A stretch of 64,000 bases of DNA, taken from positions 1,426,001-1,490,000 of the forward strand of contig OZ038378.1 in the NCBI GenBank assembly GCA_964036045.1, in the 5' to 3' direction. This document shows, one piece after another, positions 1 to 64,000 of the stretch. Within the stretch, counting starts at the first letter, position 1. The number at the start of each line of letters is the position of its first letter. The position numbers and the translations under genes are program-made. This DNA comes from Eutreptiella sp. 'Long Island Sound 2002'. Taxonomy: Eukaryota; Protista; Euglenida. Under the pieces are notes generated by a model. It made no database searches. It was not told the origin of the DNA and worked only from the letters and a program-made list of their open reading frames with translations.

Positions 1-374
1 CCCCAGACCGTGGTCAACGGCCTGACGAACCTCCCCCTCCGCAAGTCCATCTTGAAACAACAGGTCCGGCTTTCAACCTGTGTCAAGTGCCCCCCCATCT
101 CGGACCACAGCAGACGCACCCTGTCCCCCTTCCTGACAACAAACTGCCCCCCATCAACATGGGTCACGGTGGCCTGACTGGGGTAGGTCACCTTCGCAGA
201 AAAATACTGGCGACCCACCATGGACCCGTCATCAGCATACAGTTGCCCTGCAGGCAGGGCAGAGGCGCTGGGAAGAATGTTCTGGGTGGTTGAAACTGGC
301 TGGTTGGAACCTTCTGCAGCAGGGTCATCAGGGTCAGCAGCATCAGCACGTGGAGGCGAAGGGGGCAACGGGTA

Positions 375-760
375 ATCTACGCCATAGAACAGGGCCAGCT
401 CTGTACCCGCCTTCACCTCCCGCCGGGTGTAAACTCTCGGGGTACCGTCATCTAGGTGGATGATCAAGTCGCAATCCTCCAGGCGAGGGCGAGCGTTGAT
501 ACGGCTCAGAATATTCCCCCTTCTACCCCCGTCCACCCAAACCCCCCTCCCAGTCCTTGACTCTGCCCCCCCCGCCCTCGATGCACACAACCTTATCCCC
601 CCTACCCGTCACGCAATCCGGTGCCGTCCCTTCAATCCTTTCCCCCTTGTACTCCCCCAGGCAGGTGTCCGCCTGAATATCCACCTTCGCTTTCAACCCC
701 CGGCCTTCCCCAATCGTGGAGACCACGACCTCGAGGTGCTTCTTCATAGAAAAATCCCGC
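375..760 (-). CDS. SET-domain (lysine methyltransferase-like) segment
   Basis: IGEGRGLKAKVDIQADTCLGEYKGERI. After removing one G from the run near 545: VWVDGGRRGNILSRIN and RVYTRREVKAGTELALFYGVDY, matching the SET motifs GxG-L-x-A, GN-x-x-R-x-IN and EL-x-x-x-Y. Confidence 0.75.
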
Positions 761-1789
761 CGCTCCACCACCTCCCGTTGCCCCTCCTCCTCCCCCGCCC
801 CCGTGTCCCTGGCCCGGCGTTTTTGACCCCGTGTTTTGACCCCCGCCGGTTCCTTGGCAACCCCCCCGCCCCCTTCTTCTGCCCCCTTCCGCCCACCCTC
901 CGCCTCCGCAGTCTCGGTGTCCTGGCGCCCTTGAGTCGACCCTCTCCGCTCCTGCTCCTCTTTTTCCTACCCCTTCTCCTCCCCCGTTTTCTTTGCCTCC
1001 TCCTCCTCCTCCTCCTCCATCAACACGTCGGTCGGGGTTGGGGTGGGGGAGCGATCTTCAAGCTGCTCCGCTTTCTTCCCGGCCTCCTCCGAGGTCGTTT
1101 GACCCACCGGCGACAGGGCCTCGAAGGGGCGCCGGGGGCTGGGCGAGCCTTCTCCAAGAAGCTGGCGTTCACGACTTGGGCTTTGGCCTCGCTCCTTCTC
1201 ATGGGCCCACTTCTCCGCGAGCTCCTCTCTCCTTTCCTCCTTTTCCTTTTCCTTGAGAACTGAATACAAACAGCAAGGATCAGATTTAAATTCTTCTCGG
1301 AAAAGGAAGAAAATATTTACGCATGCAATTACATACCAAGGGCTCTCACATCCCCTCGGTGCAGGTCCCAGGACGCCTTCCTCCTCTTCTCCTGCTGCGG
1401 CTTCTCCCTGTGCCCCGCCGTCTTGAACCAATCCACGTCCTCCCCCTCTTCCGACTGCAAGTCCTCCCACCCGCGCAGCAGCTCGGCCGCCAGGTCCTTC
1501 GTCGTCTCGGACAGTGGACTCGCAAGACCTATAGGTGCAGGGATATGGTTTCGTTTATGAGGCTCTTTGTGAATCAGTAATCAGGGGGTATCCTATCGAG
1601 GTTGATGATAAGTGGTGTTGTGCAATCAGTGGCAAACCTGCTTCTGCCCCTTTTTCATCGTCTTTTGGTGCTCCTTCTTCGCCCTCCTCCGCTGCTTCCT
1701 CCTCAGCTTCCGCTCCTTCCTCCGCTTCGGCTTCCGCTGCACCTGGATCAGAGGATGTGCGTTCTATTGCAAGGACCACCCTAGCAATG

Positions 1790-3362
1790 TCGTGCATCAG
1801 GGGCGGTAAATCAATAATCAGGGGGTAGCCAATCAAGTTCGTGCATCAGAGGCCCCTGGCAAATCAATAGTCAGGGGGTAGCCTATCAAGTTCGTGCATC
1901 AGAGGCCCTAGGTAAACCAATAGTCAGGAGGTAGCCTGTCAAGTTCGTGCATCAGAGGCCCCCGGTAAATCAATAGTCAGGGGGTAGCCTATCAAGTACG
2001 TGCATCAGAGGCCCCTGGTAAATCAATAGTCAGGGGGTAGCCTATCAAGTTCGTGCATCAGAGGCCGCTGGTAAACCAATAGGCAGGGGGTAGCCAATCA
2101 AGTTCGTGCATCAGAGGCCCCCGGTAAATGGATAGTCAGGGGGTAGCCTATCAAGTTCGTGCATCAGAGGCCGCTGGTAAATCCATAAACAGGGGGTAGC
2201 CTATCAAGTTCGTGCATCAGAGGCCGCTGGCAAATCAATAGTCAGGGGGTAGCCTATCAAGTTCGTGCATCAGAGGCCCCTGGCAAATCAATAGTTAGGG
2301 GGTAGCCTATCAAGTTCGTGCATCAGAGGCCCTTGTTGACTCAATAATCAGGGGGTAGCCTATCAAGTTCGTGCATCAGAGCCCCCCGGTACATTAATAA
2401 TCAGGGGGTAGCCTATCAAGTTCGTGCATCAGAGGCCCTTGGTGAATCGATAGGCAGGGGGTAGCCTATCAAGTTCGTGCATCAGAGGCCCTGGGTAAAC
2501 CAATAATCAGGGCCTCTGATGCACGAACTTGATAGACTACCCCCTTATTATTGATTTACCAGATGCCTGTGATGCACGAACTTGATAGGCTACCCCCTGA
2601 CTATTGAGTTACCAGGGGCCTCTGATGCACGAACTTGATAGGCTACCCCCTGACTATTGATTTACCGGGGGCCTCTGATTCACGAACTTGATAGGCTACC
2701 CCCTGACTATTGGTTTGCCCGGGGCCGCTGATGCACGAACTTGATAAGCTACCCCCTCACTATTGGTTTGCCAGGGGCCTCTAATGCACGAACTTGGTAG
2801 GCTACCCCTTGACTATCGATTTACCGGGGGCCTCTGATGCACGAACTTGATAGGCTGCCCCCTGACTATTGACTTACCAAGGGTCTCTGATGCACGAACT
2901 TGACAGGCTGCCCCCTAACTATTGATTTACCGGGGGCCTGTGATGCACGAACTTGATAGGCTACCTCCTGACTATTCGTTTACCCAGGGCCTCTGATGCA
3001 CGAACTTGATAGGCTACCCCTTGACTATTGATTTACCAGCAGCCTCTGATGCACGAACTGGATAGGCTACCCCATGAGTATTGATTTAACGGGGGCCTAT
3101 GATGCACGAACTTGATAGGCTACCCCCTGACTATCGGTTCACCAATGGCCTCTGATGCACGAACTTGATAGGCTACCCTCTGACCATTGATTTACCGGGG
3201 GCCTCTGATGCACGAACTTGATAGGCTACCCCCTGACCATTGATTCACCAGAGGCCTCTGATGCACAAACTTGATAGGCTACCCCCTGACTATTGATTCA
3301 CCAACGGCCTCTGATGCACCAACTTGATAGGCTACCCGAGGCCCCTGGTAAATCAATAGCTC
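1790..3362. repeat. 53-bp minisatellite arranged as a fold-back: ~13 forward units, then ~16 reverse-complement units, inside intron 1743-3416
   Basis: ATCAAGTTCGTGCATCAGAGG recurs at 1832, 1885, 1938... (period 53). The inversion centre near 2490-2510 reads atcagaggccctg...cagggcctctgat. A short forward fragment reappears at ~3338-3362. Confidence 0.95.
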
Positions 3363-4479
3363 CCATGGTGAGGCGTACCCCGTTCACAATGTAGTGTCGT
3401 GCAATTCTTGGCAAACCTGCAGGGAGTTCTTCTGGCAATTTTTCCTGTTCCGTCTCTTGGCCTCTCTCCGCTCTCCCTTCTGTCTCTTCTTCTCTTGCTT
3501 CCTCTCCGGCTGGTGCTCCCTCTGCGGTCCCCTCCCCCGCTTGCTTTTTTGCTTCTCTTGCCGCTGCGGCCCCCTCCGCTGCTCCCTCTTTTGCTTCTTC
3601 TTCTGTGTCTTCCGCGGCTGGTCCTCCATTTGCTGCTCCTTCTGCCTCTTCTTCTTCCGCTTCTTCCGCGGCGGCGACTTCCTCCGCTGCTCCTCCTTCC
3701 GCTCCTTCTTCTGCCTCTTTCGCGGCTGCTGCTGCCTCCGCTGCTGCTTCGCCCGCTTCCTCTGCGGCTTGCTCCGCTTGCCCCGCACCTGTATCAAGGG
3801 ATGTGCGTTGTATTGTTGGGCCAAGCCTGTCAACCTCGTGCATCCGAGGTGTTTGAAATCAGTAGCACACCTGCCCTACCCTAATCTCTCTCTTCTTGTC
3901 CTTCTTCCGCTTCTGGGGCTGCTTCCGCTCCTGGACCTTCTTTCATCTCCCCTGAACCTGTACCAGAGCAGGTTAAGGATCACCCTATCACGTTCGTGTA
4001 TCAAAGGCACTATGGAACGCTTATGAGGGGTGCGCATAAGAGGTGTTGTGCAATCAGTAGCAAGCCTTCCGGTGCTGCCTCCACACCTTCAACGTTGCCT
4101 GCTTCCGGTGCTACCTCTTCCGGCTCCGGCTTGTCCTCCGTCTTTGGCACTGTAGGCGACAATGGGAGGACTGCTGCTGGCATGCATCGGCGAGACGTTC
4201 GCCCAACAGTGATATATCATACCTTCCTCTTCTGCCATCTTCATCTGTTCCTCACGACGGGCAGGCATTGTGGTCACTGAAGAAGGTGTTCTAGAATCCG
4301 GGAAGAGCGGATGATCGGGAACTACATCCGTATGCAGCAGACGTACTGTTCTGTGCCAATTACGTAAAATATTCCTAAGGTCTAAGTCGCTTAGTTCTAG
4401 CGATAGAGGTGACAAATCAACCTCGCTACCGCCTAAAACAAGGGAAACGGCCCACTCTGCACCAGAGCACGCGAACACA

Positions 4480-4935
4480 GCACACGACTAATCATCTGGC
4501 TGATGTACACAGTGAAATTTCTTAAGGTTCACGTCGGTAGAGAATGGCCATGGCTGGTGCTGGTTATGCACCTTCCAATGCCGTTTTAGGAGGTCCCACA
4601 GAACGGTTCCACGTTGTTGCCGTTGGGCAGAATCCGGACACAGAGAATCCAGAATCCACACTTCGGGGGACGAGAGCAGATGGAGAAAAACTGCCACCCA
4701 CCAGTGCCCTTGCTCGCCACAGACCAAAATAAACCAATCGAAGTCAAAGAAGTTTTCCTTCTGTGGCAAGCTCTTCTTCCGCCAAAGAGTAACAGGCCAG
4801 ACCCTTCGCTGGAGGCCGAGTTTCCGATGGAGCAGCAAATTCATGGGTTGCACTCGAATTTCAATCAAATTATCCCCGATCCAACGATCACCCCCCAATT
4901 GTTCCCTTATTTCACGATTTGTCAACCAAATGCCT
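4480..4935 (-). CDS. Ulp1/SENP-type cysteine protease domain
   Basis: LGGDRWIGDNLI (W-L-x-D-x-x-I-like), QGHWWVAVF (catalytic His), WILDSL (Asp), and HQPDD*SCAVF (Gln/Cys box, read across the TAG at 4488-4490). Confidence 0.8.
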
Positions 4936-5204
4936 AGGACTGTGATCCCATCTACCCTAGATGCGGGGTCCTCGGCAGGAGATGGGGTGTCGTCGGCATC
5001 AATATATTCCGGGTGAACGGTTTGTGAGGAGATTGAAGTTGGCTCAGGGCTAATGGGTCCGTGCAGCGCAGTGGTGCCGGGGTTAGCAGCTTGCATGGGC
5101 TCCAGAGATTCCACGTCGGCCATTGATGGCCACCAAACGTGTTCACGCGGCCAAAGAGCAGGGTCATCCCCTAAATCTTCCCCCCGTGGTGCAACGAGGC
5201 CGTT

Positions 5205-5380
5205 CAATTGAGCCTCGTACAGCCGTCGGCTATCCCCACAAAGGATGCCTTTCGCCCCATTGATTCTTTGAATGACACTGATGTCAAACCTCTGAGCCCA
5301 CAGCACCAGTTTCCGATACCGTTTTTTAACGACGGCCTCATCGGCCCCACGCGGCAGACTTAGCAGTTCATGAGCCCACA
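5205..5380 (-). CDS. DnaJ-like domain lacking the HPD motif
   Basis: AHELLSLPRGADEAVVKKRYRKLVLW...INGAKGILCGDSRRLYE follows the J-domain helix pattern, but HPD is absent. Confidence 0.6.
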
Positions 5381-6396
5381 GACGGCTCATGTCAAGCTGC
5401 TCGAAAACGGGCTGGCGGGCATCGTGGGTATCCTCCCACCCTACTTGTGCCTGCACTCGGGCCCGAAGATCGGCCTTGTTTCGCAAGGAGAGGAAAGAGA
5501 TTGCTGTCTGGGTGAGCTCGCCCCGCTCTTCGGCCTCCTGGAGGAAAAAATCCTGCACCTTTTTTCAAAAAGGAGAGTCCCCTAAGGATGCGACCCACGT
5601 TTCCAATTTTTGGATACAGGCACGGAGTTCCATTTTCTCCGTGCACTTGTGGATCTGTCTGTTTACCTCATCCCAATCTTGGGACAGATCTACGTCACCA
5701 ATACTAGACGGTCCCGATGAAGCCGTCGAAGATCGAGAAGGTTGTGTGGTTTGTTGGCTTGAGGTAGGGGTCAAAGTAAGAGGGGTAGAAGGGGTGGGGA
5801 GCTCTAGTGAAGAGGACGTTTGGGAGGTGAACTCGCCTAGATCCGGCATGTCAAGATTTGGGGGTGTTTGCGAATTCCCTTCGTCTTCCGCGTCGTCCAC
5901 CATCAGCTCTGCTTCTGGGTCAGGTATGGCCTCGGCTGCAACCGGTTGGTCTGATGGCTTGGATGGGTCAGGCTTCGGGTCAGGCTTTGGGCCAGGCTTT
6001 GCGCTTTGGGACTCATGTTTGGGTGTGGAGATTGGCGCAGAGGTTAGTACTTGGTGCCCACCCTCCGGCGTGAGTGTTTGTAGCTCGGCTTGCGAGGTAA
6101 AGGAAACGCTCCGCTTCTTATGCTTTTTTGGGCCAGGCACGCTCCCCATTAATTCCATCAGCGATGGCCCTTCCCCTGCCATGGCTGCAGCATATGCCGT
6201 TGCCTTGGCCTTCTTTTTATCGGAGATTGGTGTCTTCGGTGGCATTCTAGAAGTGCACATCATGATCGAGGCGATTGGGGTTGAAAGCCGGTGCGTACAT
6301 CTCAACTGAGGGCTTGGGTTGTCACACACGGAACGCAAAACGTGTCAACCTGTACCAACTCTGTTCAAGCGGAAGTCCACACCCTCCTTCTCAATA

Positions 6397-6399
6397 TGT

Positions 6400-6454
<55 letters not shown>

Positions 6455-6463
6455 CGTATACAG

Positions 6464-6534
<71 letters not shown>

Positions 6535-6662
6535 CGTTTGTATATAGCTATATACATATATATATACATATATATATACATATATATACATATATGTATA
6601 CATATATATATATATATATGTATGTACGTATATATATATATGTATGTATATGTATATATATG

Positions 6663-6698
<36 letters not shown>

Positions 6699-6758
6699 TA
6701 GATGTATATATATATATATATATATAATTAAGGGGAGCGGGGTGTAGTAATATATATG

Positions 6759-6795
<37 letters not shown>

Positions 6796-6820
6796 CTGTA
6801 TATATCTATATACATATATG

Positions 6821-6862
<42 letters not shown>

Positions 6863-7113
6863 TATACATATACATGTATATATATATATATAGATGTATA
6901 TACATGTATTTGTATATATATGTATATATTTCACTTGGAGGGAGTAGAAATTGAGTAGGAGGGAGTGGATTTTCGCTTGGAGGGAGTGGATTTTCACTCG
7001 GAGGGATTGGAAACTGAGCAGGAGGGAGGTGAAATTGAGTAGGAAGGAGTGGATATTCACTTGGAGGGAGTTGAAATTGAGGGGAAGGGAGTGGATTTTC
7101 ACTTGGAGGGAGT

Positions 7114-7146
<33 letters not shown>

Positions 7147-7325
7147 TACACACACACACATATATATATATGTATACATATATACATATATATATGTATA
7201 CATATATATGTTTATATATATATGACTGTATGTATGTGTGTGGATATGTGTGTATATTGTGGGTATATGCATATATCGCCTATACATACCCACATACCGT
7301 ATATAGATGTATATGTATATATTTC
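6397..7325. repeat. (AT)n/(AC)n/(TACA)n microsatellite tract
   Basis: Seen directly; it produces the spurious Ile/Tyr-rich ORFs in the track. Confidence 0.98.
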
Positions 7326-7380
7326 ACTTGGAGGGAGTAGAAATTGAGTAGGAGGGAGTGTATTTTCGCTTGGAGGGAGT
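6930..7380. repeat. 21-bp GGAGGGAG minisatellite (about 9 units at 6930-7112, 3 more at 7322-7380)
   Basis: Units such as ttcacttggagggagtagaaa and ttgagtaggagggagtggatt, partly alternating. Confidence 0.85.
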
Positions 7381-10300
7381 CTCTCAGACCGAAGGCGATG
7401 TCCACAGGGGGACAGAGGACTGGCAGTCCGTGCACGGCGCGTGTTCAGAACTAGATATGAGCCCTCCTTGACCAAATGCGCCTTCAAAGGCGACGAAGGT
7501 GCTGGCGGTATTCCCCTCTATTTGCCAAGAAGGCCTTGACCAAATTCCGTGTACGGAGGGACACGAGTTCATCATGAAGGGGAGTGACTTATTTTAGCCT
7601 CTATGTTGTGTGAGTTCCTTTAGCGCGCAACTGAAAGCCGAGTTGCTTGAGTATGGCCCGTCAACCCGCCGCTGCCATTCACATTGTGAGCCATCGAGCA
7701 GCCTACGGAGTTTTGCATCCAATTGTAAGCACGAGGAAGCGCACACTATGAAAATTTTGCATTGGTGGCATGCACCGAATGGTCTTTTGCAAGAAGTGCG
7801 GCAAATGCCGTGCAAACCAATGCGGAAACTGATGGCTTTCATTCAGAACATTCAAAGGCACGCTTCGAGACATCGTGTGGTGTGAAGGCCCTTTTGTTCC
7901 CCAATGACACAAAAATGTTGCTATGGCCTCCTTTTATTTGTCGTTGTAAGTTTGACCTCACTTGTTTCATCCACAAGCTAAATGGTTCTTGGATCGTCTG
8001 GTAAAAGGGAAGGCTTGGTGTGCCTTGCGAGTATCGCGTTTGCGTGATGTTGCAGTCTTCCACCTCTCCAAAACTCGCTCTGCTTCCGTTTCAGGCTCCT
8101 CCTCAGGTGAGCAGGAAGCTCATGGTGCAGTTGAGGTGTGGGGCTGGCAGAAAAATGACTTTTGGTGGTGGTGGTAGGTAGTCAACAAACAGAATTTCAT
8201 GCACTTGAGTGGGTGCCTTCTGCCACGAGGACTCATTCTAGCCCTTCAACTCTGGCGAAGTCCACCAACGTGACAGCCACAAGCAAAGGAGGGGTTCCGC
8301 AGGCTCACTCATGTTTGGGGGGGTCTTTGGAGGGATTTTGCCGTCTGCAATATCCACACAAGGACGCACAAGGCATAGTTTGGCTCTTTGACGGAAGTGA
8401 TCGCAATTGCTTTTGTTGATTACTTGCCCGCCCAAATGCAGGGCATGGGATCAGTTATGGTCTCTTGTTTTGGGATCATTAGCTCCTAGCACCGTTGTTT
8501 TGGATTGCCAGCTGTATCTCAAAAAAGACGAAACAATGCATGTTCAACGTAGAGGGCTTAGGCCTCTCCATTCTTAGTGTGTTAATGAGTTTGCCCCGAA
8601 GATATGCTCGAAAGTTAATTAAACCAGGGCACGTTACTAGTTGATCTCTCTATGTGCCATCCAGTTTTCATTATTTTCTTGTGTTTGTACATGTGCCCAA
8701 AATACGTCTACATTTATGATGCAAACACACCTCGTCAGTATACAACATACGTAGGACTGAATGGCGCACTAGTATACCGCGAGCACTAGGATGTCGCAAT
8801 GCAACCAAAATCCTTTTCCACCCAAAATGCAACATCTTGTTTAAATCTCTTCACGCATGAACGCCATCCTCTTATCCATGTGAATACCCGACGTCATTTT
8901 TCTACACGCACATCCCACATCTATTTTTTGTGTCTTTCTGACCCCAAAATAAGGGGGGGGGTGTCCCTAGTTTGCCTCTCAAACAACACCTGGTACCCCT
9001 GCACCCCGGCGGATACACCGTTGGTGCACTGTCCAAGCACTCCAGGCATTTTTTCACCCCATGTGTATATGAGCAGGGTATTTATGTCCGCATACGAAAG
9101 CTGATTCACCGCTTCAACAAGAAGGTCTATGGACTACTACCGAATGGCCTCTAGTGCAAAACCCCAAACCATCCACTATCTCCTTCAATGGTTGCCTTAA
9201 ATGACTATTTTTTTCCCTTCTAGGTGAGTTCAAATGGTCCATGGTGTGAAAAGGAGTGGTGCCCCATACACAGGCTCATTCTTACCCAGTTGTATCCTAG
9301 CCCTTGGCGAACAATAGTTGCGATGCGGGTGGGGTGAACTTTCTGTGGTTGCGGCGGCAGACGGTCAAAAGGTGAGTCCACAACGTATACAAACAGTCCG
9401 TGTAATGTATGTTACCTTTACCCCAATCATCAATCAACGAACAAGGGCTTTCGCGCACCACAGGCTTATGATTGGTTTGCTAAAAGATTAAACACAATTT
9501 GACGCGTTTGCTTTCAAGGTCGCGTTGTCTAAGCCCACCCAAATGAGGAGGGGCAGCGGACAATGCTACTGCAGTTGTCTCAAAGTTCTTGATCAACATC
9601 TCTATCGAATAAAGTGCAAAACAACCCGGGGTCTCTCCGAACGAAGGCGATGTCCACAGGGGGACAGAGGACTGGCAGTCCGTGCACGGCGCGTGTTCAG
9701 AACTAGATATGAGCCCTCCTTGACCAAATGCGCCTTCAAAGGCGACGAAGGTGCTGGCGGTATTCCCCTCTATTTGCCAAGAAGGCCTTGACCAAATTCC
9801 GTGTACGGAGGGACACGAGTTCATCATGAAGGGGAGTGACGTATTCTAGTCTATATCTTGTGTGAGTTCCTTTAGCGCGCAACTGAAAGCCGAGTTGCTT
9901 GAGTATTGCCCGTCAATTCGCCGCTGCCATTCATCTGTGAGCCATCGAGCAGCCTACGGAGTTTTGCATCCAATTGTAAGCATGAGGAAGCGCACACTAT
10001 GAAAATTTTTGCATTGGTGGCTTGTACCGAATGGTCATTTTGCACGAAGTGCCGCAAATGCCGTGCAAACCAATGCGGAAACTTATGGCTTTCATTCAGA
10101 ACATTCAAAGGCACAATTCGAGACATCGTGTTGTGTGAAGGCCCTTTTGTTCCCCAATGACACAAAAATTTTGCTACGGCCTCCTTTTCTTTGTCGTTGT
10201 AAGTTTGACCTCACCTGTTTCATCCACAAGCTAAACGGTTCTTGGATCGTCTGGTAAAAGGGAAGGCATAGTCTGCCTTGCGAGCATCGCGTTTGCGTGA

Positions 10301-11032
10301 TGCTGCCGTCTTTCACCTCCCCAAAACTCTCTCTGCTTTCGTTTCAGGCTCCTCCTCGGGTGAGCAGGAAGCTCATGGTGCAGTTGAGGTGTGGGGCTGG
10401 CAGAAAACCGACTTTTGGTGGTGGTGGTAGGTAGTCAACAAACAGAATTTCAGGCACCGGAATGAGTGCCTTCTGCCACGAGGACTCAATCCAGCCCTTC
10501 AACTCTGGCGAAGTCCGCCAATGTGACAACCACAAGCAAATGAGGGTTTCCGCAGGCTCACTCATTTCTAAGGGGTTCTTTGGAGGGATTTTGCCGTCTG
10601 CAATATCCACACAATGACACACAAACTGTACTTTGGCTCTTTGGCGGATGTGATCGCGACTACCTTTGTTGATTACTTGGTCGCCCAAATGCCGGGCATG
10701 GGAGCTGTTATGGTCTCTTGTTTGGGGATCATTAGCTCCTAGCACCGTTGTCTTGGATTGCAAGCTGTATCGCAAAAAAGACGGAACAATGCATGTTCGG
10801 CGTAGAGGGCTTAGGCCTCTCCATTCTTAGTGTGTTAATGAGTTGGCCCCGAAGACATCCACAAAAGTTAATTAAACCAAGGCACGTTACTAGTTGATCT
10901 CTCTATGTGCCATCCAGTTTTCATTATTTTCTTGTGTTTGTACATGTGCCCAAAATACGTGTACATTTATGATGCAAACACACATCGTCAACATACAACA
11001 TATCTGGGACTGAATGTCGCACTAGTATACCG

Positions 11033-12380
11033 CACGGGGGGGGGGGGGGGCGACTCCGCGGGTCCTAGAACGCCAACTACCCCCCCTCCCTAGGGGCCTC
11101 CGGCCGACAGTTAGTTGTCAAAGGTATGAGCCCAAGGCGCCCCGGCGCCGAAGGCGCCCAATGGGGTTATGTAGCCACCTTGCCCACTTGTGGGCCTTTT
11201 TCTGATTCTGCCCCCCGCTCTGCGGCGGTGGGGATCCCCTAGGCGGCAGGGGTTATGTAGCCACCTTTCCCACAAGTGGGCCAATTCTGATTCTGCCCCC
11301 CTGCTCTATAGCGGTGGGGATCCCCGAGACGGCAGGCTGACGTAGCCACTTTGCCCACAAGTGGGCCAATTCTGTCCGGTGCTATTGAGGAAACCGGGAC
11401 AATCTTTGAATCCACGCTTCGTTGCGTGGTGCATCATGGTGACCCCCGGCGTAGGTTTTGAGTTCTGATTTTGTTTCCTTTGTTGGGGACCCCCGAGAAT
11501 GCAGGGGTGATGTAGCATTTCTGCCCTCTTTTGGGCCCCAACCGTCCGGTGCTCTTGAGGAAACCGGGACAATCTTTGAATCCACACTTCGTTGCGTGGT
11601 GCATCATGGTGACCCCCGGCGTAAGTTTTGAGTTCTGATTTTGTTCCCTTTGTTGGGGACCCCAGAGAATGCAGGGGTGATGTAGCATTTCCGCCCTCTT
11701 TTGGGCCCCAACCGTCCGGTGCTATTGAGGAAACCGGGACAATCTTTGAATCCACGCTCTGTTGCTTGGTGCATCATGGTGACCCCCGGCGTAGGTTTTG
11801 ACTTCTGATTTTGTTCCCTTTGTTGGGGACCCCCGAGAATGCACGGGTGATGTAGATGTAGCCAATTCGCCTAGACCGGCACCTGAAGATCCCTGCCTCG
11901 AACTTCCATACCTCGGCTCGAGGAGGAGGCAATCAGGGGCTTGGAGATCCCTGCCTCGAGCTTTTCCCCGGCTCGAGAAGGAGGCATTCAGGGGCTTTAT
12001 TTCTTCCTTTCCTTTCTCTTAGGCGCAGGCGTAGGCAGGGGTGACATAGCCACTTTGCCCACAAGTGGGCCAATTCTGATTGTTGCGTCTGTTGCGTCGC
12101 GATTTTCCGCGTTTCCTTAGGTAAGCGCGTCAAGGGGCGGTTCCCTTTGCAAAAAGTCATTCAGCCACCACCGTGCCCATACCCAACTATTCGGAGGTGC
12201 CCGACACCCCCCCCCCCCCCGGGAACCCCGGGAACCCCGGGAACAGCCATCCCCGGCGCCCCTCCCAGAACCCCCCCCTCCAAGCCCCCCCCCCCCCCCC
12301 CCCCCCCCCTAGGGGCCTCCGGCCGACAGTTCGTTGGGGGGGTATTGGCGTCCAGGACCGAGGGGTCGCCCCCCCCCGTG
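11033..12380. mobile_element. Non-autonomous hAT-like TIR element (MITE-like, 1348 bp)
   Basis: 8-bp TSD GTATACCG at 11025-11032 and 12381-12388. Imperfect ~45-50-bp TIRs CACGGGG..GCGAC..GGTCC..GACGCCAA.TACCCCCCC and its reverse complement. The empty site is seen at the other two junctions. An 8-bp TSD with CA-starting TIRs is typical of hAT. Confidence 0.85.
11376..11850. repeat. 170-bp tandem repeat (~2.8 copies) inside the MITE
   Basis: ccggtgct.ttgaggaaaccgggacaatc at 11376, 11546, 11716. Confidence 0.9.
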
Positions 12381-15300
12381 GTATACCGCGAGCACTAGTA
12401 TGTCGCAATGCAACCAAAATCCTTTTCCACCTAAAATGCAACATCTTGTTTAAATCTCTTCACGCATGAACGCCATCCTCTTATCCATATGAATACCCCA
12501 CGTCATTTTTCCACTCACACATCCCACGTCTATTTTTTTTGTGTTCTTCTGACCCCAAAATAAAGGGGGGCGTCCCTAGTTTGCCTCTCAAACACCACTT
12601 GGTACTCCTACACCTCGGTGGATACACCGTTGGTGCATTGTCCAAGCACTCTATGCATGTGTTCGTCAATCAAATCAGCCTAGGTATATATGAGCAGGCT
12701 ATTTGTGTCCACATACGAAAGTGGATTCACCGCTTCATCAAGAAGGTCTATGGAATACTACCGAATGGCCTCTAGTGCAAAACCCCAAACCATCCACTAT
12801 CTCCTCCAATGGTTGCCTTAAATAACTAATTTTTTCCCTTCTAGGTGAGTTCAAATGGTCCATGGTGTGAAAAGCAGTGGTGGCCCATACACAGGCCCAT
12901 TCTTCCCTAGTTGTATCCTACCCCTTGGTGAACAATAGTTGCGATGCGGGTGGAGTGAGCTTTCTGTGGTTGCCGCGGCAGACGGTCAAAAAGGTGAGTC
13001 CACAACGTATACAAGCAGTCCGTGTAACGACGAACAAGGGCTTTCGCGCACCACATGCTTATGATTCGTTTGCTACAAGATGAAACACACTTTGACGTGT
13101 TTGCTTTCAAGGTTGCGTTGTTTAAGCCCACCCAAATGGGGAGGGGCAGTGGACAATGCTACTGCAATTGTCTCAAAGTTGTTGATCAACATCTCTATCG
13201 AATAAAGTGCAAAACAACCCGGGGTCTCTTCGACCGAAGGCGATGTCCACACGGGGACAGAGGACTGGCAGTCCGTGCACGGCGCGTGTTCAGAACTAGA
13301 TATGAGCCCTCCTTGACCAAATGCGCCTTCAAGGGCGAGGAAGGTGCTGGCGGTATTCTGCTCTATTTGCCAAGAAGGCCTTGACCAAATTCCGTGTGTG
13401 GAGAGACACGAGTTCATCATGAAGGGGAGTGACATATTCTATATATATATAGTCTATATCTTGTGTGAGTTCCTTCAGCGCGCAACTGAAAGCCGGGTTG
13501 CTTGAGTATTGCCCGTCAATTCGCCGCTGCCATTAACATTGTGAGCCAATGAGCAGCCTACGGAGTTTTGCATCCAATTGTCAGCATGAGTAAGCGCACA
13601 CTTGGATATTTTTGCATTGGTGGCATGTACCGAATGGTCATTTTGCAAGAAGTGCGGCAAATGCCGTGCAAACCAATGCGGAAACTGAGGGCTTTCATTC
13701 AGAACATTCAAAGGCACGCTTCGAGACATCGTGTTGTGTGAAGGCCCTTTTGTTACCCAATGACAAAATAATGTTGTTGTGGCCTCCTTTTATTTGCCGT
13801 TGTAACTTTGACCTCACCTGTTTCATCCACAAGCCAAACCGTTCTTGGATCGTCTGGTAAAAGGGAAGGCATGGTGTACCTTGCGAGCATCGCGTTTGCG
13901 TGATGCTGCAGTCTTCCACCTCTCCAAAACTCGCTCTGCTTTCGTTCCAGGCTCCTCCTCGGGTGAGCAGGAAGCTCATGGTGCGGTTGAGGCGTGGTGC
14001 TGGTAGAAAAATGACTTTTGGTGGTGGTGGTAGGTAGTCAACAAACAGAATTTCAGGCACTAGAGTGAGTGACTTCTGCCACGAGGACTCAATCCAGCCC
14101 TTCAACTCTGGCGAAGTCAACCAATGTGACAGCCACAAGCAAATGAGGGGTTCCGCAAGCTCACTCATTTCTAGGGGCGTCTTTGGAGGGATTTTGCCGT
14201 CTGCAATATCCACACAAGGACGCACAAGCCGTAGTTTGGCTCTTTGACGGATGCGATCGCAATTGCTTTTGTTAATTACTTGGTCGCCCAAATGCAGGGC
14301 ATCGGAGCTGTTATGGTCTCTTGTTTGGGGATCATTAGCTCCTAGCACCGTTGTCTTGGATTGCAAGCTGTATCGCAAAAAAGACGGAACAATGCTTGTT
14401 CAGCGTAGAGGGCTTAGGCCTCTCCATTCTTAGTGCGTTAATGAGTTGGCCCCGAGGATATGCTCGAAAGGTAATTAAACCAAGGCACGTTACTAGTTGA
14501 TCTCTCTATGTGCCATCCAATTTTCATTATTGTCTTAGGTTTGTACATGTGCCCAAAATACGTGTACATTTATGATGCAAACACACATTGTCAACATACA
14601 ACATATCTAGGACTGAATGTCGCACTAGTATACCGCGAGCACTAGGATGTTGCAATGCAACCAAAATCCTTTTCCACCCAAAATGCAACATCTTGTTTAA
14701 ATCTCTTCACGCATGAACGCCATCCTCTTATCCATATGAATACCCGACGTCATTTTTCTACACGCACATCCCACATCCATTTTTTTGTGTTTTTCTGACC
14801 CCAAAATAAGGGGGGGGGTGTCCCTAGTTTGCCTCTCAAACAACACCTGGTACTCCTACACCCTGGTGGATACACCGTTGGTGCACTGTCCAAGCACTCT
14901 ATGCATTTGTTCGTCAATCAAATCAGCCTAGGTATATATGAGCAGGGTATTTATGTCCACATACGAAAGCTGATTCACCGCTTCAACAAGAAGGTCTATG
15001 GACTACTACCGAATGGCCTCTAGTGCAAAACTCCAAACCATCCACTATCTCCTCCAATGGTTGCCTTAAATAACCAATTTTTTCCCTTCTAGGTGAGTTC
15101 AAATGGTCCATGGTGTGAAAAGCAGTGGTGGCCCATCCACATGCCCATTCTACCCTTGTTGTATCCTAGCCCTTGGCGAACAAAAGTCGCGGTGCGGGTG
15201 GAGTGAGCTTCCTGTGGTTGCCGCGGCAGACGGCCAAAAGGTGAGTCCACAACGTATACAAGCACTCCGTGTAATGTATGTTACCTTTACCCCAATCATC

Positions 15301-16855
15301 AATCGACGAACAAGGGCTTTCGCGCACCACATGCTTATGATCCGTTTGCTAAAAGATGAAACACACTTTGACGTGTTTGCTTTCAAGTTTGCGTTGTTTA
15401 AGCCCACCCAAATGGGGAGGGGCAGTGGACAATGCTACTGCAGTTGTCTCAAATTTGTTGATCAGCATCTCTATCGAATAAAGTGCAAAACAACCCGGGG
15501 TCTCTCCGACCGAAGGCGATGTCCACAGGGGGACAGAGGACTGGCAGTCCGTGCACGGCGCGTGTTCAGAACTAGATATGAGCCCTCCTTGACCAAATGC
15601 GCCTTCAAGGGCGAGGAAGGTGCTGGCGGTATTCTGCTCTATTTGCCAAGAAGGCCTTGACCAAAATCCGTGTGTGGAGAGACACGAGTTCATCATGAAG
15701 GGGAGTGACATATTCTATATATATATAGTCTATATCTTGTGTGAGTTCCTTCAGCGCGCAACTGAAAGCCGGGTTGCTTGAGTATTGCCCGTCAATTCGC
15801 CGCTGCCATTAACATTGTGAGCCAATGAGCAGCCTACGGAGTTTTGCATCCAATTGTCAGCATGAGTAAGCGCACACTTGGATATTTTTGCATTGGTGGC
15901 ATGTACCGAATGGTCATTTTGCAAGAAGTGCGGCAAATGCCGTGCAAACCAATGCGGAAACTGAGGGCTTTCATTCAGAACATTCAAAGGCACGCTTCGA
16001 GACATCGTGTTGTGTGAAGGCCCTTTTGTTACCCAATGACAAAATAATGTTGTTGTGGCCTCCTTTTATTTGTCGTTGTAACTTTGACCTCACCTGTTTC
16101 ATCCACAAGCCAAACCGTTCTTGGATCGTCTGGTAAAAGGGAAGGCATGGTGTACCTTGCGAGCATCGCGTTTGCGTGATGCTGCAGTCTTCCACCTCTC
16201 CAAAACTCGCTCTGCTTCCGTTCCAGGCTCCTCTTGAGATGAGCAGGAAGCTCATGGTGCGGTTGAGGTGTGGGGCTGGTAGAAAAATGACTTTTGGTGG
16301 TGGTGGTAGGTAGTCAACAAACAGAATTTCAGGCACTAGAGTGAGTGACTTCTTCCACGAGGACACAATCCAGCCCTTCAACTCTGGCGAAGTCAACCAA
16401 TGTGACAGCCACAAGCAAATGAGGGGTTCCGCAAGCTCACTCATTTCTAGGGGCCTCTTTGGAGGGATTTTGCCGTCTGCAATATCCACACAAGGACGCA
16501 CAAGCCGTAGTTTGGCTCTTTGACGGATGCGATCGCAATTGCTTTTGTTGATTACTTGGTCGCCCAGATGCAGGGCATGGGAGCTGTTATGGTCTCTTGT
16601 TTGGGGATCATTAGCTCCTAGCACCCTTGTTTTGGATTGCAAGCTGTATCTCAAAAAAAACGGAACAATGCATGTTCGGCGTAGAGGGCTTAGGCCTCTC
16701 CATTCTTGTTGTGTTAATGAGTTGGCCCCGAAGACATCCACAAAAGTTAATTAAACCAGGGCACGTTACTAGTTGATCTCTCTATGTGCCATCCAGTTTT
16801 CATTATTGTCTTGTGTTTGTACATGTGCCCAAAATACGTGTATGTCTATGCTTAG

Positions 16856-17791
16856 GAGCCTGCCCACTTCTCCTGGAGTAGTATCGGCAAGCACACGTGG
16901 GCGGCCAACATCAACACCCACGCAAACAACTGGTATTTGTCCCTCCTGAACAACGCCCTCAGCATCCACATCCACATCCCGATCCTTCTGACGTATTCGG
17001 ACAAGTTCCCCCGGCCTCTTGTGGACCATTGGGGGCGGCCCTGGACGACGAGATCTGCGAGGCGTTTCGGGATGCTACGCATTTCGGGAACCACCGGTCA
17101 GGCATCCCGGCCCTAAAGGGCCTACAAGTCCGACGGCGCGTCAAGGAAGGGCGCCTCCCGGCCCACAACAGCGACGTGCACTCCGCCAAGCACGTCGTGA
17201 ACGAGGTCGTGCACCGCGACAAGAGTCAATTCCGCACGTCGCTCTAGTGGTACATCGAGCGCTTCGCTTATTTCTTCTCCCCAGATGTTCTTATTACGAA
17301 AGCGTTCGAGACCCTCTACTCCGAGTTCAAGCCCAAGCACGTTGGCGTCCGCAAGGTGACCGCGGTGTTGTTCAGGCAGTATGCGCGGGTGCAGGGGCTG
17401 CCCGCAGGTGTAAGCAAATGGTCGCTGCAACTCTCAACAGTCATGGGTGCCGCCGTGCCAGTGGCTGCGGCAGGCGACTCACACTTTGGCGTCGGTTTCA
17501 CGATCCCAAGCCACACGAAGAAGCGCTCACAGTTGTCCAGATCAAACTGCGTGCACAGGTCGTCCCTGTACACATAAAGAACAGGACGACGATGAAGAGT
17601 GCTCTTCGCACGAGGCTATCCGACTGCAGCAGAACCATCACGAGCTCCAGCAGGCAATGAAGAGCGAGGACACGGCCAAGATCCGGGCACTCCTGGCGGA
17701 GCGCAAGGCTTCGCAGCAGCAGTGTCCCGGACCTCTTGGTTGTCCCTTCCTCCGTACTCTGAGGCAGGTGCTCACCCTGCCTCTGATGTAG
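16856..17791 (+). pseudogene. Last two exons of an unidentified protein-coding gene (16856-17407, 17559-17791)
   Basis: GC3-rich, protein-like text (HTWAANINTHANNWYLSLL...DDEICEAFRDATHFG...RTSL*WYIERFAYFF...). AG acceptor at 16854-16855 and a phase-1 GT..AG intron 17408-17558 keep the frame. One G5 slip near 17030 and an in-frame TAG at 17245. Confidence 0.55.
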
Positions 17792-19671
17792 TGATTTACA
17801 TACCATGAATATGCCCAAAGGCCCCAGGGGGCCCCAGAATTGGCGGCTTAAGATACCCGAGCGCAGCGGAAGATGCTGATGGTATCATTCATTTGGCTTT
17901 GGCTTTGGCTTTGGCTTTGGCTTTGGTGTTGGTTTTGGGTTCTTGGTCCGGTCGTTCTAGCGGTACCAATCTTTCCGCTGCCACCCCTGTCAGTGTACGC
18001 CCCGCGACCCCTTGTTCCCCGGGGGGGGGATGCTTTTCCTTCTCTTGCTTCTGCCTCAGCTGCCTTTAGGGCGTGCTGTTGTGCCTTGGTGTTGGTGTCC
18101 GTGTGTGGGCCACCTGCACCCCTCAATTGCCGGGGCGTGTGCGTGGGGTCCTCTGAGGATCTGCCGTGGCAGGCACCACGGCGGGTCCGACACGCCGCAC
18201 CACCGCACGACGCACGCGGCGATGGGGGATCGATGGCACCGGCCCGGTCAACGACGATGGGTGGCCAGTCCAACAGCGGACCCAGTCCCGTTTCGGGTGC
18301 GCATCGACAACCGCCCGGTAACCGGCGGTTCAGGGCCGTCAACCGCCGCGGGCGCAGCATTGGATGGGTGTGTGCGCCGTTGCACGGATATGTGCGCTTG
18401 TGCATGGGTATGCGCACCCTCCCATGGCTGTGTGCGCCCTTGCATGCGTCTGCGCCTTTGTATGGGTATGTCTACCATTGTGTGTGTGTGTGCCCCATTT
18501 CCATACTCCTGCTTGGGTGTGTCCCCGATCTCCGTGCGTGCCTCACGCCCATGCATGTGCACCCGTGCACGTGTGTTTACCCCCCTGTCTACCGTTGTGT
18601 GCCCACCCCTGCCTGCCCTGGCATGGGGGCGTACATGCTTCACCGATAATTTATGTCAGGTATTCGCATTACCGTTGGAGTACATTACATGTCAGGCAAA
18701 CATTTCAGCGAATGCCCTGTGACGCACAGGCGCTTTGTCTGGTGACTTTTGTGTAGCCAGCTTCCACTGCCGGGGAATCCTGCCATGGGTCTTGGTTCGC
18801 ATATTTCAGCCACGGATCCCCTTCTTGGTGGTATGCGTTGTGTGGCTCTGTTCGTGGCTGAATTGTATGTCCTCCACAGACGACCATCTCCAGATTTTGT
18901 CATGTTAATTGGGGGGCACAGGCGGATCGCACTTGCACTGTGACGACTGCACACTCCTAATTTGCTTTGGTGTTGTGCATATACTCTGAATACCTTAATA
19001 TTCATACTCGCACAGCCCAGCACAATTCAAAGCTAGAGCAACCGATCCGAGTCAATCGGACGCACTGCTGTGTGTCATATCATTGAATTTGTGTGTGCAT
19101 GGTGCATCCTGTTACCCTGTTCCTCGATGTGCGCCTGCTAACCCGAGAGTACTCTTCGTTCCGACCGGGCGCTTCACAATCAGTGATCTCTGTCTTTCTT
19201 TCCATCCTTCAGCTTTTCAATTGCGCGTGTCTGATCGTTGTTGACACTCGAAGCAGAAAGAGTTTCCTGACATCCTTCATTCCGCTGTTTCTCCCCAAGT
19301 GCCGAGGTGCGAGGGGGGAACTGTAAATGTCAAGGGGAGGCACAGTGTACAGGCGCCCGGTTCTGCCCCCCAACTTCGGCTGGAAGCCCCTCGTCAAGGG
19401 CTGGAACGCTCTTTCTATATATGGATTGAACAAGCGCTGATCTGTGCCGATTTGCCTCTTTAATATGGCGTCCCCCCCTGCCAGAGTGCACTGTAGCCCC
19501 GCCCCCCTTCGTCTAAGTTACAGTAGGGGTACCGCCAATGCGGTACTTGGTGTAGATCCCTTAGCAAATGTAAAGGTGCATTCAGGCGCCCCGGTTTTGG
19601 GTTTAAGTGGCACAATTTATATGCAGATGGCGAATAAATGATTTGCGTGTGGAGGACGTTTGGTGTGTTAG

Positions 19672-21628
19672 TCTGTTGCATAGTGCAATGGTGCCCATGC
19701 ATAGTGCAGTGCTGCTTGCCTAAGGAAGTGCTGCCTGTGCACAATTAAGTGCTGCCCATGACCCTGTATATAATGAAGTGCTGCCGACGTATGATGAAGT
19801 GCTGCCCGTGCATGGTGTAGTGCTGCCTGTGCATAGTGAAGTGATGTCCCTCGTTCTAGTGACATGCCAGTCAGATTGGTCTGATTTTTTTTTTCAGGGC
19901 ATTGTTCTTGGGCTTTAGCAGATATGCCAGTGAGTCCACAAGGCCGTAGCGCAAGTGTAGGAAGACACCCCCCCCCCCTTCCCCCCCACGCACATGCCTT
20001 TCCTCCCATATCGGAAGTGACAATTATGGCCCCACTCCAGAGTTTTACATTATGGTAGCAGTTTTTTTGGTCATCATTTTGCCATTTCCTGATCCCAGAG
20101 TGTCAGCAGACGTTGCATTTCACAGTGTTGCGTTCTCTCCGGATCTGTGCCTGCAACTGTGATGTCCAGTCTACGCCCAGCTACTGTCTTCCTGACGGCA
20201 AGTGCCAGCTTCAATGGCATTTGTAACCGACATTAGCCGCCCCCATCCGCTTTGGCGTCCTCCTCCAACCGTCCATCTGACCGCCTCTGAGGTTCCTCCC
20301 CTTCTAATGCATCCCTGGTCTAGGCCCCTGCATGTGGCATAAATCTGAAAGTTCATGTAGTTCTGCCACCGTAAACCCTCACGACGTTCCTCTTCGTGGC
20401 TATTCTGTTGCATAGTGCAATGGTGCCCATGCATAGTGCAGTGCTGCTTGCCTAAGGAAGTGCTACCTGTGCACAAGTAAGTGCTGCCCATGACCCTGTA
20501 TATAATGAAGTGCTGCCGACGTATGATGAAGTGCTGCCCGTGCATGGTGTAGTGCTGCCTGTGCATAGTGAAGTGATGTCCCTCGTTCTAGTGACATGCC
20601 AGTCAGATTGGTCTGATTTTTTTTTTCAGGGCATTGTTCTTGGGCTTTAGCAGATATGCCAGTGAGTCCACAAGGCCGTAGCGCAAGTGTAGGAAGACAC
20701 CCCCCCCCCCTTCCCCCCCACGCACATGCCTTTCCTCCCATATCGGAAGTGACAATTATGGCCCCACACCAGAGTTTTACATTATGGTAGCAGTTTTTTT
20801 GGTCATCATTTTGCCATTTCCTGATCCCAGAGTGTCAGCAGACGTTGCATTTCACAGTGTTGCGTTCTCTCCGGATCTGTGCCTGCAACTGTGATGTCCA
20901 GTCTACGCCCAGCTACTGTCTTCCTGACGGCAAGTGCCAGCTTCAATGCATTTGTAACCGACATTAGCCGCCCCCATCCGCTTTGGCGTCCTCCTCCAAC
21001 CGTCCATCTGACCGCCTCTGAGGTTCCTCCCCTTCTAATGCATCCCTGGTCTAGGCCCCTGCATGTGGCATAAATCTGAAAGTTCATGTAGTTCTGCCAC
21101 CGTAAACCCTCACGACGTTCCTCTTCGTGGCTATTCTGTTGCATAGTGCAATGGTGCCCATGCATAGTGCAGTGCTGCTTGCCTAAGGAAGTGCTGCCTG
21201 TGCACAAGTAAGTGCTGCCCATGACCCTGTATATAATGAAGTGCTGCCGACGTATGATGAAGTGCTGCCCGTGCATGGTGTAGTGCTGCCTGTGCATAGT
21301 GAAGTGATGTCCCTCGTTCTAGTGACATGCCAGTCAGATTGGTCTGATTTTTTTTTTCAGGGCATTGTTCTTGGGCTTTAGCAGATATGCCAGTGAGTCC
21401 ACAAGGCCGTAGCGCAAGTGTAGGAAGACACCCCCCCCCCTTCCCCCCCACGCACATGCCTTTCCTCCCATATCGGAAGTGACAATTATGGCCCCACTCC
21501 AGAGTTTTACATTATGGTAGCAGTTTTTTTGGTCATCATTTTGCCATTTCCTGATCCCAGAGTGTCAGCAGACGTTGCATTTCACAGTGTTGCGTTCTCT
21601 CCCGATCTGTGCCTCCAACTGTGATGTC
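19672..21628. repeat. ~731-bp tandem repeat, ~2.7 near-identical copies, with internal ~20-bp AGTGCTGCC subrepeats
   Basis: tctgttgcatagtgcaatgg at 19672, 20404, 21135. Confidence 0.95.
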
Positions 21629-23599
21629 AGTAGTTTTGGGTTGTTGGATGTCGTTGAAGAATTTCATTTTTTGGTGCCTCCCCTCTGCATATGCCAGCCG
21701 CTCCCCCTTCTGGAAGTTCGAAACATGGCCCCCTTTGCCACTGGTCCCAACTTTGAAATGCAGAATAATGGCCTGGGCCATTCGCATTGGGGCGGCTGGC
21801 TGCGTGTTCTACCCTTTGGCCATATGATGAGATTGTGGTCGCGCAACTTGTACAATGCATTGATGTTTGTTTCTTACGCCGTCTTTGCAGTACAGCCCAA
21901 TGTGTGCAGCAGCTTGATTGTCTTCTTCAGCCAATTAGCATGACATTTTGATTGAGTTTTTGGGAATGCCATGCACGCAGTGCGAAGTTTTGGATGTCGG
22001 CAAATACTCGAACCCTAGTTTCGGCCCCTTTTCACAAGTTTTTGGTTCCGTACTAAGGTTTTTTTTAGCTTCCTAAGCTTTTAGGATTTTAGGATTTGAA
22101 TCGTCAACCATTTTTGCCCATTTTCAACCATTTCCTCTATTTCCTCCCCCTCACCCTTGCCATGTATAATGGACAGGACCTTGGACGGGTGGACTGTTTG
22201 CTGAAGGACCGTGGAAGTATGTCTTGCACATGTTGTTTGTGTCAGACACCTGACATGACAATCACTATCACTCCCTTTTCTTCCAGCTGGGCGGTAACGG
22301 GTATTGGGAGGGCCGCATTCTTCAACCAAATGTCTGCAAATTCGGAAACACCTGATCAATGAACAGCATTACAAACCCGATTAGTTTCAAGATCGATATA
22401 AACACGTCCTTGGGCGTATGTTGCCAATCGACACCAGCTTGGAGGGCTGTCAGGCTGCAGCAGGGGCTCATCAACATTCCCAACATAACACACAGGAGCA
22501 GACTATTGTGGATCTAGTGGGGCATTTGAATGGGGTCACATGTACCACCGGTGGGCTTTGCTGCTTCGCCATGCTACTAGACAGGTGACGGGTATTCTTG
22601 GGTGAGTATCCCAGCCTATGCGTGCGCAGTATGCACTGCGTGCGCACGCGGTGCACACACAGTGCAAGAACTTGGCCATTGATTGTTTTGTGATTGGTCA
22701 TGGCCCTGTCCGCTGTGAGTTGAACCCCCCCTTCCCCAGGCTGCAGTAACAAGAGTTAGTTATAGCAACAACTAGTTGTAGACAATTGTGCTTCCAAGGC
22801 CAACCCTCACCCCATTTATTGGGATGCGAGCAACGTAGGAGTGTTGGAGTGTTGCAAGATAAGCGGCACGACAGATTGTGTCATGTCAGGGGTGGGGGAG
22901 CACGGCTCAGATGCATTGACAATTTGGAACAGGTTGCAATGTGAACAGGTAAATGGGTTGCAGGGCATAAAGTCGGCAATCTTGAACGGCTCATTTCGGG
23001 TGTTTGACCTCCATCGAAGGAACTCGAAAACAAATCAATGAGTGATTTGGGAGAGCTATCATGTATGTGAGGGATTGCGGAAGACGGGGGGAGTATTAGC
23101 TTGCCGGAGAGCGCCAGGCAATTTTTTTTTAGACCATTCCCCACCTATGCCCGCCACCCCCCCCCCCCTCACCAAATGATCTGCCCCCAAGAACTCAGGG
23201 GTGATGTAGACCCTTGTGAATTCGGCCCCTTCTATTTTTTTGTTCAATTGAAAGCTCACTCACCCTACTAGCTAGTCCCAAGGCCGCATATGTGTCCACC
23301 TCATCCTCAAGAGGACCGGGGGGCAAAGTGGCTTGCGGAGGGAATCCACGTCAACCTCTGTTTTCGACTTGTGGTACAACCATGCATCCTCATCAGCAGG
23401 GATGCGTCTCCAGTACGGCTAGACGCCCAAATAGTTACAAGGCGTGCGCACTGCGCTAAGGGCTCCCCCCAAATGGGAACATTTCAAGTGCATTTTGTTG
23501 CACACCACGTCCACCTACGCTAGTGTAACTGTGCGGGAATAGTTGCCTAGCACGCTACCTTTGTATTAAGTATCGTTGCTCTAGCCCCAAGTTTGTCCT

Positions 23600-24260
23600 C
23601 ACCGAGGGAAGTCCCCCAAGTAGACTGCACTAGACCGCAAACCTTCCCTACAAAGCACGTTGCATAAGCCGGAATATGAGAATTGAACAACATGAAATGT
23701 CACCCAGAATGTGATTAACAAATAATATTGTTCCTTCAAGTGTGGGTGTCAATACATTCACAACAATAGTGCTCCTCACATTCACAACAATAGTGCTCCT
23801 TACAGTCATCACAAACGGTGGCGGTGGAGCGCTTATGACAACAAGTAAACCCAACCCTAACACACTTCTACCTCATCCTCTCCCTCATCCTCCGTGGCGG
23901 CCGAGTTGCTCTCGGCCGTCCAAACACGAGGCGGAACATGGTCCCATGGTCTATGGGGAGGGCCACCCTCCCCATAGACCATGGGGCCATGGGACCTGCC
24001 TCCAAATACAAAATTGAGAAAAATGCAATAATATATGGACGGACTGGTGCAACTCACCGGGGCCGCCACGCCAAATGTTCCTAACCAAGCTCCAAAGCGA
24101 GCAAACAATTGCTCAATGCGTCTGCGGTACCACCCATGTACATCGTTATAACATGTTTGGCAGGATGTCAAACTTCCATTCTTTCTTCCAATAAATGGCA
24201 CAATGACATGGACCCGGCCTTTATAAGCACCATCATGGCCCCCAACTTCGAAATCACCAT
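23600..24260 (-). mobile_element. PIF/Harbinger-ISL2EU-type DDE transposase remnant plus Cys/His zinc-finger remnant
   Basis: DFEVGGHDGAYKGRVHVIVPF...YNDVHGWYRRRIEQLFARF (DGAY and Y-x2-R-x3-IE-x2-F motifs), followed by CCHKRSTATVCDDCKEHYC..CIDTH. Inverted homolog of 27170-27560. Confidence 0.65.
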
Positions 24261-25224
24261 ATGCATTTGGGCAGGCTTTGGGCGGGGCTTCTCGGGCCGC
24301 TTCAGCCGGGGCTTTCAGGGCCGCTTCAGCCGGGGTCTTCCGGGTCCCCAGAGGACATGTGTCCGCATTTTGCATGATGTCTTATATACAGGGAAGGTAG
24401 CTTGCATTTGTCTTGAGCTAGGGTAGTTTGGATGACCTAAATTTAGGGGCGTTTGGGTAGCTGGGGTGGCCTAATTTTGAGGGTGTTTGGAAGGGTCAGT
24501 ATGGGGGTTCTTCGCAGGGGAATCTAGTCTAAAGTGCGCAGTGCAAGGACGCCCCCTTGCAATCACTGACGGGAAAGGGGGTCCAGACTGGAGGGGACAA
24601 TGCTTTTACTATGCCACCCATCCATGTTCTACTACAGCAACAGGATGTATCTGACCAGTGCTGCATGTGACTCCCTCCTTCACCTGCAACGAATCCACGG
24701 GTCGCTTCTGTAGCTCCCAATGGGTGCAGCTTTTCGACAAATAGACAGAGATACTCCATTGACTGACACTGAGCACGCGGTTCCTGCCACATGATCATTA
24801 ATGTACTACCTTCTATTTCGTTTGTGTGCATTTTCAGCCTAGCTTCGGACATCTTCGTTTCACTTCAGGCATACCATTGAGCGAGGGCGGTTGGACAATT
24901 GCTCCAGGAGGGGGGGGGAATCTTGAAGGGGCGCTCTTCTTTCAGGGACCTGGAATTTGGCCGTTTCCGGACACAAAAATTCGAAAAGGGACTGTCATGA
25001 AAAGGGGGGGCAAAGGATGACTGATATGACTCCCCTTCTACGTGCTGTTTTCCCCCAATTCCACACTGTCTGTCCCATTCCTTGTCACAACGCCTGGCTT
25101 GCTGCTTGCCACGCGTCACGGCTCATGACTGCGCGTCGCACGGCCTGCGCCCCAGTCTATGTTGCGGGCGCCGAACGCTTTCTCCAGATCCGTTTTTGTA
25201 TCCATGAGCCACGTTTTGGTGCAG

Positions 25225-28200
25225 ACTGTTGAGACGAGTCGGCCACCCTCTCCGAATCCAGAGGATGACCTGGCACAAGACGGTACCCGGTCCATCTTCT
25301 GGACGAAGCCCTGGTATGCCTTGGGGTCGCGAATCAGGGGTGGCACCCCCGGAGAACTCTTCATGAATGAAAACGCGGTCCGTGCGCGTGCGGGGCTGCT
25401 GCACATCACCGCATGGGTCGTCTTCTGTATGCTACTCGTCAACCCCAACCCGCAGTTCCTGACGTACACGCTCGGTCCTGTCGTCGGCTGGGACATGCTG
25501 ACGGCCTCCCTCTTTGGGTTGACCCCGCTGTCCCCGGGATTCTTGGCACGCTGCTGGCCTGGAGAGCGCCGCCGGTCTGGAGGCCCGCAATGCCCAAGCG
25601 GTTTGCTTGGTCTCTTGGGGTGGCGATGGTCATCATTTGTGTGCTCCTGGGTCAGTTCCGGCAGAGGTATTGGTGCGAAGTGTCCGGCTGATTGCATTGC
25701 GTTGTGTTGTATTGCTACGGAACGGTTTTGTTCTTTCGTGATCATTCACCATTCGGTCCATTCATCATCATTCGATGATATATTCTGTGGTCAGGATTCA
25801 TCGTTTGGCTCATTCACAAAAGGTCCGTTGCATTACTCGGCCGGCAGCCCATATTTGCAACTGTGTGAGACACATGGATAGACAGCCCCCCTCGCTTTCC
25901 TGTTACCACGGATGTGTGCAAGCAGTGCACCCCACGGGCAGCCCACAAAACATTGCTCGGCCCTAAGGTGAAGGTCAGGGTCGCGCATGCCACGATCTCT
26001 CCTCCCCTTGCCCTGGTCCTCAACGACACTTGGAGACTATAACTTAAACTAGAAAAAGTACGCCTGGGAACTGTTTGAAGCCTCTGCCCACAGCAGCGAA
26101 CTGTTATCGTCGACCGCAAAGAAAAAGGGGGGGGGGGCACATGCACATGAGCACCTGTGCTCACGACGCGCTCCGTATGAACTCCCTTTGGCAACTTTAG
26201 ACCCCCCGGTGCCAACTTTAGACCCCAACTTTAGGCCCCCCAGTGCCAACTTTAGACCCCATCATTAGACCCCCAAGTGCCAAACTTAGACCCCAACTTT
26301 AGACCCCCAAGTGCCAACTTTAGACCCCAACTTTAGACCCCCAAGTGGAAGCACAGGCATGGCCCAGCAAGCCTCCCGCACTTCTTTCAGTTGCATCACA
26401 CACACCAATCCAATTTTCCTCGTGCAAAGACATGCTGACACGCTTGTGCCAGCAACGTGATGATAGCTCACACAGTGACTCTGCTGGGGGCCCCCACAAA
26501 AACTGTGCTCCCCCTGCGACTGCATCAGTGTCCACAGCTGCGGGATCGTCCAATTCATTCCCGATTCCATGAGCAGTAGATACTCGGTGGCCACAAACAA
26601 ATCCTTTCATGGAACCGCCTCACACAACAGTCTGCATCTTGGTGCTCAGCAACAACACAAGGATGAGCGAGGGTGACAGGACCCACAGTGAAGGGTGCCA
26701 CTGCCCACTTCCCCCTGCGGTTTGGATCGATTCATGGCGATGAACTGCCATTTTCGGCCATGGAATGCCGTTTTCCCCCCATTTTGGGGACCACCGGCTC
26801 TTGCAATGGACCAGTCCCTCCTCAGCAGCAAGAGGATACTGTGCTGTTTGCTGTCACCGGGCCCTGGTGATCGATCCAGTGATTGTGTGTATTGATGATT
26901 GCTGGGTGGCGCCTCCCTTGGGCTGCTGCGGCGGGTTCGTGTTGCATACAGACAATTGTTTTGTGGCTTGTTCAGTGGGAATTTGGGAAAGGACAGGGGG
27001 GGAACGTTAGTGCGCCGGGCGCGCGCCGGGCATCTTTTGTGACCCGTGCCCCACCGGTGGACTTTTGCCGTTGATATGTTGGGCAACATTATATGGATTT
27101 GCCCTTTGGCCCCCGGGACATCAGCAGATGTTTTGATTTGGGATGGGTATGGACCTTCTCGTTCCCGAGGTGATTTCTTTGATTTCGAAGTTGGGGGCCA
27201 TGATGGTGCTCATAACGGCCGGATTCATGTCATTGTGCCATTCATTGGAAGAAAGAATGGCACTTTGACAGCCCGCCAACAATGTTATAATGACGTGCAC
27301 GGGTGGTATAGGGCACACATTGAGCAGCTGTTTGCTCAGTTGTGGCACTCAAGATGAGGCAAAGGATGAGGCAGAAGTGTGTGTGTTGTGTTGCCAGAAG
27401 CGCTCCACCGTCGCAGTTTGTGATGAGTGTAACGAGCACTATTGTACTGAATGTATTGACACCCACACTTGTGGGACCAATGTTGTTTGTTAAGTACAAT
27501 ACATATGACAGGTGGAGTTGCTGAATTCACAGATATTGCCTTATTATGCAACGTGCTTTGTAGGGAAGGTGTGCAGTGCAACGTGGTCTACTAGGGGGGC
27601 TTCTCCATGAGAGGGTAAATCTGGGGCTGAAGTCGGGAGAGTTAATAGAAAAGTAGCACGCCGGGCGCGCGCCGGGCAAACATTCCCCCATTTGTGGGAT
27701 CATCGTAGCACTGGACAGCTCTGAACCTTGATCCCGAGGGGTCACCTCGAGTACTGTGAAGTTAGCAGGCTATACCAGCTCATCTTGGTCTGAGCCAAAC
27801 AAAAAGTACCGTTTGTGAAGTACAATACAAATGACATTTGGAGTTGTTGAATTCACAGCGATTGTCTAATTATGCAACGTGCTTTGCAGGGAAGGTGCGC
27901 AGTCCATCATGGTCGATTTGGGGGGCCTTCTCCATCAGAGGGTAAATCTCGGGCTGAAGTCGGGATAGTTAATAGAAAGGTAGCGCGCCTGGCAAACATT
28001 CCCCCAGGGACCGCTTGTTTGGTGGCATTTCCAGAGGGTGTGCTGTTGGTTGTTGACGTATGGCGGTGGTGTACCCTCATCCGGTGCAGGTACGCAGCCA
28101 TGGCTGTCAATGTCGTTTGCATCGCCCTAACATGGATGGAAGCTTCCCTCGGGTTCTGCTTGGGGTGCTGGGGCTGGAACAAGTTCATAGTGCCGATGTT

Positions 28201-30729
28201 CAGGAAAGACGAGTGCACCGATTGTGAAACCCCCGGGGTCAAGCCAGTTGCTGTGGCTCGACTCAAAGAGATTCAGGAAATGACCGCACAGTACCCGCTG
28301 GTGGTCTTTTCCAAAAACAGCTGCCCTCACTGCCAACAAGTGAAGAGCGTTCTCAAGAGACTTGGAGCGGAGCCCAAGGTCTGTGCACCGTTTGTTTCCC
28401 GTACCCGTGTGAATGCGTTCCGCCAATGCCTTTGCCTGTGTCTCTGCCATTCCCTGTGCCCATGCCATCTCCGTTTCTATGTATGCCTGTGCACCTCTCT
28501 CACGCTAAGCGAGCACCAACAACCAACAGCATCGACGGCGACGGCGACGGCGCCGCGTTGCTTTCGTTGTGTCGAAGCAGCAGCAGCAGGCTCCACAATA
28601 TGCCGGAGAAACGCCCCACCAAGGGCTCAAACCGGCCCAGATTGTGTGCCATTGGGCTGGAAACAGCCCAGACCCGTGACCGGGGGGGGGGGGGGGGTTG
28701 GGCCACGTGGCTCAAATCCCATTCCGAGTGCACCGAGTCCATCCGCGACCCCCACTTTTTGCTATTTTTCACCCGCTCAGAATCGGATAATCAGACACTA
28801 AGACCCCCCGTCGGCGCCCTCTTGGCCCTGGCGCCCAAGCGCATTTTAGCGCAATCGGTCAAAAACTACCCGGGATGGTGTTGTTGATGCATCCAAGCCC
28901 CCGTTTCGTCGGCCAGTTTTCGCTGACTTTGCAGAAACAGTCTGCCGAAACGTCCAGTTACTGATTTTCGCCGATGCATTTCACTGATACGGAGGGTTTC
29001 CCAGTTAGTTGAAACAATAGAAAACTGGTTGCAAGGGATAGGCATAAGAAAGGGGTGGCATTGCTTGCCCGGGTGCGGGGGGGGGGGGGATTTGTGGTGC
29101 AACTGGGGTCCCCCCTTCATTGCAGGGGACGTAATCTTGTCGTTGTGTACAGCCCATTGGGACCACAATGATCTGACATGTGCACCATTCCTTTTGCATC
29201 ATTGGAGAATTCATGGTTTTTCTGATGTTCCTTGTTCAGTTGGACGCCATGAAGTGTTATTATTTCCCACGAAAAGGTGCTCCTGTGGTCCCCTTCGATT
29301 CTTTCCTTCCTGCTGATCAGACTTTTCTGCGGGACAAGCACCCTAATGTTGGTGAGGCAGCAGCTTGCGACTTGTGCGTTCGGTCGGCAACGCACTCCAA
29401 CGCCACATCATCAGCCGCGGAGGCAGTGGATTGTGGGTTTCAACGGTCTTCGGCTCCTGTTGTAGATAGAGTCTGCTGGTGCCACGTCTTTGGTCGCACA
29501 CTCAGTGGATTCTGGGCTTGCGCCGCTTGCAGCATCCCTTGCGGGGTCTTCTGGTGCTGCAAATGGGCTGCTAGCAGAGGCCCAAAGGAAAGTGGTGAGG
29601 CCCTGTCGGCCAGAAGCTGTGAAACAAGCGGGGGAATCCCGTGTGCTTACAACAGTTACCTTGCAAGCCCCCGTTGACAAATAGGGTCAATGCAGATTGT
29701 ATGATTACAATGGCTTCTTGTACTGTCAGCCATGCGGAAAGAAAGTAGATCACACACGGGAGGACACAATCACAAAGCATGTGACTTCGGACACTCACGA
29801 CATTCAAACATGTAGCATCATGGACGGGCATGATGGTGCGCTGCCCGTTTGATGTGCAGCACTGTTGAGACCCTTTTTCTTGGTGGGGGGGCAATTATTT
29901 GTGCTGTAAAAAGTTGCATATTGCTGGGTTTGGGCCTACTACCGTCAATCTAGAGAATATGGCACGGACCACTCAGCCATGATCCATCTCTACCCACATG
30001 ACACAAAAATACCATCTACTGCCCGAAGTCTGATTCTTTTTTCTAATGTTTCAACTTGCAATGGTTTTGCAAATGTCCCTAAAGATACATAGTTATAAGA
30101 ACCAAGGAGAGTGTGCCTTTGGGGCCTAGAAACCACCCTGGGCCTGAATGTGCACAATGGGCAGGGTTTTGGTAAAAAAAATAGTGTTTGCCACAATGTT
30201 GCATAATCTTCGCCGAAATGGGGGCTTGCTTAGTGGTGGTGGTGGCGGTGGCGGTGCCAGCTAATTTTGAGGGGTGGTCAGGTGAAGTGTAATGTTGTAA
30301 TATATCAATGTCGGTGCCCACGTCTGTGCCTATGTCACTATGAATTTATGTTCCAATGTCTGTGCGCTTATCTGTGCCCATGCCTGTTCACAAATATTTC
30401 ATCTGTGCGTGTCTGCACCAAAAGCCCCGTCCCCAGTCTGCTATGTGGATCCCTCTGCCTGCACCCGTGCCAATGGCTGTGCTCATGTCTATACAGCTCA
30501 CACCGATCCCAACATCTCTCTCTAGATTGTGGAGTTGGACGAGACACAAGACGAGCCCGGCTATGCCTCAGCATTGCTCGAGCTGACAGGCCAGGCAACG
30601 GTACCCAACGTGTTCATTGGTGGCCAAAGCGTTGCTCGGAGTGAAACGGTCCTCGACTTCTACGATGAAGACAGAGTATGCCCAATCTTGGTCGAGAAGG
30701 GTGTGCCAGCTCCAAACTGCCAACAGTGA
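25225..30729 (+). CDS. DUF4395-family membrane protein fused to a CPHC glutaredoxin; exons 25225-25666, 28090-28378, 30526-30729; upstream exon(s) not located
   Basis: NENAVRARAGL, PKRFAWSLG and WMEASLGFCLGC (DUF4395-like); VVFSKNSCPHC and TVPNVFIGG (glutaredoxin). GT..AG introns 25667-28089 and 28379-30525 keep the frame. One 1-nt slip in CCCCGGG near 25535. Confidence 0.8.
26190..26345. repeat. Short degenerate tandem repeat (CAACTTTAGACCC core)
   Basis: About 9-10 copies seen directly, in intron 1 of the DUF4395 gene. Confidence 0.85.
26996..27689 (+). mobile_element. Internally deleted Harbinger/ISL2EU-like element: transposase C-terminal half plus B-box-like finger; its 3' end is duplicated at ~27815-28005
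   Basis: FAVDMLGNIIWICPLAPGTSADVLIW...GHDGAH...YNDVHGWYRAHIEQLF, then CVLCCQKRSTVAVCDECNEHYCTECIDTH. Weak putative TIRs GGGGGAACGTTAG / CAAACATTCCCCC; no clear TSD. Confidence 0.65.
29690..29800 (+). mobile_element. CGGBP1/BED-like zinc-finger remnant, probably a decayed hAT transposase N-terminus
   Basis: DYNGFLYCQPCGKKVDHTREDTITKHVTSDTH (LxCxxC...D..R..TI.KH..S..H), flanked by stops, in intron 2 of the DUF4395 gene. Confidence 0.5.
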
Positions 30730-33682
30730 CATTGCGTGCAGTCGCATCGCGTGCGACACCTGCAGTTTGGGGTCGCCCAAAGGAGTTGTGCCGATGCCAC
30801 GCTCCATCTGGTTTTTCGCCCGAGGGCTGTATTGATGCGGCCTACCCCCGAAGTGGCCCCTGAGGCTGCGTTGGGAGTTGTGGTCACAGCACCCTGGCAT
30901 TGGAGAAGTCGGGCCACGTCAGTTATGTGGTCAGTTTACGAGCCGGTGGTGATGCCAGCAATGCGACTTCTGTTCGTATGTCAATGGGGACTCCAACCCC
31001 CTTCTTGGCTTCTGGCCTGCCCCCCTCGAAAACGTGATTGCAAATAAGCAGCAAGGTCCTGTCTGGGATGCCTGTCGTCGCATCAATGCACAACTCTGAT
31101 GGGGTTTGCTTGTGCGGCCCAACGAGAGGTCTCTCGCTGTTCCCGCTGCCCCTGTAGTTCAGTGTGGGTTGTCGGTGCGATTTCCAGTTGGAAGAACGTT
31201 GCGCGGGCCGGCGTCGGAACTCCATGACCGCCGTCGGTTGGCTCGCACAGTGTCACTCCACAAAGGCAGTGCAAGAACTGTGTCAGACTCATCTGTCTCA
31301 AGGGTTTGTCGATACTGTTTGATTCCTTTTGCTGTTGCAGAGGGACTGGTCACACACAAGGTTGTGACTGCCCCCCTCAGCCCCGCAAGCCCGCGTGGTT
31401 GCCATCCGATGTGTGAACTTGTACAGTGATATTCTATGTGTTTGTAAGATTTATAAGATATTGAGCTGGATACCGGACATTCCGCGTGTGGACGTTTTAT
31501 AAGCCCTTTTCTTTTCTCTTATCGCCGCCTTAAGGACCGTGACCCCCACCCCTCGTCGTGCTGACCACCGACTGCGGTCGGTTACCGGGCCATTGGTTAA
31601 CCGACACCTGCCGTCGGTGAACCGTTGCAGTTAACATCGATCGGCAATAGAATCTCGGAAAAAATGTTCTTTCAAAAAATGTCACGAGGCCCATCCAATT
31701 GCACAGAGGAATGTGCTGAACGCGAAGATGTACCGTATGTGGTGGGGGCCAACAATCACTTTTTTCTTCCAAGGATCAAACCTGGTAGAAGTTGGCCAAA
31801 ATTGGCCGGCCCCATCTCATCTTCATCATTTCGTCATCGGGGGACCCCCTCCCCCCCCGCTCACTGCATACATCCCTGGTTCTCCACCCCCCTTTGCTAC
31901 AGCCCCCCCTTAGGACTGCCGCGGAGTGCGACATGTTCCTCTCTGCGCTCCGGCCCTCTGCAATCGAAGTCCACTGCGTTTCTGCACCGCCGCCCCTCCC
32001 ACCGTAAGCCCTTCTGGAGGGCCTTGTCCCGGAGCACCCTCGGCTCCGACGCCGCCCAGCTCTCGCGGCGCTCCAGTGCGTCCGGCCTCCTCCGCTGATG
32101 ATACGCCAGCTCTCGCGGCGCTCCAGTGCGGCCGGCCACCCTCCACTTGGACAACGGCCCTATTCCTGCTGCCCCGTCGCCCCCGGAGCGCGTTCATGGT
32201 CCCGGGGCTGACCCAGACGGGGCACTGCGGTCCTGCGCCTGCGGGCCCAATTATCACCCCCCCCCCCCCCCCCAACGCACGGCCCCTTCAATAGCCCAAC
32301 CTCGGGTGGCCGAGTGGGGCCAGTGAACGCAGCACGGGACGGGAGCGACCACTGACCAGTATGTACGCCTAATCCAGTAGAGTCCACAGGCCCAGGAGGG
32401 CGAGCACGAGCAGGGAGCAGGGGTGTGGCAAGGCCCACGAGGTGCACTGAGACGCCGCCGGACAACGGCCATTGGACAGAGGGCGGATGACAGCCGTGGG
32501 GCAGGCGCGGCCAGAGCCCTATGCGGACCCGACCATGTTGAGGCCCCCGCACGGTCCACTACTCCACGTGCGACTTTTGCGACACCCACATCAACAATCC
32601 ATGGCCCCTCGCCCAAACAAGCCAGATGCTACCTCCCTGACAGGCCAACCCCTGGTGCAGCCTAATTCCGCCCGCACCGTCGTGCTGGCCCTGGAGAACC
32701 GCCCCACGGCGCTTGCCCTTCCTGTGGTGGGCCTTGCACAAGTCGCTGTATTCCCCTTCGGCGCTGTTATGCCAACTCCCTGGCAATCGGCCGGCCCAGG
32801 GCCCAGAGGCAGACCAACGGGGTTACGCAGTGTCCTGTGCACAACGGCAGTCCCCAGCCTCCCCCCCCCCCCCCCACGGCTGACCTGCTCATGGTCCTCG
32901 ACACACTGCAGTGCGCGACGCGCCCCCTCCCCACCTCTCACCCACAACCGCATCGCCCACCCCTGGGGCGCGTCCTGCCCCTTTCCGTGGCCCTTCTGGC
33001 ACGCCGGGTCACGCGCGGTCTGCAACACCGGGTTAGGGTGGCCGGTGGTTCTGTTCCTATCCCCATCCCAGCCTCGCTGCGTCACCGAGGGGCACGCGCA
33101 GTGACTGTGCTGGTGCGTCCCAGCCCGACCGCCATGACTGGCCTCCTGCAGCGACACCCGGACCCGCTCTTAGTGATAATTTACTCGGTGGATGTTCACC
33201 ACTTGCAGAAGCGCGTCGGTCGTAAGCACGTCGGTCGTAAGCTGTCGGTCCTGGCCGTCCGCGCCGACGTGATCCTGTGGCAACATCGACGTGGTGCACA
33301 TCCTCCCTCTGCAAGACAACTTCCAATGAGGCCGGCTCAGTGCTTGCACGTCAGGGTGCCAGGGAGGAAGGGACAGAGGGGCCCGAGGCCAGGCCACTGA
33401 CAGCTGTTTGGCACGAACTTGTTTTTCCGCTTGCTTGCGGTAGACGGAGCCTGCAGTGCAAATGTGCAGAACCTCCAGCTACAGTGTCGTACCCAGGGGT
33501 AGCTGGAGTCACGGGGGTGGCGAGTCACCACCCCTCTCTGGACTTGGTTTTCCGTGTATTTGAGTCAACCCTATTCCAGGTAAATAGATCGTGCCCCAAA
33601 GGTGTACCCATGTAGGAGTCACACCCCAAGAAAAAATGATTGCTTGCATATTTGAGGTACACAATTATAAAACCGCTGCTTT

Positions 33683-33975
33683 GTGTTCAAGACTATTCAC
33701 TACAAAACTGCTTGTTCTCAAAACTATTCGTCCAAAACTGTTCACTGCAAAACTGGTTGTTCTAAAACCTATTTGTTCAAAACTACTCACTGCAAGACTG
33801 TTTGTTCTCAAGCCTATTTGTTCAAAATTATTCACTGCAAAACTGTTTGTTTTGAAAGCTATTTTGTTAAAAAACTATTTACTGTGTTTGTTGTCAAAAC
33901 TATTTGTTCAAACCTTTTCACTGCAATACTTGCAATACTGTTTGTTTTCAAAACTATTTGTTAAAAACTATTCGC
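33683..33975. repeat. ~45-bp AT-rich tandem repeat (~6 copies)
   Basis: AAAACT(G/A)TT...TTCACTGC units; gives the KLFTAKLVVLKPICS-type pseudo-ORF. Confidence 0.8.
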
Positions 33976-34385
33976 TGCAATGCAACCCTTCACTAACTAC
34001 AACACCGTCGGAGGCACAAGCAGTGTGGACAGCGGCATCGCAGCATTACAGCATCACTGTCCCCGAACGATTTTGAAGGACCGCGGTAAATGCGGATACA
34101 CCAAACTGGAGAGGCTCAGGCTCACATGCATTTCTGCAAATTATGTCAATAGTTGTCTACAAGACAATGGTTATCATGCAGGTTCTCGAAATCAAGGCAA
34201 AATGTTCGACACAATGTTGAATCGTGGCCAATGACCAAACACAACGCTAAAGATTTACCCATTCACGGATCGTGGGGTAGGAATGGCAGAGGAGAAGTGG
34301 TGGTTGGGCAGCTGAGGTACTTTTGCAGAGCTCCGTCCTGGGAACATAGGATTGAACGATAGGATGGCGGAAAGGTTCTCACCAT

Positions 34386-34790
34386 GCACACCGCACCTTT
34401 CCAGCTTCCGCAGTATTTCAAAGTCACCAACGGCCAGAACGTGTTTCCTCGGCGCCTGCTTCAATGTGGCGTCCATGTACGGCACCAGGTTCTTGAGGGC
34501 AGCAAGATGAACGAAAGAGCAATCAGCTGCAACACATACAAATCGCGCAAACGCTTCGGCGAGTCTTGTGCAAGCTTCATGCACATCACTTCCTTCGCCC
34601 AGCGACGGCCCCTTGAAATGGATGAGCACAGCCTGCTGCGCAAAGCCAAACTGCCTGCTCTTGAGTGCGGCCTCACCATACGCACACGCAGCCCTGTGGT
34701 CGATAGCCTTGTAGATGTCACCGTCGCGGAACACCTCAGCCCACCAGCGCTGCACTTGCTCCATACTTCCAAGGAACACACCCAGTGACT
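34386..34790 (-). CDS. Probable isolated coding exon, unknown (helical) protein
   Basis: ORF 34255..34779 has a globular, non-repetitive composition (EQVQRWWAEVFRDGDIYKAIDH...FEILRKLERC) and plausible AG and G|GTGAGA boundaries. No family recognised. Confidence 0.35.
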
Positions 34791-34839
34791 ACTGTGCAGA
34801 TTGGAACATGCAGTGTGACAAGGCAGGCAGCAATCAACA

Positions 34840-35570
34840 GGCAACAAGCAGCTGTCCAGTCATTAGTCAGCAAGCAGCAAGCAGCAAGCAGCAATCGGCA
34901 AGCAGCAGTCAACAAGTAGCAAGCAGCGATCGGCAAGCAGCAAGCAGCTAAAGAGGCAATCAGCAATCAGCCATCAGCAGGCAGCAATCAGCTAGCAGCA
35001 ACCAGCAACCAGCAGGCACGATTGCACAAACCAAACAGCAACAGACACGATCGCAAATGACACCTACAAACAGACACCATCACAAAGGGCACATGGCACA
35101 AACCAAACAGCAACAGACTTGTTCGCAAATGAAAGACAACCCACACACGTGCAAACACCCACAATCGCAAAGGACACTGAAGAGAGGTGACATCAACCCA
35201 CTGCTGAGCCCAGCAGAAAATCAGAAAATCTCCCGGCCAAGTAAGCACAAGGCGCACAAACTTGCGACCAGACTGGTGGTGACAAAGATGTGAAGCATCG
35301 GAATCACACAGCAACAACGCCAGTGTTTCCGGACTGGGTAACTTCCAGGAGCAGGAGCCGTGTGACACCATTGACACTACTAACAGCGGCCATAACACTA
35401 CCAACAGCGGCCGGAACACAAACGACACTGTCAATAACGCAAACAACACTGTCAACAGCGACCGTAACACCACTAACACTACCAACAGTGCCGTCACACA
35501 GCAGAAAATCAGAAAATCTGGGCGCAGCGACTTCCAGAGGCAGGAGCATGTTACACACCACACTTGATCC
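34840..35570. repeat. Low-complexity (AGC/AGCA, CAAAC/CAAC) strand-biased tract
   Basis: Degenerate AGCAAGCAGC runs; CAGCAGAAAATCAGAAAATCT occurs twice (~35211, ~35499). Confidence 0.7.
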
Positions 35571-37349
35571 CAGGGCTGTAGAAACTCAGAAGCGACATCG
35601 AGGAGACGTGGATCCTTCTGACTATATATGGCTCCTCGCGGTAAATTCCTTCAACGGCCACTCACTCCAAGTAGCACAAAGTATGGACAGGACAGGCTCT
35701 ACGTTGCCCTTCCCATGATGGAGCAGTTGAACTGTGGGGGATTAAGGACACTAGTTGGCTTTCACACACCCAACACATCGTGGACGGAATGCAACCTGTT
35801 TTGGTTTTTGCTCCGCTAAAGTCCAAAGCTTTCCTTTCGAAAAGGATGTTATTCAAATCGTTTAGACAAGGTGCAGTCCTACAAAAATTCATGTCCTCCT
35901 CACGATTTGCGCCTCGGTTTTCCACTTTACCCCAAATTCGGTGGATGGTCATTGATTCCTACAGATTACGGTATTTTCAAACACATCAGTGTATAGCCCT
36001 TGCTCTGGGCTATGTGATACACCTGGTGCTTTTTCTTATTTCATCACTTTTGTGACATTTTTTGGTGTTCGTGGATCACACAAGAGCTATATATTGTTGC
36101 GCAGGCGGCCAGCGGCTGGTCCTCAGATGATGGAGTTTCGCTCGGACGACCATATACGTCAAATCACGTCGTCTGATGTCGCGCGTGTTTGTGTCGCAGA
36201 CCTGCCCGCGACTGGCGAAATAATTGACTCGCAACCTCCGCGACTCCGGGCACTCCTGGGTATACATGATGGTGGACCAACCGGATCCCCAAGGGAAAGG
36301 GGGGGGGGGAATTGATTTCGGTCTCTCATCCCGAGCTTATCTGATCCATCTGGAGCATTGCCCCAAATGGACGGGGTGCAGACCGTCCGTTCCTTTGTGC
36401 CGCTGCGCATTGCTTCCACCCACTTCCAAGTCGTGTTTCCACAAAGATTGAGCATGTTGACCGTTTTTAAGTGGGGATCGGGGGGGGGGGGGGGGCTTCT
36501 GCAGAGTGGCAACGAGGTAGTGCACACAGCGGTCCAGAGAGTGCTGGGAATGCATGCTCGCCTAAGACCTTGAGTTGAGTCATTATTCCATTCCCCGGTC
36601 TTGCTTCTCTTGCAGAGGCATGGCTGACTGCCAGGCCGCATCCTCGTGGTCCTGGTTCAGATTTCTTCCTGCTACTGTGTGCTAAGGCCCTGCCAGGGGC
36701 GTGGCAGGATCTCTCATGCCAGCTCGCAACAGGGCTCTTGAGAATGCCGTTCACAGTGGGCAGGTGAACCCTAGTTTTGGCCCATATCCATACGTTCACC
36801 TACTCCTGTGAGCAGAGATACACCATGGTATCCCCCCTCCCCCCTCGTCTAAGGTACAGTTTGTGCAAGATACGGAGAGTGCACGTACCATATTAATTTG
36901 TGGCCTAACTTGATTCAGTCCTGGTCAGTAGATGTGGGCCAAAATGCTCCGTCTGCGTGCCCTTTCGGTTGTGTGCTCAGCCGCATGGGTTCTACTGTGA
37001 GTTGTCCGACGGTTCCCCATCCTACCATCTCGCTTTGTTGTGGGTTAATGAAATGCAGCGGCCATTGGAGCCAGCTGCATCCACGTGCCTGGATAGTACA
37101 GGTTGAACTGCTGTGCACAAGATACGCCCCATCTGAGACACAAGGGGTGTGTGCATCACATCAATCTCCAATATGACAGGATCGTGGGCAAGGGTGGCGG
37201 GGGTACTTTGATGCACAGATATCATGAGGCTGCATGGTCAGTATGAGTGACCTCCTCCACGTGACATGGGGTGTTATCTGTGATCATCAGTGAGACCGGG
37301 GCATTGCGGTTGCTGTTTTTTTTGCACATCAGCGTGTTATTCTCGGAGA

Positions 37350-37787
37350 ATGCATGACGATGCTTCCTCCTTCGCCATGGAGGCCCTTGACAGGGAGCTT
37401 GAGGCAGAGTATATCAGCAAGTACCGCCAGACCACCAAACCGTCGCAGTACCCGATGCCATTAAGCATACTTTCTGAAAGTCTGCGTCCGAGTTTCATCA
37501 CGTCGCCGGCATCAGCCCCGAAGTCCCATGCACGTGACGCACCCAAATCCCATGCACATGCCATGCCCAAGCCCCATGCCCGTGACAACCCCAAGTCCCA
37601 CGGACCAGACAAGGCCCTCGGGGCACGGAATGCAATTGTCGCGCTTCGGAAGCTTCTGTATGACAAGCCCACGCTGTCGACCCAAGACCATTGGGATATG
37701 GAGGAGATCCTTCGCAACCATGACACGTGTTGGTTTGAAGTCCTTCACTTTGCACTGAAAGGTGTGGCATTGTTCACTGGTTTGTAG
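37350..37787 (+). other. Possible decayed coding sequence with 4 PK(S/P)H repeats
   Basis: MHDDASSFAMEALDRELEAEYISKYRQ...APKSHARD/APKSHAHA/MPKPHARD/NPKSH...; downstream frames are broken. No family recognised. Confidence 0.25.
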
Positions 37788-38992
37788 CCGTGACGACAGC
37801 CCTGATGGGCCGAAGCAAAGGTTTTCGGGGCCCAATGCTGTTCAAATATATTTTCACTGGATTTACCAAAGATGGCGTTTCCAGACCCCATCGTCACTCT
37901 GATCCCCGAAACACCATCTTTTGCTCTTCTGAAATTCGGGGCCCAGGTCCATCGCGAGGGGCTTTTAGGATTTCCGACCAATGGAGTCCCTTTTTGGGGG
38001 GTTGTCCAGCCATGGGCCTCTCCCTTGTCCAGGCAAAAAGCTTGTTTGGTGAAGCAATAGCCATCACCCGATGAATTGTTGTTCCAGACCTTGGGGATGG
38101 GTGTGTTGTGGGGTTGGGGCCGCTGATGGAAACACACCTTTTACCCCCAAGTACCACCTGTAATCGCGGATTCGGATTAAGCCGTGTGTGTCATCCACCC
38201 GATTCCGGCATGGTTCCCCCGGGGTAAGGGGGCCCAGGGCAGACATGGTTTCACCAGTTTCCAAGCCCTAACCTTTTTGACACGGGTGTCTTTTCGGGGA
38301 CTGGTGACCATGCCGAACAATAAACCGACACAGGTCAAGCCTCGATGCAACCCTCCTTGCGTGTGTGCTCGCTCCATTTGGCGTGTGTGCCCATGGCGGG
38401 CAACATCCCCGACCTCTGTGCTCAGAGCCAACTCCGCAGTATCCATCGCCGCTCAAGTCGGGAGGTGGTATGCCAACAGCGGTCCCCGGTATCCCTCGAC
38501 CGGCGCCTGAACCGTGGACAGCCGGCAGGAGTGGCAGCACTAAGGCCCTGGAGATTCAGGTATTCTGACTTCAGAGGGGGTGCACATCTGAGACAGGAAC
38601 GCGGTTCTTCTTTGCACGTATTTGTGAGAGTTTAGCGACGTCCCTGTGTGCCGATGGTGCAGAGAAGGAGGGCCTTCTTTTGTGCTGTTATTGACACCGT
38701 GCTGGTGGCTCCCGGCGGGAGCAGCACCAGATACCTGAAAGCAATCCACCAGAACCCTTCAGGGATTTCCAGTGACCATGCAGAATCCTCCAGGAAGTAA
38801 CAAAAATCCAGAGGCTACACTGCAACAATGCAATGCATCAGGCGTAGAGGTGGGCCACATGCAGTGCTGCTGCATTGCAGTGGTGCATTTGTCCCATTCG
38901 TTCATGTTATAGAGTTGGTGCACAATTTTTCGACGCAAATTTACCACAGATTTTTACAGGGCTTTCCCGGAATTGCGGTTGAGGGCCCAGGA

Positions 38993-39380
38993 AAATCACC
39001 TCGAAGAGAGGCTTTAGATCAAGCGCAGGTGCGCTTGCCAGACACCCGCCCCCTTTTGGGGGGTCATTCACGCAGCATACCCCAAGGCATGGTATCGGTA
39101 TCCCTTCTAAAATCATCATTTTGGGACAGAAAATGATCCCCCAATGATTTTTCGGATTGTGACCCCTCTACCCCCCCCCCCCGAACTTGGGTACGCCTTC
39201 TGGGGTGGGGTGGGGTGGGGGTCAAATCACCTCGAAGAGGGTTGTTAGATCAAGCGCAGGTGCGTACGCCATATACCCCCCTTTTTTGGGGTCATTCGCG
39301 TACAATACCCCAAGGTATGGTACCGGATGTCCAACCCCTTGTAAAATCATCATTTTAGGAGAGAAAATGATCCCCCAATG
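38993..39380. repeat. Two direct copies of a ~155-bp segment (38993-39146, 39225-39380)
   Basis: aaatcacctcgaagag...tagatcaagcgcaggtgcg...aaaatgatcccccaatga occurs twice. Confidence 0.8.
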
Positions 39381-39939
39381 AATTTTTCGTTTTTGACCCA
39401 TTTAGCCCCCCGTACCCGGGTACCCCGTTTTGGGGGGGTGGGGGGGGGTGGGGGTGTCGGGGGGGGGGGGGTCAAAACTTCTTTGCGTATTCTGGGTGCT
39501 GTGTGTGGATTTGGACCCAGGTCCCGGGCAACTTTTTTCTTGTACATGGACCCCCTAACCCATGGCGGGGATCCCGGGTCCGAACTCCAGGTACCCCCGG
39601 TCGCCCCCCCCTTATGGGCCCTTGCTAGTGAGGACTTAGCCGTTTTCACGCTGGATAAGGCTGTTTAGTGACACCTGCAAGATTTCCAAAAATTCGACTT
39701 TTTCCAAAACCCTTTTGTTGCCCCTGGGATGGGTTTGGGTGATGATTTAGTGACAATACGGGTACTTGAGCACCCAGGGGGACCCACGTTGTGGCCGCTG
39801 GGCCTATGTAGCCCGTGCCACGGGCCCCCCAAAAGCTTCAAAATTGCTGTTTGTAGGTGGTTCAATGGCATTTGGTGTGAGCACAAACCGCTTACGCAGT
39901 TTTCAACCCTTTACAAGTCAAAAATGGAAAATTTTGCAA

Positions 39940-40780
39940 AGCATTTTTTTGATATTGTGACCACTTACAATGATGAAATATGCTATGTAAAGCATGTTTT
40001 AGCCCCCTTTTATGTCTTTTTCACCCTATTTGGGTGTGGGGGGGGGGGGGGGCTCCCAAGGGGTCTAGGGCGCAACTTGCTTATGCAATTTTCCCGCCTC
40101 AGCAGCTCAAAAATGGAAATTTTCTGAAACTGATTTTTTTTGATACTTTGACCATCCAAAATGATCAAATATCCCATGTGAAGCATGTTTTAGCCCCCTC
40201 TTATGCGTTTTTCACACTATTTGGGTGTTGCGGGTGGGGTGGCTCCCAAGGGGTCCAGGGCACAACTTGCTTATGCAGTTTTCCACCCTCGGCGGCTCAA
40301 AAATGGAAATTTCCGAAGCCGGTTTTTTTGATATTCTGACCATTCACAATGACTAAATATCCTATGTAAAGCATCTTTTAGACCCCACTTATGTGTTTTT
40401 CACCCTATTTGGGCGTTTGGAGGGGGGCAAGGGGGCCGGGGCACAACCTGCTAATGCAGTTTTCCACCCTTGGCGGCTCAAAAATGGAAATTTCCGAAGC
40501 TGTTTTTTTGATGTTTTGACCATTCACAGTGATTCAATATCCTATGTAAAGCATCTTTTAGACCCTCTTTATGTGTTTTTCATCCGCCGTGCACCACAGG
40601 CGGGGGGCAATCAGCCCGGGGGGAAGGCGCAGAACTCTGAGATCGGCCCTTTCCCCCCAGCCCCTCGACCTCTGTACATAGGCTCATGGACAGTAAAAGC
40701 GCAATACCCTCTTTATGTGTTTTTCATCCTATTCGGGTGTTTGGAGGGGCGCAAGGGGCTGGGGAACAGCTTGCTTATGC
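39940..40780. repeat. ~180-190-bp tandem repeat family (4-5 copies), truncated at 40780 by the Helitron; related sequence at 39490-39610 recurs at 56780-56900
   Basis: aagcat(g/c)tttta at ~39990, 40181, 40369, 40548; cttgcttatgca.tttt...gctcaaaaatgg in the intact units. Confidence 0.85.
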
Positions 40781-40799
40781 CGGCAGGGCAGCTCGTTGA

Positions 40800-41505
40800 C
40801 GTACATGGGACACGTAGGAATTTGGGAAGCTTAAAACACATTGTTGTTCTAAGTTTCGGAGTGCCAAAAATGTACACGGATACGCGCAATGCAACTCCAT
40901 CATTGTTGACCATTCGTTATTTTTCGACACACACATTATTGGCAACTAGGGACATGTAGGGCAATATAAATGACGTACATGTGGATATGCGCAATGCTAC
41001 CCCATCGTTGTAGACCGTTCGTCTTTTTTCAAGGCACACCTTATTGGCCACTAGGGAGATGTAGGGCAAGTGTTGCGATGCAAGTGCTGGTGACGCGTAG
41101 GAATTTGGGCAACTTAAAACACATTGTTGTTCAAAGTTTCGGAGTGCCAAAAATGTACATGGGGATATGCGCAATGCAACCCTATCATTGTTGACTTTTT
41201 ATCATCCCTCCATGCACACACGCATTGTTGTTCAAAGTTTCGGAGTGCCAAAAATGTACATGGGGATATGCGCAATGCAACCCCATCATTGTTGACTTTG
41301 TATCATCCCTCCATGCACACACGCATTGTTGTTCAAAGTTTCGGAGTGCCAAAAACGTACACGGGGATATGCGCAATGCAACCCCTTTATTAACTTTGTA
41401 TCATCCCTCCATGCACACACGCATTGTTGTTCAAAGTTTCGGAGTGCCAAAAACATACATGGGGATATGCGCAATGCAACCCCACCGTTGTTGAACTTTT
41501 ATCAT
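40800..41505. repeat. Left subterminal array, ~101-bp unit (4 clean plus 2-3 diverged copies)
   Basis: cattgttgttcaaagtttcggagtgccaaaaa...gatatgcgcaatgcaacc; period 101 (41221 to 41322). Confidence 0.9.
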
Positions 41506-42470
41506 CCCTCCATTATTGGCAATTAGAGTCATGTAAGACAAGTGTTTCAAAGCAAGTGTTGCCGTAAGCGTAGGAATTCGGGTAACATCCAACACATTGC
41601 CGTTTAAGGTAACATGCAACACATTGTCCCCCGAAGTTTTGGGGTGTTAAAACTCTTTCATGGGGCCAATTGTGCACATATTGAAGATGTGTTTTGTTGT
41701 GGAGGCGGGCCTCAAGCGGATTAAATCTTTGGCTCATATTATTGAGGGGAGACCACTCAACGCATGTGAACTGCAATAAATGCCCAGCCATGTGAATAAC
41801 ACATAGTCGGGGATTTGTAGCTTTACAAGAACCTGCCAATTGTCGGCACATTAAAGCTTTACGATAACCTGCCAATTGTCGTCACATTGCAGTTGCTATT
41901 TTTCTTGTGTAGGCGCACCTCAAGCAACGATGATGCCGAATGAATTGGACATTGTTATTACCTTTGCAATGTTTTTGAGTTTTTGTGCTCATGCAATGTC
42001 ATAGTCATCACGTTAATTGTGTGTAGCAGCAAATGGGCAAATCTCGTTGAATGCAACTTCGTATTGATGCGTAATGATAGCAATAAGTTACGGTTTCAAA
42101 TTGCATATGCATTCTTTTATAGACAGAAACGTGGAATGCAATCCCAAATGAATCATGAAATGCAACTTGATGTCGTTTTGAGTGTGTGGCATTTTGGTGC
42201 TAAGCAAACAAAGCCGTGCCCACTATCACGTGATGTAGCTACTTTGTGGGCATAGTGGATGCATCATTTTGGAGTCACTATGCAATGGGCAAGGGGCAAA
42301 GGTATGATGTGTTTGGGAAATGCGCAATGCAATTCCACTCACACCCTTCTGATTCCATGTTGATACTTCTTTGCATCACCTGCATAATGTTGCTGCTTGT
42401 ATACACTCTTCGCGCGCTAGGCTCTTCTTTGTTGTCCATCTCTATCAAACCATCCGTCTAAGTTTTCCTG

Positions 42471-45400
42471 ATGAGTGACATGCTGTCAAATCATTTTGGA
42501 ATGCAGTGGAGGTCAAACAGCTGCTTTGCTGCAGCGGTGGTGCAACTATTGGCCGCCGTTCAAGGATTTCAGCAAACCTTTGCTCGTGACTTGGAGGCCA
42601 TGGTTTCGCATGACCTTGAACGGCACGCTTTGGAGGACCTGTTGCTGGCCTTGTCGCAATGCACCACGGATGGTCATCCGGCAGTTCATCGCTACACCTA
42701 TGGCGCGGAAACGGATTGCCATCAACAACTACGCATCTCCGTATCAAAAGTTGCTAACACCTATGCAGCTTTCCACCCCTCCGTTGGACGGCAACAAGAT
42801 GCCCATGAATTATTATCGCTATTGTTCTCATGGATCTTTGCTTTGTTGCACCAACACCCCTCAATCGACAACATCTCGCATGATCAAGCGTCCCATTTGT
42901 TTGGTACACCTTGCATAGAACGGCGCACACGGTTGTCGCAATACTTTCCTCGCCTACCGGATACTTACAGTTTCATTGGGTCATCGATCCTTCAGCGGAC
43001 CACCTGTCGGATCTGCTCATATGAATCAACGCGTCTGATGGTGGAGGGCAGTTGTTGGTGCATTTATGCAACCCACGTTGATGGGCTGTGTGGGGCGATT
43101 CGTGAATTCTTTGCTCCGCATCCGCTTGATGGTGAGTGTCATCAATGCAACCAACAGGGTGCAAGGTTCCAACAACGCATGATATTTCATGTGTCCAAAT
43201 TTGTTTTCTTTCACGTGTCGCTATTCGATTTTTCGCGATAAAAGGGGACGAAAGCTACCCTGCAATTACAATGCTCCACTCCGCCTTACCATTCCGGGTA
43301 CCATAAACGGGAACCACAGCCAGTACTTGCATCTCGTACTGCGAGGATTCTTGTTGCATAGCGGCAACAGCCTCACTAGTGGGCATTACGTGGCAGTAAC
43401 ACAACATAGTGGCATGTGGTACTTGTGCGACGACGACGATGTGCATGTTATTGCCGACCCACACGCGTGGTTGCAGGAAAATCGTGAGTTCACTCCGTAC
43501 ATCTTCTTATTTGAATCCACGCTTAGCGATGCTCCCGAAGAACGTGTGGGTGCTTCTCCTATGTGGGCTATGCGTGAGCAACCAACGCTTGCTAGCTCTT
43601 CCGCAACGTCCCCGGATTCCGCAGCATCGTCGACAAATGGTGACAGTGATTCATCTTCATCATGCTCGGTTGTGTCGTCATCCTCAACCATCACCTCGTC
43701 ATCATGTTGTGGTGAATCGTCAACCGAATCCGCATCATCGCAGACCACAAACGAATCAAATGGCCCCCATGACACTACCATGGGTAATACTGTCCTTGGA
43801 GTGCTTTCGAGTTCATTGTCTCCGGCTCCGTACGCCAAGTTGGAAGAGTTGGTGGAGTTTGTGTCGTGTGCACTTTCCGATGTCCCAACAATTCCATGGG
43901 AGTTCCAATCGCGTCTTGACGAAGTTCGGAAGAGCGCTTGTTCTTTGCCACCTGTACACTGTGCATTCCGCAAGTGTGAATGGAAAGGATCAGACAATGC
44001 ATCGCTCACCACCCATCTACGACTTGCCCATGCTCCCTTTTTTGCTAAGTTGCAAGGGGTCGTGGACATGGGTAATGTCGGACTTCAATTACGGGATGTA
44101 TACGACGAAGCGATTGCATTCAAGGAGCGCCAAAAAATGCCCCTTGTCGGTGCCGGGATTGATCAACGGTGTGCAATGGCTTTTGAGCTGCGCTACAAGG
44201 ATGCCAACATCATGTCTCTGGTGTGTTTCATTTGTGCGCAAATATTTTCCGTGGATTTCGGGTGTTCTGGAAACCCACCCATCAAGTGGCAACATGTCTT
44301 CAATGACGCAGACGGTGGTTCTTTTTGCGGTATGAACCAAGAACAAACGGAACGCCTCCTTGGAATGTCCACTTACTTGGCAACATACGGCACGTCGAAC
44401 CCGGCCATGGAACACCAACTTCAAGCTAGTTGGAAACTCATTGTTCCGTTTTCTTCAACACATGTACATATTATTGGTTGTGGTGAAGATCGACGTTGTT
44501 CTCAATGCCCCAAAGATCCACACGGTGCCGTCTTGTTCATTCATCCTCTTTGTACATCGTGCCAACTACCCGTGTGTGCATCCTGCGAAAAAGCCATCGT
44601 CCGTACACGGCCACGCTTACCAACCTTGGCATTGGCAAATGAGATGTTCGTGGGGTACATGTATGACTACATCTATTTGCAAGGCGTGACTTATGTTGAG
44701 CTATTGTGCAGCAGTGTCATGAACACGGCCATGTTAAGTTTGGTGTTGGAAAAGTTTGGGGAGCGTGTGACAGGTGCCAGTAAAGCACACCAAGCGGGGG
44801 TACGCCTGGGTGCCAAAGGCAATGTCACATGTTTTGCGTTGCCATGGGAGGATGTGTTATCCATCTTCAACACAACCGACGGCAATGTCCCTTTGCCACG
44901 CCTTGGCAGCGATTTGAAAGGTTTGGTGCAAGTTTTGGTGGAAAGTAACAACGGCGCTGATGTCCAAGTGGTTGTCCAACGTGCTAGGGTAAGACGTGCT
45001 GTTGTCGTGCACTTGATTCGCACTATGGTGGAATCACGGCACCCCGCGTATGCTCGTGTTGATTTGGCACATATGGAACAACGTGCCTCGCATCTGCCGG
45101 TGGATGGTATACCCCCGGAAATTGTGGCTATTGTTGACCCCCCACAACACCACAAACAATCTCCTAGGGGGAAGGCAGCTGTTCCCGACGCCCAACCGCT
45201 AGTAGTTGATGGAGACCCATTCCTTGGCCATACTATTGGGGTCCAATTGGACGGCTTTAGCAGTTGCGCCATGGATACCAATGAGCAACGCATCAATGCT
45301 ATTCATAGCGTGGCCGAACAACTTGGTGTTGAAGATCAAGGCAAATGCCAGTTTGCCGATGCTTCCGATGATGACGACGGTGCTACCGCCACCGAAGGTG

Positions 45401-48400
45401 TACCCCGTGTTCACATCAAGACGGGCTCCGCTATGCAAGATCAATTTGACCCAATGTTTGTTGTCTTGGCATTCGCGTTTCTATTCCGCTTTGGGGTTGG
45501 AACACCCGATATTGCACACGGAGCTAGATCGAGAAGAGACGTCGGTGCACCAATTGTCTCATTGTGGGACTATTCGGCCGCGTTGTTGACACGCATTGAG
45601 GGTCAATTTCGTCGAGATTGGGTCTTCATGTTTGCGATGTGGAATTTGCTTTTCCGGACCGTGGTCAATACCAGTAAATACATCTTTCGCAACCAAACAG
45701 CAAAGGCCGGGCCACTTGACACCAACCACATATCGGGGCAGCAATTCTGCGATGCAGCCAAAGCAATCACGCAAGGTCTAGCGGCCAAATACCGTGCGGT
45801 TGATGGCTCTTTCCGAGCAGTGAATGGGGATCTTTCGAAGGTCGCTTACGTAGAAGGTTTGCCTGATCTATCACAAGACATTTTACGGAATGTGCACAAT
45901 GTCACGCGACGCATCGAAGGCACTCACGAGATCCGCCGCCTCATGCGTCATGAAGTTACTGCATATTGCATCTTTCATGGAGCACCCTTGTTGGTTACGT
46001 TCTCCCCAAACGAAAAACACAATGCCGTCATGCTTCGACTCTCTCGAACAGGACGGCATGATCCCATCGCTTTGGCTCAACCGTGGCAAAAACAATGGTG
46101 CGGGCATGATTCTCCCTCACTAGAGATACCCATGGATGATGTGTTGGCCGCCATCCCTACATATGAGCAGCGTGCACTTCTGCTTTCGCAAGATCCACTT
46201 GCTTGTGTGTCCGGGTTTCGTGTACTAGTTCGCTTGCTATTGGCTACCGTATTTGGGGTCCGCACTTGTTTGCATTGTCCGGCTTGTAACTCCCCTTCAG
46301 GCCAAAATCCATGTGCCAACTTCTTTGGCTCAGTGGCTTTGAGCGTTGGTGGTGGGGTTGGTTGTGTTGATGCACACTATGGAGGCGTAGAAAACCAAAA
46401 GTCCAGTGCATTGCACATCCATTGGGTGCTTTTCTTGCAATGCCTTAGCCAGTTCCTGTCTCTCGCAGAAATTGCAGCTCGCATACGTGCACAAGGTAAA
46501 AGTCTTTTGGAACAATACTCCGCTTTTAAATCCCACGTGTCTTGTGAGGAGTACTATGATGTTGCAGCTTTCTCCTTCCGTCGCCAAGGGCTCGAGAATG
46601 CTTGGCCCATGTATGCATCCGATTTGTCGTTCATACGACGGTCACGCTTGTTAGACGTGACAAACCAACTGCGTTCCAATAGCGATATGAAGACTATCCA
46701 GCTGTGGAACAGTCAATACCGAGCCGGCGTGCAATACAACCAGGAGCATTGGCAACATCATGTTCATCCGCTGGTTGATGGCACTGGGGAAAGACGATTG
46801 CTCCCAGGTTGTGTCCGAAAGGGTGAGTCCAACGGCTGCAAGTCACGTTTTCCGAGAACGGCCGAGATACATACCGATGTTGTTGTCCTCTGTTCGGGTT
46901 TGGCTAGCCAGTATGGGTTGCCCACAAGTGGCCAACGTAATGCACTCGGCATGCTCCATGGCCCCCGAAACGAGCCGAATCTTAATGGCACACTCCCCAT
47001 TCTCACGGCATTGTTCAAATGCAATAGTGGCGTACAAGTTGTGTACCGCGTCCCAATTTGTGATATCACCCATTCGCAACATTGCCTGACTCCGGATGAG
47101 TGCAAAGCACATTTTGAAGCAAATAGCAAGGACATTGAGTTGGCTTTACAATGCGCCCAAGATAGTGCAATTGGGTACTTTTGTGACTATGCCACAAAGC
47201 GACAACCCGTTGCAACCAAGGAGATTAAGCGATGGATGACGGGGCATGATCGCCTTGCTGTTGATCTAAAGGCGTCCCGCCGTGGTGAGAGTGTCCAATA
47301 CATAGCGTGTCGCCATACTCAACGCTTCCTTAGTGATTCCCAAGCAAGGGGTACTGCAAGGGGTGGGGTTGAGGTGGTCAATCTCATTTGCAATCGCGCG
47401 GAACACGACGTCACTGCCGCGGAATCTTTCAAATCCGCTATTACCACTAATTTCGCTGGCAAGAATTTTGTAGCCCTTCTTGAAGCTATGTGTCTAAAGC
47501 AACGACCAGCTTCCGCTATTCGTCGAGTTCCACTACGAGTCACCAAGCACGGGAAGTTTGCTACTCTTCAGCCAGTTCCCGACATTGCCACAATCTATGG
47601 ATATCGTGGTACCGATTGCCGTGTTCATTTCTTGGCCGCATATGAATTTGTTTCTTGCTGGACAGTGGCTCCTGTCGCAGTTCCCCTAAATCCCCGCACA
47701 AAGAACGGTGATCCTACTTACCACGTCGATTTAACAGATGAAGGACGGGCGTTCATTTGCCAACAAAAAAGTGCCAAGACCGATTATGTGCTGGAACGTG
47801 GGTGCCATTTCACCATTCAAGAATCTGGGGGAATTGATTGGCTACCATTTCCAGACATTGCTCCGTTATCTGTCATTCGTCACCTTTGGGTCATGGTGCG
47901 CAATCCGCGCCCTGTTGTACCAAAGTTTACGGCCTCTCCCATGGCGGTGAACGCTAATCCAGAGCTATCGGCCAAAGTATACACCGCCTATTTTCGACCT
48001 TGGGTTGCTCACAAAGATCATGCATCCCAACATGTGCCGCATATTTCAGCCCTATGTGATGGTCAACATCGTTTTTTGTCCAAGTGGGGTTCATACTCGG
48101 CTGGAAACATCTTGACGCAGCGACTCAAGCGATTCATACATCAATTTATGTGTGTTTGTAGGATTCGCGACCGTGATGATTTTCAAGATGAGCCCAAGGC
48201 CGATCCCGTCTACTCCTCTTTTCAACTTCCGCGCTCTCACCTCGACGCAGCCCTGAATACGCATGTTAGCCGACCTCCAAAGCGTCCCGACGGTGAACAG
48301 GCCTCGAAGCCCACCAAGGCGCAAAGAAGACATGCCGTGCATGCCCAATCGTCATTGTGTGCCATTGATCTAGCCAAGCGTGCATGGAGTCTACCAACCA

Positions 48401-51400
48401 CGTGCGCAACGCCGTGCAAGGCTGCAACTCCCGCACCAAGTTTTCATAACTTGACTCGATTAATGAAAGCGGCCCGTGGGGACGGTGACCAATCGGCGAT
48501 ACGTGGCGCATCCGGCACCCGGACTCCACACGCTGCCTCCTATCCTCCTTTAACACACGCCAAGATTGATGAAGCTTATGAGGTATGCGCTACGAAGCTC
48601 AATAAAGGGCAACAGACAGTATTGCACGTGGTTGCCGTGCGTGTCAAAGAAGAGCTGGACGACAAGCTCCAAGAGTCCGTCGGCAAAAGCGAGCCTCTCC
48701 GCTGGTTAGTACATGGTGAACCTGGTACTGGTAAGTCGTGGTTGTATCATGTGCTTGCGGAATTCCTCGACATGCTAGGCTTCATCAAAGATGTCCACTA
48801 CGCATTTGCAGCATTCCAAGGAAGAATGGCCCGTTCTATTGGGGGTGGCACGTTGCATCGGCTTGTTGGCCTAGGGTTGCGTAGTTCAAGCACGTCGTCT
48901 GCCACCGAAACCATTCTCTTCGTCCGTCAGTTTACTTTGCGTTGGCTCTTTATTGATGAAATTAGCATGGTGTCCCCGCGATTGCATGCCCCAGTAGAGT
49001 CCCGCTTGCGCACTTACACCCAAGCAGCAGGCACTTACAAGCATGCTCCGAATGGACATATCCGTTCCTTTGGTGGTTTGAACGTCATTGAAAGTGGAGA
49101 CTTTTGGCAACTACCACCACCCGGTGAAGGCCACTCACTTATGACTATACCTCCATGGTTAGATGACGGAAATGAAAAGGTGATTAGTGCCTTAATTCGC
49201 CAAGGGCTAGAATTATTATGGGGTACCGATGCCTTAGGCATAGCGGGCATGACAGAATTGACGGAGAATATGCGCTTCAAGGACGATGCCGAGTTTCAAG
49301 CCGTGCTAAAGCAATGTCGCCACGGTGTCTTGTCAACAACCGGGTTTGACAGCTTAAGAGAGCTCATCCTCACCAATGAACTGGATCCACGCCTAAGAGA
49401 AGAACTTTTTGCAAATGCAGCTGTGATTGTAGCCACCAACGATTTGAAGTACGCCATCAACAAGCAACGTTCGCAGCTATTTGCCGTACAACAAGCAAAG
49501 CGCCTCACTTGGTGCCCCGCCTCGGACAAACCTGCCACGGACAACATTGGTGTTGTTACCTCCAATCAGTATGTGCATTGGCTGCAATATCATGACCGTT
49601 GGACGGCGTCGTTGTATGGCATGCTACCTTTAGTGGAAGGCCTTCCGGTGTTGTTGACCCATCATATTGATCCCTCTACCGAAAAGAATTTGTTGAAGGG
49701 CACAGAGTGCACCCTTCATAGTTGGGTTTGTGATCCTCGCGAACCTGTCGATGATGGAGAAAATGATGCCCGCATTCTTCAATTCCTTCCTTTGGTGGTC
49801 TTTGTAAAGGTGTTGCATGCCACATGGACTGTACCCGGGTTGCAACAACCTGGTCTTTATCCATTACGGCCAATTCCACAAACATGGTACTTGGATCACA
49901 AGAAGGAGCATCCGGTTCTCTCGGTAAATCGCCGCCAATTGCCCATTGCTCCGGCTTTTGGTGTTACGACACACTTCTCACAAGGCGAAACTAGACGCAA
50001 GGCACTCGTGGATTTGACGGGTGATTTCCTACAATGCTACGTGGCAATCAGCCGTGTGCGGTCCGCAAAAGATCTTTTGATTTATCGTCCATTTGATCCA
50101 AAGGTCTTTCAGCAAGGTGATCCCCCCGGACCAAAACGCCTTTTGGAAGTGTTGCGTGAGAAAACACTCACATTTATACAATCCACAAAGCGCAATGACA
50201 TTCACGTGTCCACCCAATGCATCGATTGCGGTTGTTGGGATTATCAGAACATTCACAGTGACCGTTTACCAACACGTGACCCATTTCGTTGTCCTACGTG
50301 TCAAACCGGAAATTGTACATCCAAATGGTGCCGGTCTTGTGGCATTTCTAAGCCCCATGTTGCTTACTCTGGTGCCAACTGGCGTGCTAGTTACGAACTC
50401 CGCCAATGTAAGTTGTGTCGAGCAGGTGCCACCACTAGGATGTGCAAGGAGTGCAACCAGTTGCGCCTTGCAGCCGAGTTTGGAAAGGAAGACACTTGCA
50501 AGCGGTGCACAAAACGCACTTGTACATCGTGCGGGCAATCATGTTTGGCATGCGAATTCGGCAAGGAAGGCAGGTGTGGACGGTGCACAACCCACACGTG
50601 TCCATCGTGCAAGCAGTCACGTTTAGCATCTGAATTCGGCAACAATGGCAAATGTGGACACTGCACAACCCGCGTGTGTCCATCCTGCAACAAGTCCCGT
50701 CTAGCATGCGCATTCAGCAAGGATGGAAAGTGCGGCCAATGCACAACCCGCGTGTGTCCATCCTGCAACAAGTGCCGCATGGCATGCGAATTCAGCAAGG
50801 ATGGAAAGTGCAGCCAATGCACAACCCGCGTGTGTCCATCCTGCAACAAGTGCCGCATGGCATGCGAATTTAGCAAGGACGGAATGTGCGGCCAATGCAC
50901 AACCCGCGTGTGTCCATCCTGCAAAAAGTCCCGTGTGGCATGTGAATTCGACAAGGACGGAAAATGTCGGCAATGCACAACCCGTGTGTGTCCGTCCTGC
51001 AACAAGTCCCGTTTGGCATGCGAATTCAGCAAGGACGGAAAGTGCGGCCAATGCACGACCCGCACATGTCCATCCTGCAACAAGTCCCGCATGGCATGCG
51101 AATTCAGCAAGGACGGAAAGTGCAACCAATGCACAACCCGCGTGTGTCCATCCTGCAAAAAGTCCCGTGTGGCATGTGAATTCGACAAGGACGGAAAATG
51201 TCGGCAATGCACGACCCGCACATGTCCATCCTGCAACATGTCCCGTTTGGCATGCGAAATCAACAAGCAGGGGATGTGCAAGAGTTGCAAAGCTACGAAG
51301 AGTCCTTCTTTGTTTCGTTGCGCTCAATGTGATGCACAATTCCCTAAGACACAATTCAGTGCAACTGAATTCCGGAATGGGTTGCAACGGCGTTGTAAGA

Positions 51401-51777
51401 AGTGCATGGTTGGTCATCATCCAAAAAGCCCACAACACCTAGCTTTGAACTGTTCATCATGCGATATCGTGAGGCCACGTGACTGGTTTTCAAAGAAGCA
51501 GTGGGACAAGGGAAGATCGAAGCGTTGCAAGCTTTGCGTGACACCATCAAAGGCTTCAGCACAAGGTTCACCTTCTTGCATCACACCAACCTCTGCAACT
51601 CCTCCAAGTTCGCCGACCATACTTTCTACCATAGCAACCCCCTTGGATGGGCAAAGTGCTCCCTCTACCCACAAGCAGAGTGGAGCAAAAAGGTCCCTCG
51701 ACGACGTGCTCCAACATGGCAACCACGGCGACAGACCGTCCAAAGATCCTCCCTCAAAAAGGCAACGCAAATCGTAG
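42471..51777 (+). CDS. USP(C19)-C2H2/Cys fingers-DUF6570-like-HUH Rep-PIF1 helicase-Stc1-like zinc-finger repeats polyprotein (~3100 aa; +1 slip at T5 43229-43233)
   Basis: USP: GMQWRSNSCFAAAVVQLL (Cys 42522), QQDAHELL, HSGNSLTSGHYVA (His 43384), WYLCDD (Asp 43429). Rep: APLLVTFSP, VENQKSSALHIHW (46387-46425), YFCDYATK (47176-47199). Helicase: HGEPGTGKS (48712-48738), FIDEISMV, GDFWQLPP, LTENMR, TTHFSQGET, YVAISRV. No AP-endonuclease domain seen. Confidence 0.92.
50440..51290 (+). repeat. In-frame 78-bp (26-aa) Cys-rich repeat, 11 copies
   Basis: TTRVCPSCNKSRLACEFSKDGKCGQC units; period 78 (50662 to 50740). Flanked by longer CxxC..FS..Q/W..RCxxC fingers. Confidence 0.95.
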
Positions 51778-52029
51778 ACAGCAATCTCCATCAACCACAC
51801 CGTGTTCAACTTCCGGAGAATATTCTTCAGCAAATTAGCCGCCGGGCATTTGTAGCTTTGGAAACGTCAAATGTGTTTCACCTGAGATGACTGGACTCAA
51901 GTAAAAGCATTGGCTTGAGCTTCGCAGCTGGTGGCGCCAGTAGCAATATAGTCTTTTGCGGTCGCTTGCCAAAGGCCGAAGGGTGAGTCGCATTTTGTGG
52001 TGAAAACGGTTCGGCTGCCTCTGGGAACT

Positions 52030-55000
52030 GTTTTGACATGCAAGGGGCAAATGCGCAATGCAAGCCCATTCTATGACCCATCATACCGGCACCAATCCCA
52101 TCCTCCTCTCAAATGCCCATACTTTGACCAAGCTAACGGTAAACGCGCAATGCAACCCGTTACTTGAATGCGAATTTCCGTTGCCAGCTACATCAATGAC
52201 ATGCAAGGGGCAAATGCGCAATGCAAGCCATTCTTTGACACATCATACCGGCACCGTGCACCGTTCCATGCACCGTGTCCAATTGCCCAATGTAAGCCCT
52301 TTTCCAAATCATCCCAATACTTCTCTTGCACACCAACGGTGAATGCGCAATGCAAGCCGTCCCGTGCACCGTGTCCAATTGAGCAATGCAAGCCCCTCTT
52401 GCACACCAACCGTGAATGCACAATGCAAGCCGTTCTGCGCACCGTGTCCAATTGCGCCATGCAAGCCCATCTCCAACCCATCTCATTACTTCTCTTGCAC
52501 ACCAACGGTGAATGCGCATTGCAAGCCGTTCCGTGCACCGTGTCCAATTGAGCAATGCAAGCCCATCTCCAACCCATCTCAATACTTCTCTTCCACACCA
52601 ACGGTGAATGCGCCACGCAAGCCGTTCCGTGCACCGTGTCCAATTGCCCAATGTAAGCCCTTTTCCAAACCATCTTCTTACTACTCTTGCACACCAACGG
52701 TGAATGCGCAAAGCAAGCCGTTCCGTACACCGTGTCCAATTGCCCAATGTAAGCCCTTTTCCAAATCATCTCATTACTTCTCTTGCACACCAACGGTGAA
52801 TGCGCAATGCAAGCCGTTCCATGCACCGTGTCCAATTGCCCAATGTAAGCCCTTTTCCGAATCATCTTCTTACTTCTCTTGCGAATCATCTTCTTACTTC
52901 TCTTGCACACCAACGGTGAATGCGCAAAGCAAGCCGTTCCGTACACCGTGTCCAATTGCCCAATGTAAGCCCTTTTCCAAATCGTCTCATTACTTCTCTT
53001 GCACACCAACGGTGAATGCGCATTGCAAGCCGTTCCGTGCACCGTGTCCAATTGCCTAATGTAAGCCCTTTTCCAATCATCTTCTTACTTATCTTGCACA
53101 CCAACGGTGAATGCGCAATGCAAGCCGTTCCGTGCACCGTGTCCAATTGAGCAATGCAAGCCCCTCTTGCACACCAACGGTGAATGCACAATGCAAGCCG
53201 TTCCGTGCACCGTGTCCAATTGAGCAATGCAAGCCCATCTCCAACCCATCTCATTACTTCTCTTGCACACCAACGGTGAATGCGCAATGCAAGCCGTTCC
53301 GTGCACCGTGTCCAATTGCCCAATGTAAGCCCTTTTCCAAATCATCTCATTACTTCTCTTGCACATCAACGGTGAATGTGCAATGCAAGCCGTTCCGTGC
53401 ACCGTGTCCAATTGCCCAATGTAAGCCCTTTTCCAAATCATCTCATTACTTCTCTTGCACACCAACGGTGAATGCGCAATGCAAGCCGTTCCGTGCACCG
53501 TGTCCAATTGCCCAATGTAAGCCCTTTTCCAAATCATCTTCTTACTACTCTTGCACACCAACGGTGAATGCGCAATGCAAGCCGTTCCGTGCACCGTGTC
53601 CAATTGCCCAATGTAAGCCCTTTTCCAAGTCATCTCATTACTTCTCTTGCACACCAACGGTGAATGCGCAATGCAAGCCGTTCCGTGCACCGTGTCCAAT
53701 TGCCCAATGTAAGCCCTTTTCCAAATCATCTCATTACTTTTCTTGCACACCAACGGTGAATGCGCAATGCAAGCCGTCCCGTGCACCGTGTCCAATTGCC
53801 CAATGTAAGCCCTTTTCCAATCATCTTCTTACTTATCTTGCACACCAACGGTGAATGCGCAATGCAAGCCGCTCTGTGCACCGTGTCCAGTTGAGCAATG
53901 CAAGCCCCTCTTGCACACCAACGGTGAATGCACAATGCAAGCCGTTCCGTGCACCGTGTCCAATTGAGCAATGCAAGCCCATCTCCAACCCATCTCATTA
54001 CTTCTCTTGCACACCAACGGTGAATGCGCAATGCAAGCCGTTCCGTGCACCGTGTCCAATTAGTCAATGTAAGCCCTTTTCCAAATCATCTCATTACTTC
54101 TCTTGCACACCAACGGTGAATGCGCAATGCAAGCCGTTCCGTGCACCGTGTCCAATTGCCCAATGTAAGCCCTTTTCCAAACCATCTTCTTGCTTCTCTT
54201 GCACACCAACGGTGAATGCGCAATGCAAGCCGCTCTGTGCACCGTGTCCAGTTGAGCAATGCAAGCCCCTCTTGCACACCAACGGTGAATGCACAATGCA
54301 AGCCGTTCCGTGCACCGTGTCCAATTGAGCAATGCAAGCCCATCTCCAACCCATCTCATTACTTCTCTTGCACACCAACGGTGAATGCGCAATGCAAGCC
54401 GTTCCGTGCACCGTGTCCAATTAGTCAATGTAAGCCCTTTTCCAAATCATCTCATTACTTCTCTTGCACACCAACGGTGAATGCGCAATGCAAGCCGTTC
54501 CGTGCACCGTGTCCAATTGCCCAATGTAAGCCCTTTTCCAAACCATCTTCTTGCTTCTCTTGCACACCAACGGTGAATGCGCAATGCAAGCCGTTCTGCG
54601 CACCCTGTCCAATTGCCCAATGCAAGCCCATCTCCAACCCATCTCAATACTTCTCTTCCACACCAACGGTGAATGCGCAATACAAGCCGTTCCATGCACC
54701 GTGTCCAATTGCCCAATGCAAGCCCATCTCCAACCCATCTCATTACTTCTCTTGCACACCAACGGTGAATGCGCAATGCAAGCCGTTCCGTGCACCGTGT
54801 CCAATTGCCCAATGTAAGCCCTTTTCCAAATCATCTCATTACTTCTCTTGCACATCAACGGTGAATGTGCAATGCAAGCCGTTCCGTGCACCGTGTCCAA
54901 TTGCCCAATGTAAGCCCTTTTCCAAATCATCTCATTACTTCTCTTGCACACCAACGGTGAATGCGCAATGCAAGCCGTTCCGTGCACCGTGTCCAATTGC

Positions 55001-56310
55001 CCAATGTAAGCCCTTTTCCAAATCATCTTCTTACTACTCTTGCACACCAACGGTGAATGCGCAATGCAAGCCGTTCCGTGCACCGTGTCCAATTGCCCAA
55101 TGTAAGCCCTTTTCCAAGTCATCTCATTACTTCTCTTGCACACCAACGGTGAATGTGCAATGCAAGCCGTTCCGTGCACCGTGTCCAATTGCCCAATGTA
55201 AGCCCTTTTCCAAATCATCTCATTACTTCTCTTGCACACCAACGGTGAATGCGCAATGCAAGCCGTTCCGTGCACCGTGTCCAATTGCCCAATGTAAGCC
55301 CTTTTCCAAATCATCTTCTTACTACTCTTGCACACCAACGGTGAATGCGCAATGCAAGCCGTTCCGTGCACCGTGTCCAATTGCCCAATGTAAGCCCTTT
55401 TCCAAGTCATCTCATTACTTCTCTTGCACACCAACGGTGAATGCGCAATGCAAGCCGTTCCGTGCACCGTGTCCAATTGCCCAATGTAAGCCCTTTTCCA
55501 AATCATCTCATTACTTTTCTTGCACACCAACGGTGAATGCGCAATGCAAGCCGTCCCGTGCACCGTGTCCAATTGCCCAATGTAAGCCCCTTTCCAACCC
55601 ATCTCATTGCTTCTTTTGCACACCAACGGTGAATGCGCAATGCAAGCCGCTCTGTGCACCGTGTCCAGTTGAGCAATGCAAGCCCCTCTTGCACACCAAC
55701 GGTGAATGCACAATGCAAGCCGTTCCGTGCACCGTGTCCAATTGAGCAATGCAAGCCCATCTCCAACCCATCTCATTACTTCTCTTGCACACCAACGGTG
55801 AATGCGCAATGCAAGCCGTTCCGTGCACCGTGTCCAATTAGTCAATGTAAGCCCTTTTCCAAATCATCTCATTACTTCTCTTGCACACCAACGGTGAATG
55901 CGCAATGCAAGCCGTTCCGTGCACCGTGTCCAATTGCCCAATGTAAGCCCTTTTCCAAACCATCTTCTTGCTTCTCTTGCACACCAACGGTGAATGCGCA
56001 ATGCAAGCCGTTCTGCGCACCCTGTCCAATTGCCCAATGCAAGCCCATCTCCAACCCATCTCAATACTTCTCTTCCACACCAACGGTGAATGCGCAATAC
56101 AAGCCGTTCCATGCACCGTGTCCAATTGCCCAATGCAAGCCCATCTCCAACCCATCTCATTACTTCTCGTGCACACCAACGGTGAATGCGCAATGCAAGC
56201 CGTTCTGCGCACCGTGTCAAATTGCCCTATCCAAGCCCTTCTCCTAGCCATCTCATTACTTCTCTTGCACAACAACGGTCAATGCGCAATGCAAGCCGTT
56301 CTGTGTCCCG
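52030..56310. repeat. Right subterminal array: 96-bp unit with 73-bp variants (~45 units) and higher-order blocks
   Basis: gcacaccaacggtgaatgcgcaatgcaagccgttccgtgcaccgtgtccaattgcccaatgtaagccc...; 361-bp (73+3x96) block repeat from 53855 to 54216. Confidence 0.97.
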
Positions 56311-59300
56311 TGTCCACCAGCACTCTGATTCACTTCCACTTTCCCCTTGATACATTTCTCACCCCATGGTGTATCTCTAACCCCATGACCGCCTCAGACA
56401 CCCGTAGTCTTGAGGTTTTCGGTACCCATTGCCGGAAATACCCAAGCCGATGCAACCCTACCGTACACGCAAGTAGGGGCGGTGCGAATAGTCGGATCAC
56501 ACCTGGGCCGCATACCCAACAGTTCGGAGGTGCCCGACACTATGTGACAGCCAAAAAGGTTTTCATTTGGTGACCATGCATGCCAACCCCTCATGCCATG
56601 GCGTCCCTGCCCTAGCATGCATCTCCTCACTGCTTAAACTGCCCTCTCGCACCTCTCCCCTCTTGGTCTTATGCAGTTTTCCCGCCTCAGCAGCTCAAGA
56701 ATGGTTGTCCCTCTCCCCTCTTCGAGGTGCCCTGCCGAAGGCAATAGAATTTTTGTTTGTGTATTGCGGCCGTATTGTGGCCGCTGTGTGTTGATTCAGA
56801 CCCAGGTCCTCAACAACTTTTTTCTTGTACATGGACCCCCGAACCCGTGGCTGGGGTTCCGGGTCCAAACTCCAGTTACCCCCGGTCGCCCCCCCCATAT
56901 GGGCACTTGCCAGTGAGCACAACTGTTTTCAGGCCCGTTTCAGGTTGTGAGACCAAAGCCAGGAGGAAAGGGCTTGCTGAACAGTGATCCGAAAGGGCGG
57001 TACCGCCAAGGCCCTTGCATGGTCAAAGGGGGGCACGTAAGGGGTCCCGGATGCACCGCCTCCACACCCATGTGAGGGACAGCCCTGGTGCCCATGGGGT
57101 CACAACGAGGTGCTACCACTGCGCGTGTGGGGCCACGGTTGGAGGTAGTCGCACGGCCCGTGGCGCGCTGAGGAGCTATTCGACCTGAACCATTCCAGTG
57201 GGGAGGGATATGTCCTCCTCCCCAGGGTGCCACCGTCGCCCCAGGGGGTTACGACCTTCGCAACAATACTGTCAGAGTGCAGTACCATGTCGTCCCCTCC
57301 GGTGTCGAAGGGGGGCACCACTTGGGCCTCTGCGGTGTCACCGGGGGTGGCCTTTGGTTTCCATGGTGTCAACAGGATACTGCTTTGACACGTACTGGCA
57401 CCTACGGGGTATGCTGTCACACCCTTTAGCATCAAAGCAGGTAACAGGTCCATGAGGGAAAAATTCTGTTGTGAACAAGTTGTGTCGGAAGTTGTGTAGA
57501 TGCTGTGTTTAGGGGTGTCCAGGATTGGTGCTGCATATCCTCTCTCTCTCTTTCTCTCTCTCAACATCTCTGGCTCACCTCCAAGGGCCAACGAACAATG
57601 CAATGTCACATGTGTAACGGAATTCACTCACACGTTTCCTCACAACAGTGTGGCAACAGTGGGGCCCGGCAAGCATTGAAGCAGTGCAGCGTTTGTCTAC
57701 TGTACAGAAGAAGCTGCTGCAGAAATGCCCCTGTGCAGTTTGTCCCATCCCCACGACCAATTTGGCACCTACAATGTCATTGGGGAGGGGGGGGGGTTGC
57801 TCGCCTGGTCCGTTGGGTATGGCAAGGGGGTTTCTCTTGACCGCTATGCTATCGAAAGGGGTTAACCACTCTGGCATCCATGGGTGATACGGGCGGGTTA
57901 CAACATAGGCAGCCCTGTTGTCACATGGGGGTGCCACCGGGTGACCAGGCCTGTTGTGGGCTCACAAAACAAGGGCGGCAAGAGGCGTGCCCCGAACACA
58001 AATCCGTTTGGTCCATGGCTGCTTGTGATGGGGTTTTGGTCACTGATCAATTGAGCTTTTTAGAGCTCCCTGCATTGGAGGACAGGAGGACAATGGTTGC
58101 AAAGTGGGTCACCATCTTAGCATCTCTACTCCCTTGCTTGGCTAGTTTCATAGGAGGGTAACAGCTCGACCCCTATGGTGTTCCAATCCGGGCATCTTGG
58201 CACCGTAGAGATTGTGCTTAAGGGGTTTCATGGTTTGTCCACAGTGTTGTGAACATTGTCCACAAGGTTGTCAGTGCAGGGCACGTCGTCGGGATCCATG
58301 AGAGAACCGGGGAGTATGCTTAGCACCCATCAAATAAAGTGCCGCATTGGCACCACAAGTGTCAAAAGGCAGTGTCAATGTGGCATCTATGGCATCACTA
58401 TCAAGTGCCACCGGCACCAATGCAACCCAGGGTGCCAAATTGGCAGTTGTGATCAATTGGGGTAACACCTGCGGGATTACCATCTCGGCACCAGTGGTGT
58501 CAAAAAAGGCTATGATATTGGCATTTGGTGTCATAATGGGGTGGCTCCTTGCCACCTGCTATAGGGGGCTGTGCCTGCTATCGTGTTATTTGGCATCAAA
58601 CACAGGTGCCATTTTAGCACCTGTGGCGTCAAGCAGGGGTGCCATTTTGGCCCAGATCATGTCACAGTGTGATACCATCTTGGCACTATGCTTGGCACCT
58701 ATGAATGTGGTGTTGCCGGGGGATTGCTGACTTCACACTGACAGCACCAAAGCAACCATGTTGGCACCTATTGCTTCATCGGGGAATATCATCCAAGGAA
58801 GCACTGTATGTACATTGTATGGCACGGTAGCACCATGGGACATGCCAAAAAGAAGTGGTGGGTATCACTGTAGTGTCATCGGGGGGTACCATTTTGGCAT
58901 GCACGGTGTCATAAGCTGGGTATCATCTTCACACCTGTGATGGAAAGGTGTGGTACCTCGTTTATACCTGTTGCGTTACATGGGTGGTATCCCCTTGCCG
59001 TAGTGTTGTCAATGCGGAACACAGTGCGGGCACTCCTGGTGTTAAAGGGGAGTACCGGCTTGGCATCTATACTATCAAGCATAGTAAACCCCTGTCACTG
59101 ATGAATTCAAACTGAACTACCACGCGAGCACTACTAGTTTGAGAGGGCACCTGTAGGAGGCTACCTTGCCAAACCTGCCACGAAAGGAAGTTTGGGGCCA
59201 ATTTCTTGGTAAACCTGCCCAAATTCGCACCAAAAACCCTCCCCATTCAAAAGTTCCGCGAATGCCTGTTCACAAAGGGTGCAAGTGTTCTCAATTCATT

Positions 59301-60492
59301 CCTCTGGAAAGTGAGGCACACATTTGGTCCCTAGCTCCCAAATTTGGGAAGGTGGGCCCGTGCACTGCGCAAAGTAAGCCCCCATGATTTGTTGGCGTAG
59401 TGATTTCCATGATGCCCAAAGCCATGCCAGCCCCTTTGAACTATGGCTTCCAATGTTGACAATGTGTGGGGGTTGTTTTGGCATGTCAACAAATTTTGAT
59501 ATTCCACATTTGGCGAAGTTAGTGAGGAGTTTTTTTTTTTGGACTCGGCATATTGTAGATATTGAATGTACTCCATGCTCCGCCACTAAGCGCCAAGCAG
59601 CAATGGAAAATCTGTTGTGGAAGTGGTGCCCACAACTTGCTGTCATGCCATAGACTATGCGGCTCGTGACAAGAGACTTGGTAGTGCCCTCTTTCTTTTG
59701 TCCTTTTGCCAAGGAACTATGCATATGTTTGATGTACCCCACCCCAACCACATACATGCAACGTACTTTGTGAGCAAAGGCTTTGCAGCAAGCGACTCAC
59801 AGTAGTCGCAGTAGTCGCAGCAATGGGCTGTTTTGGGGTGTAAGCAATGCACAATGAGTTGTTCTGTCTCTAGTACAGTAGTGTCTCGACCCTTGGCAAT
59901 GACGGCTCAATATGCATATTCACATGCATCTGGGTGAACTGCGCCAAATTTGTACAAGAGGCGCAAGGCATGTTGGTGCACTAAATTGCGACATTGTACA
60001 ATGAATTGTCTGTTTGGGATGATACGTGGTTGGCAAACAATTGCGCGATAAGCCTGAGCTGTTGTGTTGGGGCTTTCAAAGCGTAAAGCATAGAGTAGTG
60101 GCATGATTTCATGGGCACTTGTTTGGGCTTTGTGTGCGCCATTGGTGGAGGGAAGAGTCTAAAGAGCATAAAACACCAATTTAGCGATGTTGAGACTCCT
60201 TGACATGGATGCACAATATTTTTCGTGTCTTTTGATAGTTTCCAGACTGTGTGTTGCAGGTGCCATAGATGCTTACCGGCGGTGGTCGGGGCTGTGGGGG
60301 CCCACTCCGCCTCAACCCCCCCCTCCCTTACCGTCAGCGTTCCTCGCATGTTCGCTGCCGTGAGTGCCTGTCTTTCCTTGTCCCGTCTCCCTTTTTCTCC
60401 CGATTCCCCACTCTGTTTCTGTCTCTCATCATCCGTCTTCGCTTCTTCCTCCTCTTTTGCTTTGGCTGAGCCACACGCTATTTTCATTTCAG

Positions 60493-62509
60493 GCAAGCCA
60501 AGATGTTGGAGCAGTCAGTGGGTACAGATCTGAGAAGTAGCTTCAATGAGCAGCTTCAGCATTTGGGGGTGCAATCATCAGCTGAGGATCCCGAAGAAGT
60601 GCAAAAGGGCGACACGGCCAACACACAGCAATCACTTGGAGAAGCTGAAATACTGCATTGCTTAAGTTACCCAGCAGTCTGTCGTTCGATTGGCCATGAT
60701 CTGAAAACACTTGACAAGGGACGGGATGCCATTCGTCAAGTGTATTTCAATGCCGTCGCAAACACAGCCCCGCGGAACAAGCAGGACACCGGCCGGGTCC
60801 CGACGCTTTTCGCTAACTTGGCAGCACTAGAAGATTGTGACGAAGCGTGGAAAGTCCTCCGAAACGGAACAAGGAAGTTCCAAAGCTTCATATCGTTTGC
60901 GCCCATCACCGGACTCCACTCTGAGAGGTACGGCCAGAAGAACGGGAACAGTCCCGCCGGGCGGAAGGAACAGAGTAGGTCCGCCACCTCCCCAGTGGTG
61001 TGCTTTGTGTCGAGGCCACACGAAGGCCAGGGCACAGTCTGTACTGCGCGGCACACCGCCATCTGCACCGGGCCTGACAAGATTGGGGCCGAGCGATATG
61101 TTATACCCGCACTCGCTTTATTTACCGTCGTCAGTGACACAGACGAGGCTGATGCGTGCCTCCCTGGCAACCAGATCCGCCAGAGGGTCATCGTGTTGCA
61201 ATTCACGTACAAACTCCCGACCGCGAAGCAGATGAAGCAGATTAAGAGCACCCGTTCCGACTACCGAAAACAGTTGGAGGATCTCATTGGCCCAAAGCCC
61301 ACTGAGCCGTGGAGTGTTCAGTACGACGCATGCTTGAAGGAAGGATGTGAGTTCTCCAAGGGATTTTCCTGCCCTGAGAAAGCATACCAGCTTCAGGACA
61401 AGAACCGCGCCAAAGTGGTCCCGCGAATCATGAATGCAGGCTTCACGAAGGAGGAATCAGAAATGTTCTTCCTCCTGAGCAACCCGGCCGTCTGTCGTGC
61501 AATGGGCAATGCTTTGAGACAACCCCGAAGTGACTACGCCGCCATCACGCATTCGTTCTATAATCTGATTGCCACGAAGGCTTTGGCTTTGCAGCGCGCA
61601 GACGACCCGAAGAGAATCGCGCCTGCTCTGTACAAAGACTTGCAGGCGCTGGAAGAACGGGACCCCGAATGGCACAACATTTTCACAAAAGATGCCCATG
61701 GCTTTCAGGGGTTCACCTCGTACTCCCCCGTCACGGGCCTCTTCACTCCCTCTCCGGACAGTTACGATCCAAATGGAATTGCGTATGACGACGGGAAGAT
61801 TGTTGTCGATGCCCCGGTGGTGCGCTTCGTGTCCAGCCCCTACGACCCGCGGTCCTCCACTTTGCATAGCGCTGTGTGCACGAGCATCCATGAGAGAAAC
61901 GGCAAACAACAGTACACACTCCCCCCACTGACACTGTTCAAAGTGGTAGAGGACACCCCGGCCCCCTTTGAGTACCTTCCAGGCAAGTTCATGAACCAAC
62001 GCCTAATCACCGTGCAGCTCACTTACACGGTTCCGCCCTCGTTGGTCAAAGAGGAGGAGAGTCCCGACGAGCCCAGCAGCCGCTTCCTATCGAAGGTTGC
62101 GGACTTGCGGTATGGAGGTTTGAATGACGCGGGCGGGGGCATCAGCGGGTTGCTGGAGGATCCCGTTCTGACGATGGAGGAGGAGTTCGGGCGGAACGAC
62201 CAGTGGGTGGATTGGAACGGCCACAACTTCTGGGGCCTCAAGGAGTGGGAGTATGTCACCGGCCCTGCGAAGGAAGGGGAAGCAGGGGTTGACGCCATCG
62301 GCGACAAAGGGCACGACGGTTGGCTCCCAGAGGACTTTCTGCGGTGCATCAATGGCACGTTGGAGGACGAGCAGCTGCATTTGGACATGGACGAGGTGTT
62401 GGCCGTTCGCCTCTACACGGGGGCCCCGTACCAAGTCATCAATCAATTCCTGCGGGCCATCTCCAATGTGCAGGGCATCTGGCGCAAGGAACTGGTCGCC
62501 AACCCGAAG
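60493..62509 (+). CDS. Large internal exon of a multi-domain ADP-ribosyltransferase-like protein: two degenerate ART-like repeats plus the start of a third, canonical-looking ART domain
   Basis: AG acceptor 60491-60492 and donor AAG|GTATGC at 62510. Internal duplication: EILHCLSYPAVCRSIG / EMFFLLSNPAVCRAMG; FQSFISFAPITGL / FQGFTSYSPVTGL; YVIPALALFTVV / YTLPPLTLFKVV. The third domain has LTMEEEF...DKGHDG...EVLAVRLYTGAPYQVINQFLR. Confidence 0.7.
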
Positions 62510-62619
62510 GTATGCTCTTGGCACGTTCTGGTGCCCATTGTCTGCTCTGTCATTGGCGGCCCAGACGGTCTGCATATTGGCCGGTTAGCCCCACGGGGGC
62601 CGATCCTGGTGGGGACCCG

Positions 62620-62960
62620 ACCCCAAAAGGGGGGGGGGGGGACCCCCGAGGCGGCAGGGGTTATGTAGCCACCTTGCCCACTTGTGGGCCACCTCTGTTT
62701 CTATCCCCCGCTCTGAAGTGGAGGGGATCCCCCAGGCGGCAGGGGTTATGTTTGTTTGCGCGCTTGGATGGGGCCTGACGGAAAAGGTGCTCGGTTTGGG
62801 TCAACGAAGCCCCCCCCCCCCCCCCCTTCGGAGAGGGGTGCCCCCCCCCCCCCCACCCTACAGCCCCCCAAACTGTCGAACACCCCTCGGGGTCACACAT
62901 TGGCTGGCGGCGGCCCGCGTGGTTAGCCCGCGGAATGTCACTTGAGGTGCCCCCGAACTC
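62620..62960. repeat. Dispersed repeat family GGCGGCAGGGGTTATGTAGCCACCTTGCCCACTTGTGGGCC; also at 11160-11370 and 12030-12075
   Basis: Near-identical motif copies at these positions; here it lies in the intron after the ART exon. Confidence 0.75.
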
Positions 62961-64000
62961 GTCTGGAATGGAGAAGGGAGGCGGTGTGGTGGGCATTGTG
63001 GACCATCTACAGTTTGTGGTCGACCTGTTTGCCTCCTGCTTCGGCCGTTTCGGGGTTTGGCCTTGTCTTCTGCCACTTTGAGGGTCTCGGTTTTGCTCTT
63101 TTGGTGTCTTCGAACGGTCATGGCTTTACGCCTGGACAAGGAGGCCTTCGTACACGTCGTACCCAGCCTCTTTCAGCGCATGAAGTACCCCATCTGCAGA
63201 TGAGTTGTCTCCTCGGACGCGCCCTCACACGTGAGTTTGAGGGTTCTCTGGCACTCATGGGGAGCCGGAGGGCACACTGCCTTCATTGGGCTACGACAAG
63301 TTTGGTGCAGTTGTGCGGGGGGTTTCAGGTTTTGGTGCGGTGTCGATGCCTGGGGGCTGGGCAGCCACACAAACCACAATTGCACGGGAAACAATGTCTG
63401 TGGTTTGTGGGCGCTATCTGCTGCTGTCAACGCGAGCTGCTCGTTGTAGACCTGTGCTTGCATGTTGTAGATGAGACTTGCTTCGGGTGTGAAGCCGGAG
63501 GACTGTACCATAGAGCTGCGCGTCGGGCTGGGTTTGGCACGGCGCTGGCACACGGGGCGGGGGAGGGGCTGGGCCTGGCGCAATGCTGGTGCGGAGGGGG
63601 GCTTGGTGTGTTGGGCAGACAGAAAGCAGCGATCCGACCCAACATGCGAAGGGAAGAACGGGTGACCGTCCAGGGCCCCGTAAAGGAGCAACAACCAGAC
63701 GGAATGTCACACAGGGCGGCTTGGCGTGTTGGGCAGCCCGTCACAAGGGTCGCAGCCAGTCCTACCTTCGCGTGCCTGTGGCAGGACGGTTGGAGGTCCA
63801 GTGTCACGGCTGCTGGGACCGGGGAGTACCCCCAGACCCAACTGTAGACCTTGCGAATGGGAGATGATGCCGTGCCTGTGTGTGTGCCCCAGGAGAGGGG
63901 GACCATCCCATTGCACGGGCGGGGCCTCCCTCCCTTCCGGGACCTGCTGCCACAGGGTGTGTGCCGGCGTGACCGGCATGCAGAAGGCGGCACCGCAGGC

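Follow-up and report, generated by a model that had tools for sequence, protein, structure and literature searches.

A Helitron2-type transposon in Eutreptiella with a frameshifted giant gene that opens with a predicted USP-class deubiquitinase domain

The window analyzed here is a stretch of 64,000 nucleotides from the euglenid Eutreptiella sp. 'Long Island Sound 2002' (contig OZ038378.1, positions 1,426,001 to 1,490,000 of the forward strand). The two long open reading frames in it, ORF A and ORF B, belong to a single, broken transposon gene; they are not a helicase gene with a host deubiquitinase gene beside it. Taken together, the evidence supports with good confidence the reading that the locus is a ~16-kb Helitron2-type (HLE2) transposon with one giant gene, that the USP domain at the N-terminus of its product is probably a cis-acting deubiquitinase, and that this particular copy has been freshly frameshifted. 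The ancestral product would have been about 3100 residues long, and its very N-terminus would have been a cysteine deubiquitinase domain of the USP class (C19), followed in the ancestral frame by a Ser-rich linker, DUF6570, an HUH Rep nuclease, a PIF1 helicase and a zinc-finger array.

The coordinates of the element and its features are given in Table 1. ORF B carries the C-terminal half of the USP domain, the Ser-rich linker, DUF6570, Rep, the PIF1 helicase and the Cys-rich repeat array in that order, and its DUF6570, Helitron_like_N and PIF1 matches all exceed the curated Pfam cut-offs. The Rep domain has the HUH and two-Tyr motifs of Helitron-like elements, and the helicase, with its Walker A and B motifs, is on the C-terminal side of Rep within one polypeptide. 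DUF6570, which has been reported as a marker of HLE2 (HELIANO, PMC11417382), is located upstream of Rep. The C-terminal AP endonuclease of the Helentron subtype is a different matter, as ORF B gave no Pfam match to Exo_endo_phos at E ≤ 1e-1 (0.1) and has the zinc-finger array at that place; the element therefore does not count as a strict Helentron. The Cys-rich array is 234 bp longer in the window than in the sibling L004, and a weak match to Stc1 (E 8e-5) was seen at it. Homology with the sibling copy begins near 40812 (L003) and stops near 56755 (L004), where the sequence reads ..AATAGAATTTTT. At the 3' end the sequence passes into a T tract, and both ends are placed only approximately, by homology loss. 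In L005, the other sibling copy, the 3' end sequence recurs, attached there to an internal point; no second copy of the element is present inside the window.

Table 1. Positions in the window of the element, its reading frames, domains, motifs and repeats
Feature	Position	Strand	Basis or remarks
Helitron2-type (HLE2) element, ~16 kb	40812..56755	+	Loss of homology with siblings; ends approximate
5' subterminal tandem repeats, 101-105 bp, with GCGCAATGCAAC	40878..41513	+	Common to L003
ORF A, 256 aa	42471..43241	+	N-terminal half of USP/C19 domain
Cys box	42507-42527	+	ORF A; catalytic Cys18 at 42522-42524
QQDAHE	42792-42809	+	ORF A
Two CxxC pairs	43005-43016 and 43137-43148	+	ORF A
ORF B, 2862 aa, unbroken	43189..51777	+	C-terminal half of USP in its first 110 residues
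T5 run	43229..43233	+	Junction of ORF A and ORF B frames
USP C-terminal half, ORF B frame	43234..43515	+	Pfam UCH; aligned to USP46/USP12 and relatives
His box SGHYVAV	43378-43398	+	ORF B frame
Asp run	43417-43440	+	ORF B frame; holds catalytic Asp
DUF6570	44608..45069	+	ORF B residues 474-627, profile 1-128, Pfam E 3e-8
Rep (HUH) nuclease	45577..47199	+	Pfam Helitron_like_N and motifs
Helitron_like_N	45577-46431	+	ORF B residues 797-1081, profile 3-191, Pfam E 4e-9
Rep HIH motif	46414-46428	+	Motif location
Rep two-Tyr motif (Y...Y)	47173-47199	+	Motif location
PIF1-type helicase core	48661..49119	+	ORF B residues 1825-1977, profile 11-154, Pfam E 6e-9
Walker A (GxGKS)	48715-48738	+	PIF1 helicase motif
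Walker B (DE)	48949-48966	+	PIF1 helicase motif
Cys-rich (zinc-finger-like) 26-residue repeat array, ORF B C-terminus	50543..51267	+	TRF, 9.3 copies, period 78 bp
3' subterminal 96-bp tandem array, ~4 kb, with GCGCAATGCAAGCC	52323..56316	+	Common to L004

The USP domain is divided between the two frames, and each half is recognizable separately. Residues 10-141 of ORF A match positions 2-109 of the Pfam UCH profile (PF00443) with an E value of 4e-7 and 30.3 bits, and window positions 43225-43560 match profile positions 166-253 with an E value of 9e-9 and 35.7 bits, so that both pass the cut-off of 23.9 bits. P0007, a relative in which the domain is in frame, matches profile positions 7-253 with an E value of 1e-19. 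The UCH, Helitron_like_N and PIF1 matches which the first-pass annotation had expected from the joined protein were thus all obtained above the Pfam cut-offs, distributed over two ORFs. The catalytic triad, as aligned with USP46 and USP12, is made up of Cys18, the SGHY His and the Asp at the second position of DDDD, and this Asp sits 16 residues past the His in the window and in every relative. The Cys, QQD.HE, His and Asp are kept in every relative, down to ~24% identity.

The family profile matches the solved USP46, USP12, USP2 and USP1 with E values of 1e-19 to 1e-17. The AlphaFold model of residues 1-350 of the sibling protein P0013 is poor (pLDDT 54, pTM 0.63) and does not fix the active-site geometry; the word-indexed protein searches returned three matches each, and with so few relatives the alignment for the prediction stayed shallow, which accounts for the quality of the model. 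When this model (pLDDT 54) was searched against the PDB with Foldseek, the best 50 matches were all USPs, with TM scores of ~0.5.

One active-site residue departs from the usual pattern. The oxyanion-hole residue of USPs is normally an Asn located five residues before the catalytic Cys. This Asn is not present in the alignment of the window USP domain, and Trp13 stands in its place, five residues before Cys18. The first-pass annotation had described the Cys box, QQDAHE motif, His box and Asp as all intact; each of the four was located in the ORF A or ORF B frame and is conserved, whereas the description does not extend to the oxyanion residue. The same Trp is found in all three families of the genome (the window family, P0005 and L001), while the Asn is kept in the distant relatives P0002, P0030 and P0031. 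Since PLpro of SARS-CoV-2 uses a Trp there (Trp106, five residues before Cys111; PMC11266423), the substitution would be a variant compatible with catalysis and no proof of inactivity. No paper was found that describes a Trp at the oxyanion position of a Helitron USP.

The Trp nevertheless gives some substance to the proposal that the domain is a catalytically inactive pseudo-enzyme which has become a ubiquitin-binding module and might, for example, bring the transposase to chromatin or PCNA that carries ubiquitin. Its presence in all three families of the genome, the far divergence of the domain from ordinary USPs and the loss of a zinc-ribbon Cys in one sibling would fit such a module. Retention of Cys, His and Asp by families that share 24-47% identity would not be expected, however, of a pure binding module; PLpro functions with a Trp in this place, and more distant Helitron USPs retain the Asn. 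A pseudo-enzyme is accordingly regarded as unlikely, and the domain is better described as a predicted active deubiquitinase, a prediction drawn from the conserved Cys-His-Asp triad and from the precedent of PLpro for the Trp.

Sibling copies and relatives with the same fusion, which the first-pass annotation had proposed to look for, were sought in the genome's own assembly (ENA ERZ25074135) and among environmental sequences. The assembly holds two further copies of the window family, 95-97% identical to it. One, at L003/L004, is 95% identical and carries P0013, and the other, L005, is 97% identical and 5'-truncated; no fully intact copy is found among the three, all of which are damaged. In two other families of the genome, P0006 (L002) and P0007 (L001), with USP domains ~47% and ~35% identical to that of the window, the USP is followed by a linker and the conserved N-terminal region of RepHel, and downstream of P0007 at L001 lie DUF6570, Rep/PIF1 and a DnaJ ORF. 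An N-terminal USP in frame with RepHel also occurs in three metagenomic proteins of 3800-4500 residues. P0002 (3811 aa) is one uninterrupted ORF with a full UCH match (E 5e-32), DUF6570, Rep and PIF1; P0030 (4504 aa) has UCH, Rep and PIF1; and P0031 (3879 aa) has UCH by Pfam and is RepHel-like by BLASTP. The fusion of a Helitron transposase to a USP, proposed at first from the window only, is thus borne out by siblings with four T at the junction, by P0006 and P0007, and by the single-ORF proteins P0002 and P0030.

The break between the two frames falls at the T5 run, which has one T more than the siblings and is the sole frame break in the ~9.3-kb coding region. The ORF A stop codon lies three codons past the run, and dropping one base leads into the ORF B frame. 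The extra T at 43229 is the single gap against L003 over 2.8 kb spanning the USP, and L003 and L005 both have T4 at the junction. The first-pass annotation had joined the frames by removing one T from 43229-43233, and this correction agrees with the sibling ORF P0013 (889 aa), which crosses the junction in one frame and holds both UCH and DUF6570.

That the fifth T might be an assembly or read error, with the window copy intact and encoding the full fusion, had also been entertained in the first-pass annotation. Homopolymer runs are classic error sites, and no second frame break exists in the 9.3 kb. The contigs derived from public reads of the same organism, in three runs, speak against it: they reproduce the T5 form and match the window without any further mismatch across 245 bases, and the same runs yield a T4 piece that represents the sibling and differs at 17 more positions. 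None of the sampled words occurred in the RNA runs that were listed. These runs may be the source data of the assembly, so the T5 form is not independently replicated in another individual. Because they call T4 in the sibling with the same surrounding bases, a systematic homopolymer miscall is unlikely, and an error of either kind is judged improbable. It is concluded that T4 is ancestral and that T5, which appears real, is a private insertion. The window copy seems to have been disabled very recently by one base in an otherwise intact gene; its normal translation would end after 256 residues, with the USP domain split by the one-T insertion.

Two other explanations of the junction were considered and ruled out. 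An intron does not agree with the alignment to in-frame relatives, in which the flanking residues abut, nor with siblings that differ by exactly one T. Programmed +1 frameshifting is excluded as the siblings and the other families are plainly in frame.

Whether the USP belongs to the element or is only a neighbor can be judged from its position, its distribution and its divergence. A stop codon lies four codons 5' of the ORF A ATG, and the frame becomes open only shortly 5' of the Cys box in two families, implying that the USP is the true N-terminus of the protein. A phmmer search of 1.84 billion representatives with ORF A gave five matches at E ≤ 1e-3. Four of these come from the assembly to which the window belongs, being ORF A and further Helitron copies, and the remaining one, P0008 (E 1e-8), contains immunoglobulin repeats and is unrelated. 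No cellular or host USP close to ORF A was found in this search at that threshold, indicating that the USP was not captured recently. When the window is compared with L003, dN/dS comes to 0.41 in the USP and 0.33 in the remainder. The USP value comes from 54 substitutions in one pair, 21.5 synonymous and 32.5 non-synonymous (chi-square by hand, p ~0.002), and implies that part of the USP divergence arose under selection and that constraint on the USP is no weaker than on the transposase. Across families, USP identity ranks like RepHel identity but drops faster, and the parallel ranking is consistent with one old acquisition.

Helitrons are known to capture host gene fragments (PMC11417382), and on this ground the USP could be a host gene or fragment that adjoins the element or was recently captured. 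The first-pass annotation had likewise allowed that it might turn out to be an unlinked host gene in other copies. The USP is instead linked to the element in other copies. The arrangement recurs at loci with different flanks, and again in other families and in distant environmental relatives, no close host USP exists among the sequences searched, and the USP opens the protein's own N-terminus in two families. For these reasons the USP is assigned to the element, host capture is considered extremely improbable, and the domain looks like an old, selected part of the HLE2 transposase rather than a chance neighbor.

If the USP is an active deubiquitinase, it would act in cis or nearby. It may strip ubiquitin from the transposase itself, sparing the transposase from the proteasome. 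Alternatively, it may strip ubiquitin from host replication or chromatin proteins where rolling-circle transposition occurs, in which case their degradation would be avoided or replication and repair signaling would be altered. The first-pass annotation had suggested along similar lines that the enzyme could shield the transposase from degradation or take off ubiquitin-dependent silencing marks, and a task of this kind has already been put forward for the VTD and OTU domains that other Helitrons carry. A different function is suggested by the place of the USP fold at the opening of a ~3100-residue multi-domain protein and by the PLpro-like Trp, namely that of a self-processing protease which, in the manner of PLpro, releases itself or other parts from the giant polyprotein. 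In P0006 an LGG stands directly before the conserved SSSLSP block. The Gly-Gly is not conserved, however, as the same place reads LGV in the window and LAT in P0007, which makes self-processing less likely, and the linker showed no further site of the LxGG type. Self-processing is therefore held to be very unlikely, and a deubiquitinase acting in cis or nearby remains the preferred function.

Three unrelated deubiquitinase classes are now known on Helitrons: OTU, the herpes-tegument-like VTD and USP. This convergence suggests that ubiquitin removal is important either in rolling-circle transposition or in letting a very large transposase survive. A broader proposal, to which somewhat less than even confidence is attached, is that a protist/algal HLE2 clade possesses an old, selected N-terminal USP, that one of its sub-clades switched the oxyanion residue to Trp, as in PLpro, and that a third deubiquitinase class would have been recruited independently if the domain is active and needed. 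Should the USP be active and needed for transposition, deubiquitination would become a general and testable requirement of eukaryotic rolling-circle transposition. The window locus and its in-frame siblings provide concrete sequences for testing the USP type, and the Trp-for-Asn substitution provides a natural variant that parallels the viral PLpro.

Among cellular enzymes, USP12, USP46, USP1 and USP2 are the closest solved structures to the family profile and the model, and share with the window domain a compact core with zinc-ribbon 'fingers'. They differ from it in sequence, with ~15-17% identity, and in having Asn where the window domain has Trp at the oxyanion position. Coronavirus PLpro is similar in being a USP-fold cysteine protease and deubiquitinase within a giant replication polyprotein, with a Trp five residues before the catalytic Cys. 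Beyond the fold class, no sequence relationship to PLpro can be detected, and the element has no conserved LxGG; this is a resemblance and not membership. The VTD domains of Helitrons are active deubiquitinases which cleave ubiquitin and K48, K63 and K11 chains, and VTD and OTU have been proposed to protect proteins needed for transposition (Erven et al., Nat Commun 2022, PMC9741609). The Helentron VTD and OTU are like the window USP in being cysteine deubiquitinases built into the RepHel frame, with the same proposed role; the window domain differs in being of the USP/C19 class and in belonging to an element in which no AP endonuclease was found.

The nearest published counterparts are the UCH-bearing HLE2 elements of the HELIANO survey (Li et al., NAR 2024, PMC11417382). 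The survey counts UCH as one of 20 additional domains with a stable presence in Helitron-like elements; UCH is almost exclusive to HLE2, is enriched in two subgroups, and occurs mostly in subgroups where lungfish and axolotl predominate (PMC11417382). The first-pass annotation did not count USP/C19 as standard Helitron cargo, a view that the record of UCH as a stable HLE2 domain corrects, and its claim of novelty, which it had itself tied to such fusions not being already on record, does not survive the same tally. In the survey, four domains are likely in the RepHel ORF and the other 17 in different ORFs, and UCH is not among the four (PMC11417382); an in-frame N-terminal USP on a Helitron RepHel was described in no paper that was found. 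The window element shares RepHel, DUF6570 and Pfam UCH with the surveyed elements. It is distinguished from them in that the survey is a domain tally, whereas in the window family RepHel begins, in the ancestral frame, with the USP, and in that fusions of this type are found in a protist and in environmental contigs. The association of UCH with Helitrons is thus already published; what is added to it is a USP fused in frame at the N-terminus, an occurrence in protist and environmental hosts, and the Trp at the oxyanion position.

A third copy of the element in this genome (L005) has, at L005:9770-9800, the 3' end of the element (..GGCAATAGAATTTT) directly abutting a site within the USP region that corresponds to window ~43207. 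The junction is head-to-tail or 5'-truncated, of the type produced by rolling-circle elements. A 126-bp segment 5' of the ATG (window 42214-42340) is missing in the sibling L003 and in some read-derived contigs, and the sibling carries a 6.8-kb insertion (L003:12646-19444) at the position equivalent to window ~45110. At the RepHel C-terminus, the Cys-rich array of 78-bp (26-residue) units, which has a weak Stc1 match (Pfam, E 8e-5), is longer by three units (234 bp) in the window (50543-51267) than in the sibling (L004:13613-14208), and thus the number of zinc fingers differs among copies.

The arrays on the two sides of the gene (see table) have in common a GCGCAATGCAA core, which points the same way in both. 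A truncated USP ORF in P0005, from another USP-Helitron family, leads directly into the 96-bp array. A piece resembling the 188-bp repeat unit lies near the element 3' end (window 56669-56705), within a 58-bp stretch (56651-56708) that is missing in the sibling.

Features of the element, its surroundings and the second family
Feature	Coordinates	Location or content
Trp codon at oxyanion position	window 42507-42509; L001:10007-10009	
Second family	L001:10001-20321	USP, DUF6570, Rep/PIF1, then DnaJ ORF
Large 96-bp tandem array	window 52323-56316	3' of gene
101-105-bp repeats	window 40878-41513	5' of gene
188-bp tandem repeat	window 39890-40610	left of element

The RepHel of the second family (L001) is 53% identical to that of the window, and this family is far commoner, since its 90% cluster has 84 members and only three copies of the window's family are seen. 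The nearest Atlas clusters to its USP (P0007:1-335) are compact giant-virus (Nucleocytoviricota) USP proteins (score 0.96, from protein-language-model features), a proximity that is no more than a lead on the origin of the Helitron USP.

The oxyanion position precedes the catalytic Cys by five residues, and all three USP-Helitron families of the genome have Trp there in place of Asn; distant Helitron USPs retain Asn at this position. Like the window USP, the coronavirus PLpro also has Trp at the oxyanion position (PMC11266423).
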